Source: Clostridiales bacterium UBA1779 (GTDB lineage: Bacteria > Bacillota > Clostridia > Oscillospirales > CAG-272). Taken from it: a stretch of 43,949 nt of DNA. The notes beneath the pieces are model-generated. The model saw only the letters and a program-made list of their open reading frames with translations. It was not told the DNA's origin and did not search any database. Within the stretch, counting starts at the first letter, position 1. Every line of letters starts with the position of its first letter. The translations under genes and the position numbers were made by a program. The stretch is taken from NCBI GenBank assembly GCA_002314565.1, contig DCGL01000010.1:1-43949 (forward strand), given 5' to 3'. Shown here one piece after another: positions 1 through 43,949 of the stretch.

Positions 1-75
1 AATGCCGGTGCAGGCGACCAGGGCGGAAATAACGGCGGAACGTATGACGCCGATTACACCGATAACAATAAATAA
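1..75 (+). CDS. dnaK: C-terminal end of chaperone DnaK (partial, runs off the 5' edge)
   Basis: Frame 1 is open from the window edge to TAA at 73-75. The tail NAGAGDQGGNNGGTYDADYTDNNK is Gly/Asn/Asp-rich and acidic, like Hsp70 C-termini. It lies directly upstream of dnaJ. Confidence 0.55.
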   Translation, partial: NAGAGDQGGNNGGTYDADYTDNNK

Positions 76-210
76 TAATTCAAACGGCTGAAACGGCGCA
101 TTTCCGCCGTGAGGCATCTCGGCGTATAACTCATACGCCATCGACGCCTTCCCGACGAAACTGCATCCGTTTCACCTTGTTTGAGTAATAATAATTCAAA
201 CGGCTGAAAA
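70..210. repeat. Pair of about 23-nt direct repeats (AATAATAATTCAAACGGCTGAAA) at 70-92 and 187-209, each followed by a hairpin
   Basis: Read directly in the sequence. The first copy spans the dnaK stop codon. Hairpins follow at about 93-108, 203-224 and 239-266 (AGGCGACGC...GCGTCGCCT). Confidence 0.8.
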
Positions 211-295
211 GGCGGCTTTTCAGCACACCGACCCAATAAGGCGACGCTGCTTTTGCGGCGTCGCCTATAGGTCATTATAAAGGAGCCACATTTTT

Positions 296-1429
296 ATGGC
301 AGAGAATAAAAGAGACTGTTACGAGGTGCTCGGTGTTGACCGCAGTGCCGATGAAGAAACAATAAAAAAAGCTTACCGCGCGATGGCAAAAAAATATCAT
401 CCGGACCTTCATCCGAATGACAAGGATGCCGAGGCAAAGTTCAAAGAGGTAAACGATGCATACTCAATTCTGTCCGACCCTCAGAAAAAGGCAGCGTACG
501 ACCAGTACGGTCACGCAGCATTCGAGCAGGGCGGTATGGGAGGCGGTGCCGGTCAGGGCTTCGGCGGCTTCGGTGATTTCGGTGACATAGGCGATATTTT
601 CGGCAGCTTCTTCGGCGGAGGCTTCGGAGGCGGCGGAAGCCGCAAAAACGCCCCACGCCGCGGTGACGATATAGGTCAGAGAGTGACCGTTTCCTTCCGT
701 GAAGCGGCCGCAGGCGTAAAAAAGAACGTAAGCTACAACAGAGTCTGCAGCTGCGAAGACTGCCGCGGAAGCGGTTCCAAAGACGGAAGCGTTGAAAGAT
801 GCTCCGTATGCGGCGGAACCGGTCAGAAGCGCGTTATGCAGCGCCTTGGCGGTATGCAGTTCCAGTCAACCGTCACCTGCGATGCCTGCCAGGGAAAGGG
901 AAAGGTGATAAAGAATCCCTGCCCCACCTGCCGCGGAAGCGGATTCGTCAGAAAGAGAGAATCCCTTGACGTCACAATCCCCGCAGGAATTGATGACGGT
1001 AACAATATGAGAATCGGCGGAAAGGGAAATGCCGGAGCAAACGGCGGCGAAGCCGGTGACCTCTTCGTTGAAGTCAGAGTCGAACGCGACGAAGTATTTG
1101 AAAGAGAGGGTACGACGCTGCTCTGCAACGTTCCGATTACCATCACCGAAGCGACCCTCGGTGCCGAAATTCAGATTCCCACGCTTGACGGACCGAAATC
1201 GTTTACAATTCCCGAAGGAACGCAGAACGGCACGAAGTTTACCATGCGCGGTCTGGGACTTCAGGACATTCGTTCAAAGCGCGTAGGTGACCTTGTGTTT
1301 ACGGTAAACGTCGAAATACCGCGCAGTCTGAACTCAAAACAAAAGCAGATTCTGCGCGATTTTGCCGAAGCTTCGGGTGAAGGCAATTATTCAAAGAAAA
1401 AGCTTTTCTCCAAATTCTTCAAGAACTGA
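296..1429 (+). CDS. dnaJ: Co-chaperone DnaJ (Hsp40)
   Basis: J-domain with HPD (KKYHPDLHP), a G/F-rich linker, and four CxxCxGxG zinc-finger repeats (CEDCRGSG, CSVCGGTG, CDACQGKG, CPTCRGSG). SD AAAGGAG lies upstream. Confidence 0.97.
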   Translation: MAENKRDCYEVLGVDRSADEETIKKAYRAMAKKYHPDLHPNDKDAEAKFKEVNDAYSILSDPQKKAAYDQYGHAAFEQGGMGGGAGQGFGGFGDFGDIGDIFGSFFGGGFGGGGSRKNAPRRGDDIGQRVTVSFREAAAGVKKNVSYNRVCSCEDCRGSGSKDGSVERCSVCGGTGQKRVMQRLGGMQFQSTVTCDACQGKGKVIKNPCPTCRGSGFVRKRESLDVTIPAGIDDGNNMRIGGKGNAGANGGEAGDLFVEVRVERDEVFEREGTTLLCNVPITITEATLGAEIQIPTLDGPKSFTIPEGTQNGTKFTMRGLGLQDIRSKRVGDLVFTVNVEIPRSLNSKQKQILRDFAEASGEGNYSKKKLFSKFFKN

Positions 1430-1440
1430 GCAGGGCAGCG

Positions 1441-2364
1441 ATGAACTACGAATATTCGGAATGGACACAGATAAGGGTTACAGTCAAAACGCCCTTTCTT
1501 GACCGTCTGACGGCCATTATGAGCGTTGTTGACACAAACCTTATGATAGAAGACTACAGCGATTTCAATCTTCACGGAATGTACGGCGAGCTTGCCGACG
1601 ACACTATCCTCAATGCGGACCGTACGGTGGCCAGTGTATCCGTTTTTCTTCCCGCAGAAGAAAATCCCGATAAAACTCTTTCCTTCATCCGCGACCGCAT
1701 AGCGGCCGACGGAATCGAAGCTCAGATTGCGGTTGCCGATCTCAACGAGGCTGATTGGGTCAACAACTGGAAGCAGTATTACAAGCCGCTTCACATAGGA
1801 AAGAAAACGGTAATCATTCCCAAGTGGGAAAAATACGAAGCGGCAGCCGGTGAAATCTGCGTCAGAATGGACCCGGGAATGGCCTTCGGAACCGGTTCGC
1901 ACGAAACGACCAGAAGCATAATCGAGATGCTCGAAGAAAACGTAAAGCCGGGTGACAGCGTGCTTGACGTCGGAACCGGAAGCGGAATTCTCGGCATCTG
2001 TGCCATGAAACTCGGCGGCATCAGCTGCTGTGCATACGATATCGCCCCTATTGCCGTTGAAGTGGCTGAAGAAAACTTTGCGGAAAACGGAATCAGCTCC
2101 GGCGTTGAATGCGGGGTATCGGACCTGCTTGCAGGGGTAAAACAGGGAAAATACGATATCATCTGTGCCAATATAGTTGCAGATATCATCATCAGAATGC
2201 TGCCTGATATTTCAGTATTTATGAATGAAGGCACGAGACTCTTCCTGTCGGGAATCATTTCCGAAAGATGTGACGAGGTCTGCCGTGCCGTGACCGAAAA
2301 CAGCCTTAAGGTCTGTGAAATCCGTACGAATAACGGATGGGCGGCAATAAAAGTATCCCTTTAA
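1441..2364 (+). CDS. prmA: Ribosomal protein L11 methyltransferase
   Basis: Has the PrmA layout with SAM motif VLDVGTGSGILGI and FGTGSHETT, in the canonical position after dnaJ. Confidence 0.9.
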   Translation: MNYEYSEWTQIRVTVKTPFLDRLTAIMSVVDTNLMIEDYSDFNLHGMYGELADDTILNADRTVASVSVFLPAEENPDKTLSFIRDRIAADGIEAQIAVADLNEADWVNNWKQYYKPLHIGKKTVIIPKWEKYEAAAGEICVRMDPGMAFGTGSHETTRSIIEMLEENVKPGDSVLDVGTGSGILGICAMKLGGISCCAYDIAPIAVEVAEENFAENGISSGVECGVSDLLAGVKQGKYDIICANIVADIIIRMLPDISVFMNEGTRLFLSGIISERCDEVCRAVTENSLKVCEIRTNNGWAAIKVSL

Positions 2365-2370
2365 TCGTTG

Positions 2371-2397
2371 AAAAAGAGCATTGCGCATACTCTTTTT
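2371..2397 (+). terminator. Putative intrinsic terminator after prmA
   Basis: AAAAAGAG ... CTCTTTTT stem with an 11-nt loop and a T-run. Confidence 0.45.
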
Positions 2398-2539
2398 ACA
2401 GTCGGGATTCAAAAATGAAATATCGCTGCAGAAGAGTAATCAAATTTCAACACAAAAGCGTATAAAAGCATAAAAGCAATATTTACAAATAATGAATCTA
2501 AGAAAGGATGCGCCCCGGGCGGGGTGCTGTACCGTAAAA

Positions 2540-3265
2540 ATGGAAAAGACATTCAAAAAACGTTTTATCATTGTATCAGGACCTGTCGGAAGCGGCAAGA
2601 CCACACTGGCTCTCAATATAGCCAAGAACAGCGGCAATTGCTTCTATTTCGATAAGGACGACCTGGTCCCCACCTCCTGCGCCACCTTCCGCGCCGTTGA
2701 CACCCTGCTTCCCAAGGATGCAGAGATAGGCTACAACCGCAGCGAAATCGCCCTGTGCGACCGTCACAGCCAGTTCTTCAGGGACTTCATCAGAAACCCC
2801 GAGTACGATTCCTCCCGTGATATCATCATCAAGGGCATTCAGTTCTCAAATCTCGTCGTCGTAAACGCACCCTATACCTCTGAACTTAGGAAAGAGGCCG
2901 ATTGCAAATGCCTCGCATTTGATACCTTCCACAAGTTCTTCGAGAAGGAAGACTGCGAATTTATGGTCGTTTTCGTACACGTTGACAAAGAAGAGCTTAA
3001 GAGAAGACTTTTGAACAGAAAAGCTGAAGATCCTCAGGCTGCTCTTCGCGATCCGAACGTATACACTGACATTGACGCCTATCTTGAACAGGAAAACGTC
3101 GAGCCTCCCATCAAGGTTGAATCAACAAAGAACATCGACCGTTTCTTCGTATTCGACGCCATGAACGACACCGTCCGCGACGAATCCTACGCAAAGCTTA
3201 TGAAGGTTCTCGGCATCGAAAACTACGAACCCTACAACCGCAAAATCGAAGTAAACAGAGTATAA
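2540..3265 (+). CDS. P-loop NTPase / small-molecule-kinase-like ATP-binding protein, function unknown
   Basis: Walker A GPVGSGKTT lies 12 aa after the internal ATG at 2540. The upstream ORF extension from 2492 looks non-coding and contains a GC hairpin at 2510-2527. Size and layout resemble nucleotide/antibiotic-kinase-fold proteins. Confidence 0.6.
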   Translation: MEKTFKKRFIIVSGPVGSGKTTLALNIAKNSGNCFYFDKDDLVPTSCATFRAVDTLLPKDAEIGYNRSEIALCDRHSQFFRDFIRNPEYDSSRDIIIKGIQFSNLVVVNAPYTSELRKEADCKCLAFDTFHKFFEKEDCEFMVVFVHVDKEELKRRLLNRKAEDPQAALRDPNVYTDIDAYLEQENVEPPIKVESTKNIDRFFVFDAMNDTVRDESYAKLMKVLGIENYEPYNRKIEVNRV

Positions 3266-3270
3266 AACGT

Positions 3271-3320
3271 AAAAAACGTCCGTACGGAAAGGTATTATAG
3301 CCATTCCGTACGGGCGTTTT
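3271..3320. terminator. Bidirectional intrinsic terminator between convergent genes
   Basis: 13-bp stem CGTCCGTACGGAA / TTCCGTACGGGCG (3277-3289 / 3304-3316), flanked by an A-run and a T-run. Confidence 0.75.
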
Positions 3321-3328
3321 CGTTCGTT

Positions 3329-4912
3329 TTATTCAACGGTAAGCGGATATTTCACTATTTTTTCAATTGCCGCAGCCACTTCTTCAGAATAATTCATTAC
3401 GTTTCCGTTGTCGTTGATAAGGAATAGACGCACTGAAGCCCAGATGCTGAAAACAAGAAAAACGCAGAGAAGAGCGTACAGCTGATATGAAGCCGCTCTG
3501 CGCGAAATCAATGAAGACGAAGACAGATTGCCGCCGGATTCGATGAGCGCATCAGTGGACTCTCTCGGACGGTTACAGAGTACGACGAGGGCTGCCATTC
3601 CGAAGAATGACATAATGAATGAGAAATCTGAAAGATATCTGTATATGACACCGCCGAGACAAAAATCCAAAAGCGGTATGATTAAGCAGGCTGCAGATGC
3701 CGCTGAAAACATCAGCTTCCTGGACAGCTTTTCCCTGTGAGAGAATATCAGAGCAGGCGACGCGAATATACCCCAGCACAGAGGAACGGACAACATTCCG
3801 AAGCCGGCATCCCTGTAGAGATAATGACCGTAATTTGAGAATTTGACGTAGCTGAAGCTTATATACGGATAAGTATCTGATTTTGCCGGGAAATCTCCGA
3901 GATAGTGATAAAGTGCAAAGGGAAGGTCGGAAAGACGGACCTTATAAGTGCTCGTATCGGCGATTGTCAGATTGTAATTGCTTCCGAAATCAAGCGGACC
4001 CGAAAAGCGCATTGCATTGAAAATCATTGACCCCGTGAAGAACAGTGCAACGGGGATTCCCAGCGCACAAAGCTCGGTCAATATTTCAATGATTTTGGAA
4101 CGTCTTTCGCCCCTGCGTTCTCTTCCGATAATGAAGAACCACAGTCCCGGCAGAACGAGAATTGCCGCGGCGACGGCAGTTACGACTCTTGCCTGGAACA
4201 AAAGGCCGAAGGAAATACCCGCAAGCACGTAAAGAACGGTTCTTGCGACTCTGTTTCCTGCTGAATAAGCGGCAATAGAGAGATAAACGAAGACCGAGAA
4301 AAAAGCAAGGGCAGCTGCGCAGGGAATATAGTAAAACGGGGTTCTTCCACGGGCAATCAGCATAATAAGCGATGACCAGAATACTGCGGGGCCTGCGAAC
4401 AGGGTTACGAAATGCGGGGTCTTCGGGGCAAATTTCCATATCCATGCAATGACCGCAAGGGGCATAAAAATCGCGGCAATGAAAGCGAATACGGTCATAA
4501 CCGTTCCGGTTCCCGGAAGACTGCCGGTGAGCAGGTAATATGGATAATAGACGGTCAGTATCGGTGTGATTCCGAAGTAACAGTAGTATTTTCCTTCGTA
4601 ATATGCTCTGTCAAAAAGGTAAAAAATACCGCTTTTCGTGCGTTCATTGTAATCGTATACGTTTTCAAGCTCGTCAAGGCGCGGGTCCTGCTCATAATCG
4701 ATGTAAACCTGACCTTTTTCAAGGGCGTCAAACTGCTGAATATACGGGTCGTATGCCGTTATGCTGTCATCAAGTGGATATGCGACCGGGTCCTTGTTCT
4801 GCACAATGTTCCTGCTGAAGAACAGAACGGCCATAAGACAGAGAAGCACCGCGATAAGAGCGGTGCCGGTCTGTGAAATCAAATCAAGATTCTTTTTCGT
4901 TCTTTGCTTCAT
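3329..4912 (-). CDS. Polytopic integral membrane protein, possible GT-C-fold glycosyltransferase
   Basis: Many hydrophobic segments of about 20 aa, with a large first extracytoplasmic loop rich in D/E/Y ([37 protein letters not shown]). Start taken at the internal ATG 4912, which has SD GAAGGAA. It overlaps the upstream gene end by 29 nt. Confidence 0.45.
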
Positions 4913-6452
4913 GGTATTCCTTCTCGGTATTGACACCCCAGACGTCCGTTTTGTCAACGGAACCTGCGGCAACCGCTCTTACGGCTTCAACAGCCGTAAG
5001 CATTGAGTGGTCCATGTTGTTGTATCTGTGCTGACCGTTGCGGCCGAGGCACCAGAGGTTTGGAATGGCAGAGAGCCAGTCCTTGAGTTTGTCAAATTCA
5101 GCATAGGTGTCAAAGTATGCGGGATACGCCTTCTTAACCTTTAGGCGAACGGCATCACGGACGTCTGCGGGACTGTCTATGGCGCCAACCTGTGCGAGCT
5201 CCTTCTTTGCAAACTCGATAAATTCCTCATCTGACATATTCCAGTACTTGTCGCCTTCATTGCAGAAATACTCAAGGCCGACCCAGACCGAATGTTCGGG
5301 GTCTGCAACGAGGTAAGGAGACCAGTTGTTGTATATCTGAAGTCTTCCGAGTTTTACGTCTCTGTCCTGAATGTAAATCCAGCAGTCCGGAACGTCGCCG
5401 GTGAGCGTTTTGAATTTGGTTTTGTTTTCAAGTTTGAGCTTGTCTACGAGCATACCGACCGTCTGATAATCGCGGTAGGGAAGTCCCTTCGCAATTCTCA
5501 TCTGTTCAGCCGGAACTGCGGAGCCCATTCCCATAACAAGGTCCCTGACCGGCATGGTTGAGAAGAATTCGTCCGCCTCAAAAACGTCTCCGGATGCTGT
5601 TTTAACCGACTTGATTCTGCCGCCTTCAAGATTGATTCCCGTGACCTTGCAGTTCATATATAGCTGTCCGCCCATCTTGCAGATGTCGGCTGCAAGGTAT
5701 TCCCAGAGCTGACCCGGACCTTTTTTCGGGTAATAATACTCTTCGATGAGCGAGGTTTCGCGTTTTTCCTTGGGAGTGAAGGGCTTGCCCACGATGTTCC
5801 ACACAGCCTTCCACAGTGACAGTCCCTTTACGCGCTGGGCACCCCAGTCGGCGGAAATTTCGGAAGGGTGTCTGCCCCAGAGATTTTCTGTATAGTATTC
5901 AAAGAACATCTCGTACAGCGGACGGCCGAAACGGTTGATATAGAAATTTTCAAGCGAATTCTCGGGCTTTTTGACAATCATTGCGCCGAGATATCCAAAA
6001 CCTGATTTCACCGTTCTTTTGAAGCCCATATTCCGGAAGGTTTCCGGCTTCATCGAAATGGGATAATCGAAAAACTTGTTCAGAAAGTAAATTCTCGAAA
6101 TTCTGCGGCGCAGAAGAAAGACTCTGTCTGCCTTTTCGGGATCCGGTCCGTCCGGATTCAGAGCTTTTTCATAACCGAGGATTTTATCGTCAAGGGAAGC
6201 AGCCCCCTGAAGGGGCATCAGCTCCTGCCACAGGGCATTGACTTCGGCATTCTTTGAGAAGAAACGGTGACCGCCGAGATCCATACGGTTTCCGTGATAT
6301 TCGTGAGTGCGGGCGATTCCTCCGATATAGGAGCTCTCTTCAAGAATTATCGGCTTTATATCCGTTTCCTTGAGCAGCTTATAGGCGGCGGTCAGTCCTG
6401 CGGGACCTGCGCCGATGATTATTGCGGTTTTCTGATTGTTTTCGTTTTCCAT
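4884..6452 (-). CDS. FAD/NAD(P)-binding oxidoreductase (amine-oxidase / UDP-galactopyranose-mutase-like fold)
   Basis: N-terminal Rossmann dinucleotide motif [15 protein letters not shown] followed by EES..GG. The ATG at 6452 is preferred over the TTG at 6512, but the start is ambiguous. Confidence 0.6.
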
Positions 6453-6614
6453 AATTTCAAATGCGGCTTCCTTTTCCGGAACCGTCCTTTCATTTCGGAA
6501 ATAATTATTCAATCTAATTATACAATAGACTGTGATTTATGTCAAGAATTTGCTTGCAAGTCTTAATAGAAAATGATATACTATTAGTGATAATATATAA
6601 GGAGTATCGTTTTT

Positions 6615-7304
6615 ATGTCCGACAAGGTCCGCGGGGTTCTGTTTGATTTCAACGGAACCATGATGTACGATTCACCGATTCACGAGTCGGTGTGGCTTGA
6701 TTTCATTCCCGAACACGGTGGTGTCATCGGAAGCCCTGAAGAATACGCAAAACACATTTTCGGCTGTTCAAACCGCCACATTCTCACTCACTTTCTGTCC
6801 GGCCTTTCCGAGGAAGACATAGCCCGCTATACCTATGAGAAGGAGGCCGAATACCGCCGTCGCTGCGCCCTCGACGATAAGGTTTTCCGTCTCGTTGACG
6901 GCCTAACCGAATTTCTCGATGCACTCAAAGCAAAGGCATATCCTATGACGATTGCCACAGGTTCCGAGCGTCTCAACGTGGAATTCTATTTTTCCAGCCC
7001 TAAGCTCGGCCTCAAGCGCTGGTTCGACTTCGATAAAGTCGTCTATGACGACGACACGTTCCCCGGCAAGCCTGCTCCGGACGTATATCTGAAGGCTGCC
7101 GCAAAGATCGGCATCGACTGCCGTGACTGCATAGTTTTCGAAGACTCGTTCTCGGGCGTACGTTCGGCCCGTGCCGCAGGCGCAAAATACGTAGTTGCTC
7201 TCGGAAAAGGAGCACGAAAAGAGAAGTTCGATGAATTCGGCGGAGTTGATGCCGCTGTGGAAGATTTCCGTGACTTTATGAGCTTCCCGGGACTTGAGCT
7301 GTGA
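6615..7304 (+). CDS. HAD-superfamily hydrolase (beta-phosphoglucomutase-like subfamily IA)
   Basis: HAD motif I variant LFDFNGTM, motif II TGS, and motif IV FEDSFSGVRSA. SD TAAGGAG upstream. Confidence 0.8.
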   Translation: MSDKVRGVLFDFNGTMMYDSPIHESVWLDFIPEHGGVIGSPEEYAKHIFGCSNRHILTHFLSGLSEEDIARYTYEKEAEYRRRCALDDKVFRLVDGLTEFLDALKAKAYPMTIATGSERLNVEFYFSSPKLGLKRWFDFDKVVYDDDTFPGKPAPDVYLKAAAKIGIDCRDCIVFEDSFSGVRSARAAGAKYVVALGKGARKEKFDEFGGVDAAVEDFRDFMSFPGLEL

Positions 7305-7532
7305 AAAGTCGAAACTTTGTTTCCCGGGACTTGAATTGTGATTATTCATTCACGAGTCTTTCCTTTTCAGCCTGATTTGCGGAAAAACACCGGTTCAGAT
7401 TTGATTTTGTCTCTTATCTGATGTTCTGACGGCTGTGATGCGTATATGTATTATGGGCTTATTGGTTTTGCTTCATAATTTATTGAATTAATTGTATTTG
7501 CATAATATTACTTGAAGAAAGGATTGATAACA

Positions 7533-8192
7533 ATGGAACTCAAAGAAATACTGTGCCGCTGCGATCACACGCTTCTTGCCCAGACTTCAACCTGGGAGCA
7601 GATCCGTGCAATATGCGACGACGGAATGAAATACGGAACGGCTTCGGTCTGCATTCCGCCCTGTTTCGTTAAGAAGGCAAAGGAATACGTCGATGTAAAG
7701 CTGAAAATCTGCACGGTTATCGGCTTCCCGAACGGTTATAACACGACAGCCGTCAAGGTTTTTGAAACCGAAGATGCCGTGAATGCCGGTGCCGATGAAA
7801 TCGATATGGTAATAAACGTCGGTATGCTCAAAGAGGGCAGAGACGCAGAGGTGCAGGCGGAAATCAGTGCAATAAAGGCAGCCTGCCGCGGAAAGCTTCT
7901 CAAGGTCATTATCGAGACCTGCCTGCTTACCGATGAAGAGAAAATAAGAATGTGCCGCATCGTAACCGATGCGGGAGCCGATTACATCAAGACCTCAACA
8001 GGCTTTTCCACCGGAGGAGCCACACGCGAGGACGTAAAGCTTATGCGTGAGCATGTCGGCAAGGACGTAAAGGTCAAGGCCGCCGGCGGAATCTCAAACC
8101 TTCAGGATGCTGAAGACTTCATAAATCTCGGAGCCGACCGTCTCGGAACCAGCCGTGTTGTCAAGGCCGTCAAGGCTATGGAAACGAAATAA
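7533..8192 (+). CDS. deoC: Deoxyribose-phosphate aldolase
   Basis: DeoC signatures [22 protein letters not shown] (Schiff-base Lys) and VKAAGGI. The ATG at 7533 has SD GAAAGGA 10 nt upstream. Confidence 0.93.
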
Positions 8193-8341
8193 ACGCAGCC
8201 TTTCGTTTTCTCAGTCAATCATCAGCTGCCGCCGGGGAACCGTTTCTGAAAACTCAACACTGTCAAGCCGAAATGATTCTCTGACGAAGATACAGACAAT
8301 AAATATGAAAGGAAAGCAGACTTGTCTGCAAGGAAAAGAAA

Positions 8342-9055
8342 ATGCCGATTCCAACCCCGCATATCTCCGCAAAAGCCGGAGATTTTGCCAAAACCGTCAT
8401 TATGCCGGGAGACCCCCTGCGTTCAAAATTCATAGCCGAGCATTTCTTTGAGAATGCCGTCCTTGTTAACAACGTAAGAGGCGTTCAGGGATACACCGGC
8501 TACTACAAGGGAAAGAGAGTGTCGGTTATGGCCTCCGGCATGGGACAGCCTGCCATAGGCATATACTCATACGAGCTTTTCAACTTTTATGACGTTTCAT
8601 CAATAATTCGTACGGGCTCCTGCGGAAGCTTCTCAAAGGATTTGCACGTACGCGACATCATTCTGGCACAGGCCTCCTGCACTAACGGAAATTATGCAGC
8701 CCAGTACTGCCTGCCCGGAACCTATGCGCCTATCGCCGATTTCGGTATGTTGCGTGCAGCCGCCGACGAATGCGAAAAGAAGGGCATCCGTTACGGTGTC
8801 GGCAACATCTTCTCATCCGATATGTTCTACGACGATGCCGCTTCCGGTATGGATTGGGCAAAGATGGGGGTTCTCGGCGTGGAAATGGAAAGCGCCGCCC
8901 TGTACTGCAACGCAGCAAGAGCCGGGAAAAAGGCACTTACAATCTGCACCGTCAGCGATTCGTTCATTTATCCGGAAGAGAATACGACGGCCGAAGAACG
9001 TCAGAACAGCTTCACCGATATGATGGAGATTGCTCTGGAAATTGCCGAGGCTTAA
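8342..9055 (+). CDS. deoD: Purine nucleoside phosphorylase, DeoD type
   Basis: N-terminus MPIPTPHISAKAGDFAKTVIMPGDPLR and GVEMESAAL are typical of hexameric PNP. Confidence 0.93.
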   Translation: MPIPTPHISAKAGDFAKTVIMPGDPLRSKFIAEHFFENAVLVNNVRGVQGYTGYYKGKRVSVMASGMGQPAIGIYSYELFNFYDVSSIIRTGSCGSFSKDLHVRDIILAQASCTNGNYAAQYCLPGTYAPIADFGMLRAAADECEKKGIRYGVGNIFSSDMFYDDAASGMDWAKMGVLGVEMESAALYCNAARAGKKALTICTVSDSFIYPEENTTAEERQNSFTDMMEIALEIAEA

Positions 9056-9163
9056 CGGATACAGCATACTTTGTTCCGGAACCCCGGCGTAAGTCAGGGC
9101 TGCTTTGGAACGGATACCTGCGTCAGCTGTGCTGGCGCTTCACAAATTTACTGTAATATAAAA

Positions 9164-10756
9164 ATGAAAAGAGTATTTGTTATCGTACTTGACAGCTTCG
9201 GTGTCGGGGAAGCACCGGACGCTTACAAATGGGGCGATGAGGGCTCAAATACCCTGGGGGCTATCAGAAATCATCCGAATTTCGACTGTCCCAACTTAAA
9301 GCGCCTCGGTTTGTTCAATATTGACGGCGTTGGCGGGGGTGTTGAATATCCTCTTGCAAGCTATTGCCGCCTTGAAGAAATTTCCAGCGGCAAGGACACG
9401 ACCACCGGTCACTGGGAAATAGCCGGACTTGTGTCGGAACAGCCGTTCCCGACGTATCCTGACGGCTTTCCCGCGGACGTCCTTGACGAATTTACCCGTC
9501 TTACCGGTCGCGGTGTTCTGTGCAATCTGCCGTATTCGGGTACGGAGGTCATAAAAGACTATGGACGTGAGCACGTTGAAACGGGGAAGCTGATAGTATA
9601 TACCTCAGCGGACAGCGTTTTTCAGATTGCGGCTCACGAAGACGTGGTTCCGGTCGACGAGCTTTACCGCTATTGCGAGCTGGCGCGCAAGATGCTTCAG
9701 GGGAAGCACGGCGTCGGCCGCGTGATTGCCCGTCCGTTTACAGGGGAATGGCCGTATACGCGCACTCCGCGCCGCCACGACTTTTCTCTGGTACCGCCGA
9801 AAACTACTATGCTGGACAGCCTGTCTGCTTCCGGCTACGACGTTGTGACCGTCGGAAAAATCTACGATATTTTTGCCGGAAAGGGAATATCCCCTGATGA
9901 ATGCCGACGTACGCAGAACAACGCGGAAGGTATGAAGCTGACCTCAGAGCTCGCAGACCGTGACTTCAACGGTCTGTGCTTCGTAAACCTCGTTGATTTC
10001 GATATGACCTACGGTCACCGAAACGACGTTCCCGGCTACGCCCGTGCGGCTGCCGAGTTTGATCGCTGGCTCGGAACGTTTCTTCCGAAGCTCGGGAAAG
10101 AAGACTGCTTGCTTATCACGGCCGATCACGGCTGCGACCCGGCAACCCCTTCAACCGATCATTCCAGAGAATATATTCCTATGTTGTTATACGGACCTTC
10201 CGTGAAGTCCGGGGTCAACCTCGGAACCAGACGCGGATTCTCGGACATTTCGGCAACGGTGCTTGACCTGCTCGGCTGTGACAGGCTTGACACGGCGGGA
10301 AACAGCTTTGCTTCATCAGTAATTGAGAAAAAGCTTGACCCACGCGTTCAGGATAAGCTTATGGATGCTGCTGTTGAAGCCCGAAGAAAAGCATATTGCC
10401 CGTATTCCGGTTTTTCCGTCGGGGCGGCGCTTATGACTGCTTCGGGAAAAATTTATACAGGCTGCAATATCGAAAACGCCGCCTTCGGTCCCGGAAACTG
10501 CGCAGAACGCACTGCAATATTCAAAGCTGTGAGCGAGGGGCACAGAAGCTTCCGCGCAATTGCAATCTGCGGCGGCAAAGCAGGCTTTGAAGCCGAAGAA
10601 ATTTGCGCCCCCTGCGGCGTGTGCCGTCAGGTTATGGCAGAATTCTGCGGTCCTGATTTTACCGTAATTCTCGGTAATTCCGAAAAATCAAAGCAATACC
10701 GTTTTGACGAAATACTGCCTCTGGCCTTTGGACCTGAAAATCTCGGTAAAAAATAA
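9164..10756 (+). CDS. deoB: Phosphopentomutase fused in frame to cytidine deaminase
   Basis: MKRVFVIVLDSFGVGEAPDA and ITADHGCDP are DeoB-like. From about nt 10330 the same frame encodes a full Cdd domain (YCPYSGFSVGAAL, CNIENAAF, CAERTAIFKA, PCGVCRQVMAEF) with no intervening stop. Confidence 0.85.
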   Translation: MKRVFVIVLDSFGVGEAPDAYKWGDEGSNTLGAIRNHPNFDCPNLKRLGLFNIDGVGGGVEYPLASYCRLEEISSGKDTTTGHWEIAGLVSEQPFPTYPDGFPADVLDEFTRLTGRGVLCNLPYSGTEVIKDYGREHVETGKLIVYTSADSVFQIAAHEDVVPVDELYRYCELARKMLQGKHGVGRVIARPFTGEWPYTRTPRRHDFSLVPPKTTMLDSLSASGYDVVTVGKIYDIFAGKGISPDECRRTQNNAEGMKLTSELADRDFNGLCFVNLVDFDMTYGHRNDVPGYARAAAEFDRWLGTFLPKLGKEDCLLITADHGCDPATPSTDHSREYIPMLLYGPSVKSGVNLGTRRGFSDISATVLDLLGCDRLDTAGNSFASSVIEKKLDPRVQDKLMDAAVEARRKAYCPYSGFSVGAALMTASGKIYTGCNIENAAFGPGNCAERTAIFKAVSEGHRSFRAIAICGGKAGFEAEEICAPCGVCRQVMAEFCGPDFTVILGNSEKSKQYRFDEILPLAFGPENLGKK

Positions 10757-10896
10757 AAATATCACAAAAAATTCATAAGCAACGGAAAAAATATTATTGA
10801 TTTTTATATTGTGATATTATATAATATATCGGTTGTATTTTTGAGTGGCGCGGAAAAGGCGAAATATGCGAATCCCGTGCCGGAAGGAACAAAAAT

Positions 10897-12099
10897 ATGA
10901 GTACAAACGAGCGTAAATTCGGAACAATTTCCAGAGGCGTACGCTGCCCCATCATCAGAGAGGGTGACGACCTTTCCGTAATCATCACGGACAGTCTTCT
11001 CGAAGCTGCAAAGTCAGAGAACGTTGAATTCCGTGACAGAGACGTCGTTGCCATGACTGAATCCATCGTAGCCCGTGCACAGGGAAACTATGCCACGGTC
11101 GACGACATCGCCGCTGACGTAAAGGCAAAGCTCGGCGGGGAAACCGTCGGCGTAATTTTCCCGATTCTTTCCCGTAACCGCTTCGCAATCTGCCTGCGCG
11201 GTATTGCCAGAGGCGCAAAGAAAATCGTTCTTATGTTCAGCTATCCTTCCGACGAGGTCGGAAATGCTCTGGTCAGCCTCGACAAAATCGATGCTGCCGG
11301 CGTAAATCCCTACTCAGACGTTCTGGATATCAAAAAGTACCGTGAACTCTTCGGCTATGAAAAGCACGAATTCACCGGTGTTGATTACGTCCAGTATTAC
11401 ACGGACCTCATTCACGAAGAGGGAGCCGAGGTCGAAATCGTTTTTGCAAACCAGGCAAAGACAATTCTGAATTATACAAAGAACGTCATCAACTGCGATA
11501 TTCACACCAGAGCCCGCACCAAGAGAATTCTGAAAGCCGCAGGAGCCGAAAGAGTATTCGGCCTTGACGATATAATGAATGCCCCCGTAAACGGCTCGGG
11601 CTGCAACGAAAAGTACGGACTGCTCGGTTCAAACAAGTCCACAGAGGACAAGGTAAAGCTTTTCCCGAGAGAATGCAAGGATCTCGTTCTTGCCATTCAG
11701 GAGAACCTGCTTGAAAAGACCGGTAAACACGTTGAGGTTATGGTCTATGGCGACGGTGCCTTCAAGGATCCCCAGGGAAAAATCTGGGAGCTTGCAGACC
11801 CGGTCGTATCTCCCGCCTTCACTGACGGTCTTATCGGAACACCGAACGAACTCAAACTCAAGTACCTTGCCGATAACGATTACAAGGATCTTTCCGGCGA
11901 AGCTCTCAGAAAGGCCATTTCAGAGTCTATTAAAAACAAGGCCGGCAACTTGAAGGGAACGATGGCAACACAGGGAACCACTCCGAGACAGCTTACCGAC
12001 CTCATCGGTTCGCTCTGCGACCTGACCTCAGGTTCCGGCGACAAGGGAACCCCCGTCGTCTGGATTCAGGGCTATTTCGACAACTACACCACAGACTGA
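10897..12099 (+). CDS. CofE-like (F420-0:gamma-glutamyl ligase family) protein of unknown substrate
   Basis: The N-terminus FGTISRGVRCPIIREGDDL and the 400-aa length match my recollection of the Firmicutes proteins annotated as F420 ligase-like. SD GGAAGGA upstream. Confidence 0.45.
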   Translation: MSTNERKFGTISRGVRCPIIREGDDLSVIITDSLLEAAKSENVEFRDRDVVAMTESIVARAQGNYATVDDIAADVKAKLGGETVGVIFPILSRNRFAICLRGIARGAKKIVLMFSYPSDEVGNALVSLDKIDAAGVNPYSDVLDIKKYRELFGYEKHEFTGVDYVQYYTDLIHEEGAEVEIVFANQAKTILNYTKNVINCDIHTRARTKRILKAAGAERVFGLDDIMNAPVNGSGCNEKYGLLGSNKSTEDKVKLFPRECKDLVLAIQENLLEKTGKHVEVMVYGDGAFKDPQGKIWELADPVVSPAFTDGLIGTPNELKLKYLADNDYKDLSGEALRKAISESIKNKAGNLKGTMATQGTTPRQLTDLIGSLCDLTSGSGDKGTPVVWIQGYFDNYTTD

Positions 12100-12366
12100 G
12101 CGTCAGTCTGACTCCAAATTTCGGTCAAAAGCCGGTTTTTGAGTCAATTTCTTCATTATTATTATATATAAGAATGCAGAACGGGAAAATAAGCGTGAAA
12201 CTGCAGGCCGGGCGGCGCACGGAAGCGCAAAACACAATATGATGTGTGAGAACGGCAGGCGGAGACACAAAATATAGTAAACGAGCTGTCCGAGGGAAGC
12301 GGATGGAACAATTTACATATTTTTAAGATATCTTTTTGCTTTTTATATAAAAAAAATAGAAAAATG

Positions 12367-12395
12367 TTGACAAAAGGATTGGCTTGTGATAAAAT
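12367..12395 (+). promoter_or_regulatory. Sigma-70-type promoter of the cohesin/dockerin cluster
   Basis: TTGACA, 17-nt spacer, TGaTAAAAT (extended -10), preceded by a T-run/A-run UP-like element at 12340-12366. Confidence 0.6.
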
Positions 12396-12454
12396 ATGAT
12401 AAACTTATGGTGCCATAAAGGCATCAAATACATTTTTCACTAAGGAGACGAAAG

Positions 12455-15400
12455 ATGAAAAGAACTCTCTCTAAGGTACTTTCATGCATTCTTGCTGTCA
12501 TGATGGTCCTGAGCGTCGTTTCAGTCGGTGCTTTCGCAGCCACAGGCTGTGGTGAAGGCAAGCACGTCAGCGACGGCAAGGTCTATGGCACAGATTCAGG
12601 AAAGTACTGCTATGACTACAGCTTTGTCACTTATAAGTGCGTAGTATGTAATCAGTATTATGCTGTTTACACCCGTGCTCTCAATGCTGCATGTCATTCC
12701 GCTTCCGATGACACGGTCATCAAACACGCAAAAGTAAACGCTACTTGCAAGGCTCTCGGAACTGAAGAGTACTACGAGTGCACAGTCTGCGGATGGAAGT
12801 CCACAGACGGAACAGCCGCCGGCATGTTCACTGATATGAAGACAGTTGAAATTGCCAAGGTTACTGCTCACAATTACGTTGCCGATCTCAAATCCATTGT
12901 TGCTCCTAAGATTAGCGGCACAACATACACCAAGGGTTCAATGAACTATGTCTGCTCTATCTGCGGTGACTCAAAGAAGATTACAATCACCTGCAATCAT
13001 GAGAATGACTATGATTCTACCAATAAGGAATACAAGTACAGCACAACTTATTGGACAAAGCTCACAAATTCTGATACTGTTACAAACTATGTTAAAGGAA
13101 GCTGCACAGCCAACGGATATCAGAAGTGGCAGTGCAAAGAGTGCGGACTTGTCATCACTCAGACTCTGACCAAGGCTCACGAACAGGATGACACAACATA
13201 CAAGAAGGTTAATGCAACTTGCACAACCGAAGGTTACGAATCTTATGTATGCTCAGTATGTAAAGTTACAGTTACAACAACACTCGCAAAGCTTAATCAT
13301 AAGGATGGATCAAAATCCAAACTTACAGAAACCAAAGCAACCTGCACTAAAAACTCACAGTGGTATTGCTCAATTTGTAAAACCACATATGATAATAAGG
13401 TCCTTAACGGCGTTGACAATATGCTCAATCATCCCGGCAAGGTTGCTCTTACAGATTCCAACGTGAAATCAGCAGCCTGCGGCAAGGATATCAAGTATTA
13501 TGCTGCATACTATTGCGCAACCTGCGCCAAGAATAAACAGAACGTTACTGTTGCCGGTGCTGTAATCCCTGAGTATAAAGTAGACGATAAGGTTCAGACC
13601 TATGGTTTCGTATGGCTTGAGGAAGCAACCGGTACAACTCACAACTTCACATACAAGGTATGGGAAGGAACAGTCGGTTCAACAACACTCAAGAAGACAA
13701 CCTGCGTTGCTGACGGTTACTACGTACTTCAGTGCACAAAGTGCGAAAAGTATGCTGATGCCAACGGAAACGCTGCCGCTTTAGCCTCTGCAAAGGTTTA
13801 CACCGAAGCTAAGTCTGATGATTATCACAACAAGTTTGAAGTCAGCATCATTATTGCTGCAAACTGCTCCAACCCCGGTGAAAGACAGATTGCCTGCACA
13901 TACTGCAGCAAGCTCGACGGTACTCGTGAAGTTATTCCCGCTACCGGTCATAAGGGCAACGGAACAGTAAGAACCATCAGAGAAGCTACCTGCCTCGAAA
14001 CAGGTGCTGAGGTTCAGTCCTGCTCAGTATGTAAGCAGGAATTCATCGTATCCCTCAAGGCTCTCAGCCACGATTATTCCCTGACTTATAAGAAGGCTTC
14101 CGCAACCTGCACAACAGTTGGTTACTCAGCCGATACAAAGTACTGCTCACGTTGCGGTACACTTCAGACTCCCGGCAACCTGATTGCCGCCAAGGATCAT
14201 ACTTATGTATATGTTGATCATGTACAGGGTAAGGACGAATCTGCCGCCAAGACCTGCACAACAAAGGGATTCACAGTAAATTCCGGTGCTGCTTCCGGCA
14301 AGGGCTGGTACTGCAATGTTAAGAATTGCGGTGCTACCGACGGAACAATAGTTACAGCTTGTGTAAACAGCCTGGGACACGACTCAGCAAAAGCTTATGA
14401 AAACGTATCAGGCAAAACCGCTTGCGGAACTGTAAACTATGTAACATATATCTGCTCAAGATGCGGATTTAACGGTGGTTCCAATAAGATTGTTAAGTTC
14501 AAGCAGAACGCTGCTCACACTCTCGTAGCTGTTGCCGCCACAACAGGCAGCTCTTCCTACTACGTAGAGGATCTCGACAGAACAGTAGTAATTGGTTCCG
14601 GTGCTCAGGCTAAGGTTGATGCTTCTTGCGCAACCATCGGCTTCACCATCGTAAAGTGCTCAACTTGCGGCAACTACTACTCATCCAACAAGGTCGCCAA
14701 GCTTGCTCACGTAAACAAGGCCGGCCAGTCATTCAACGAAGTTGTTGATTCAACTGCTATCCTTTGCGTTGAAGGCGTTACAGATTATGTCTGCGTAAAT
14801 GCCTGCTGCAAGGAAAACAAGACTCAGAAGAACTATGCCGAGTTCGTAAAGCATGGTGCAGAAGCTGTTAAGACTGCTCAGTATGCTCCTACTTGCACAA
14901 CTCCCGGTTATGAAGTTCTCGCTTATGAGTGCTGCCATACATACTTCACCAATAAGATTGCCGAGCAGATTTCTCACTCAATGGTTGATAATGTCGTCGC
15001 CGGCGTCGTAGTTTCCAAGTCCTGCTCCGCTTGCGGCTACACTGTAGTCCTTAAGGCTGCTGAACTTGAGTATGTATACGAAATCAAGGCCAATGCCGTT
15101 AATAACGGTAAGCTTGCCGTAACAGTATCCGTTAAGGCTACAAGCTCCGCTATCAGCGTCTGGTCCGTTTCCGATAAGTTCAACGTACCTGCCGGCTTCA
15201 CCTTTGATAAGGTTGTTGCTGCCAATGGTATCTTCGATGTTGTATCCGCTGTTTACGGTCAGGATACTCACGTAGAAAAGACCAAGGTCGGTGAGATGAA
15301 CAACGTTGTCTACTACGAAGACAAGACCATCGTAGATGACAGATACGTAACATTCGTAGCTCGTAACTCCAAGCTCGCTAATGTAACAGTTAACGGAACT

Positions 15401-15799
15401 GTAGAACTTGCTACAATTTACTTCAACATTGCCGATGATGCTGTTGCATACGGCACTTCCTCAACAGAGTTTGACTTTGTTGTAAAGCCTGCTTACAAGA
15501 CATCCAAGGCTGTTTCCGCCGCCACTGCTGCCGGTAAGGAAATCTCCATCACCGCTGATGATTACTCCGGCGTTGCATTCAAGGTAACTGTATACAACCT
15601 CGGTGATATCAACCATGACGGTTATGTAAATATCCTTGACTTCGCTAAGGTTCTCGCTGCATTCGATGCATTCGCCGATGCTGCCGATATGCCCGAAGCT
15701 GACATCAACTGCGATGGCGTTATCGACGCTGCCGACGTTGCTCTCATTGAAAAGTTCGTAACAGGTGCCATCACCTACGAACAGATGATTGCCGGTTAA
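12455..15799 (+). CDS. Secreted Cys-repeat protein with a cohesin-like domain and a C-terminal dockerin
   Basis: Signal peptide ends at VGAFA|AT. About 16-17 modules of C-x(7-11)-C-x2-C ... H cover aa 30-855. A cohesin-like beta domain covers aa about 858-1040. A two-segment dockerin follows (GDINHDGYVNILDF ... ADINCDGVIDAADV). SD AAGGAG upstream. Confidence 0.8.
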   Translation: MKRTLSKVLSCILAVMMVLSVVSVGAFAATGCGEGKHVSDGKVYGTDSGKYCYDYSFVTYKCVVCNQYYAVYTRALNAACHSASDDTVIKHAKVNATCKALGTEEYYECTVCGWKSTDGTAAGMFTDMKTVEIAKVTAHNYVADLKSIVAPKISGTTYTKGSMNYVCSICGDSKKITITCNHENDYDSTNKEYKYSTTYWTKLTNSDTVTNYVKGSCTANGYQKWQCKECGLVITQTLTKAHEQDDTTYKKVNATCTTEGYESYVCSVCKVTVTTTLAKLNHKDGSKSKLTETKATCTKNSQWYCSICKTTYDNKVLNGVDNMLNHPGKVALTDSNVKSAACGKDIKYYAAYYCATCAKNKQNVTVAGAVIPEYKVDDKVQTYGFVWLEEATGTTHNFTYKVWEGTVGSTTLKKTTCVADGYYVLQCTKCEKYADANGNAAALASAKVYTEAKSDDYHNKFEVSIIIAANCSNPGERQIACTYCSKLDGTREVIPATGHKGNGTVRTIREATCLETGAEVQSCSVCKQEFIVSLKALSHDYSLTYKKASATCTTVGYSADTKYCSRCGTLQTPGNLIAAKDHTYVYVDHVQGKDESAAKTCTTKGFTVNSGAASGKGWYCNVKNCGATDGTIVTACVNSLGHDSAKAYENVSGKTACGTVNYVTYICSRCGFNGGSNKIVKFKQNAAHTLVAVAATTGSSSYYVEDLDRTVVIGSGAQAKVDASCATIGFTIVKCSTCGNYYSSNKVAKLAHVNKAGQSFNEVVDSTAILCVEGVTDYVCVNACCKENKTQKNYAEFVKHGAEAVKTAQYAPTCTTPGYEVLAYECCHTYFTNKIAEQISHSMVDNVVAGVVVSKSCSACGYTVVLKAAELEYVYEIKANAVNNGKLAVTVSVKATSSAISVWSVSDKFNVPAGFTFDKVVAANGIFDVVSAVYGQDTHVEKTKVGEMNNVVYYEDKTIVDDRYVTFVARNSKLANVTVNGTVELATIYFNIADDAVAYGTSSTEFDFVVKPAYKTSKAVSAATAAGKEISITADDYSGVAFKVTVYNLGDINHDGYVNILDFAKVLAAFDAFADAADMPEADINCDGVIDAADVALIEKFVTGAITYEQMIAG

Positions 15800-15835
15800 T
15801 CCGCAATCTGCGTTTAGAATTACGAGGTAACTGTA

Positions 15836-16594
15836 ATGCGTACAACTAAAATTGTTTCGCTCATCATGGTTGCTGTACTGATTTGCTTCGCTTCTGTCCC
15901 TGCATTCGCAGAGGATGTACTGTTTACAACAACAGCTGCTCCTTACGATGTACTGACAGCTAACGCAGCAACAATATCCCTCGTTCTCGCAGAAGAGGCT
16001 TCGGCCTCTTCCGCGAAGGCGGGCGAAACTGTTGAAATCAGCGTAGCAGCCGAGCAGGGTATCCCCGGTCTTTATGCTATGGAATTTACTGTTGGCTTTG
16101 ATGCTGCAAAGTTCGCTTTCGTTGCCTGCAACGCCTGCGATGCTCTTAATGCTGACGGCGTAAAAGTAAATTACAAAGCTACTGCAAACAGCGTTATCGT
16201 CAGAGTAAACGCTTACGAAACCGTAAATCAGGGTCTTTACACTGCTGACAAGACAGAACTTGTCAAAATCACTCTCACTGCTCTCAAGGATATGGATAAG
16301 TTTGACGGTGTTGTTACACTGAAGGGCGGAAACCAGGCCTCTAAGAACGGTGATGTCGAAGTAATAGCCAAGAGCATTATCTCTGTTGTTTACGGTGACG
16401 TAAATGCTGACGGTAATGTGGGTGATATCTTCGACCTTCTCACACTTAAAAAATATTTGTCTGATTCCACTGTAGCCATCAATGTTGCAAATGCTGACGT
16501 TACCGCCGATGGATCAGTTGATGTTACGGATCTTGTCAGACTTAAAAAGTTCGTTGCCGGTGTAACCGGAACCGTACTTGGTCCCAAAGCATAA
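15836..16594 (+). CDS. Secreted cohesin-dockerin adaptor protein
   Basis: Signal peptide ends at VPAFA|ED. Cohesin-like domain includes GETVEISVAAEQGIPGLYAMEFTVGFDAAKFAFV. Dockerin is YGDVNADGNVGDIFDL ... ADVTADGSVDVTDLVRLKKFV. Confidence 0.8.
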   Translation: MRTTKIVSLIMVAVLICFASVPAFAEDVLFTTTAAPYDVLTANAATISLVLAEEASASSAKAGETVEISVAAEQGIPGLYAMEFTVGFDAAKFAFVACNACDALNADGVKVNYKATANSVIVRVNAYETVNQGLYTADKTELVKITLTALKDMDKFDGVVTLKGGNQASKNGDVEVIAKSIISVVYGDVNADGNVGDIFDLLTLKKYLSDSTVAINVANADVTADGSVDVTDLVRLKKFVAGVTGTVLGPKA

Positions 16595-16614
16595 TTCAAA
16601 GAGGTAACTGAGTA

Positions 16615-17577
16615 ATGAAGAAGATTTTTGCTATTATCCTCTCTGTAATGATGGTTGCTTCACTTGCAATTATTGCTTCTGCTGAAACACCTCTTACAGC
16701 CACAGCACCTGCAACAACAGTTGCTTCTGCTGATTTCACTACAATCACTGCTACCCCCGACAAGACAAGCGTCTCTGCCAAGGGTGACAAGATTGTTGTT
16801 AACTACGTTGTTTCCAACAATGCCGGTATCATGGTTCTTACCATGGGCCGCATTTCCACAGTTGTTCCTACAGGTCTTACTCTCGTTGACGAGAAGGACG
16901 GCGGTCTGTTTGGCGCTCCTACTACCGGTGCAAATAATGTTCTTTACCTTATGGATGCCGATAGCAAGGCCAACGGAATTCTTTACACTGCTACGTTTGA
17001 AGTAGCTGTCGATGTCAAGGAAGGCGATACATTCACTTTCTCAGTACCGACAATTGTTGCTGCAAACTACAATGAGCAGGCTGTTCAGGTAAACTGTGTT
17101 AACGCTACAGTATCAAAGGCTGCTTGCACTCATGCCAACACGGAAGTTCGCGGCAAGGTCAATGCCAGCTGCACACAGTCCGGTTATACCGGTGATACTT
17201 ATTGCAAGGATTGCGGCAAGAAGATAGCTGAAGGTACAGTTATCGGTCAGTTCCTCCACACCGGCGGAACTGCCACCTGCACCAAGAAGGCTGTCTGCAC
17301 TCTTTGCAAGCAGGAGTATGGTAATGTAAATGCTGATAACCATCCCGGAACAAAGGTCGTCAACGTCAAGGCTGCAACCTCCACAACTGAAGGTTACACC
17401 GGTGACACAGTCTGCACAGACTGCGGAAAGACACTTAAGAAGGGCGAAGCTATCGCTAAGATTATCAATCCCCCCACAAACGATAATTCCATCGTAACCA
17501 TTGCTGTCATTGCCGTTCTCGGTATTGCTGCAATCGCCGGTGCTGCTGTCGTTTACAATAAGAGAAGAGAGTTCTGA
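16615..17577 (+). CDS. Membrane-anchored cohesin protein with Cys-repeat modules
   Basis: Signal peptide, a cohesin-like domain, three modules of the same C...CxxC...H type (SCTQSGYTGDTYCKDCG...H), and a C-terminal TM helix plus KRREF stop-transfer. No LPXTG motif and no dockerin. Confidence 0.75.
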   Translation: MKKIFAIILSVMMVASLAIIASAETPLTATAPATTVASADFTTITATPDKTSVSAKGDKIVVNYVVSNNAGIMVLTMGRISTVVPTGLTLVDEKDGGLFGAPTTGANNVLYLMDADSKANGILYTATFEVAVDVKEGDTFTFSVPTIVAANYNEQAVQVNCVNATVSKAACTHANTEVRGKVNASCTQSGYTGDTYCKDCGKKIAEGTVIGQFLHTGGTATCTKKAVCTLCKQEYGNVNADNHPGTKVVNVKAATSTTEGYTGDTVCTDCGKTLKKGEAIAKIINPPTNDNSIVTIAVIAVLGIAAIAGAAVVYNKRREF

Positions 17578-17651
17578 TAGATCCATGTCAGGAAACTGAC
17601 AGTGGGCAGTGGCTCAGCCACTGCCCACACTCTCTTCAAAAAATCAAACCT

Positions 17652-17678
17652 GCTCACTTGAGAAGTGAGCCTTTTTTT
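17652..17678 (+). terminator. Intrinsic terminator after the cohesin cluster
   Basis: GCTCACTT gag AAGTGAGC followed by CTTTTTTT. It is preceded by a 12-bp hairpin at 17602-17628. Confidence 0.8.
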
Positions 17679-17680
17679 AT

Positions 17681-17719
17681 GTCCTGAGAACGTTTATGTC
17701 TCAGGGCTTTCTTTTTTTA
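17681..17719 (+). terminator. Second intrinsic terminator
   Basis: CCTGAGA ... TCTCAGG stem followed by a TTTCTTTTTTT run. Confidence 0.65.
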
Positions 17720-17739
17720 TAAAAAAACAAAGAAAAATG

Positions 17740-17768
17740 TTGCAATTATCTATGTAATGTATTATAAT
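17740..17768 (+). promoter_or_regulatory. dcw-cluster (mraZ) promoter
   Basis: TTGCAA, 17-nt spacer, TATAAT, with an upstream A/T-tract UP-like element. Confidence 0.6.
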
Positions 17769-17881
17769 ATAGCAAAGAGGTTTAAATAGGTGGAAAAATC
17801 CCTGAAAAAGTTGATTTTCCCACAGATTTATCCACTTCCTGTGTAAAACTTCGTATATTTTCGGAAAGGAGGACGGTTTTG

Positions 17882-18322
17882 ATGAACGAAAGCATACCGG
17901 TATTAAGTAAATATCCGTATAATATTGATAAAAAGAACCGTCTTTTTATTCCGAGTAAAATTAAAGAAGCTCTCGGTGACCCGATAATAATCGGTCCTGA
18001 TATGAGAGAAGATGCTCTCGTAATCTATTCTCTTGAAGAATGGCAGAAAATCAACGAGAAGATTGAAAAATTACCGGCAAGAGAAAGAGATATCCTGCTG
18101 CATGCTTTCAACTCAAATTGTGATACTTTCACCCCGGATACACAAGGAAGAATTACCTTGAATCAGGTACTTGTTGATCGTGCGCATCTTGACGGTTCTG
18201 TCATTATTGAGGGCCTTGGTAAAAAAGCAAGAATCTGGAATTCAGAAACGTTCAATAAGCGCTTTACTGTCGAAGTGGATGCTGAAGCCATTGCTGATCT
18301 TGCCGATAAAGCCGATATCTGA
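17882..18322 (+). CDS. mraZ: Transcriptional regulator MraZ
   Basis: Two SpoVT/AbrB-like halves (DKKNRLFIPSKIKEAL and DTQGRITLNQVL). It is the first gene of the dcw cluster. SD GGAAAGGAGG upstream. Confidence 0.9.
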   Translation: MNESIPVLSKYPYNIDKKNRLFIPSKIKEALGDPIIIGPDMREDALVIYSLEEWQKINEKIEKLPARERDILLHAFNSNCDTFTPDTQGRITLNQVLVDRAHLDGSVIIEGLGKKARIWNSETFNKRFTVEVDAEAIADLADKADI

Positions 18323-18348
18323 TAATTAACGTTTGTTGTATTTAAGTT

Positions 18349-19317
18349 ATGTGTACGAATAATACGCTCCAGCCTGAAAATAATGATTTTCATCATATTC
18401 CGGTGCTTCTGAATGAAGTAATTGACGGACTTGATATTAAGCCTGACGGGATATACGTAGACGGAACTGCCGGTGGTGCAGGTCATTCCTCTGAAATTGC
18501 AAAAAGGCTGTCAGATAAAGGAAGATTGATTGCGATTGACCAGGACGAAACGGCAATATATACTGCAACAGTGAGACTGTCTGTTTTCGGCAGCAGGGCA
18601 ACTGTTATAAAGTCAAATTTTGTCAATATGAAAAAGGTATGCAATGACCTCGGAATTGATAAAATTGACGGGTTCCTCCTGGATCTCGGTGTATCGTCAT
18701 ATCAACTTGATACACCAGAGAGAGGTTTTTCATATAACTATGACGCCCCTCTGTCAATGAAAATGGATCAGTCTGCCGGACTTGATGCGTATTTCGTAGT
18801 TAATTCTTATTCAAAAGAAGATTTGTGCCGTATTCTGACAGATTACGGTGAAGAGAAGTTCGCATATAGAATTGCGGACAGAATATGCCGGGAGCGTGAG
18901 ATCAGACCGATCGAAACCACTCTCGGACTTTGTGATATTATAAAAAAAGCACTTCCCGACGGGGGGAAGAGTCAGAATCATAATCCGTGTATGCGTACCT
19001 TTCAGGCTATACGTATTGAAGTAAATCATGAAATTGATATAATTCCCCAAGCACTGACGGATGCCGTTGACTTGCTGAAACGCGGCGGAAGAGGCTGTGT
19101 TATTACTTTTCACTCGGTAGAAGACAGAGCTGTAAAGGAAGGATTTAAAAATCTGATGGGCGGATGTATCTGTCCGAGAAACCTTCCCGTATGCGTATGC
19201 GGAAGAAAACCGCTGATTGAGTCAGTAACGAAGAAGCCGGTAGTGCCTTCGGAAGAAGAACTGAAAATCAATTCGCGCAGTCACAGTGCAAAATTGAGAA
19301 TTGTTGAAAAACTGTAA
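18349..19317 (+). CDS. rsmH: 16S rRNA (cytosine1402-N4)-methyltransferase
   Basis: HIPVLLNEV, DGTAGGAGHS, DLGVSSYQLD and SFHSVEDR motifs. Confidence 0.95.
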   Translation: MCTNNTLQPENNDFHHIPVLLNEVIDGLDIKPDGIYVDGTAGGAGHSSEIAKRLSDKGRLIAIDQDETAIYTATVRLSVFGSRATVIKSNFVNMKKVCNDLGIDKIDGFLLDLGVSSYQLDTPERGFSYNYDAPLSMKMDQSAGLDAYFVVNSYSKEDLCRILTDYGEEKFAYRIADRICREREIRPIETTLGLCDIIKKALPDGGKSQNHNPCMRTFQAIRIEVNHEIDIIPQALTDAVDLLKRGGRGCVITFHSVEDRAVKEGFKNLMGGCICPRNLPVCVCGRKPLIESVTKKPVVPSEEELKINSRSHSAKLRIVEKL

Positions 19318-19332
19318 GAGAGGCAGACTGTA

Positions 19333-20283
19333 ATGGATAACACAAAAATCAATACTTCTCTTAAAAACACGGGCAGCACCGGTGTCATATATGAAAACAC
19401 GTCTCTTGCAGAAAATATTCTGAACGGAAATATTAGTGTGCGAGGAAATATGGGCTCCGTTTATGCCGAGGAAGCCGAACTGAACAGACGCATGATGAAA
19501 GCAAGAATGCAGAATCCGGAATATTATGCGTACAGTGATGAAATCAGCCGAGATACGAGCAACAGATACAGAACCGGAAACGGAGAAAACGGCAGCTATA
19601 TGACTGTCGATGATTACATCCGCTTCTGCTACGATAAGCAGATGTCTAAAAAAACGCACTCCACCGCTGCATCAGGTGTAAAGGCAGTTTCTGACGGAAT
19701 GTATGAAAGCAGACCTGCACATCCATATTCCTGCGTAAAGCTCAGGACTGCAAATAATTCGCTCGTCGGCAGAGAAGCCGTATATATGGGGGAGAGAGAG
19801 ACCGAAATGAAGGTCAGCCCTTACCGTGCCGAAAAAAGGGGAATGCTTCAGTATTTAGGGCAGAAATACGTCGGAAATGAAAAGGTTGTAAATGCAGGTA
19901 TAAATCCGCGACACGCTTCTGGTACCATTGCCTCAGTTGCAATTGTAATTTTGCTGGCTGTATCATTCATACTTCCGATAGTTCTGAGAGTAATGATTTT
20001 CAATGAAAGAAATACGATTGAAAATCTGAATTCAGAGATGAAGAGTGAAGAAGCTGAAATCGTACAGCTTAAATCCAAGATTGACGTAAAGAACAGCGAA
20101 GCAGATATCGAACGTCTGGCTATTGAAGTTTACGATATGACGTCACTTGATGAAAGCTCATACGACGTTATCAGTCTGAATCCGGAAAATATAATTGAAA
20201 AAGCGGAAAATTCAGAAAAAAAGAGCGTGGCATTGCCGGCACTTCTGAATGCACTTGGAATCCGTATACAGAATTCTGACTGA
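19333..20283 (+). CDS. FtsL-like bitopic cell-division protein with a long N-terminal extension
   Basis: It occupies the ftsL slot between rsmH and pbp. It has a single TM (IASVAIVILLAVSFILPIVL) followed by a coiled-coil-like segment. The first 190 aa or so have no recognisable motif. Confidence 0.55.
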   Translation: MDNTKINTSLKNTGSTGVIYENTSLAENILNGNISVRGNMGSVYAEEAELNRRMMKARMQNPEYYAYSDEISRDTSNRYRTGNGENGSYMTVDDYIRFCYDKQMSKKTHSTAASGVKAVSDGMYESRPAHPYSCVKLRTANNSLVGREAVYMGERETEMKVSPYRAEKRGMLQYLGQKYVGNEKVVNAGINPRHASGTIASVAIVILLAVSFILPIVLRVMIFNERNTIENLNSEMKSEEAEIVQLKSKIDVKNSEADIERLAIEVYDMTSLDESSYDVISLNPENIIEKAENSEKKSVALPALLNALGIRIQNSD

Positions 20284-20291
20284 ATGAACAG

Positions 20292-22676
20292 ATGAATCAA
20301 ATAAAAAATCGGGACAGGCTGAGATTCAGTCTGCGCTCGACTGCCATATTAGCTGCCATAGTCGGGGCAGCGGTCTTCCTCGGCGCCGTATTGTTCAGAA
20401 TCCAGATAACGGATTCCGAATATTATACGCAAAAGGTGGCCAATCAGCTGACCTATTCCGGAACGCTTAAAGCGTCACGAGGTGTAATCCTTGACTCGGA
20501 AGGGGAACAGCTGGCAGGGAATATTACGAAATACAGGATTTTTATCTCTCCGGACAGTATTATTGAAAGCAAAAAGACGGCAGCGGAAAAAATCACGGCA
20601 GAAAGACTGAAAAGTTCAGGTCCGATAGGACGCATTTTCGGCTCTTCTGCCAAAACCGAAACAGACGAAACGGATTCGGAAACATCAGTTTCCATAAGTA
20701 TTCATAAGGATATTATAATTGCCGTTGGACTGTCCGAAATATGCGGCGTGGATTTTCAGACCGTTCTTGAACTGACAGGGAAAAGCGGCAGACTGGATGA
20801 AACCGTAGTTGCCTCAGCCGACGAAGAGATGGCTCTGAAGGTTAAGGCTTTTATTCAAGAATACGGTCTTTCCGGACTTGTTTACGTTCAGGAAATCAGC
20901 GAAAGATACTATTTTTACGGGAATCTGGCTTCAAACGTTCTCGGCTTCACAGGGGCTTCCGGTGAAGGTCTGTACGGTCTCGAATATTATTACGACGAAT
21001 ATCTTTGCGGAACGGATGGAAGATATACGGCGTCAAAAGACAGAAGAAGCAACATAATCAATGACGAATATACCTCATACGTTGAACCTGAAAACGGTTC
21101 AACGCTGAATCTGACGATAAACAGAAAAGTACAGGAAATACTTGAAGAGCAGCTGCTTGAAGCCTGTAAAGACAGCAACGCTCTGAACGGCGGCTGCGGT
21201 ATCGTAATGAACGTAAAGACCGGGGCCATACTTGCAATGGCAAGCTATCCGGATTATGACTGCAACAACCCGAGGACGCTTACAGGTTTTTATGCCGACG
21301 AACTGAACTCATCCGCTTTTGATAGGGAAAGCGAAGAATATCTCGGACTTCTCGGTGAATTACAGCTTGAACTGTGGTCAAACAAAGCAGTCAGCTTTTC
21401 GTATATTCCCGGTTCTACCTTTAAAATAATAACTACCGGAATAGCTCTTGAATCAGCCAGAGTCAAGGCAACGGATAAGTACACCTGCAATGGCTCCGTA
21501 AGGGCTATTGACGGCACTTTGATACATTGTTCTAATTTATACGGACACGGCACCCTGACCTTCTCACAGGGCTTGCAGCAGTCTTGTAACCCGTGGTTTA
21601 TTAAAGCGGGACTTGAGGTCGGAACGAGTCTGTTTTACGATTACGTTGAAAATTTCGGGTATTTTACGAAATCCGGAATTGATCTTCCCGGTGAGGGAAG
21701 TACGATTTTCTGGTCAAGGGATTCGTTTTCACAGATGGACCTCACGACCTGCGCATTCGGTCAGAACTTCAAGGTCAGTCCAATACGCCATCTGGCATGC
21801 ATTGCCGCAATTGCAAACCAAGGGGTGCTCGTTGAACCGTACGTCGTTCAGTCGATTGAGGATTCTGACGGAAAAACCGTATACGCACATAAGACGGAAA
21901 CCGTAAGGCAGGTTTTGTCACAGAGCGTGGCACAGCAGGTTTCAAATATTCTTGCAGAGGGTGTAGCCGGCAACGGCGGTTCGCGTAACGCATACGTTGC
22001 AGGGTACCGTGTAGCAGCCAAAACGGGTACGTCTGAAAAAATCGGAGACGACGAAGAAAACAAAATCTGTTCCTGCGTTGCTTTTGCTCCGGTTGACGAC
22101 CCTGAAATCATAATGATGATAATTGTCGACTCCCCGACAGAGGGGACGATTTTCGGCAGCACGATTGCAGCTCCTTACGTATCGGAATGTCTGTCGGAAA
22201 TGCTCCCATATCTCGGGGTTGAGGCAGTATATACGGAAGCCGAAGAGGCAAAGAGAAACGTAACGGTCGGCGACTATGTCGGAACCGTTCCGTTTACAGC
22301 CCAATCGGCTATTGAAAAACTCGGACTTGACTACGAGATTGTCGGTAACGGAACGCAGGTTAGCGGTCAGGTTCCGGTGGCAGGTTCAAGTCTTCCGAAA
22401 GACAGCGGAAAAGTCGTTCTGTACCTCGGTGACAATACGCCGCAGAACGGTATACGCATACCCAATCTGCTCGGAATGTCAGCCGTTACGGCAAAACAGA
22501 CTCTGATAAATTACGGATTGAATATCAATATTGAAGGAACTTCGAATTACGATATCGGAAGCGGTTCCGCAGCCGGTGCAGTTGTAATCGAACAGTCACC
22601 CGCCGCGGGAAGCGCGGCAACCAGAGGCGACATTGTCAGGGTAACGTTCAGATACTTAAACATTTCGGACGACTGA
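20292..22676 (+). CDS. Class B penicillin-binding protein (FtsI/SpoVD/PBP2B type) with C-terminal PASTA domains
   Basis: N-terminal TM, transpeptidase motifs STFK (PGSTFKI), SCN (QQSCNPW) and KTGT (AAKTGTSE), and two PASTA-like repeats at the C-terminus. Confidence 0.92.
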   Translation: MNQIKNRDRLRFSLRSTAILAAIVGAAVFLGAVLFRIQITDSEYYTQKVANQLTYSGTLKASRGVILDSEGEQLAGNITKYRIFISPDSIIESKKTAAEKITAERLKSSGPIGRIFGSSAKTETDETDSETSVSISIHKDIIIAVGLSEICGVDFQTVLELTGKSGRLDETVVASADEEMALKVKAFIQEYGLSGLVYVQEISERYYFYGNLASNVLGFTGASGEGLYGLEYYYDEYLCGTDGRYTASKDRRSNIINDEYTSYVEPENGSTLNLTINRKVQEILEEQLLEACKDSNALNGGCGIVMNVKTGAILAMASYPDYDCNNPRTLTGFYADELNSSAFDRESEEYLGLLGELQLELWSNKAVSFSYIPGSTFKIITTGIALESARVKATDKYTCNGSVRAIDGTLIHCSNLYGHGTLTFSQGLQQSCNPWFIKAGLEVGTSLFYDYVENFGYFTKSGIDLPGEGSTIFWSRDSFSQMDLTTCAFGQNFKVSPIRHLACIAAIANQGVLVEPYVVQSIEDSDGKTVYAHKTETVRQVLSQSVAQQVSNILAEGVAGNGGSRNAYVAGYRVAAKTGTSEKIGDDEENKICSCVAFAPVDDPEIIMMIIVDSPTEGTIFGSTIAAPYVSECLSEMLPYLGVEAVYTEAEEAKRNVTVGDYVGTVPFTAQSAIEKLGLDYEIVGNGTQVSGQVPVAGSSLPKDSGKVVLYLGDNTPQNGIRIPNLLGMSAVTAKQTLINYGLNINIEGTSNYDIGSGSAAGAVVIEQSPAAGSAATRGDIVRVTFRYLNISDD

Positions 22677-22899
22677 TAAAAAAGGACACGGTCGACCGAT
22701 AAAAAAGGACACTTAAGACCGATAAAAAAAGGACACGTACGACCGAAAAAAAGAACACTTAAGACCGATAAAAAAGGACATGGTCGACCGATAAAAAAGA
22801 ACACTTAAGACCGATAAAAAAGAACACTTAAGACCGTTAATAAGAACACGTAAGACCGATAAAAAAGAACACGTACGACCGATATTAAGTGTCACGTAC
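22671..22899. repeat. Ten head-to-tail copies of a 22-24-bp unit GACCGATAAAAAAG(G/A)ACAC + 4-5 nt
   Basis: Units start at 22671, 22694, 22717, 22741, 22763, 22786, 22809, 22832, 22854 and 22877. Unit 0 contains the pbp TGA stop. There are no spacers between units. Confidence 0.95.
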
Positions 22900-22945
22900 G
22901 ACTTATAATTATTATCTCTGATAAGAGATAATATACATTAAAGAC

Positions 22946-23215
22946 GACTGAAACAAAAAGCAGTCCGGGTCACGGTTCCGGCAAAGCCGGGGATGTAAGA
23001 AATCCACCGGTCTGAAGCCACGATTCACTGAAAAATCAGGAAAACAAATTAATAAATTAACCATCCCGCCGGATGCAGAACCGTATGTGCATTCGAGGCC
23101 GTAAGTGTATGAGCCGGCGGGATAAACCCGGCGCGTGCCGGGCAGCAAATACACAGGCCGAAGTCGGGGCTGCCGCTTATGCGGCGGCTCCGGTGAAGGT
23201 TCGCAATTCAAAGGG
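22946..23215 (+). ncRNA. Candidate structured RNA / murF leader, family not recognised
   Basis: GC-rich stacked helices in a region with no plausible coding potential. They comprise a three-way junction at 22961-23014, a 10-bp stem 23063-23072/23114-23123, a hairpin at 23127-23142, and an 11-bp hairpin at 23166-23191. Strand is assumed from operon direction. Confidence 0.3.
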
Positions 23216-23238
23216 GGCATAGAAGGCGGTTTTCTGCG

Positions 23239-24699
23239 ATGTTCGTAAATCTTGCAAAAAATGATATATCCGTGGAAGAATTCGCAAAATTATGCGCGGG
23301 TTCACTTACCCGGGGCGGTGCAGACGGCCTCCGGGTTTGTTCCGTTTGTACGGACTCAAGAGAAATTGTCCCCGGATGTGTTTTTGCCGCGATCCGCGGA
23401 GCGAAAGCCGACGGACACAATTACCTTGGAACCGCTCTCGAAAAGGGGGCTTCCTGTGTGCTTGTCGAGCACGTCGTTCCCGAATATGCCGGAAAAATCA
23501 ATCAGGTATGCGTTGACGAGACAGTTGCTGCCATCGGACGTTTTGCACTGAATTACAGAGCGGAAAATCATCCCTGCACAGTTGCCGTCACCGGAAGTGT
23601 CGGCAAGACCACGGCAAAGGAAATGATTTCCTGCGTTCTTTCTTCGAAAAACTGCTATCACTCAAGAGGCAATTTCAACAGCATACTCGGAATGCCTATG
23701 TCAGTAATCTCGGAACCCTGCGGCTGCGGCTGCGCCGTCTACGAAATGGGACTTGAAGAGCGCGGTGAAATTTCCGCAATGTCACACATATCAAAACCCG
23801 ATATTGCCGTTATCACCAATGTGGGCTCCTCTCATCTCGAACATATCGGAAGCCGTGAAAAGCTTCTGTATGAAAAGCTTTCGGTCAGAGACGGACTTCG
23901 TCCCGGCGGGGCACTGATTCTCGATTTTATGCTTGCCCGCGAAGCAAAAGATCTGCTGGCGGATTCCGGGAACACAAATATCCTGACTTTTTCTCTGAGC
24001 GGTGAAAAAGGGGCTGATTACAGCGTCGTCAATCTGAAAGAGAACGGAACGGAACAGAGCTTTGACGTAATCTGTCCCGGAAGGATACTGAAAAATCTGA
24101 AAATAAACCTTTACGGCTGGCACAACGTTCAGGCTGCCCTCACAGCCTGCGCAGTTGCCGATGTTATGAAGCTCGGCGAAGACGAAATCAGGTCAGGTCT
24201 TGAGGCTTACAAGCCCGTATCGCTGCGTCAGGAGGTCTCGTCCATTGCAGGCGTAACAATTATCAACGACTGCTACAATGCCTCTCCCGAATCCATGAGG
24301 GCTGCCTGCGACGTCCTGTGCGGCAAGAGCCTTAATTGCTGCGGAAAACGCGTGGCAATACTCGGCGATATGCTTGAACTGGGAAGCGAATCGGAACGTA
24401 TGCATTATGAGGTAGGCAGATATTTTGCATCCCACGGACTTGACGCGCTTATCTGTTTCGGTCCCGAGTCACACAAATATGAGGAAGGCGCAGGAAGCGT
24501 TCTGATGGAAGATATGATTTTCTGCTTCCCGGACAAAACAAAGCCTGAACTTCCCGCTGAGAAAGCTTATGAACTTCTTTGCAGCGGTGACGCTGTACTG
24601 ATAAAAGCAAGCCGCGGTCTTGCAGCTGAGAGAATTACGGATATTCTCAGGAACCGTCTCGTGGGAACCGCAAAAACTGATGAAGGAGAAAAAAGATGA
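23239..24699 (+). CDS. murF: UDP-N-acetylmuramoyl-tripeptide--D-alanyl-D-alanine ligase
   Basis: Mur ligase P-loop VTGSVGKTTAKEM with MurF-type N- and C-domains. The stop overlaps the mraY start (ATGA). Confidence 0.93.
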   Translation: MFVNLAKNDISVEEFAKLCAGSLTRGGADGLRVCSVCTDSREIVPGCVFAAIRGAKADGHNYLGTALEKGASCVLVEHVVPEYAGKINQVCVDETVAAIGRFALNYRAENHPCTVAVTGSVGKTTAKEMISCVLSSKNCYHSRGNFNSILGMPMSVISEPCGCGCAVYEMGLEERGEISAMSHISKPDIAVITNVGSSHLEHIGSREKLLYEKLSVRDGLRPGGALILDFMLAREAKDLLADSGNTNILTFSLSGEKGADYSVVNLKENGTEQSFDVICPGRILKNLKINLYGWHNVQAALTACAVADVMKLGEDEIRSGLEAYKPVSLRQEVSSIAGVTIINDCYNASPESMRAACDVLCGKSLNCCGKRVAILGDMLELGSESERMHYEVGRYFASHGLDALICFGPESHKYEEGAGSVLMEDMIFCFPDKTKPELPAEKAYELLCSGDAVLIKASRGLAAERITDILRNRLVGTAKTDEGEKR

Positions 24700-25691
24700 C
24701 ACTTCCTATATTGTGCTTTTCAATTACAATCACCCTGTTTGCCTTTTTGTGCACCGTAATTCTTCTTCGTATGCTTATACCCGTACTTACAAGTCATAAA
24801 ATAGGGCAGAAAATTTATGATATCGGTCCACGCTGGCATAAGTCTAAGGAGGGAACTCCGATAATGGGCGGAGTGTCCTTTATCATACCTGTTGCCATAG
24901 CAGTTTTGTTCTTCACCCTTCTGTCCGGCCTCGGCGGCAAATTCAGAACCGAATCCACAAGCTTCGGCATTCTGCTTCTTGCACTTCCGAACGGTGCCAT
25001 CGGTTTTATAGATGATTATACAAAGCTGATAAAGAAACAGAACCAGGGACTCAAGGCCTGGCAGAAGCTCGTTCTGCAGCTTGCGGTATCGGGTGCCTTC
25101 GTAGCTTTCCTTGCCTTATCCGGTATGGTTAGCACGAAGCTGTACGTACCGTATTTCAAAGTTCGTGCGGATCTTGGAATTTTCTACTATATTTTCCTCG
25201 TTTTGTTCATTACCGGAACCGTGAATTCAGTGAATCTGACTGACGGTATTGACGGCCTCGCCGCCAGCGTGACTTCGTTTATTGCCCTCCTTTTCACCGT
25301 TTTCGCGGTAGTGAAGGGGAATATCGGACTCGCATCGGCCCCGGCTTCTCTGCTCGGCGGCTGTGCCGGGTTCCTGGTTTACAACACCTATCCCGCAAAG
25401 ATCTTTATGGGGGACACGGGATCGCTTTTCCTCGGCGGAATGGTCGCGGGACTTGCAATTGCCGTAAACAACCCATTGATTCTGCTCGTGTGCGGAATTA
25501 TCTACTATATTGAAGAACTGTCTGTAATTCTTCAGGTCGGTTATTTCAAACTGACACACGGAAAGCGCCTTTTCAAAATGGCACCCATTCACCATCATTT
25601 TGAAAAATGCGGATGGAGTGAACTGATGATAGTTGCAGTATTTTCAACAGTAACTCTTCTGTGCTGCGTACTCGCATGGTTCGGTCTGTAA
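24696..25691 (+). CDS. mraY: Phospho-N-acetylmuramoyl-pentapeptide transferase
   Basis: Ten-TM protein with NLTDGIDGLA, MGDTGSLFLGG and PIHHHFE motifs. SD GAAGGAG upstream. Confidence 0.96.
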   Translation: MTLPILCFSITITLFAFLCTVILLRMLIPVLTSHKIGQKIYDIGPRWHKSKEGTPIMGGVSFIIPVAIAVLFFTLLSGLGGKFRTESTSFGILLLALPNGAIGFIDDYTKLIKKQNQGLKAWQKLVLQLAVSGAFVAFLALSGMVSTKLYVPYFKVRADLGIFYYIFLVLFITGTVNSVNLTDGIDGLAASVTSFIALLFTVFAVVKGNIGLASAPASLLGGCAGFLVYNTYPAKIFMGDTGSLFLGGMVAGLAIAVNNPLILLVCGIIYYIEELSVILQVGYFKLTHGKRLFKMAPIHHHFEKCGWSELMIVAVFSTVTLLCCVLAWFGL

Positions 25692-26833
25692 ACAAAAAAG
25701 AAAACGTCTTTCAGGGTACGGAGAGACTCTACGTCAAGAGTGCCCCCGACCTGATATATTTTATTCTGGTTCTGATACTCGTTGCACTGGGGTCCGTTAT
25801 GCTTTTCAGTGCCGGCAGTGCATACGTCGATGAAAACGAACCGCTTGCCGTGTTAAAGGAAAGACTGATTTATCTCGGGGCAGGAGCGGGAATTGCGGCA
25901 ATCTGCATTTTGGCCATAAGCCCCAAATGGGGAAAAATCGGCGGAGCGCTTATGTACTTGGGGGCGGTCGTCCTTCTTTGTGCCGTTCTTGTAATAGGCG
26001 TAACCAGAAACGGAGCCAGAAGGTGGCTGAATTTCGGGGCATTTATGTTTCAGCCCTCAGAGGCAGCCAAAACGGCTCTCATTCTGGTCCTTGCTGCATA
26101 TTTCAGCGTTGATACCGAAAGACTGAGATGGAAAAACGGGAAATGGCGCAGTATTTTTTACGGTATTGTGATTCCCGGTATCATAACTGCGATACCCTGC
26201 GGACTTATTCTGATGGAAAAGCATATGTCCGGTACTCTTATCGTTGCGGCTCTGGGAATTCTGATGATGTTCCTTGGAGGAACCAATATCCTGATACTTA
26301 TCGGTACGGGAGCAGGGGGAGCAGCGGCTCTCGGTGCTCTTGCCTGGAATATTGAATATACGAGAAAACGTATTGAAGGTCTTCTGAACCGCGGCAGCAA
26401 CGCGGATAACGATTATCAGACGACAGAGGGACTGTATGCAATGGGAACCGGAGGCTTCTTCGGAAGAGGACTCGGAAATTCCCAGCTGAAATACGGATAC
26501 ATACCCGAAGTCAGCAACGATTTCATCTTTGCAGTCGTTGCCGAGGAGCTCGGCTTTTTCGGGGCAGTGGTGGTTATTCTTCTGTTCACGGCTCTGACCG
26601 GCCGCGGAATCCGCTTGTCACAGCGTTCGTCGGACAGATTCGTGTCTCTGGCGGTAGCAGGACTTTCATTCAAATTTGCAATTCATGCCATACTGAATAT
26701 CGGCGTCGTTGCCGCCGTTCTTCCAAACACGGGAATATCTCTGCCTTTTTTCAGCAGCGGAGGAAGCGCAACACTAATACAGATGTTCGATGCAGGGGTG
26801 ATTCTCGGCCTTTCGAGATACTGCAACGACTGA
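25676..26833 (+). CDS. ftsW: SEDS-family peptidoglycan glycosyltransferase FtsW/SpoVE
   Basis: Polytopic membrane protein with QPSE, the GTGGFFGRGLGNS loop and LPNTGISLPFFSSGGS. The start could be ATG 25676 or GTG 25661, and either overlaps the mraY end. Confidence 0.9.
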   Translation: MVRSVNKKENVFQGTERLYVKSAPDLIYFILVLILVALGSVMLFSAGSAYVDENEPLAVLKERLIYLGAGAGIAAICILAISPKWGKIGGALMYLGAVVLLCAVLVIGVTRNGARRWLNFGAFMFQPSEAAKTALILVLAAYFSVDTERLRWKNGKWRSIFYGIVIPGIITAIPCGLILMEKHMSGTLIVAALGILMMFLGGTNILILIGTGAGGAAALGALAWNIEYTRKRIEGLLNRGSNADNDYQTTEGLYAMGTGGFFGRGLGNSQLKYGYIPEVSNDFIFAVVAEELGFFGAVVVILLFTALTGRGIRLSQRSSDRFVSLAVAGLSFKFAIHAILNIGVVAAVLPNTGISLPFFSSGGSATLIQMFDAGVILGLSRYCND

Positions 26834-26893
26834 TTCCGAGAATAATTTAAGCAGAAAGCTTTAACATTTTAATCAATAAGACGGGAGCGGGAA

Positions 26894-28024
26894 ATGAGAA
26901 TACTTAACACAGGCGGGGGGACGGGCGGACACGTCAATCCGGCACTTGCCATCGCCGAAACAGTAAAACAGAATATTCCCGAGACGGAAATCGCTTTCGT
27001 CGGAACCGACCGCGGACTGGAAAATACTCTGGTTCCCAAGGCCGGATATAAGCTTTACCACGTCAACGTCAGGGGCTTTGAGCGCAGACTGAGTCTGAAG
27101 AACATACGAGCAGCCTGGCTTGCTCTTGTGTCCCCGCTTAAAGCAGGTAAAATTGTTAAGGAGTTCAGGCCGGATATTGTCATCGGTACCGGCGGATACG
27201 TCAGCTGGCCGGTCCTGGTTGCTGCTTCCAAAAGAAAAATCCCGACTGCAGTTCATGAATCAAATGCAGTTCCGGGACTTGCCGTCAGAAAGCTTGTACC
27301 TTACGTCGACAGAATTTATCTCAACTTCAAAATAAGCGCAGAAAAGCTCGGTGATGAAGCAAAAGGAAAAACTCTTCACGTCGGCTGTCCTCTGCGTTCG
27401 GATATCGGAAAAATTTCCTCATCCGACGCCAAGAGACGTCTGGGAATTGACGGGTATGCTTTCTCTGTCGTTTCATTCGGCGGCAGTCTCGGTGCCGGAA
27501 GACTAAATGAAGCTGCCTTCGATCTTATGGAAAACTATATCAGTGTCCATCCGGAAATCAACTACGTTCATGCAACGGGGGAAGGATATTTCGAAGAGGC
27601 TTCAAAGCGTTTCCTTGCCCTCGGACTTGACAGATATCCGAATATACGTCTTGTCAAGTATATCCACGATATGCCGCTGCGTCTTGCTGCAGCCGACCTG
27701 ATCATAAGCAGATCAGGAGCGATAACGGTCTCGGAGCTTTCAAGAGCCGGAAGAGCGGCGATTCTGATTCCCTCGCCAAACGTGACTGACAATCAGCAGT
27801 ATAAAAACGCAAAAGTGCCTGCAGACTGCGGCGGAGCGGTTCTCATCGAAGAAAAAGACCTTGAACCGGGTACTCTGTCAAAAGTGCTGGACAGACTGTT
27901 TGCGGATCCTTTGAAACTCATTGATATGGGCAGAAGTATCTCTTCAATTTCACCATCTGACGCAAACAAGAGAATCTTTGACGATATTATGGCTCTCACG
28001 GGTCATAAAGACGACGTTGACTGA
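26894..28024 (+). CDS. murG: UDP-N-acetylglucosamine--N-acetylmuramyl-(pentapeptide) pyrophosphoryl-undecaprenol GlcNAc transferase
   Basis: GGGTGGHVNPALAIAE N-terminal motif and GT28 architecture in dcw context. Confidence 0.95.
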   Translation: MRILNTGGGTGGHVNPALAIAETVKQNIPETEIAFVGTDRGLENTLVPKAGYKLYHVNVRGFERRLSLKNIRAAWLALVSPLKAGKIVKEFRPDIVIGTGGYVSWPVLVAASKRKIPTAVHESNAVPGLAVRKLVPYVDRIYLNFKISAEKLGDEAKGKTLHVGCPLRSDIGKISSSDAKRRLGIDGYAFSVVSFGGSLGAGRLNEAAFDLMENYISVHPEINYVHATGEGYFEEASKRFLALGLDRYPNIRLVKYIHDMPLRLAAADLIISRSGAITVSELSRAGRAAILIPSPNVTDNQQYKNAKVPADCGGAVLIEEKDLEPGTLSKVLDRLFADPLKLIDMGRSISSISPSDANKRIFDDIMALTGHKDDVD

Positions 28025-28030
28025 ACAGCT

Positions 28031-29059
28031 ATGAAAGAAGAAAAAAAGAAGCCGGCGCTTTTCTGCGGCAGCAGGGATAAGCCTTCGGCACCGGATACCG
28101 GACCGAAGAAAAAAGAAAACTCCGACGGACTTGCGGCGGATAATGAAAGCCGCGGACTGCAGGCAACGGCACAGAATGAAAACGTGCCGTCTTCTGCCAG
28201 GCAGTACGTCCTGACCGGAAAACAGAAAAAGAACTGGCTTATGGCCAATATGTGGGACAGCTCATACGTTGAAATCCGCGATAACCGGGCGCTTGTCAGA
28301 AAACCGACGGAAAAGATTCGGAAGAAGGCAGTTAAGCTTTTCGTGGCCGTTCTGGCGCTGGTTTGTCTTCTGCTCAGTTTCCCGGCGGGAAAACTGATTG
28401 CGGCGAGATTTGTAATCAGGAATCTGGTTCTTGAATCCGAGGGGAGCATCACGGTTAGCGAGCTTGCTGCGGCTGCCGGAATCGGTATTGACGACAGTAT
28501 ATTCTCGGCATCTCCGGGAACCTGTGAGAGCAGAATCCTTGAATCGTTTCCGGCTATCCGAAGCTGTAACGTGAAAGTCGGGCTCGGCGGTGACGTAACG
28601 TTTACATACAGTGAATACGAAGCTGTCGTGTATTTTGAAAGCGCAGGAAGATATTACAGCGCCGATAAAGATCTGTACGTAATTGAAGTCAGTGACAGTC
28701 CCGGGGTATTCGCGGAACGCGGACTGATTTTTGTAAAGCTGCCACAGATAAAAACCGCTCTGTGCGGCACCGTGCTTGAGTTCTTCGACTCGGACGGGGA
28801 TTATATCAGGGAATTTCTTTACGCAACCGAAGGAATGCCTGAGAAATTCGCAACGGTTTCGTTTGAAAACAGGTTTGCCGTGTACAGCGAAACGGACGGC
28901 GGATGTACTGTCAACTACGGGACAGTCAATGATCTTGAGACGAAGCTGCTGTTTGCAAGCAGGGTGCTTGAATATGAAACAGTCCCTGAAAATCCCGTGA
29001 TAGACGTAAGCTGTCAGGGGAAGGCGAGTATCAGGGGAAAAAAGCAGACGGGCAGCTGA
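28031..29059 (+). CDS. ftsQ: FtsQ/DivIB-like cell-division protein
   Basis: Lys-rich cytoplasmic N-terminus, single TM (LFVAVLALVCLLLSF), a POTRA-like segment, and position between murG and ftsZ. Confidence 0.6.
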   Translation: MKEEKKKPALFCGSRDKPSAPDTGPKKKENSDGLAADNESRGLQATAQNENVPSSARQYVLTGKQKKNWLMANMWDSSYVEIRDNRALVRKPTEKIRKKAVKLFVAVLALVCLLLSFPAGKLIAARFVIRNLVLESEGSITVSELAAAAGIGIDDSIFSASPGTCESRILESFPAIRSCNVKVGLGGDVTFTYSEYEAVVYFESAGRYYSADKDLYVIEVSDSPGVFAERGLIFVKLPQIKTALCGTVLEFFDSDGDYIREFLYATEGMPEKFATVSFENRFAVYSETDGGCTVNYGTVNDLETKLLFASRVLEYETVPENPVIDVSCQGKASIRGKKQTGS

Positions 29060-29087
29060 GTTTTCTTTGAAAAAAAAGAAAAAAATG

Positions 29088-29116
29088 TTGCAATTACGTT
29101 AAAATTATTATATTAT
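29088..29116 (+). promoter_or_regulatory. ftsZ promoter
   Basis: TTGCAA, 17-nt spacer, TATTAT, preceded by the same GAAAAAATGTTGCAA/A-tract context as the mraZ promoter. Confidence 0.5.
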
Positions 29117-29168
29117 ATTATTATGTATATGGGAAGAGCGGAAAGACCGCATAAAGGGAGGAATCATT

Positions 29169-30509
29169 ATGGCACAGCTTGGTAAAGGAATATTTGACAG
29201 CGGCGTGAACATCAAGGTCATCGGCGTCGGCGGAGGCGGAAACAATGCCGTAAACCGTATGATCAGTTCACAGATAGGCGGAGTTGAATTCATCGCAATC
29301 AACACGGACGGTCAGGCTCTCGGGGCCTGCACAGCTGACAAGCAGCTGATAATCGGTGAGAAAATCACCAAGGGACACGGTGCCGGTGCCGATGCAACTA
29401 TCGGTCAGCGCGCTGCAGAAGAGAATACGGAAGATATTAAAAATATGCTTTCCGGTGCCGATATGGTATTTATCGCTGCCGGTATGGGCGGCGGAACCGG
29501 AACCGGTGCTGCTCCCGTCGTTGCCAGAATTGCCCATGAAATGGACATTCTGACCGTAGCAATCGTAACGAAGCCCTTTATGTTCGAAGGCCGCAGAAGA
29601 ATGCTTCAGGCCGAAGCCGGAATTGCAGAACTCAGTCAGTTCGTCGATTCTCTGGTAATAATCCCCAACGAAAGACTCAAACAGGTTTCCGATACCAGAA
29701 TCACTCTGTTCAATGCCTTTGAAATTGCCGACGACGTTCTTCGCCGCGGTGTTCAGAGCATCTCCGAACTTATCAACGGCGACGGATTCATCAACCTCGA
29801 CTTTGCCGACGTTACAGCCGTTATGCAGAATGCCGGTTACGCACATATGGGTGTCGGAGCCGCAACCGGTAAGGACAAGGCAGAGCTTGCGGCAAAGGCC
29901 GCCATTTCAAGCCCGCTGCTTGAAACCTCAATCAAGGGCGCAACCGGAATCCTTATCAATATCACGATTTCTCCCGACGTCGGACTTGAAGACGCAGATT
30001 ATGCATCTTCTATGATTACCGAGGAAGCCGATCCCAACGCAAACGTCATCTGGGGTGTCGTTTTCGATCCTGAACTCGACGACGAGATGAGAATCACGAT
30101 AATTGCAACAGGCTTTGATCATCAGGACCAGAAACCCGCAGAAGAGCCTGTAAACGTAAGACGTCCTGCAGCCACTGCCGCGCAGGCAGCCGCCCAGCTT
30201 CAGCGCACTGCTCCGAAGCCTACTGCAAATACGCAGCCGACAGCTCCTGCCGTACAGAACACGGCAGCTGCCCAGACTGTTGTAAATCCCGCTCCTGCCC
30301 AGAGACCGGTTCAGACTGCTCAGGCTCAGACGGCAGCGCAGACTGCACAGACGTCAGCGCAGCCTGCTCCTCAGGCAAACGCTCAGCGTCCCGCACAGCC
30401 GGCACAGCCTGAAGAAAATCAGGACGGCGGAATGGATTTCAATTCTCTTATGAATCTTATCCGTTCACGTAAGCAGGGCGACGGATTCAGTGGAACCGGA
30501 AGAAGATAA
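29169..30509 (+). CDS. ftsZ: Cell division GTPase FtsZ
   Basis: GVGGGGNNAVNRM and the tubulin signature GGGTGTGAAPV. It has a long Q/A/P/T-rich linker and a conserved C-terminal peptide. SD GGGAGGA upstream. Confidence 0.98.
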   Translation: MAQLGKGIFDSGVNIKVIGVGGGGNNAVNRMISSQIGGVEFIAINTDGQALGACTADKQLIIGEKITKGHGAGADATIGQRAAEENTEDIKNMLSGADMVFIAAGMGGGTGTGAAPVVARIAHEMDILTVAIVTKPFMFEGRRRMLQAEAGIAELSQFVDSLVIIPNERLKQVSDTRITLFNAFEIADDVLRRGVQSISELINGDGFINLDFADVTAVMQNAGYAHMGVGAATGKDKAELAAKAAISSPLLETSIKGATGILINITISPDVGLEDADYASSMITEEADPNANVIWGVVFDPELDDEMRITIIATGFDHQDQKPAEEPVNVRRPAATAAQAAAQLQRTAPKPTANTQPTAPAVQNTAAAQTVVNPAPAQRPVQTAQAQTAAQTAQTSAQPAPQANAQRPAQPAQPEENQDGGMDFNSLMNLIRSRKQGDGFSGTGRR

Positions 30510-30618
30510 TAACAAATCATATCGGAACCTCTGACAATTCCGCACATATCGCTTTGACTGCGGTACGGAAGTTCCCAAAATAATCAGCTGTGACGGTCTT
30601 CCGGAAGGAAGGCCGTTA

Positions 30619-31548
30619 TTGGCAGAAAAGGATAATTTTTCGAAAATGGATAACTTTGAAATACTTGCCGCTCTGAGAGACGGTACAAAGAAAAAGATAA
30701 TTCTTGACACTGACTGCTTCAACGAGGTTGATGACCAGTATGCTCTGGCCTATGCAATGCTTTCTCCCGACAAGGTTGAAATCTTATCAGTCAACGCCGC
30801 CCCCTTCCTCAACAGCCGTTCAACCTCGGCCGGTGACGGAATGGAAAAAAGCTATAACGAGATTTTCAGAATTATGAAGCTGACAGATCCCGTTCTTGCC
30901 GAAAAGATTCCGGTATACCGCGGTTCGGAAAGCTTTATGACGGACCCGAAGGTTTACGTTCAGTCCGATGCCTGTGACAATATCATCAACACCGTTATGA
31001 ACAGCGAGGAGCTGATTTATATCGTGGCCGTCGGAGCCATAACGAACGTGGCTTCAGCCATTGTAAAATGTCCTGAAATCGCAAAGAAGGCAGTACTTAT
31101 CTGGCTCGGCGGTCACGCACTTGAAAGACCCGATACGAAAGAATTCAATTTAAAACAGGATATTCCCGGAACGCAGGCCGTATTTGACAGCGGAATCGCT
31201 CTTTATCAGATTCCCTGCGACGGTGTCTGCTCTCAGTTTATCACCACAATACCGGAGGTCAATTACTATCTCAAGGGAAAGAATGAGCTCTGCGATTATC
31301 TCTGCAAGATTACCGAAAGCTACACGAAGAATCCTTACGGCTGGTCAAAGGTTATCTGGGACGTAACCGCAATTGCGGCAATCACCGTTCCCGCAGCCGA
31401 AGAAACGGTAATTATTCCGAGACCGTACGTAACGTCTGACTGCCGCTACGCTTTTGACGCGGCACGTGCGCCCTATATGTATGTGAGAAAAATCAGAAGA
31501 GACCCGATTTACGCCGATCTCTTCAAAAAGCTTTCCGAAAAGAACTGA
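30619..31548 (+). CDS. Inosine/uridine-preferring nucleoside hydrolase family protein
   Basis: N-terminal Asp cluster ILDTDCFNEVDDQYAL (DxDxxxDD). The start could be TTG 30619 (SD GGAAGG) or ATG 30646. Confidence 0.8.
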   Translation: MAEKDNFSKMDNFEILAALRDGTKKKIILDTDCFNEVDDQYALAYAMLSPDKVEILSVNAAPFLNSRSTSAGDGMEKSYNEIFRIMKLTDPVLAEKIPVYRGSESFMTDPKVYVQSDACDNIINTVMNSEELIYIVAVGAITNVASAIVKCPEIAKKAVLIWLGGHALERPDTKEFNLKQDIPGTQAVFDSGIALYQIPCDGVCSQFITTIPEVNYYLKGKNELCDYLCKITESYTKNPYGWSKVIWDVTAIAAITVPAAEETVIIPRPYVTSDCRYAFDAARAPYMYVRKIRRDPIYADLFKKLSEKN

Positions 31549-31676
31549 TTGCAATTGTTTCTACACCGCATTCCGGATGCTTTCCGAAAAGAACCGATTA
31601 CAATTATATCAATACAGGCATTTCGAATGATTTCCGAAAAAACAAATACTGATATTTCAACACCGGCATCCCGAAT
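31530..31676. repeat. Three tandem copies of about 49 bp derived from the 3' end of the nucleoside hydrolase gene
   Basis: Units 31530-31578, 31579-31628 and 31629-31676 each begin G(C/A)TTTCCGAAAA. Copy 1 contains the TGA stop. Confidence 0.9.
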
Positions 31677-31708
31677 GAATCCGGTATAAAGAAAGGAACG
31701 AAAAACTT

Positions 31709-33601
31709 ATGGTTACGAATGAGACACTTAATCTGTCGGGACTCAATTCAAAGTTCGAATATCCCATTCTCGAAGTCTGTGAGATGCTCGGCATCTGCAC
31801 CGGTGACGACGGAGCTGCCCTGATTCTCAGAAAAGGCAAAAAATTCGAAGTCAGACGCGAAGAGGACGGCTTCCATATCACTTACCGTAAGACCTGCGAA
31901 ATCTTCAGAGGCCTGACGCTGCTCGGCCGTGTTCCCATGGGCTATGCAATTTCACAGGAAGGCAATCCCGAACTGCTCTGCTATATGGTCGACGCATCGA
32001 GAAATGCCGTTTTAAGCTACGAGGGGGTCCGCCGTATGGTAAGAGTTCTTGCCACTCTCGGTTACGATTCAATGATGCTTTATACCGAAGATACCTACGA
32101 GGTTCCCGGTTACCCTTATTTCGGTCATATGAGAGGCCGTTTTACAGAGAAGGAGCTCAAAGAGCTTGACGACTACGCCTTCTCTTTCGGAATTGAAATC
32201 ATCCCCTGCATCCAGACTCTTGCCCATCTGTCCACCGCCATCCGCTGGCCGGGACTGCGCGGTTTCTCGGATACCGGAGATATCCTTCTTGCCGGTGACG
32301 AAAGAACCTACGATTTTATCAAGGCAATACTTGAAACCTGCAAGAGATGCTTCCGTTCACGAAGAGTAAATCTAGGTATGGACGAAGCGCACAATCTGGG
32401 ACTTGGCAGCTACCTCAAGCGCAACGGCTACCGCAAGGCATCCGATATTATGCTTGAGCACCTGTCACGCGTGGCAAAAATCTGCGAAGATCTCGGACTT
32501 GCCCCGATGATGTGGTCCGATATGTTCTTCAGAATGGCCTTCAAGGGCACATACCGCGTACGCGAAGGCGAAATCGCCCCCGAAATTATGGAAAAGGTTC
32601 CGAAGAACGTAGCTCTGGTTTACTGGGATTACTATTCTCTCGACCGTCAGATTTTCGATCATATGGTCGAGTGTCATCAGAAATTCGACAACGAGGTTCT
32701 CTTTGCCGGCGGTGCCTGGAAATGGTCCTGCATTGCTCCACACAACCGCTTCTCGCTTGCTTCAACGAAGCTTCAGCTGGACTCCTGCGCCGAGCACGGA
32801 CTTACGAAGATTATCGTAACAGGCTGGGGTGACAACGGAGGCGAAGCTTCTCAGTTCTCAACTCTTCCCGTTCTTCTTTACTTTGCGGAAAGACTGTACG
32901 GCGGTCCCGAAGTTGCCGACGTTGACGAAGACGCTCTGCGCGAGCGTTCACTTGAAGTGTTCAATGCAAAGTGGGATGACCTGCTTCTCTTCGACCTTCC
33001 AAACGATTTCCCGGGAACCTCACCGAAAGAAACCTCTCATCCCATGAATCCCTGCAAGTACCTTCTGTACAACGATCCGCTTGAGGGACTTTTCGACAAG
33101 CAGATGATTCCGGAAGTTGACGAATACTATGCAAAATATGCAAAGATTCTGCTTTCTCACAAGGACGATTACCGCTGGGGCTATATTTACAATTCCCTCG
33201 GAACTCTCTGTGACCTGCTTTCAATCAAGGCCGACCTCGGCGTCAGAATTACAAAGGCGTACCTTGACGGAGACAAGGATGCCCTGCGTGAGCTTGCACA
33301 TACTGCAATTCCCGCCTGCGTCGATAAGCTTGACGTGTTCACAAAGGCTTTCAGACAGCAGTGGTTTGAAGAGAACAAGACCTTCGGCTTCTCAAACGAG
33401 GATATAAGACTCGGCGGACTCAGAGCAAGACTGCTTGCAGCCCGCGACAGAATAGACGAATATCTTGACGGAAAAGCTGCAGCCATCGAAGAGCTTGAAC
33501 AGCCGAGACTCTGGGTTGACGGAAGAGCAGCTGACAGCACCGCAACGCCGTTCATCGTCTTCAATAACTGGAGCCAGACCGCAACCGTCGGACAGATGTA
33601 A
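31709..33601 (+). CDS. Glycoside hydrolase family 20 beta-N-acetylhexosaminidase-like protein (intracellular)
   Basis: TIM-barrel motifs IIPCIQTLAHL and the catalytic pair in NLGMDEAHNLG. No signal peptide. Confidence 0.7.
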   Translation: MVTNETLNLSGLNSKFEYPILEVCEMLGICTGDDGAALILRKGKKFEVRREEDGFHITYRKTCEIFRGLTLLGRVPMGYAISQEGNPELLCYMVDASRNAVLSYEGVRRMVRVLATLGYDSMMLYTEDTYEVPGYPYFGHMRGRFTEKELKELDDYAFSFGIEIIPCIQTLAHLSTAIRWPGLRGFSDTGDILLAGDERTYDFIKAILETCKRCFRSRRVNLGMDEAHNLGLGSYLKRNGYRKASDIMLEHLSRVAKICEDLGLAPMMWSDMFFRMAFKGTYRVREGEIAPEIMEKVPKNVALVYWDYYSLDRQIFDHMVECHQKFDNEVLFAGGAWKWSCIAPHNRFSLASTKLQLDSCAEHGLTKIIVTGWGDNGGEASQFSTLPVLLYFAERLYGGPEVADVDEDALRERSLEVFNAKWDDLLLFDLPNDFPGTSPKETSHPMNPCKYLLYNDPLEGLFDKQMIPEVDEYYAKYAKILLSHKDDYRWGYIYNSLGTLCDLLSIKADLGVRITKAYLDGDKDALRELAHTAIPACVDKLDVFTKAFRQQWFEENKTFGFSNEDIRLGGLRARLLAARDRIDEYLDGKAAAIEELEQPRLWVDGRAADSTATPFIVFNNWSQTATVGQM

Positions 33602-33622
33602 TTATTTTTCCCTAATACAAGT

Positions 33623-33648
33623 AAAAAACGGCCTTCGGGCCGTTTTTT
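33623..33648. terminator. Bidirectional intrinsic terminator
   Basis: AAAAAACGGCC TTCG GGCCGTTTTTT. Confidence 0.9.
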
Positions 33649-33739
33649 ACTTGCCATTATTCTTTATTAATGATATAATAAATGTATATTTTTATTGATT
33701 AAACAGGGACGGTTCCCTGAAATCCGGAGGTTAACTTAA

Positions 33740-36700
33740 ATGGTCTTCTGTGAGAAATATAAAGGAATAATTCCGCGCATCGTTCATTCACCGGCAGAAT
33801 GGGCCCTTGTCGGCAGAGAAATGAAGATAAGCGCCGCCTGCCGCGCGTCAGACGGAAAGGTTCCGGACAGTCTGTGGGTATACGTGAGACGGGGTGAGAA
33901 GTATGAACTGAAGCCCTGTGATTCACTGACTGCCTGCGGACAGAAATATGAGATATATTCGGGTTATATTCCGAAAGAAGAGGTTTCGGGAGCTTCCGTT
34001 TCATACGCCGTAGGTGAAGAGGGATTTTTCTCTGAACTTACAGATATGTACCGCGTTGAACTGATTGACGGTGATACTCTGCCGTCACAGCCTCCGCTTA
34101 TTCTTACCGAGATTTATGGAAGACCTAAGGGAAGAGGAATCGGCACATATCTTGAGGTTATGAACCCATCCGAAAAAACGGTTGACCTCTACGACTATGA
34201 ATTCCTGGTAATTGAGAGCAAAAACGTTGCCGACGGAAAGCCCTTCGTCCGTCTTCCCATGTGCGATGCTCCCGGAACGGAATATATGAAGCCGGGTGAA
34301 TTTGCGGCAATCTGGGGGATTACCGCTGCAAACCTTGATAAGAAGGGAAGATTCTGGTCAAGCCCTGAAGATTTCTTTGAGGATTTTGACTCGGATTTCA
34401 ACAACAGATTTGCAGGATACACTACAGCTGACGGGCATGTCGTCCCAGTTCATCTTTATTCCGTCAATCCGGAAACCGGCGAAAAGAAGCCGCTTGCCGG
34501 CGTCGGTGAAATTCCCGTAAAAAATACGGAAACTTACCTGTTTATCGTTCCGAGAGGAAAGAACAAAGAGGAAGCTGTCTATACTGCTCATTACAACACG
34601 GTGTATGCCAGCTGTGATACTCCTGTCAAACAGTCTTCATACTGGAAAACGGACGTACGCTGCCCTGATAAGGGAATAACAATTTGTCATTACGCCCCCG
34701 GAACCCCCGGATTTGCCGGAAGGGGACAGGCATATCCCGATGCAGCAGCGGATCTTCCGCTGATTATTCCTATGAAGCCCGATACCGGACTTTATATTTC
34801 AGACAAAGCTGCCGATTTCGTGTTTGCAGCTGTTCCCTCTGATCCTGCAAGACGCGTAACCGATGCTCAGGTTCATATATGCATTTCGGATGAAGAAAAA
34901 ATACTTGAAGCATACGAAAGGGAAGACGGACTCTGGCACGCAAAGCTTGATTCCGATTTTATCGCACGTCACTCAAAGCTTTCATATTATCTGACCGCAT
35001 CCGACGGAACGAGAAGCGTATCGACTGCCGGTGAAAAGATTGAAATCAATATATTCGACAATGAGGGACCTGCAATTACGGATTGCATTCCAAGCGAAGG
35101 ATATGCATATGACGGAAGAGAAAAATGCGAAATAAGCGCGCGGTTTTATGATATTTCAGGTGTCGATCTTTCGGAATGCAGTTTGAACGTTGACGGAAAA
35201 GACTGTACGTCAGGGGCCCAATGGAGTCCAGCAGGCGTTAAATATGTTACCGAATTTTCAACGGGCAGCCATAATATGCATCTTGAGCTCTGTGACTGTC
35301 TCGGAAACCGCAGCGAAAAGAAAATCAACTTCACCGTTTCCGATCTCTCTGAAATGAATTGCTATATCGGGGAAGTGCACTGCCATACCTCCGATTCCGA
35401 CGGCACCGGTTTCCCGCCGGATGCTTACGAATATGCAAGAGACGTGGGCAAGGTCGATTTCTTTGCAACAACCGAGCATTCTCATTATATAGATACCGAG
35501 AAATACCGCAAAGCGCTTGAAACCGCCGAAAGATTTGACGAGCCCGGCAAATTTGCAGCTCTTTACGGCTGGGAAATGACCTGGAACAATTCCTGCGGTT
35601 ACTGGGGGCACATCAACGTACTCAATACGCGTGAATTTATCAGCGATATCAATTCCGTCAGTGAGCCGGAACTCTGGAAATGGATGAAGGAACGTCCGGG
35701 ATGCGTGGGAATGTTCAATCATCCCGGTTACAGCTGGGGCAATTTCGACGAGTTTTCGCACAGAGACGACGAAAGCGACGGTCTTATGCAGCTGGCCGAA
35801 ATCAAGGGACCCGTATACGATTTTGAATATATGAATATGCTGGCAGAGGGCTGGCACTGTTCCCCCGTGACAAACGAAGACAATCACGCTCCGAACTGGA
35901 CGACGGCGACAAATATGTACGGAATGATTCTGGCACCTGCCCTGACACGTCAGAACGTTGTCGATGCATTTGTCAATCACAGAACTTATACGACCTCGGA
36001 CAGAACGATGAAAATTCTGTATAAGGTCAACGGCGAGTGGCTCGGCTCTCATCTTGACAATCCGGACAAGCTTCGTTTTGATATTTCAATCACCACGGAA
36101 GCTTTGTCGGGCATCGGACTTGTCGAGATTGTGACGGAAGACAATATCGTTGCTGCTTCGAAAGATTTCAGCGGTATAAGAACGGCAAACTGGAAACCCG
36201 TACTGAATGCCGATTTCGATTATTACTACGTTAGAATCACCGGAATGGGCAATTACTGTGTGACGGCTCCCGTATGGCTTGAAAACCGCGGAGAAGCCGT
36301 AATTACCGGGATTCAGTATGCCGCTTCGTATAATGAAACCGACTCTGCAGCTGTTACCGCAGTCATTGAAAACAAAACCGCGGAAACTCTCGATGACGTA
36401 AGAGTGTCGTTTATACTATCTGCCCAGAACGGATTCAGGCTTGCCGATGCCGAGCCCTTCAGACGGATATGCTGCGGAAAGATGAAAGCGGGGTCAAGCC
36501 TCAAGGTCTCGGCTCTGCTTCCCGAAATCCCGTATCTGCGGCGCGCGACGGTAATAGTCAGCGCAAAGAACGACGGAAAGAGACGTTCGTCAACGGCATA
36601 TGCAATGCTGAATCCGGTCCAGATTACCGCAACTATGCCCGAAAGCGCTGTGTTTGAGCGTGACGGCAAAGAATTTGAAAATCCCTTTGCGTATATTACA

Positions 36701-37369
36701 CTTTATAACCGTTCACCGAAGCCGGTGTCGCTCAGCGGGGCAAGGCTCTGTTTGTGGACCAAGACCGGTAAACAGCCGTCTGAAGACAGAAAAATGACCT
36801 TCGGCAAGTTCGTTCTGCAGCCGAGAAGCACGGTGGTTGTCTGGGACAAAAGTCAGAATCCGGAACTCACGGTTAACGATTTCAACGAAAGATACGGAAC
36901 ATCTCTCGTTGAGGGCGTAACGATTATTCCCACGTCAGTTCATATTATCGGGGAGTCGAAAGACGGACGCAGACTTGATCTGAGGTTTGGGGACGTTCTT
37001 CGTGAAGAGATCATCAGCCGCGTTCACTGGAACTATGCCCTTGAATTTGACGGGGCACATCACGAAGAGGTTGAGCACCGCTACGTATACGTTCCGAACA
37101 GAACGTCGACCTCGACGCCTTCAGGTTTCCGCCGTCCGCAGCCCGGTGCCGTTGATGAAGAACAGGCAGGAATTCAGAGAACCGTTCTTCCGGGAAGAAA
37201 AGACAAGAAGAGAGCACAAGAGGCAGATAAGAAAGACGCACGTGCAGAGAAGAGAAAAGAAAACGCCGTTCTTTCAAAGAAAGAAGGCGCAATTGCCGCT
37301 GCGGGTGCCGCTGCCGTCGGTGCCGGTCTTGCAGCAACACTTGCAGTGCTGTTCAGAAAGAAAAAATAA
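33740..37369 (+). CDS. Large LTD-PHP-LTD metallophosphoesterase-like protein with a C-terminal membrane anchor
   Basis: Lamin-tail-like segments (LILTEIYGRPKG..YLEVMNPSEKTVDLYDY and AYITLYNRSPKPVSLSGARL) and a PHP motif EVHCHTSDSDGTG...ATTEHSH. The C-terminus has a K/E-rich stretch followed by a TM (AAAGAAAVGAGLAATLAVLF RKKK). SD GGAGG upstream. Confidence 0.65.
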   Translation: MVFCEKYKGIIPRIVHSPAEWALVGREMKISAACRASDGKVPDSLWVYVRRGEKYELKPCDSLTACGQKYEIYSGYIPKEEVSGASVSYAVGEEGFFSELTDMYRVELIDGDTLPSQPPLILTEIYGRPKGRGIGTYLEVMNPSEKTVDLYDYEFLVIESKNVADGKPFVRLPMCDAPGTEYMKPGEFAAIWGITAANLDKKGRFWSSPEDFFEDFDSDFNNRFAGYTTADGHVVPVHLYSVNPETGEKKPLAGVGEIPVKNTETYLFIVPRGKNKEEAVYTAHYNTVYASCDTPVKQSSYWKTDVRCPDKGITICHYAPGTPGFAGRGQAYPDAAADLPLIIPMKPDTGLYISDKAADFVFAAVPSDPARRVTDAQVHICISDEEKILEAYEREDGLWHAKLDSDFIARHSKLSYYLTASDGTRSVSTAGEKIEINIFDNEGPAITDCIPSEGYAYDGREKCEISARFYDISGVDLSECSLNVDGKDCTSGAQWSPAGVKYVTEFSTGSHNMHLELCDCLGNRSEKKINFTVSDLSEMNCYIGEVHCHTSDSDGTGFPPDAYEYARDVGKVDFFATTEHSHYIDTEKYRKALETAERFDEPGKFAALYGWEMTWNNSCGYWGHINVLNTREFISDINSVSEPELWKWMKERPGCVGMFNHPGYSWGNFDEFSHRDDESDGLMQLAEIKGPVYDFEYMNMLAEGWHCSPVTNEDNHAPNWTTATNMYGMILAPALTRQNVVDAFVNHRTYTTSDRTMKILYKVNGEWLGSHLDNPDKLRFDISITTEALSGIGLVEIVTEDNIVAASKDFSGIRTANWKPVLNADFDYYYVRITGMGNYCVTAPVWLENRGEAVITGIQYAASYNETDSAAVTAVIENKTAETLDDVRVSFILSAQNGFRLADAEPFRRICCGKMKAGSSLKVSALLPEIPYLRRATVIVSAKNDGKRRSSTAYAMLNPVQITATMPESAVFERDGKEFENPFAYITLYNRSPKPVSLSGARLCLWTKTGKQPSEDRKMTFGKFVLQPRSTVVVWDKSQNPELTVNDFNERYGTSLVEGVTIIPTSVHIIGESKDGRRLDLRFGDVLREEIISRVHWNYALEFDGAHHEEVEHRYVYVPNRTSTSTPSGFRRPQPGAVDEEQAGIQRTVLPGRKDKKRAQEADKKDARAEKRKENAVLSKKEGAIAAAGAAAVGAGLAATLAVLFRKKK

Positions 37370-37380
37370 GCAAGAAAAAT

Positions 37381-37429
37381 GGCTGTTTAACCCCGGACAA
37401 AACCGGCGGCTTAAACAGCCTCTTTTCTT
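37381..37429 (+). terminator. Intrinsic terminator
   Basis: GGCTGTTTAA ... TTAAACAGCC stem followed by TCTTTTCTT. Confidence 0.7.
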
Positions 37430-37492
37430 GCCTTTCCCAAGGGAAAGCTTGCCTTCCCCAAGGAAAAAGCTTGCCTTCCCCACGGGGGAAGG
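37427..37492. repeat. Three tandem units of 21-23 nt (CTTGCCTT(T/C)CCC..GG(G)AA..G), each self-complementary
   Basis: Units 37427-37447, 37448-37469 and 37470-37492, read directly. They lie between convergent genes. Confidence 0.8.
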
Positions 37493-37560
37493 TGGCACGG
37501 CGCAGCCGTGACGGATGAGGCTTTCATATGTTCAAACATAATAAGCTCAGACACGAAAAA

Positions 37561-37587
37561 AGGTCGCAGCCCGTAGGGCAGCGACCT
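37561..37587 (-). terminator. rplL intrinsic terminator
   Basis: AGGTCGCAGCCC gta GGGCAGCGACCT hairpin. On the minus strand it is followed by a T-run. Confidence 0.85.
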
Positions 37588-37626
37588 TTTTCCGAACAGA
37601 CAGGATTTTTCAGAGTTCGGACGAAA

Positions 37627-38007
37627 TTACTTGATTTCGACAGTAGCGCCGGCTTCTGTGAGCTGAGCCTTGAGAGCTTCAGCATCAGCCTTGGATACGC
37701 CTTCCTTAAGTGTCTTGGGAGCACCCTCAACGAGTTCCTTTGCTTCCTTAAGGCCGAGACCGGTGATTTCACGGACAACCTTGATAACACCGAGCTTGTT
37801 GGCACCGAAGCTTGCGAGAACGACGTCGAATTCGGTCTTCTCTTCAGCAGCAGCGGGAGCGGCAGCAGCACCGGCAGCAGCACCGGCTGTGATGTTAGCA
37901 GCGGAAACTCCGAAAGCTTCCTCAGCGGCAGATACGAGATCTGCGAGTTCAAGAATAGTCAGACCCTTGATTTCCTCAAGGATAGCTGTAATTTTTTCAC
38001 TTGCCAT
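37627..38007 (-). CDS. rplL: 50S ribosomal protein L7/L12
   Basis: [25 protein letters not shown], an Ala-rich hinge, and [22 protein letters not shown]. Confidence 0.98.
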
Positions 38008-38061
38008 AATAAAATGACCTCCTGGTATATTAAATCAGTAATCAGATGCTCGAAGCCAAAA

Positions 38062-38595
38062 TCAGGCTTCGGCGGGAGCTGCTTCTTCGGCAGCGGGAGC
38101 TGTCTCGCCGGCCTTGGCAGCCTGATCGAGAACGTAAACGAAATTGACGAGCGGAGAGCGGATTGTAACGAGAAGCTGTGTGATAAGAGTTTCCTTGCTG
38201 GGGATGGCTGCAAGCTTTTCTACGGCAGCAGTGTCAATGACGGCACCGTCAACGTAGCCTGCGAGCAGCTTGAAGGATTCAATCTTATCAGCATACTCTT
38301 TGAGAATCTTGGCGGGAGCAACGGCGTCATTTTCGCTGACTGCAATTGCTGTCATACCGTTAAGATACTGCTTCATATCGCCGTAGCCGCAGTTTTCACA
38401 AGCTCTGCCGGTGATGGAGTTCTTGAAAACGTGGTAAGAAACGCCTGCTTCACGCAGTGCCTTACGCATCTTCGTATCGTCCTCAACGGTGATGCCCTGA
38501 TAATTTACAACAACGCCGGAAACTGAAGCCTTGATCTTCTCGGTCAGTTCGGCGACAACCTGCTGCTTCTGCTCAAGTATAGCTTTGCTGGGCAT
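38062..38595 (-). CDS. rplJ: 50S ribosomal protein L10
   Basis: MPSKAILEQKQQVVAELTEKIKAS start with SD AGGAGGA. The longer ORF reaching 38793 is a non-coding leader read-through. Confidence 0.95.
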   Translation of the reverse strand: MPSKAILEQKQQVVAELTEKIKASVSGVVVNYQGITVEDDTKMRKALREAGVSYHVFKNSITGRACENCGYGDMKQYLNGMTAIAVSENDAVAPAKILKEYADKIESFKLLAGYVDGAVIDTAAVEKLAAIPSKETLITQLLVTIRSPLVNFVYVLDQAAKAGETAPAAEEAAPAEA

Positions 38596-38737
38596 TTTAA
38601 TTCCTCCTGGGTAAAATAAAAATATCCTTCTCCCGCAAAAGACCGAGAAAAGAATACACAAAAGAAAAGTCTTAAATTGTGTTTCACCTCGGCAGGATAG
38701 CATAGCTTTTACGGGAACCTGCTGTCTTTGGATAACG
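38596..38737 (-). promoter_or_regulatory. Probable L10(L12) autoregulatory leader
   Basis: A 140-nt 5' UTR between a consensus promoter and rplJ, containing paired segments (CAGCAGGUUCCCGUAAAAGCUAUGCUAUCCUGCCGAGG). The position matches the known Firmicutes L10 leader. Confidence 0.45.
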
Positions 38738-38743
38738 TGCAGT

Positions 38744-38772
38744 ATTATACTACCATTGCTTTCATTTGTCAA
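38744..38772 (-). promoter_or_regulatory. rplJL promoter
   Basis: Minus strand has TTGACA, a 17-nt spacer and TATAAT, both exact consensus hexamers. Confidence 0.75.
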
Positions 38773-38926
38773 CACTTTTTTTAAAAATATCACAAATATT
38801 TTGTGTTTTTCTTTTGCGTTAATACGCAGTTAACAATGTAGGATTAAAATAATATGATTTTATTATGGGTGTGCTATACACTCGGAAAACGGGCAGAAAG
38901 TGCCTGTTTTATGGGAGTTCTGAATA

Positions 38927-40120
38927 ATGAATAAAGAAAAGAATCGTTCTTTTTTTAAAGAATGGAAAGAAAAACCGGAATCCGTAAAGGCAGCAACCTA
39001 TTTTTCAACGGTTGCGTTTCAGACGCTGATATGCGCACTGTTCTTTATCCTTGCATTTGCATTTTTCTTTGACACAGACTGCGGGTACTTCAGGACCGGC
39101 TCTCTGATACCCTCTGTTGCCTGGGCGTCCCTCTTCGTGTTTGTGCTTTGGGCGGCAAGCTCGGTCTTCTTTATGAAAAACGAAAAATTGCCCGATACCG
39201 TTCCCGCAGACGGACGCATTTCATTTTTTGCCGCCGAGTATCTCGGGTTCATCTGCGGCTTTGACGGACTGTACAGAATAAAGCAGATTATCTCGGAATC
39301 AAGCGAATATCTGACGTTTTTCGATAAAACCTATTTCGGTTCCGATTATGCAGGCTACCGACTTTACAGAGTCAGTTTCATTGTGGATATCGCAACGGCA
39401 GTGTTTTGTTTCGGAACGGCTGCTTACTTCTTTTGTATGTCAGGAAAGGTAAAGCGCAGCGAAGCCAAAGCTCTGCTCGGATTGTTTCCCGTACTTCGCG
39501 CTCTGTCGGGAATAACTCAGGTATATTTTGAACCGAAAATTCCGATGAACACACCGATGAAGATGCTTTGCGAAGCTGCCATGATGGCGTCGGTACTTTT
39601 CTTCCTTGCGGAAATCAGATTCCTTCTCGATGAAAGATATGCAAGACCCGGATGGTATTTTACAGCCGGACTTGTCGGATGCATTGCAAATTTCACTTCC
39701 GGAGCCGCTTTGCTCGTTTTCTACTTTGCAAAGAGCGAAGCTTATTCGGGACAGGTCGGTATTTCCGGAAATGCCGTTTCCGAATTTGTTTCGGGCTGCG
39801 GTGAAATCTGTCTCGAAGCTTTCTTCTGCATCAATATCTTCCTTTATATAATAGCACGCCTGCTTTGCTTCGTCCGCAGACTTGTAAAGGGGGACCTTGC
39901 AGAACAGACGGACGCCTCAGACGGCAGTGAATGCGAACAGAATCCGGAAAACGCCTGTGCCGCAGAAGGTGCTGAAGTCTCTGACGTCTCTGAGAACTGT
40001 AATCCGTCAAGCGCGGATGACGCTCCTGCAGAAGGTACTGAATCCTGTTTACAATCACAGGGCGAGCCGGATGCCGAAAAAACGGAGCAATCCGGAACCG
40101 GTGGCGAAAATGAAAGTTAA
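38927..40120 (+). CDS. Polytopic membrane protein with an acidic Cys-containing C-terminal tail, function unknown
   Basis: About eight hydrophobic helices followed by a D/E/S-rich tail of about 80 aa. SD GGGAG upstream. No motif recognised. Confidence 0.6.
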   Translation: MNKEKNRSFFKEWKEKPESVKAATYFSTVAFQTLICALFFILAFAFFFDTDCGYFRTGSLIPSVAWASLFVFVLWAASSVFFMKNEKLPDTVPADGRISFFAAEYLGFICGFDGLYRIKQIISESSEYLTFFDKTYFGSDYAGYRLYRVSFIVDIATAVFCFGTAAYFFCMSGKVKRSEAKALLGLFPVLRALSGITQVYFEPKIPMNTPMKMLCEAAMMASVLFFLAEIRFLLDERYARPGWYFTAGLVGCIANFTSGAALLVFYFAKSEAYSGQVGISGNAVSEFVSGCGEICLEAFFCINIFLYIIARLLCFVRRLVKGDLAEQTDASDGSECEQNPENACAAEGAEVSDVSENCNPSSADDAPAEGTESCLQSQGEPDAEKTEQSGTGGENES

Positions 40121-40667
40121 TCTCGGTCAGAAGGACAGAAGGGATGCGTCGTATGAACGCATTCTGTGGCTTCATGAAAGAATAAAGAGCGGAAGCTATC
40201 CGAATGCATCAAGACTCGTTGAGAAGTTCGGCATATCGCTGACTCAGGCTCATCGCGATGTAAAGCAGCTCAAGGCGCTCGGGGCTCCTGCTGTTTTTGA
40301 CAAGGTACGTGCCGGCTTCAGATACGGCGGCGAATACGAACTGCCGGACAGCTTCAGGGAAGATGATACGGAAAACAGTCTTCAGGCCATTGCTCTTGCC
40401 GAAGAGGCTCTCGGCGGAAGCGTTCAGATGAGAATTCCTTATACGGCTGAAATTGAACTTGACAGCAAGGTTTCTGCGCTTGAACTCGGAAGTTACATCG
40501 TCGGAAGAAATTCAAAGAAGGGGACGTTTATCTGTGAATTCAGAAATCCGGACCTTTTTGCCGGGATGCTCGTTGCCTGCGGGCAGAGAGTCCGCGTCGT
40601 CTCTCCGGACTGGTTCCGTGAGAAGCTCATCGGCAGATGCGAAGCGCTTATTGAAACCAACAAATGA
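40110..40667 (+). CDS. Short YafY/PafBC-like HTH transcriptional regulator (HTH plus C-terminal WCX-like domain, no WYL domain)
   Basis: The internal ATG at 40110 overlaps the upstream stop by 11 nt. The HTH YERILWLHERIKSGSYPNASRLVEKFGISLTQAHRDVKQLKALGAP resembles the DeoR/HTH_11 heads of YafY-type regulators. The C-terminus VRVVSPDWFREKL is WCX-like. Confidence 0.55.
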   Translation: MKVNLGQKDRRDASYERILWLHERIKSGSYPNASRLVEKFGISLTQAHRDVKQLKALGAPAVFDKVRAGFRYGGEYELPDSFREDDTENSLQAIALAEEALGGSVQMRIPYTAEIELDSKVSALELGSYIVGRNSKKGTFICEFRNPDLFAGMLVACGQRVRVVSPDWFREKLIGRCEALIETNK

Positions 40668-40720
40668 AAACTACGTGCCGTCAACTTGCCGCAAAATTTT
40701 GTTTGTGAAATGAAACTCGT

Positions 40721-40762
40721 AGGCTGAAAATCCGGAATTCCGGCTTTTCGGCCTCCTTTTTT
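40721..40762 (+). terminator. Intrinsic terminator
   Basis: AGGCTGAAAATCCGG aatt CCGGCTTTTCGGCCT (2 mismatches) followed by CCTTTTTT. Confidence 0.8.
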
Positions 40763-40802
40763 CAAAAAAATAAAAAAATATCTGAAAAAAATAAAAAAAA
40801 TC

Positions 40803-40831
40803 TTGCAATATTATATTGTTTGTGATATAAT
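40803..40831 (+). promoter_or_regulatory. S10-operon promoter
   Basis: TTGCAA, 17-nt spacer, TGaTATAAT (extended -10), preceded by 40 nt of A-tracts. Confidence 0.7.
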
Positions 40832-40837
40832 AGGCGA

Positions 40838-41198
40838 GCTTGATGTGCGAAGAAATGCGTTGAAGCGAAAGGTTGCCGCCCTGAACAGCGGGTAATTTTC
40901 GCCGAGAAGTGCGGGACAGGGCCCTGAACAGCCCGTGATTCCGTGCGATAACTGAAGCACTTTGGCCCCGTTCGGCTGATGTTCATAGGCTGAAATGCGG
41001 GTTCCGGAAAAGATTCCGTATGATCCGAAGTCCGACTCTGCGACGGCAGACAAGGGTTTCGGCTTTTGTATGGAAAAGGAACGGAACGCCCGAGACGGTG
41101 GTTAAAAGATTGCTCAATTGCCTCCGAGACGCGGTTCGCAAACGGCTACATTAATTATATGACGCGCGAGAAACGCGGAAAAGAAGGAGGAAATATCC
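40838..41198 (+). promoter_or_regulatory. Long structured 5' leader of the S10 operon
   Basis: About 360 nt lie between the promoter and rpsJ with no credible ORF. Twin hairpins at 40876-40891 and 40919-40934 share the loop CCUGAACA. Further hairpins lie near 41024-41062 and 41163-41178. Confidence 0.5.
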
Positions 41199-41507
41199 AT
41201 GGCAGCAAAAACCATCAGAATTCGTCTGAAGAGCTACGACCACACCCTCATCGATGCAGCAGCAAAGAAAATCATTGACGTTGCAAAGAAGAACGGATGC
41301 GAAGTTTCAGGACCCGTACCGCTTCCCACCGAGAAGGAAATCGTAACAATTCTGAGAGCTGTTCACAAGTACAAGGATTCCCGTGAACAGTTCGAACTTC
41401 GCAACCACAAGAGACTTATTGATGTTAAGAACGCCAATGAGAAGTTCGCAAGCGAAATCATGAACATCGAACTTCCCGCCGGTGTTGACATCGAAGTCAA
41501 GGGTTAA
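41199..41507 (+). CDS. rpsJ: 30S ribosomal protein S10
   Basis: [17 protein letters not shown] and RLIDV motifs. SD GAAGGAGG upstream. Confidence 0.98.
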
Positions 41508-41619
41508 TTTAATTTAGTTTCCAATCAGCAAGTCCCGAAGAGGGAGCTTGCCGGTCAAGTTGGCGTAATTCCGAAAGGAAAAATCCAAAGCGTCAACCAA
41601 TAACCTGCAGGAGGAAAAA

Positions 41620-42252
41620 ATGAAGAAGGGTATTATCGGAAAGAAGATCGGAATGACTCAGATTTTCGACGAAAGCGGAAATGCCATTCCGGTAACGGTA
41701 ATCCAGGCTGGTCCCTGCACAGTGTCGCAGAGAAAGACAGCTGAAAAGGACGGCTACGAAGCCGTTCAGCTCGGTTTTGAGGATGCTAAAGAAAAGCATT
41801 CAACAAAGGCCGAAATCGGACACTTCAAGAAAAACGGACTCACCGTCAAGAAGCATCTGAAGGAATTCCGCCTTGAAGATTGCTCCGGATTCAACGTTGG
41901 TGATGTTGTATCTGTCGAAACCTTCGCCGCCGGCGAAAAAGTCGACGTCACCGGTACAACCAAGGGCCACGGATATTCCGGTGTTATCAAGAGATGGAAC
42001 CACCACAGACTGAGAATGACACACGGCGTAGGCCCTGTACATCGCGAAGTCGGTTCAATGGGTGCTAACTCCAGCCCGTCCCGCGTCTTCAAGAACAAGA
42101 AGATGGCCGGACAGTATGGACACGAACAGGTCACTATCCTCAATCTCAACGTCGTTAAGATTGATGCAGAGAACAACCTGATCGCTATCCGCGGCGCCAT
42201 TCCCGGTGCCAAGGGCGGAATCGTATTCATCCGCGATTCCATCAAGGCGTGA
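41620..42252 (+). CDS. rplC: 50S ribosomal protein L3
   Basis: GIIGKKIGMTQIFDE and GTTKGHGYSGVIKRWN. Confidence 0.98.
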   Translation: MKKGIIGKKIGMTQIFDESGNAIPVTVIQAGPCTVSQRKTAEKDGYEAVQLGFEDAKEKHSTKAEIGHFKKNGLTVKKHLKEFRLEDCSGFNVGDVVSVETFAAGEKVDVTGTTKGHGYSGVIKRWNHHRLRMTHGVGPVHREVGSMGANSSPSRVFKNKKMAGQYGHEQVTILNLNVVKIDAENNLIAIRGAIPGAKGGIVFIRDSIKA

Positions 42253-42271
42253 GTAGAGGAGGAAAAGACAG

Positions 42272-42928
42272 ATGCCAAACGTAAAAGTATTTGATATGGC
42301 CGGCAAGGAAGTCGGCGAAATCGCTCTCTCCGAGAAAATCTTCGGAGCAGAGGTAAACGGTGCAGTCCTCCATTCCGCAGTCAGAGCTTACCTGCTCAAC
42401 CAGAGACAGGGTACACAGTCGACACTGACCCGCACAGAAGTCAGCGGCGGCGGAAGAAAGCCCTGGAGACAGAAGGGAACAGGAAGAGCCCGTCAGGGTT
42501 CCACCAGATCCCCTCAGTGGATTCACGGCGGAGTTGCCCTGGGTCCCAAGCCCCGTACATACCGCACTGACCTGAACAAGAAGACAAAGAGAGTCGCTCT
42601 CTTCTCAGCTCTTTCAGACAAGGTTGCCGAAGGCAATCTCATTGTTCTCGATGAGTGCAAGCTCGACAGCTACAAGACAGCCGCCATGGCCAAGATGTTC
42701 CGCGATTTCGGTTTCCGCAAGGAAAACGGCAAGGACGCCAAGGCTCTGCTGGTACTGCCCGAAGCTGACAAGTTCATCGTAGGAAGCGTTCGCAACATTC
42801 CTACAGCCGTTGCTACTCTTTACAGCACAATCAACGTATACGAAGTAGTCAACGCAGAAAAGCTCGTCATTACCCGTGCCGCAGTTGAAAAACTGACTGC
42901 CGTATATGACAAGGAGGATCAGGACTAA
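42272..42928 (+). CDS. rplD: 50S ribosomal protein L4
   Basis: RKPWRQKGTGRARQGS motif, in S10-operon order. Confidence 0.98.
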   Translation: MPNVKVFDMAGKEVGEIALSEKIFGAEVNGAVLHSAVRAYLLNQRQGTQSTLTRTEVSGGGRKPWRQKGTGRARQGSTRSPQWIHGGVALGPKPRTYRTDLNKKTKRVALFSALSDKVAEGNLIVLDECKLDSYKTAAMAKMFRDFGFRKENGKDAKALLVLPEADKFIVGSVRNIPTAVATLYSTINVYEVVNAEKLVITRAAVEKLTAVYDKEDQD

Positions 42929-43224
42929 TGGAAAAGAATATTTATGATATTATCATCAGCCCGGTCATCACTGAAGCCAGCATGGACATGATGGAAGGCA
43001 AGAGATATGTCTTCAAGGTTATGCCTTCAGCTACAAAGCCCGAGATTGCCAAGGCTGTTGAAGCAGTTTTCGGCGTAAAGGTCAAGTCCGTTAACACAAT
43101 GAACGTAAACGGCAAAGAAAAGAGAGTCCGCTATCAGGCCGGTTATACCGCTGCCTGGAAGAAAGCAATCGTAACCCTCACTGAGGATTCCAAGACCATC
43201 GCTTTCTTCGACGGTCTTAACTGA
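42928..43224 (+). CDS. rplW: 50S ribosomal protein L23
   Basis: IIISPVITEAS and VFKVMPSATKPEIAKAVE. The start overlaps the rplD stop (TAATG). Confidence 0.97.
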   Translation: MEKNIYDIIISPVITEASMDMMEGKRYVFKVMPSATKPEIAKAVEAVFGVKVKSVNTMNVNGKEKRVRYQAGYTAAWKKAIVTLTEDSKTIAFFDGLN

Positions 43225-43242
43225 TGGTAGGAGGAAAGAATA

Positions 43243-43949
43243 ATGCCTACAATGAAGTATAAACCGACGACTCCCTCGAGACGTCATATGAGCGTCCCGT
43301 CCTTCGAGGAGCTGACAAAGTTCACTCCCGAGAAGAGCCTGATCGTTATCAAGAAGAAGAATGCCGGCCGCAATGCCAACGGCAAAATCACCGTCCGTCA
43401 CAGAGGCGGCGGAAACAAACTCAAGTACAGAATCATCGACTACCGCAGACTCGACACTGAGGCTGCCACCGTTGTCGGTATCGAGTACGACCCCAACCGT
43501 TCCGCTTACATCGCCCTCCTTCAGTCCGAATCCGGAAAGAAGAGCTACATCATTGCCCCCGTCGGACTTAACGCCGGTGACAAGATTTACTCCGGAGCCG
43601 AAGCCGATATCAAGCCCGGCAACACACTGCCTATCGCCAATATCCCCGTCGGTACCTACATTCACAACATTGAGCTTTATCCCGGCAAGGGCGGACAGCT
43701 TGTAAGATCCGCCGGTGCTGCTGCTCAGCTGGTTTCCAAGGAAGACGGCGTCGCTATGATCCGTCTGCCCTCAGGTGAAGTCAGAACAGTTGCCCTGAAC
43801 TGCAAGGCCACAATCGGCCAGGTCGGCAACATCGAGCACGACACAGTCAAGGCCGGCAAAGCCGGTAAGACAAGACACAAGGGCTTCCGTCCCACAGTCC
43901 GCGGTTCAGTCATGAACCCCTGCGATCACCCTCACGGTGGTGGTGAAGG
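43243..43949 (+). CDS. rplB: 50S ribosomal protein L2 (partial, runs off the 3' edge)
   Basis: ATG at 43243 with SD GGAGGA. The translation [17 protein letters not shown]...[16 protein letters not shown]...[16 protein letters not shown] stays open to the window end. It is absent from the ORF track because it has no stop. Confidence 0.95.

Follow-up and report, generated by a model that had tools for sequence, protein, structure and literature searches.

A predicted three-gene cohesin–dockerin surface scaffold with a His/Cys repeat in an uncultured elephant-gut Clostridia bacterium

Three consecutive genes, A (12455–15799, 1114 aa), B (15836–16594, 252 aa) and C (16615–17577, 320 aa), were identified in a 43,949-nucleotide (44-kb) stretch of DNA, hereafter the window, from an uncultured elephant-gut Clostridia bacterium. 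The lineage of this host is barely sampled. All three ORFs, and every feature described below, are on the + strand; A has Pfam and PDB matches, C has an AF2 model and homologues, and a GAGGT ribosome-binding site (RBS) precedes the 252-aa start of B. The genes form one insulated unit, flanked by nucleoside-salvage genes on one side and the mraZ/dcw cluster on the other, in agreement with a first-pass annotation of this DNA, which had called three same-strand genes between housekeeping operons. The spacing is 36 nt between A and B and 20 nt between B and C, with an AGGAG/GAGGT-type RBS before each gene (for A, AAGGAG at 12442–12447 by sequence reading). Each product starts with the signal peptide previously proposed for it, comprising a K/R start, a hydrophobic core and an AxA motif. 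Read from the sequence without a predictor, these putative signal peptides cover residues 1–28 of A (AFA/A), 1–25 of B (AFA/E) and 1–23 of C (ASA/E).

The promoter region upstream of A (12335–12395) contains a UP-like A/T-rich tract (12335–12366, by sequence reading), a −35 TTGACA (12367–12372, by sequence reading), a 17-nt spacer with TG, and a −10 TAAAAT (12390–12395, by consensus scan). With 11 of 12 positions plus the TG, 12367–12395 was the top site of the region in the consensus scan, as expected of the near-consensus extended −10 promoter annotated there. The UP-like tract and −35 were found again before the mraZ promoter. A stem-loop with a 7-bp stem (12408–12426) was detected by hairpin scan in the 5′ UTR of about 50 nt and possibly serves as an mRNA-stabilizing 5′ hairpin. 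Downstream of C, RNA folding and a terminator scan identified a terminator cluster (17586–17718) consisting of a small hairpin (17586–17601), a 12-bp hairpin without a U tract (17602–17628), a hairpin followed by U7 that was detected by the terminator scan (17652–17670), and a hairpin with the U tract UUUCUUUUUUU (17681–17707). The successive 3′ hairpins described earlier were thus recovered with one small addition at 17586–17601, and folding of 17578–17730 gave −59.2 kcal/mol (z = −7.64). No internal terminator was found within the trio. Together with the single strong promoter, the short gaps between the genes and the terminators clustered after C, this leads us to conclude that the sequence of A, B and C encodes one transcription unit.

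Both A and B end in a two-segment, Ca-binding F-hand dockerin that scored above the Pfam cutoff and matched PDB sequences, and these assignments agree with the earlier ones. The type-I-like dockerin of A (aa 1049–1101, 15599–15757) gave an E value of 2.4e-7 and 31.3 bits and that of B (aa 186–240, 16391–16555) 1.1e-12 and 48.3 bits, against a PF00404 cutoff of 22.9. Ca-loop segments occur at 15605, 15701, 16397 and 16496 and nowhere else in the window. B also carries a Pfam cohesin (aa 57–166, 16004–16333; 35.6 bits against a PF00963 cutoff of 24.1). As a small protein that combines one cohesin and one dockerin behind a signal peptide, B is by its architecture most likely a ScaC-type adaptor. 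A homologue search with B retrieved nothing beyond B itself except a single dockerin match, P0130. The latter comes from a different sample and has an SLH-type context. A comparison with locus proteins aligned B with the cohesin–dockerin end of a protein at locus L003 (31% identity over 214 aa, E = 2e-15).

The cohesin of C (aa ~43–168, 16741–17118) did not match Pfam. However, an AF2 model of C (pLDDT 80.8) retrieved cohesins, ScaE among them, as all of the top 29 PDB matches in Foldseek, with TM scores of 0.5–0.67 normalized to the target; the best match was the non-cellulosomal Archaeoglobus fulgidus cohesin 2xdh. In addition, four full-length homologues that are about 30% identical to C (P0003, P0009, P0015 and P0097) all contain PF00963. 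The model and the homologues together support a divergent cohesin in C. This domain is followed by three Cys-repeat units (aa 171–283, 17125–17463), NPPTN (aa 285–289, 17467–17481), a hydrophobic segment (aa 292–314, 17488–17556) and an NKRREF tail. NPPTN aligns with the xPxTG-type signals of the homologues (VPKTG, VPQTS, NPNTG and APGTG), and sortase genes lie directly downstream of the genes for P0015 and P0097. Pfam Gram_pos_anchor matched C weakly (E = 0.27), and no sortase gene was found among the scanned ORFs of the window. Most Cys-repeat proteins end instead in a plain transmembrane segment plus RRRKKK. We conclude that NPPTN, the hydrophobic stretch and KRREF most likely form a variant sortase sorting signal. 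The first-pass annotation had correctly reported the KRREF end and the absence of a literal LPXTG, yet it understated this three-part layout.

In A, about 17 degenerate C-x~10-CxxC units of a His/Cys repeat occupy residues ~30–865 (12542–15049) and are followed by a beta domain of 180 residues (866–1046, 15050–15592). A cohesin-like domain had been assigned to all three proteins; the assignment held for B (Pfam) and C (AF2 fold and homologues), and no sequence match confirmed it for A. The beta domain had no match in Pfam at E ≤ 10, among PDB sequences, or among the fetched proteins and locus ORFs searched locally with phmmer. Likewise, no homologue was found for residues 860–1114 in a word-indexed search of 5.8 billion sequences or for residues 862–1046 in an exhaustive phmmer search of 1.84 billion representatives, and hhalign gave a probability of 0.1 against a six-sequence cohesin profile. 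A single-sequence AF2 model of the C-terminus reached a pLDDT of only 48, so its fold hits, six of the top eight of which were cohesins (TM at most 0.5), are a hint only. In a MAFFT alignment, the NGTVELATIYFNI and AANGIFDV...YG stretches of A were aligned with the conserved motifs of cohesins, and identity to the cohesin of C was 26%. On these comparisons the beta domain is at most a weakly cohesin-like candidate.

The same domain could instead be a carbohydrate-binding or X-type module, in which case A would be a CttA-like adhesin for substrate or host, mounted on C or B, and the unit would have two cohesins only. CBM-dockerin and X-dockerin arrangements are common among cellulosomal proteins, the cohesin in A has no sequence support, and the weak model also matched CBM2, macroglobulin receptor-binding and Ig-like adhesin domains. 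Conversely, cohesins dominated the top fold hits, the motif alignment points to a cohesin, and a passenger-cohesin-dockerin order is the architecture of both the L003 protein and Ruminococcus bromii Amy4. Pfam and NCBIfam recognized neither a CBM nor an X module in A, and hence no CttA-like combination of X-dockerin and CBM. We regard this alternative as less likely than not.

Pfam and NCBIfam also found no catalytic domain or CBM in B or C and no catalytic domain in A, and none turned up in the Cys-repeat region. CxxC motifs are spaced 31–73 residues apart over residues 30–865 of A, which leaves no room for a hidden module. The absence of enzymatic and binding modules stated in the first-pass annotation is therefore upheld. 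Its presentation as an anomaly is not, as R. flavefaciens has a structural sca cluster that is likewise free of enzymes (PMC4081043).

The repeat, with the pattern C-x10-C-x2-C...H, is present in about 17 copies in A and three in C. Although the repeat is widespread, neither Pfam nor NCBIfam has a family for it, there is no solved structure, and a repeat profile had no significant relative in the PDB. Matches of A, C and the canonical repeat proteins P0002 and P0004 to zinc-ribbon families (DZR, Zn_Ribbon_TF and others) all stayed below the gathering cutoff, and we found no literature on a zinc-ribbon repeat together with a dockerin. From the Cys/His pattern, the repeats are probably zinc-binding and ribbon-like. 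A Kazal-like repeat was considered because ovomucoid shares the C-x10-C-x2-C spacing, and was rejected because of the poor E value (0.26), a different number of cysteines and a confident all-beta model that lacks helices. More than 190 secreted proteins matched C, mostly via the repeat; they come mostly from metagenome contigs, and the few named sources are Clostridia or Lachnospiraceae. Repeat partners include LRR adhesin domains, dockerins, cohesins, nucleases, and membrane or sortase anchors. In many secreted Clostridia proteins the repeat lies between functional domains and anchors, a position that fits a role as stalk or spacer.

The exact A-B-C trio was found in no other genome. A and B had no homologues beyond dockerins, apart from the match of B to the L003 protein, and for this reason the trio as such is not conserved. 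Nor was it present upstream of mraZ in 59 genomes fetched by RsmH, although this says little about conservation because the best of them were only 53–56% identical in RsmH; the nearest relatives are MAGs that bear the names Acutalibacteraceae, Eubacterium or Clostridia. What does recur is the order of a dockerin gene, a cohesin/Cys-repeat anchor gene and sometimes a sortase gene. A dockerin-ending gene directly precedes the anchor gene in every homologue locus with upstream context (L002, L003/L004 and L068), and the pair B and C has a homologous neighbouring pair in which the L003 cohesin–dockerin protein precedes the anchor P0009. Co-conservation was thus not found for the exact trio and holds for the dockerin-then-anchor cassette and for a pair resembling B and C. 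Dockerin proteins that carry Cys repeats and LRRs also occur in other genomes, dispersed among housekeeping genes.

The core of the first-pass annotation, a cohesin/dockerin surface scaffold encoded as its own unit with a predicted cell-bound C and high-expression-type codon use, is supported; the complete anchor-adaptor-distal hierarchy that it also proposed is a putative arrangement. We consider it reasonably probable that the operon serves to tether a long, non-enzymatic Cys-repeat protein at the cell surface, with cohesin–dockerin plugs as the attachment. C would be exported and stay attached to the cell via its C-terminus, through the variant sortase signal or, failing that, a plain membrane anchor, and its three Cys repeats would form a short stalk presenting the single cohesin. 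B would act as the adaptor with one cohesin and one dockerin. A would be the main cargo, in which a rod of ~835 residues made of about 17 small His/Cys units is followed by a beta-sandwich, perhaps a third cohesin, and the dockerin. Ca-dependent contacts between the dockerins of B and/or A and the cohesins of C and/or B would suspend A from the cell wall, where it would serve as a fibril or adhesin without enzymatic activity. Because up to three cohesins face two dockerins, at least one cohesin would be free and could take up further dockerin proteins from other loci or link A molecules into chains.

That surplus cohesin would also fit the trio being the structural core of a conventional multi-enzyme complex such as a cellulosome, amylosome or mucinolysome, with cohesins that mainly recruit glycoside hydrolases or peptidases with dockerins from elsewhere and A as a scaffoldin rather than cargo. 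Scaffoldin clusters are normally enzyme-free with dispersed enzymes (PMC4081043), R. bromii Sca2 serves as an anchor for amylases, peptidases and LRR proteins (PMC4611034), and both the dispersed dockerin proteins of other genomes and the labels of the nearest RsmH relatives fit such a complex. The capacity of the trio would nevertheless be very small, with at most three cohesins, one per protein, and there is no CBM. Moreover, no dockerin was found on the GH20 gene of the window or on its other secreted-looking proteins, and no dockerin-bearing CAZymes or substrate-binding CBM were found within its 44 kb. We therefore judge a multi-enzyme core to be unlikely.

A more ambitious version of tethering, which we rate as improbable, is that A is a self-assembling fibre: its beta domain would act as a cohesin with specificity for A-type dockerins, and the rods would chain head-to-tail from a base of B and C. 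If true, this would be an abundant, non-enzymatic cohesin–dockerin fibril coat in a Gram-positive gut anaerobe, built from a widespread, undescribed extracellular metal-binding repeat.

Codon use was compared using the codon adaptation index (CAI) with the five r-protein genes of the window as reference. The values of A (0.770) and C (0.749) were the top two among 28 non-ribosomal genes and slightly under those of the ribosomal genes, and B was lower (0.656); the ribosomal-like codon choice described in the first-pass annotation is upheld. A contains no GCG, TCG or CCG codon and a single ACG. The codon preferences of the trio share the direction of the host's ribosomal genes (AAG and ACA, with NCG avoided). 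Judging from codon bias and promoter quality only, the trio is probably strongly expressed. A recently acquired island, whose codon use would reflect foreign origin, is very unlikely even though A and B are sequence orphans, the closest genomes retrieved lack the trio upstream of mraZ and a 35-nt direct repeat flanks the unit on both sides, because the preferences follow the ribosomal genes rather than an arbitrary direction, the GC content of 44–47% is inside the range of the window, integrase, transposase and tRNA landmarks are absent beside the trio, and the genomes lacking it are too distant in RsmH to be informative.

Returning to the surface-tethering arrangement, the trio is a small, sequence-orphan version of known Ruminococcus scaffoldin clusters. 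The R. flavefaciens scaC-scaA-scaB-cttA-scaE cluster consists of genes for scaffoldins and for a dockerin protein without catalytic function, and the enzymes are encoded at other genomic sites (PMC4081043). The cluster resembles the trio as an enzyme-free structural cluster in which B has the architecture of ScaC and C that of ScaE (one cohesin and a putative C-terminal sorting-type signal, with ScaE among the fold matches), and in which a non-catalytic dockerin protein, here A, is encoded next to the anchor, as in cttA-scaE (PMC4081043). In contrast, the trio is without multi-cohesin ScaA/ScaB scaffoldins, a recognized X-dockerin or CBMs; C has NPPTN rather than LPXTG, the passenger of A is a Cys-repeat array, and A and C are too divergent in sequence for a Pfam cohesin match.

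The R. bromii amylosome is likewise a small system of single-cohesin proteins with a sortase-type cohesin anchor and a passenger-cohesin-dockerin protein, and by the comparison with Amy4 and Sca2 its structural clusters are also enzyme-free. The GTDB family of R. bromii is Acutalibacteraceae, a label also carried by MAGs among the nearest RsmH relatives of the host. Amy4/Sca1 (GH13-Coh-Doc) can bind its own kind, and Sca2 is a general-purpose sortase-type anchoring cohesin (PMC4611034). Unlike A, which has no enzyme and only a candidate cohesin, Amy4 includes a GH13 amylase together with starch CBMs, and the trio differs in that its genes form one operon. Divergent cohesins missed by Pfam and BLAST were recognized by AlphaFold in ScaB-, ScaC- and ScaE-like scaffoldins of human Ruminococcus (bioRxiv 10.64898/2026.02.05.704116), and C, possibly also A, is similarly detectable by structure and not by Pfam; those human species have elaborate multi-scaffoldin systems, in contrast to a three-gene unit from a distant elephant-gut lineage. 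Non-cellulosomal modules such as A. fulgidus 2xdh and the cohesin-like modules of Clostridium perfringens also use the pair outside cellulose degradation, but as isolated modules or in toxin/glycosidase complexes rather than in an anchor-adaptor-cargo operon.

The trio adds a minimal, apparently enzyme-free cohesin–dockerin display cassette to these systems. Pfam again misses divergent cohesins: that of C was seen only through structure, and A offers no more than a candidate. The more useful lead is the repeat, as defining a family for it would improve the annotation of gut-bacterial surface proteins, and the trio offers a compact system for asking whether such repeats serve as rigid stalks or as binding modules.

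Pfam matches above cutoff placed a Dockerin_1 domain at aa 1049–1101 of protein A (gene 12455–15799, + strand; 1114 aa) and at aa 186–240 of protein B (15836–16594, + strand; 252 aa), as well as a Cohesin domain at aa 57–166 of B. A and B both matched dockerins in the PDB, and the four dockerin Ca-loops that they contain are the only ones in the window. Protein C (16615–17577, + strand; 320 aa) had no Pfam cohesin match. Four full-length C homologues (~30% identity, ~88% coverage) do carry a Pfam cohesin. An AlphaFold2 model of C was built from 24 sequences (pLDDT 80.8), and fold comparison of its N-terminal beta domain returned cohesins as all 29 best PDB matches; the cohesin fold matches include a non-cellulosomal cohesin of A. 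fulgidus, C. thermocellum OlpA and R. flavefaciens ScaE. Because of these matches and the Pfam cohesins of the homologues, we consider the modelled N-terminal domain of C confirmed as a cohesin at the level of fold. The Pfam domains of A and B and the cohesin fold of C support the cohesin–dockerin reading of the first-pass annotation.

That annotation had assigned a cohesin-like domain to all three proteins, which holds for B (Pfam) and C (fold) but is less secure for A. Searches of 5.8 billion and of 1.84 billion sequences returned no homologue of the beta domain of A (aa ~866–1046). The domain also had no match in Pfam or among PDB sequences, and its hhalign comparison with a cohesin profile gave a probability of 0.1. 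Its single-sequence model contained ~10 strands at a pLDDT of only 48; cohesins made up six of the eight top fold matches of this low-confidence model, at TM scores ≤0.5 and with other beta-sandwiches intermixed. MAFFT aligned NGTVELATIYFNI and AANGIFDV..YG of A with conserved cohesin motifs. We hypothesize that A carries a cohesin, a putative assignment that we somewhat favour overall.

The C-terminus of C consists of INPPTN-DN, 23 hydrophobic residues and NKRREF. Although the literal LPXTG motif is absent, as previously stated, NPPTN aligns with a column containing the xPxTG-like signals VPKTG, VPQTS, NPNTG and APGTG in homologues; after each signal come a hydrophobic stretch and a K/R tail. 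A sortase gene lies directly downstream of two of those homologues, and NP(Q/K)T(N/G) is a motif of the class-B sortase type. Counting against sortase anchoring of C, repeat proteins without a cohesin mostly end in a TM segment plus RRRKKK; no sortase gene was found within the window. We put the chance that C is sortase-anchored through its predicted NPPTN-type signal just past even. Whether anchoring is by sortase or by a plain TM segment, C is the predicted cell-bound component.

Residues 30–865 of A contain 55 cysteines, with a CxxC every 31–73 residues. At such intervals a hidden catalytic domain or CBM would not fit, in agreement with the earlier claim that such modules are lacking. C contains three copies of the repeat unit of A, placed between its cohesin and its anchor; the Cys-repeat regions extend over 12542–15049 (A) and 17125–17463 (C). 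The consensus is C.H.NTE.R.AK.ATC...GYTGDTYC.DCG....G..I....H, with C-x10-C-x2-C spacing, and a profile from 253 repeat instances detected at least 13 mostly divergent units in A. In the AlphaFold2 model of C the units form small all-beta knuckles (pLDDT 93–97). The repeat belonged to no family in Pfam or NCBIfam and had no sequence relative in the PDB, and its Pfam zinc-ribbon matches were all sub-threshold; we infer that its C/C/C/H set may bind zinc. The first Cys of the array could also be lipidated, A being lipid-modified rather than released, as AATG-C32 within aa 1–33 (12455–12553) fits a permissive lipobox, besides an AFA|A signal-peptidase I site.

The search with C returned more than 190 secreted proteins, most of them matched through the Cys repeat only. 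They come mainly from metagenome contigs, and the few with taxon labels are assigned to Clostridia or Lachnospiraceae. As the repeat joins varied domains in these proteins (LRR_5, dockerin, cohesin, Endonuclease_1, Big_2 and FN3) and usually a C-terminal anchor, its distribution points to a general-purpose module, a stalk or spacer outside the cell. One 364-aa protein (P0002) has a dockerin right after the signal peptide and then six canonical Cys repeats; as this order is the reverse of that in A, repeat and dockerin are freely shuffled.

The three genes are separated by 36 nt (A–B) and 20 nt (B–C), and each is preceded by a Shine-Dalgarno sequence (AAGGAG, GAGGT and AGAGGT, respectively). 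Each product opens with a predicted signal peptide (basic, hydrophobic, AxA). Public gene calls start B at 15836 (252 aa) or ten codons later at 15866 (242 aa); we favour the ATG at 15836 because the GAGGT ribosome binding site sits 7 nt upstream. The top-scoring sigma-70-like site of the region lies at 12367–12395 on the + strand (TTGACA, 17-nt spacer, TAAAAT, extended -10 TG; 11/12), preceded by an A/T-rich tract and followed by a leader of ~50 nt that contains a 7-bp hairpin. A scan of the unit found no internal terminator-like site. Downstream, 17578–17730 folds at −59 kcal/mol (z = −7.6 versus shuffled sequence), and mraZ has a separate promoter at 17740–17768. From these features we conclude that the trio is an insulated operon, as had been proposed. 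The proposed triple terminator stands as three hairpins, two with U tracts, but the 12-bp hairpin lacks one. A 35-nt direct repeat brackets the trio (12335–12369 and 17708–17742; 77% ungapped identity, higher with one gap); each copy combines a UP-like, A/T-rich tract with the -35 hexamer, one at the trio promoter and the other at the mraZ promoter. It could be a duplication from cassette insertion, or merely reflect two similar strong promoters.

CAI was calculated against five r-protein genes from the window. A (0.770) and C (0.749) ranked highest among 28 non-ribosomal genes, just below the r-proteins themselves (0.78–0.81); B scored 0.656. A nearly avoids GCG (0/124), ACG (1/120), TCG (0/78) and CCG (0/11). 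As the bias follows the direction of the genome's own ribosomal genes, it argues for translational selection, not foreign origin. Together with the promoter, UP-like tract and leader hairpin, it supports the prediction of strong expression.

Upstream of the trio lie dnaJ, prmA, deoC, a purine/uridine phosphorylase gene, a phosphopentomutase–cytidine deaminase fusion and a CofE-like ligase gene. The fusion (9071–10756), in the nucleoside-salvage run with deoC and PNP, is one ORF with a phosphopentomutase-like Metalloenzyme domain and a cytidine/deoxycytidylate deaminase domain. Downstream are mraZ–rsmH and the dcw cluster to ftsZ, and farther on a GH20 gene and the beginning of the S10 ribosomal operon. 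Positions 31709–37369 encode the GH20 hexosaminidase-like protein and then a 1209-aa protein matching Lamin-tail (LTD) and DUF3604; neither is an obvious trio client, because neither has a dockerin. The only contigs with identical copies of the region were one from JGI (sample 3300001598), one from Logan and one from NCBI; the JGI sample is cited in Asian-elephant faeces metagenome papers (PMC4160196, PMC4897800). The housekeeping proteins had no relative at ≥90% identity among 15 billion sequences, and the closest RsmH proteins (53–56% identical) belong to MAGs labelled Acutalibacteraceae, Eubacterium or Clostridia. The source is a poorly sampled Clostridia lineage.

The exact trio did not turn up elsewhere; in sequence searches, A and B were near-orphans. 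The cassette type, a dockerin gene followed by an anchor gene, does recur: a dockerin protein precedes anchor P0015 and a sortase (L002), a Big_2/Flg_new–cohesin–dockerin protein precedes anchor P0009 (L003/L004), and a gene with a terminal dockerin precedes anchor P0097 and a sortase (L068). B matches the cohesin–dockerin end of the L003 protein (31% identity over 214 residues, E = 2e-15), so another organism has a pair of adjacent genes homologous to B and C. Between the Big_2/Flg_new–cohesin–dockerin gene and the P0009 gene, an unannotated ORF (L003 6371–6556; L004 2826–3011) encodes a complete extra two-segment dockerin, possibly a remnant, or else a second dockerin put out of frame by a frameshift. 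By analogy with cttA–scaE, adjacency of dockerin and anchor genes suggests cognate pairs.

In R. flavefaciens, ScaC is an adaptor with a cohesin and a dockerin; ScaE has a single cohesin, is anchored by sortase and binds the non-catalytic dockerin protein CttA (PMC4081043). Among R. bromii proteins, Sca2 resembles ScaE and serves as a general anchor, and Amy4 (passenger–cohesin–dockerin) has its own dockerin bound by its own cohesin (PMC4611034). Many ruminococcal cohesins are detectable by AlphaFold only (2026 preprint, bioRxiv 10.64898/2026.02.05.704116). The trio has parts and, probably, a way of working in common with R. flavefaciens ScaC/ScaE/CttA and R. bromii Sca2/Amy4. What sets it apart from those systems is its minimal make-up, a Cys-repeat rod that serves as passenger and stalk, the NPPTN motif and an extreme divergence of sequence. 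The first-pass annotation was largely right; its anchor–adaptor–distal arrangement would be a hypothetical three-level hierarchy, and although the trio has no enzyme, this is the normal state of scaffoldin clusters rather than an anomaly. The trio belongs among the already known scaffoldin-type cohesin–dockerin clusters, and the most interesting by-product is the uncharacterised, widespread Cys repeat.

Follow-up and report, generated by a model that had tools for sequence, protein, structure and literature searches.

Which residues of a secreted Cys/His repeat make up one metal site, and what is such a repeat for? The question is raised by a three-gene locus in the window, which is the whole 43,949-nt stretch of DNA that was analysed. 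The host is an uncultured gut-type Clostridia bacterium. In the product of the first gene, 829 aa form a tandem array. An earlier note, made from the sequence, had described this array as about 16 to 17 modules, possibly zinc-ribbon-like.

Layout of the locus and of the repeat arrays

Genes 1, 2 and 3 are separated by gaps of 36 and 20 nt. In protein 2, both the cohesin (35.6 bits against a Pfam cut-off of 24.1) and the dockerin (48.3 bits against 22.9) pass. Protein 3 itself has no Pfam Cohesin match; its full-length homologues P0123, P0129, P0135 and P0217 score above the cut-off across the N-terminal domain aligned with it. Protein 3 and these homologues share the order cohesin-like domain, array, transmembrane (TM) anchor. 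Given the Pfam dockerin and cohesin assignments, the promoter-like and terminator-like sites and the short intergenic gaps, the best explanation is that genes 1 to 3 most likely form one operon for a small cohesin–dockerin surface assembly. An identical protein 1 has been called on JGI contig 3300001598 EMG_10006361. No relatives of protein 1 were found at the locus level in GTDB genomes.

Table 1. Features of the three-gene locus, with positions in the window.
Feature	Position	Strand	Basis or detail
Promoter-like site upstream of gene 1	12367..12395	+	TTGACA, 17 nt spacer, TAAAAT, TG preceding the second hexamer; 11/12 consensus matches; consensus match only
Gene 1: secreted 1114-aa protein (signal peptide, 17 Cys/His periods, orphan domain, type I dockerin)	12455..15799	+	
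Sec-type signal peptide, protein 1 aa 1-28 (...VGAFA/A)	12455..12538	+	Read straight off the sequence
Array of 17 proposed metal-site periods, protein 1 aa 32-860	12548..15034	+	Ligand table, AF2 model of aa 455-588, shuffle test, homology to IgAse ZBD1
Orphan beta-rich 183-aa domain, protein 1 aa 866-1048, between array and dockerin	15050..15598	+	
Type I dockerin, protein 1 aa 1049-1101	15599..15757	+	Pfam PF00404, 31.3 bits against cut-off 22.9
Gene 2: secreted 252-aa adaptor (cohesin aa 57-166, type I dockerin aa 186-240)	15836..16594	+	Pfam PF00963, PF00404
Gene 3: membrane-anchored 320-aa protein (signal peptide, cohesin-like domain at about aa 35-165, three proposed metal-site periods, C-terminal TM helix with KRR stop)	16615..17577	+	
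Proposed three-site stalk of protein 3	17125..17424	+	Ligand table; knuckles aa 197/200, 228/231, 267/270
C-terminal TM anchor, protein 3 aa 293-314, then NKRREF	17491..17556	+	Read straight off the sequence
Terminator-like hairpin with T-run, 3' of gene 3, closing the three-gene unit	17652..17670	+	Consensus match only

We counted 17 Cys knuckles in protein 1, in agreement with the 16 to 17 modules first noted; the span then given (12545-15020) equates to aa 31-856. Fourteen knuckles are CxxC and three are variants (C620-x4-C625, C780-x3-C784 and C826-C827). Their first Cys residues are at aa 62, 109, 167, 227, 266, 305, 354, 427, 481, 523, 564, 620, 667, 735, 780, 826 and 857. Periods are 31-73 aa long (median about 47). 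Because of insertions, this range is wider than the 35-50 aa originally proposed. Between aa 29 and 870, every Cys (54/54) and every His (20/20) sits at or adjoining a repeat ligand position. The pattern C-x(6-12)-C-x2-C occurs 12 times; in 2000 shuffles of these residues it arose 1.4 times on average and never more than 7 times.

The protein 1 array opens with an N-cap, C32-x4-H37. Its last period (C857, C860) has neither the single Cys that normally precedes a knuckle (Cys1) nor a later His. One other unit has T157 in place of Cys1 and carries C180-x-H182 next to the following His. Some periods are irregular: the distance from His to Cys2, the first Cys of the knuckle, is 45-47 at sites 4 and 14, two candidate His are available at each of sites 2 and 12, and extra Cys occur at 80, 636 and 785. 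Hence, some sites may differ in build or be empty. No tandem repeat was found in the array at the DNA level. The copies are therefore old and diverged, and a recent DNA-level tandem-repeat origin was rejected.

The three further copies claimed for the third protein are also present (Table 1). Here, the N-cap is C171-x-H173, and both residues are invariant in a 5-sequence alignment (A2). In the last period Ser replaces Cys1 and no His follows. This unit and the T157 unit are the two that had been quoted as lacking a first Cys.

The orphan domain of protein 1 gave no Pfam match and no homologue at E<=1e-3 in a word-indexed search. Comparison with cohesins by phmmer or hhalign yielded nothing, and BLASTP against the protein 2 cohesin was negative. 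A single-sequence AF2 model of the domain reached pLDDT 32 and was unusable.

Assignment of ligands to sites

The original proposal was a self-contained zinc-ribbon-like finger in each 35-50-aa unit, with the unit's own three Cys and the following His binding one zinc. The motif is real and each period does supply four ligands. We compared this arrangement with an AlphaFold2 (AF2) model of protein 1 aa 455-588, which covers three consecutive periods (129-row alignment, pLDDT 91.5; AlphaFold2 models no metal). Each period has strands at positions 7-13, 21-27 and 33-40. Cys1 (residue 17) lies in the loop between strands 1 and 2. The CxxC (residues 27 and 30, Cys2 and Cys3) is at the other end of a 7-residue strand, which parts it from Cys1 and speaks against the single-unit finger. 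His45 follows strand 3 and is at the Cys1 end. The fixed spacing is also that from His to the next Cys2 (23 residues in 1077 of 1598 knuckles), whereas between Cys3 and the next His it ranges from 13 to 15.

The ends of arrays point the same way. In 35 non-redundant proteins, the last unit lacked both Cys1 and the next His in 25/40 arrays, compared with 1/517 internal units. An extra Cys or His was present no more than 6 aa before the first-unit His in 24/36 cases, compared with 47/507 internal units. In a larger set (180 proteins, 6,341 units) the figures were 142/595 against 13/5151 for the C-terminal cap and 86/441 against 59/5038 for an N-terminal cap Cys. For a single-unit finger these ends are awkward: terminal units retain His and CxxC without Cys1 and the next His, and first units hold a His and an extra Cys/His cap though no upstream partner would need that His.

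Loss of Cys1 within arrays is compensated. Where internal units lack Cys1, HxH, CxH or a similar motif comes next in 26/29 cases, compared with 27/516 where Cys1 is present (Fisher p = 1.6e-26). In the 180 proteins the corresponding counts were 155/324 and 220/5273 (p = 5e-105). Such compensation near the following His would be consistent with every model that assigns Cys1 and that His to one site, the single-unit finger included. Judged from these counts, units without Cys1 are either regular C-terminal array caps or have a substitute Cys or His beside the following His, as at C180-x-H182. The earlier reading of such units as degenerate, in ongoing repeat evolution, is thus not borne out.

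Exchange of Cys for His is normal for metal ligands and impossible for disulfides. Hence, a metal site is favoured. Secreted Cys-rich repeats are disulfide-bonded as a rule, and a CxxC is able to form a disulfide. Even so, it is most improbable that the repeat is an EGF-like Cys-rich extracellular module with disulfide-bonded or free Cys and no metal. An EGF-like module would have even, paired Cys and a dispensable His; here, three Cys per period accompany an invariant His, and the bridging Cys is interchangeable with His. Furthermore, the carriers of the module are gut and rumen anaerobes, with two candidate matches in Bacteroidota. PMC12237041 reports no disulfide in the experimental structures or predicted models of a homologous IgA protease, described below, despite its 24 Cys.

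Finally, we measured co-variation (MI-APC), leaving out columns that were close together or overlapped; the set comprised 1,764 double periods (Neff 1060, background sd 0.05). The residue after His (His+1) is coupled (0.24, 0.26) to the middle residue of the CxxC that lies downstream in its own unit, with values of about 0 for the previous knuckle. Similarly, Cys1+1 is coupled, at 0.136/0.096 and 0.112/0.082, to positions -1 and -3 relative to the next His, and not to its own His flank. The inter-period signal is modest, at about 2-3 sd.

Together, the AF2 topology, array-end rules, compensation and co-variation support a predicted site formed by Cys1 of unit i-1 with His, Cys2 and Cys3 of unit i. 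As statistics of sequence, these patterns fix which residues act together. The same four lines of evidence argue for metal (Zn) coordination rather than disulfides, as the earlier note had suspected, and against its placing of one unit's three Cys and the following His in a single site. The published models in PMC12237041 likewise put the sites of homologous domains at subdomain interfaces. No zinc-ribbon Pfam model reached threshold (best scores 14-18 bits against cut-offs of 24-34). We consider the single-unit finger very unlikely. For protein 3, the proposed inter-unit sites are {C171, H173, C197, C200}, {C186, H215, C228, C231} and {C222, H243, C267, C270}. In protein 1, {C471, H499, C523, C526} is one such proposed set.

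The bound ion could be iron or another metal in rubredoxin-like, redox-active sites. The habitat is anaerobic and iron-rich, and weak sub-threshold rubredoxin-type matches were seen. However, rubredoxin sites are Cys4, while Cys3His and Cys2His2 are the usual structural zinc sets, and the sites proposed here are Cys3His or Cys2His2. A separation of about 3.5 nm is also beyond the reach of electron hopping. Going by the ZBD1 length given in PMC12237041, the sites would lie one sheet, or about 3.5 nm, apart. A native metal other than zinc is highly improbable on these grounds.

Relationship to IgA protease domains and other systems

Single-sequence searches did not place the module. A search of PDB sequences gave nothing relevant, BLASTP of protein 3 alone against the IgA protease fragment was not significant, and Foldseek found no match in the PDB to the three-module model at E < 0.3. 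Against BFVD, Foldseek matched only two gut-virome proteins, both with the same module. The IgA protease was reached by family profile only. Briefly, the profile of alignment A1 (first row, protein 1 aa 455-588 from the window) matched the T. ramosa IgA protease sequence of PDB entry 9qa6 (9qa6_A; E = 1e-8) at chain residues 852-978 and 1102-1142. Comparison of the module with this region by hhalign gave 98.0% probability and E = 1.6e-13. On these profile matches, the module is homologous to ZBD1/ZBD2 (CTD2/CTD4) of the Thomasclavelia ramosa M64 IgA protease. Keyword literature searching gave no description of the module; the relevant papers surfaced through the PDB profile match.

Two papers from 2025 deal with this region. 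In PMC12237041 (Gomis-Ruth group) it is ZBD1/ZBD2: the subdomains are up-and-down sheets of three strands, zinc sites (2His+2Cys or 3Cys+1His) are predicted where subdomains meet, and three subdomains measure about 110 Å. [quoted passage not shown] Both describe the zinc sites as predicted or pending validation, and both found no structural homologue of the fold. The ZBDs were probably not modelled in 9qa6, with cryo-EM fitting covering other domains.

The module is therefore not wholly new: a predicted zinc-bridged, rod-like spacer fold came to notice in 2025, in a single gut IgA protease. The claim that it belongs to no named family stands for curated Pfam and NCBIfam families, but not with respect to the predicted ZBD1/ZBD2 (CTD2/CTD4) of PMC12237041 and PMC12415215. 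No well-characterised family, which the earlier note had said would count against it, was matched, because ZBD1/ZBD2 are themselves only predicted.

There are several points of likeness to the IgA protease domains. Both have three-stranded up-and-down sheets with no beta-sandwich core, seen here in the model of three consecutive periods. Both have predicted Cys/His sites at sheet interfaces, in Cys2His2 (HxH) and Cys3His variants, assigned here from sequence. An extended rod with a spacer or 'periscope' role by a cell anchor is proposed in both. The arrangements differ. The protease has 3 + 2 sites, mostly HxH, between a catalytic head and a sortase anchor. In contrast, protein 1 would have 17 mostly Cys3His sites in one chain, no catalytic head and dockerin attachment, and protein 3 a 3-site stalk under a cohesin. 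The end-cap rules, compensation rules and family size described here do not appear in the excerpts of PMC12237041 or PMC12415215.

Comparison with a classical zinc ribbon (TFIIS C-terminal domain, Zn_Beta_Ribbon clan) is also informative. The predicted three-stranded antiparallel sheet, CxxC knuckle at a hairpin tip and tetrahedral structural site are shared. However, a zinc ribbon draws its four ligands from two knuckles in one domain, whereas each sheet here has one CxxC knuckle, and a His together with a Cys of the adjacent sheet would complete the site. The repeats are also extracellular and tandem, unlike the classical domain. The description as zinc-ribbon-like is not supported. CHY/CTCHY zinc fingers (Pirh2-type) have several zinc sites with interleaved ligands and short beta-hairpins; they are intracellular, eukaryote-centred and do not form open-ended tandem arrays. 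Matches of family members to zf-CHY scored 19-28 bits, below the cut-off of 31.3, and hence indicate resemblance only. In PMC12237041, ZBD1 subdomain I is said to resemble the TFIIS C-terminal domain distantly.

Among surface rods, PMC12415215 compares the CTD fold with the G5-E repeats of SasG and Aap ('periscope proteins'). These share tandem single-layer, core-less beta-sheets, a long rod off a Gram-positive surface and a link to zinc. There is no sequence relationship between G5-E repeats and the module. In Aap, zinc bridges two protomers via surface His and acidic residues and drives dimerisation, whereas the sites predicted here are intramolecular and fully coordinated by Cys/His. In region II of the Marinomonas primoryensis adhesin, Ca2+ at inter-repeat junctions stiffens tandem Ig-like repeats into a rod (PMC4083281). 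A metal at the junction that stiffens a rod and holds a functional end off the cell is what we propose here. The adhesin, from an aerobic Gram-negative, uses 104-aa Ig-like sandwiches with Ca2+ bound via acidic residues; in the module, the predicted Cys/His sites sit on sheets of about 40 aa, and the carriers are anaerobes with reduced thiols.

A predicted metal-stapled stalk and its distribution

Taking all observations jointly, the best explanation is probably a stiff stalk, metal-stapled by Cys/His between sheets, in a cohesin–dockerin surface assembly. In the repeat, small antiparallel beta-sheets of three strands, almost without hydrophobic core, would be chained together, with each period of about 40-45 aa making one sheet. 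Each sheet junction would be closed by a tetrahedral Cys3His site, most probably holding Zn2+. To this site, sheet i would contribute the His that opens it and the CxxC from the loop joining its strands 2 and 3, while sheet i-1 would contribute the single Cys from the loop joining its strands 1 and 2. Consecutive sites would then interleave along the sequence and give an extended, stiff rod. An array would start with an extra Cys or His 1-6 residues ahead of its first His, as at C32-x4-H37 of protein 1 and C171-x-H173 of protein 3, and end with a unit missing the bridging Cys and the next His.

In protein 3, the three sites would make a short stalk from membrane anchor to cohesin. Protein 1 would be a 17-site rod of roughly 40-60 nm, an estimate that follows from the approximately 37 Å per subdomain reported for IgAse ZBD1. 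The C-terminal dockerin of protein 1 would attach it to a cohesin, either that of protein 2 or that of protein 3. The identity and occupancy of the metal, the rigidity and the cohesin–dockerin pairing are features that we infer. In the IgA protease, SAXS indicated that the ZBD1, BB8 and ZBD2 domains are joined by flexible linkers (PMC12237041). Hence, rigidity would apply within arrays and not necessarily between domains.

In other family members, arrays lie between heads (LRR_5, CAP, transglutaminase-like, Flg_new) and anchors (SLH, C-terminal TM, dockerin). A position between a cell anchor and a functional domain would place the array in the stalk or 'periscope' functional class. Alternatively, the metal-binding array might be more than an inert spacer and form the working part of protein 1: it could bind a ligand or cells through its surface, store or buffer metal at its 17 sites per chain, or switch its stiffness with the zinc supply. 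We found no recognisable head domain at the distal (N-terminal) end of protein 1, an oddity if the array is purely a spacer; besides the array and the dockerin there is just the orphan domain adjoining the dockerin. Family members also reach 7,583 aa and consist mostly of these units. However, Cys3His sites are typically high-affinity and structural, and the units occur in fusion with a wide range of unrelated heads and anchors. The H, C, C and C columns of alignment A1 are invariant or nearly so. Conserved positions are these ligands and one Gly only, and the mean column identity is 24%. Poorly conserved surface positions between the ligands fit a scaffold better than a binding site. Environmental-zinc regulation (PMC12415215) and protein binding (PMC12237041) have been raised as possibilities. 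On balance an array with such a working role is unlikely.

How common is the module? The earlier note regarded it as unusual for a Gram-positive surface protein. In our prevalence survey, the module profile matched 72,534 representative protein clusters. Pfam and NCBIfam scans of the three proteins, three-module segments and giant family members gave no model of the repeat above threshold, only sub-threshold generic zinc-knuckle matches. One 4,548-aa family protein has no Pfam match at all. By these profile counts, the module is very common rather than rare, yet without a curated family.

We tentatively extend this to a wider reading. Among the extracellular repeats of gut and rumen Clostridia that lack a curated family, the inter-sheet Cys/His staple could be one of the most abundant, with more than 70,000 clusters and arrays of more than 100 units, zinc- and redox-dependent surface stiffness, and a sizeable role as an extracellular zinc sink. 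Its grammar may be an N-cap, then a bridging Cys or local HxH, then a C-cap. Every junction would need a metal ion; hence, a large share of the surface proteins of these bacteria, cohesin–dockerin assemblies of the present type among them, would have a length and stiffness that depend on gut zinc and redox state.

If zinc is bound as predicted, this is a distinctive stalk design, in which thin, core-less single sheets are metal-stapled end to end. Such a design would be practical extracellularly only where thiols remain reduced, for example in anaerobic gut habitats. A repeat that dominates tens of thousands of unannotated surface proteins would then be accounted for, annotation could follow a rule for array boundaries and site counts, and the surface architecture of gut Clostridia would be linked to zinc supply. 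An experimental structure of the fold is explicitly left open by both 2025 IgA-protease papers (PMC12237041, PMC12415215). The three-site unit of protein 3, which is natural and has both caps present, would be a compact construct for the first one.

Organisation of the locus and the repeat

Three co-oriented genes, flanked by nucleoside-salvage genes and the mraZ-rsmH-PBP division cluster, encode proteins 1 to 3. In protein 1 (1114 aa), a Sec-type signal peptide precedes the Cys/His array, which is followed by a 183-aa domain and a type I dockerin (Pfam 31.3 bits; cut-off 22.9). Protein 2 (252 aa) consists of a cohesin and a dockerin, each exceeding its Pfam cut-off. Protein 3 (320 aa) begins with a signal peptide and an N-terminal domain; three Cys/His periods follow, then a transmembrane helix at the C terminus. 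Over the region aligning with its N-terminal domain, four full-length homologues pass the Pfam Cohesin cut-off. From this domain make-up, we infer that the unit encodes a small cohesin-dockerin surface assembly, with predicted pairing.

Coordinates of features in the window
Feature	Coordinates	Strand	Remark
Promoter-like site	12367-12395		Upstream of three-gene unit
Gene 1	12455-15799	+	Three-gene co-oriented unit
Gene 2	15836-16594	+	36-nt gap after gene 1
Gene 3	16615-17577	+	20-nt gap after gene 2
Terminator-like hairpin	17652-17670		Downstream of gene 3
Extra C80/H81	12692-12697		Protein 1
Extra C636	14360-14362		Protein 1
Extra C785	14807-14809		Protein 1
183-aa beta-rich domain	15050-15598		Protein 1 aa 866-1048, between array and dockerin
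Short variant period	17257-17307		Protein 3 aa 215-231
Purine nucleoside phosphorylase gene	8342-9055		Adjoins fusion ORF
Apparent fusion ORF	9071-10756		Phosphopentomutase-cytidine deaminase
Housekeeping singletons (examples)	8342-9052, 10897-12096, 18349-19314, 24696-25688		90%-identity clusters

Among the neighbouring genes, a single ORF apparently fuses phosphopentomutase (Metalloenzyme domain) to cytidine deaminase (dCMP_cyt_deam_1/2); JGI calls this gene at 530 aa. Housekeeping proteins of the window are the sole members of their 90%-identity clusters among ~15 billion proteins. Hence, the lineage of the source genome lacks close sequenced relatives. The repeat proteins have named relatives in Acutalibacteraceae, Lachnospiraceae and similar gut Clostridia.

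The repeat described in the earlier note is real. Protein 1 contains 17 Cys knuckles (mostly CxxC; Cys2 and Cys3) within aa 62-860. A lone Cys (Cys1) lies ~10 residues upstream of the knuckle in most periods, and there is one His per inter-knuckle interval. Between aa 29 and 870, all 54 Cys and all 20 His residues fit this scheme. The 12 occurrences of the motif are well beyond chance: 2000 shuffles gave 1.4 on average and never more than 7. The copies are old, as no tandem repeat exists at the DNA level.

A predicted metal site between periods

In an alignment of 129 diverse three-period segments headed by protein 1 aa 455-588, the columns of the His and the three Cys vary little or not at all, and few other columns are conserved. 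With this alignment, AlphaFold2 produced a confident model (pLDDT 91.5, also high across junctions). Each period forms a three-stranded sheet. Cys1 is in the loop between strands 1 and 2, while the CxxC is in the loop between strands 2 and 3. After strand 3, the chain is back at the Cys1 end and the next His follows. Hence, Cys1 and CxxC of one period, at opposite ends of a 7-residue strand, cannot share a metal. This disfavours the single-unit, zinc-ribbon-like site suggested earlier. Instead, the model suggests a site built from Cys1 of one period and the His, Cys2 and Cys3 of the next. The sites, and the identity and occupancy of any metal, are predictions.

Four independent sequence tests probed this proposal. 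First, spacing: in 1077 of 1598 knuckles, Cys2 comes 23 residues after the preceding His, and the distance from Cys3 to the next His varies (13-15). Second, array ends: Cys1 and the next His are both missing from the last unit of 25/40 arrays but from only 1/517 internal units. The first unit has an extra Cys or His up to 6 residues before its His in 24/36 cases, compared to 47/507. The array-end effect recurs among 6,341 units of 180 non-redundant proteins. Third, compensation: HxH or CxH follows 26 of the 29 internal units without Cys1, compared to 27/516 (p = 1.6e-26; p = 5e-105 in the larger set). Swapping Cys for His in this way is what metal ligands do, unlike disulfide partners. Fourth, co-variation (background sd 0.05): the position just after His is coupled to the middle of the CxxC downstream of it (0.24 and 0.26) but not to the upstream knuckle. 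For the position just after Cys1, coupling is to positions -1 and -3 relative to the next His (0.10-0.14), and there is none to its own His.

The window proteins conform to all these rules. The protein 1 array starts with C32-x4-H37. In its third period Thr replaces Cys1, and C180 precedes the next His (C180-x-H182). The last period (C857, C860) lacks both Cys1 and a subsequent His. Protein 3 starts with C171-x-H173, invariant among homologues, and ends with a unit having Ser for Cys1. Hence, units previously read as degenerate, and as ongoing repeat evolution, are caps rather than products of decay.

Several protein 1 periods are irregular. Extra Cys or His residues adjoin the regular ligands at sites 2 (C80/H81), 13 (C636) and 15 (C785). 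Long insertions precede sites 4, 8 and 14, where His and Cys2 are 31-47 residues apart. These junctions may be differently constructed or contain inserted hairpins. In one period of protein 3, H215-x6-C222-x5-C228-x2-C231, only 12 residues instead of the usual 23 separate His and Cys2; this short variant is kept in one homologue, P0123. Units fall into two sub-types (as in family members P0001 and P0005, among others, and in aa 186-200 and 256-270 of protein 3), which alternate in many proteins: H-x12-C-x9-C-x2-C, and H-x11-C-x10-C-x2-C, in which a G-Y-T-G-D motif is present and the linker to the next His is longer (14 residues). The His-to-Cys2 distance is 23 in either.

Predicted role of the array

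In protein 3, three sites lie between the membrane anchor and the cohesin, the position of a stalk. Other members place arrays between heads (LRR_5, CAP, transglutaminase-like, Flg_new) and anchors (SLH, TM, dockerin). A metal-stiffened spacer, comparable to Ig-like repeats rigidified by Ca2+ (PMC4083281), is the best-supported role. In protein 1, oddly, no recognisable domain lies at the distal end, and its sole other domain (aa 866-1048) matched nothing. Hence, its rod possibly has a function of its own. For aa 866-1048 there was no Pfam match, no homologue was detected in a word-limited search of a 5.8-billion-protein index, and the single-sequence model was unusable. From its position, the domain might be a very divergent cohesin or binding module.

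Relatives and spread of the module

Model scans found no Pfam or NCBIfam model covering the module, and Foldseek found no match to our model in the PDB. However, the family profile matches the sequence of PDB entry 9qa6, the Thomasclavelia ramosa IgA protease (E = 1e-8), and hhalign aligned the module with this region at 98% probability. The region is named ZBD1/ZBD2 in PMC12237041 (2025). That paper describes ZBD subdomains as three-stranded up-and-down sheets, three spanning ~110 A, with predicted zinc sites (2His+2Cys or 3Cys+1His) at their interfaces. In PMC12415215 (2025) the same region goes by CTD2/CTD4, and SAXS there shows isolated CTD2 to be a fully extended rod. Our independently derived inter-sheet sites agree with the IgA protease ZBD models. 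This agreement and the homology indicate that the window proteins are new members of a recently noticed, predicted fold.

At E <= 1e-3 the family numbers 72,534 representative clusters, and at E <= 1e-30 still 20,231; its proteins reach up to 7,583 aa. In keyword searches and in the text consulted of the two IgA protease papers, we found no account of this scale, of the cap and compensation grammar or of the module in cohesin-dockerin proteins; all three seem to be new.

Giant proteins made largely of the module, including P0241 (4,548 aa) and P0254 (7,583 aa), have dozens of three-unit stretches each. For P0241, nearly all module, there was no Pfam match at E <= 0.001. In P0242, long arrays occur together with three cohesins, which makes it a scaffoldin with the module as its stalk. 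A strict DNA pattern placed the module in at least 120 stretches of GTDB genomes and, among the matches listed, almost all are from gut or rumen Clostridia. Also among the matches listed, two (L004 and L037) are in Bacteroidota MAGs (Prevotella sp. and Bacteroidaceae bacterium); these could reflect transfer, contamination or chance. The same module occurs in BFVD entries A0A8S5QLF9 ('S-layer homology domain') and A0A8S5SUG5 ('leucine rich repeat protein') from human-gut virome contigs; these are possibly surface proteins carried by phages, or else bacterial DNA that ended up in viral bins.
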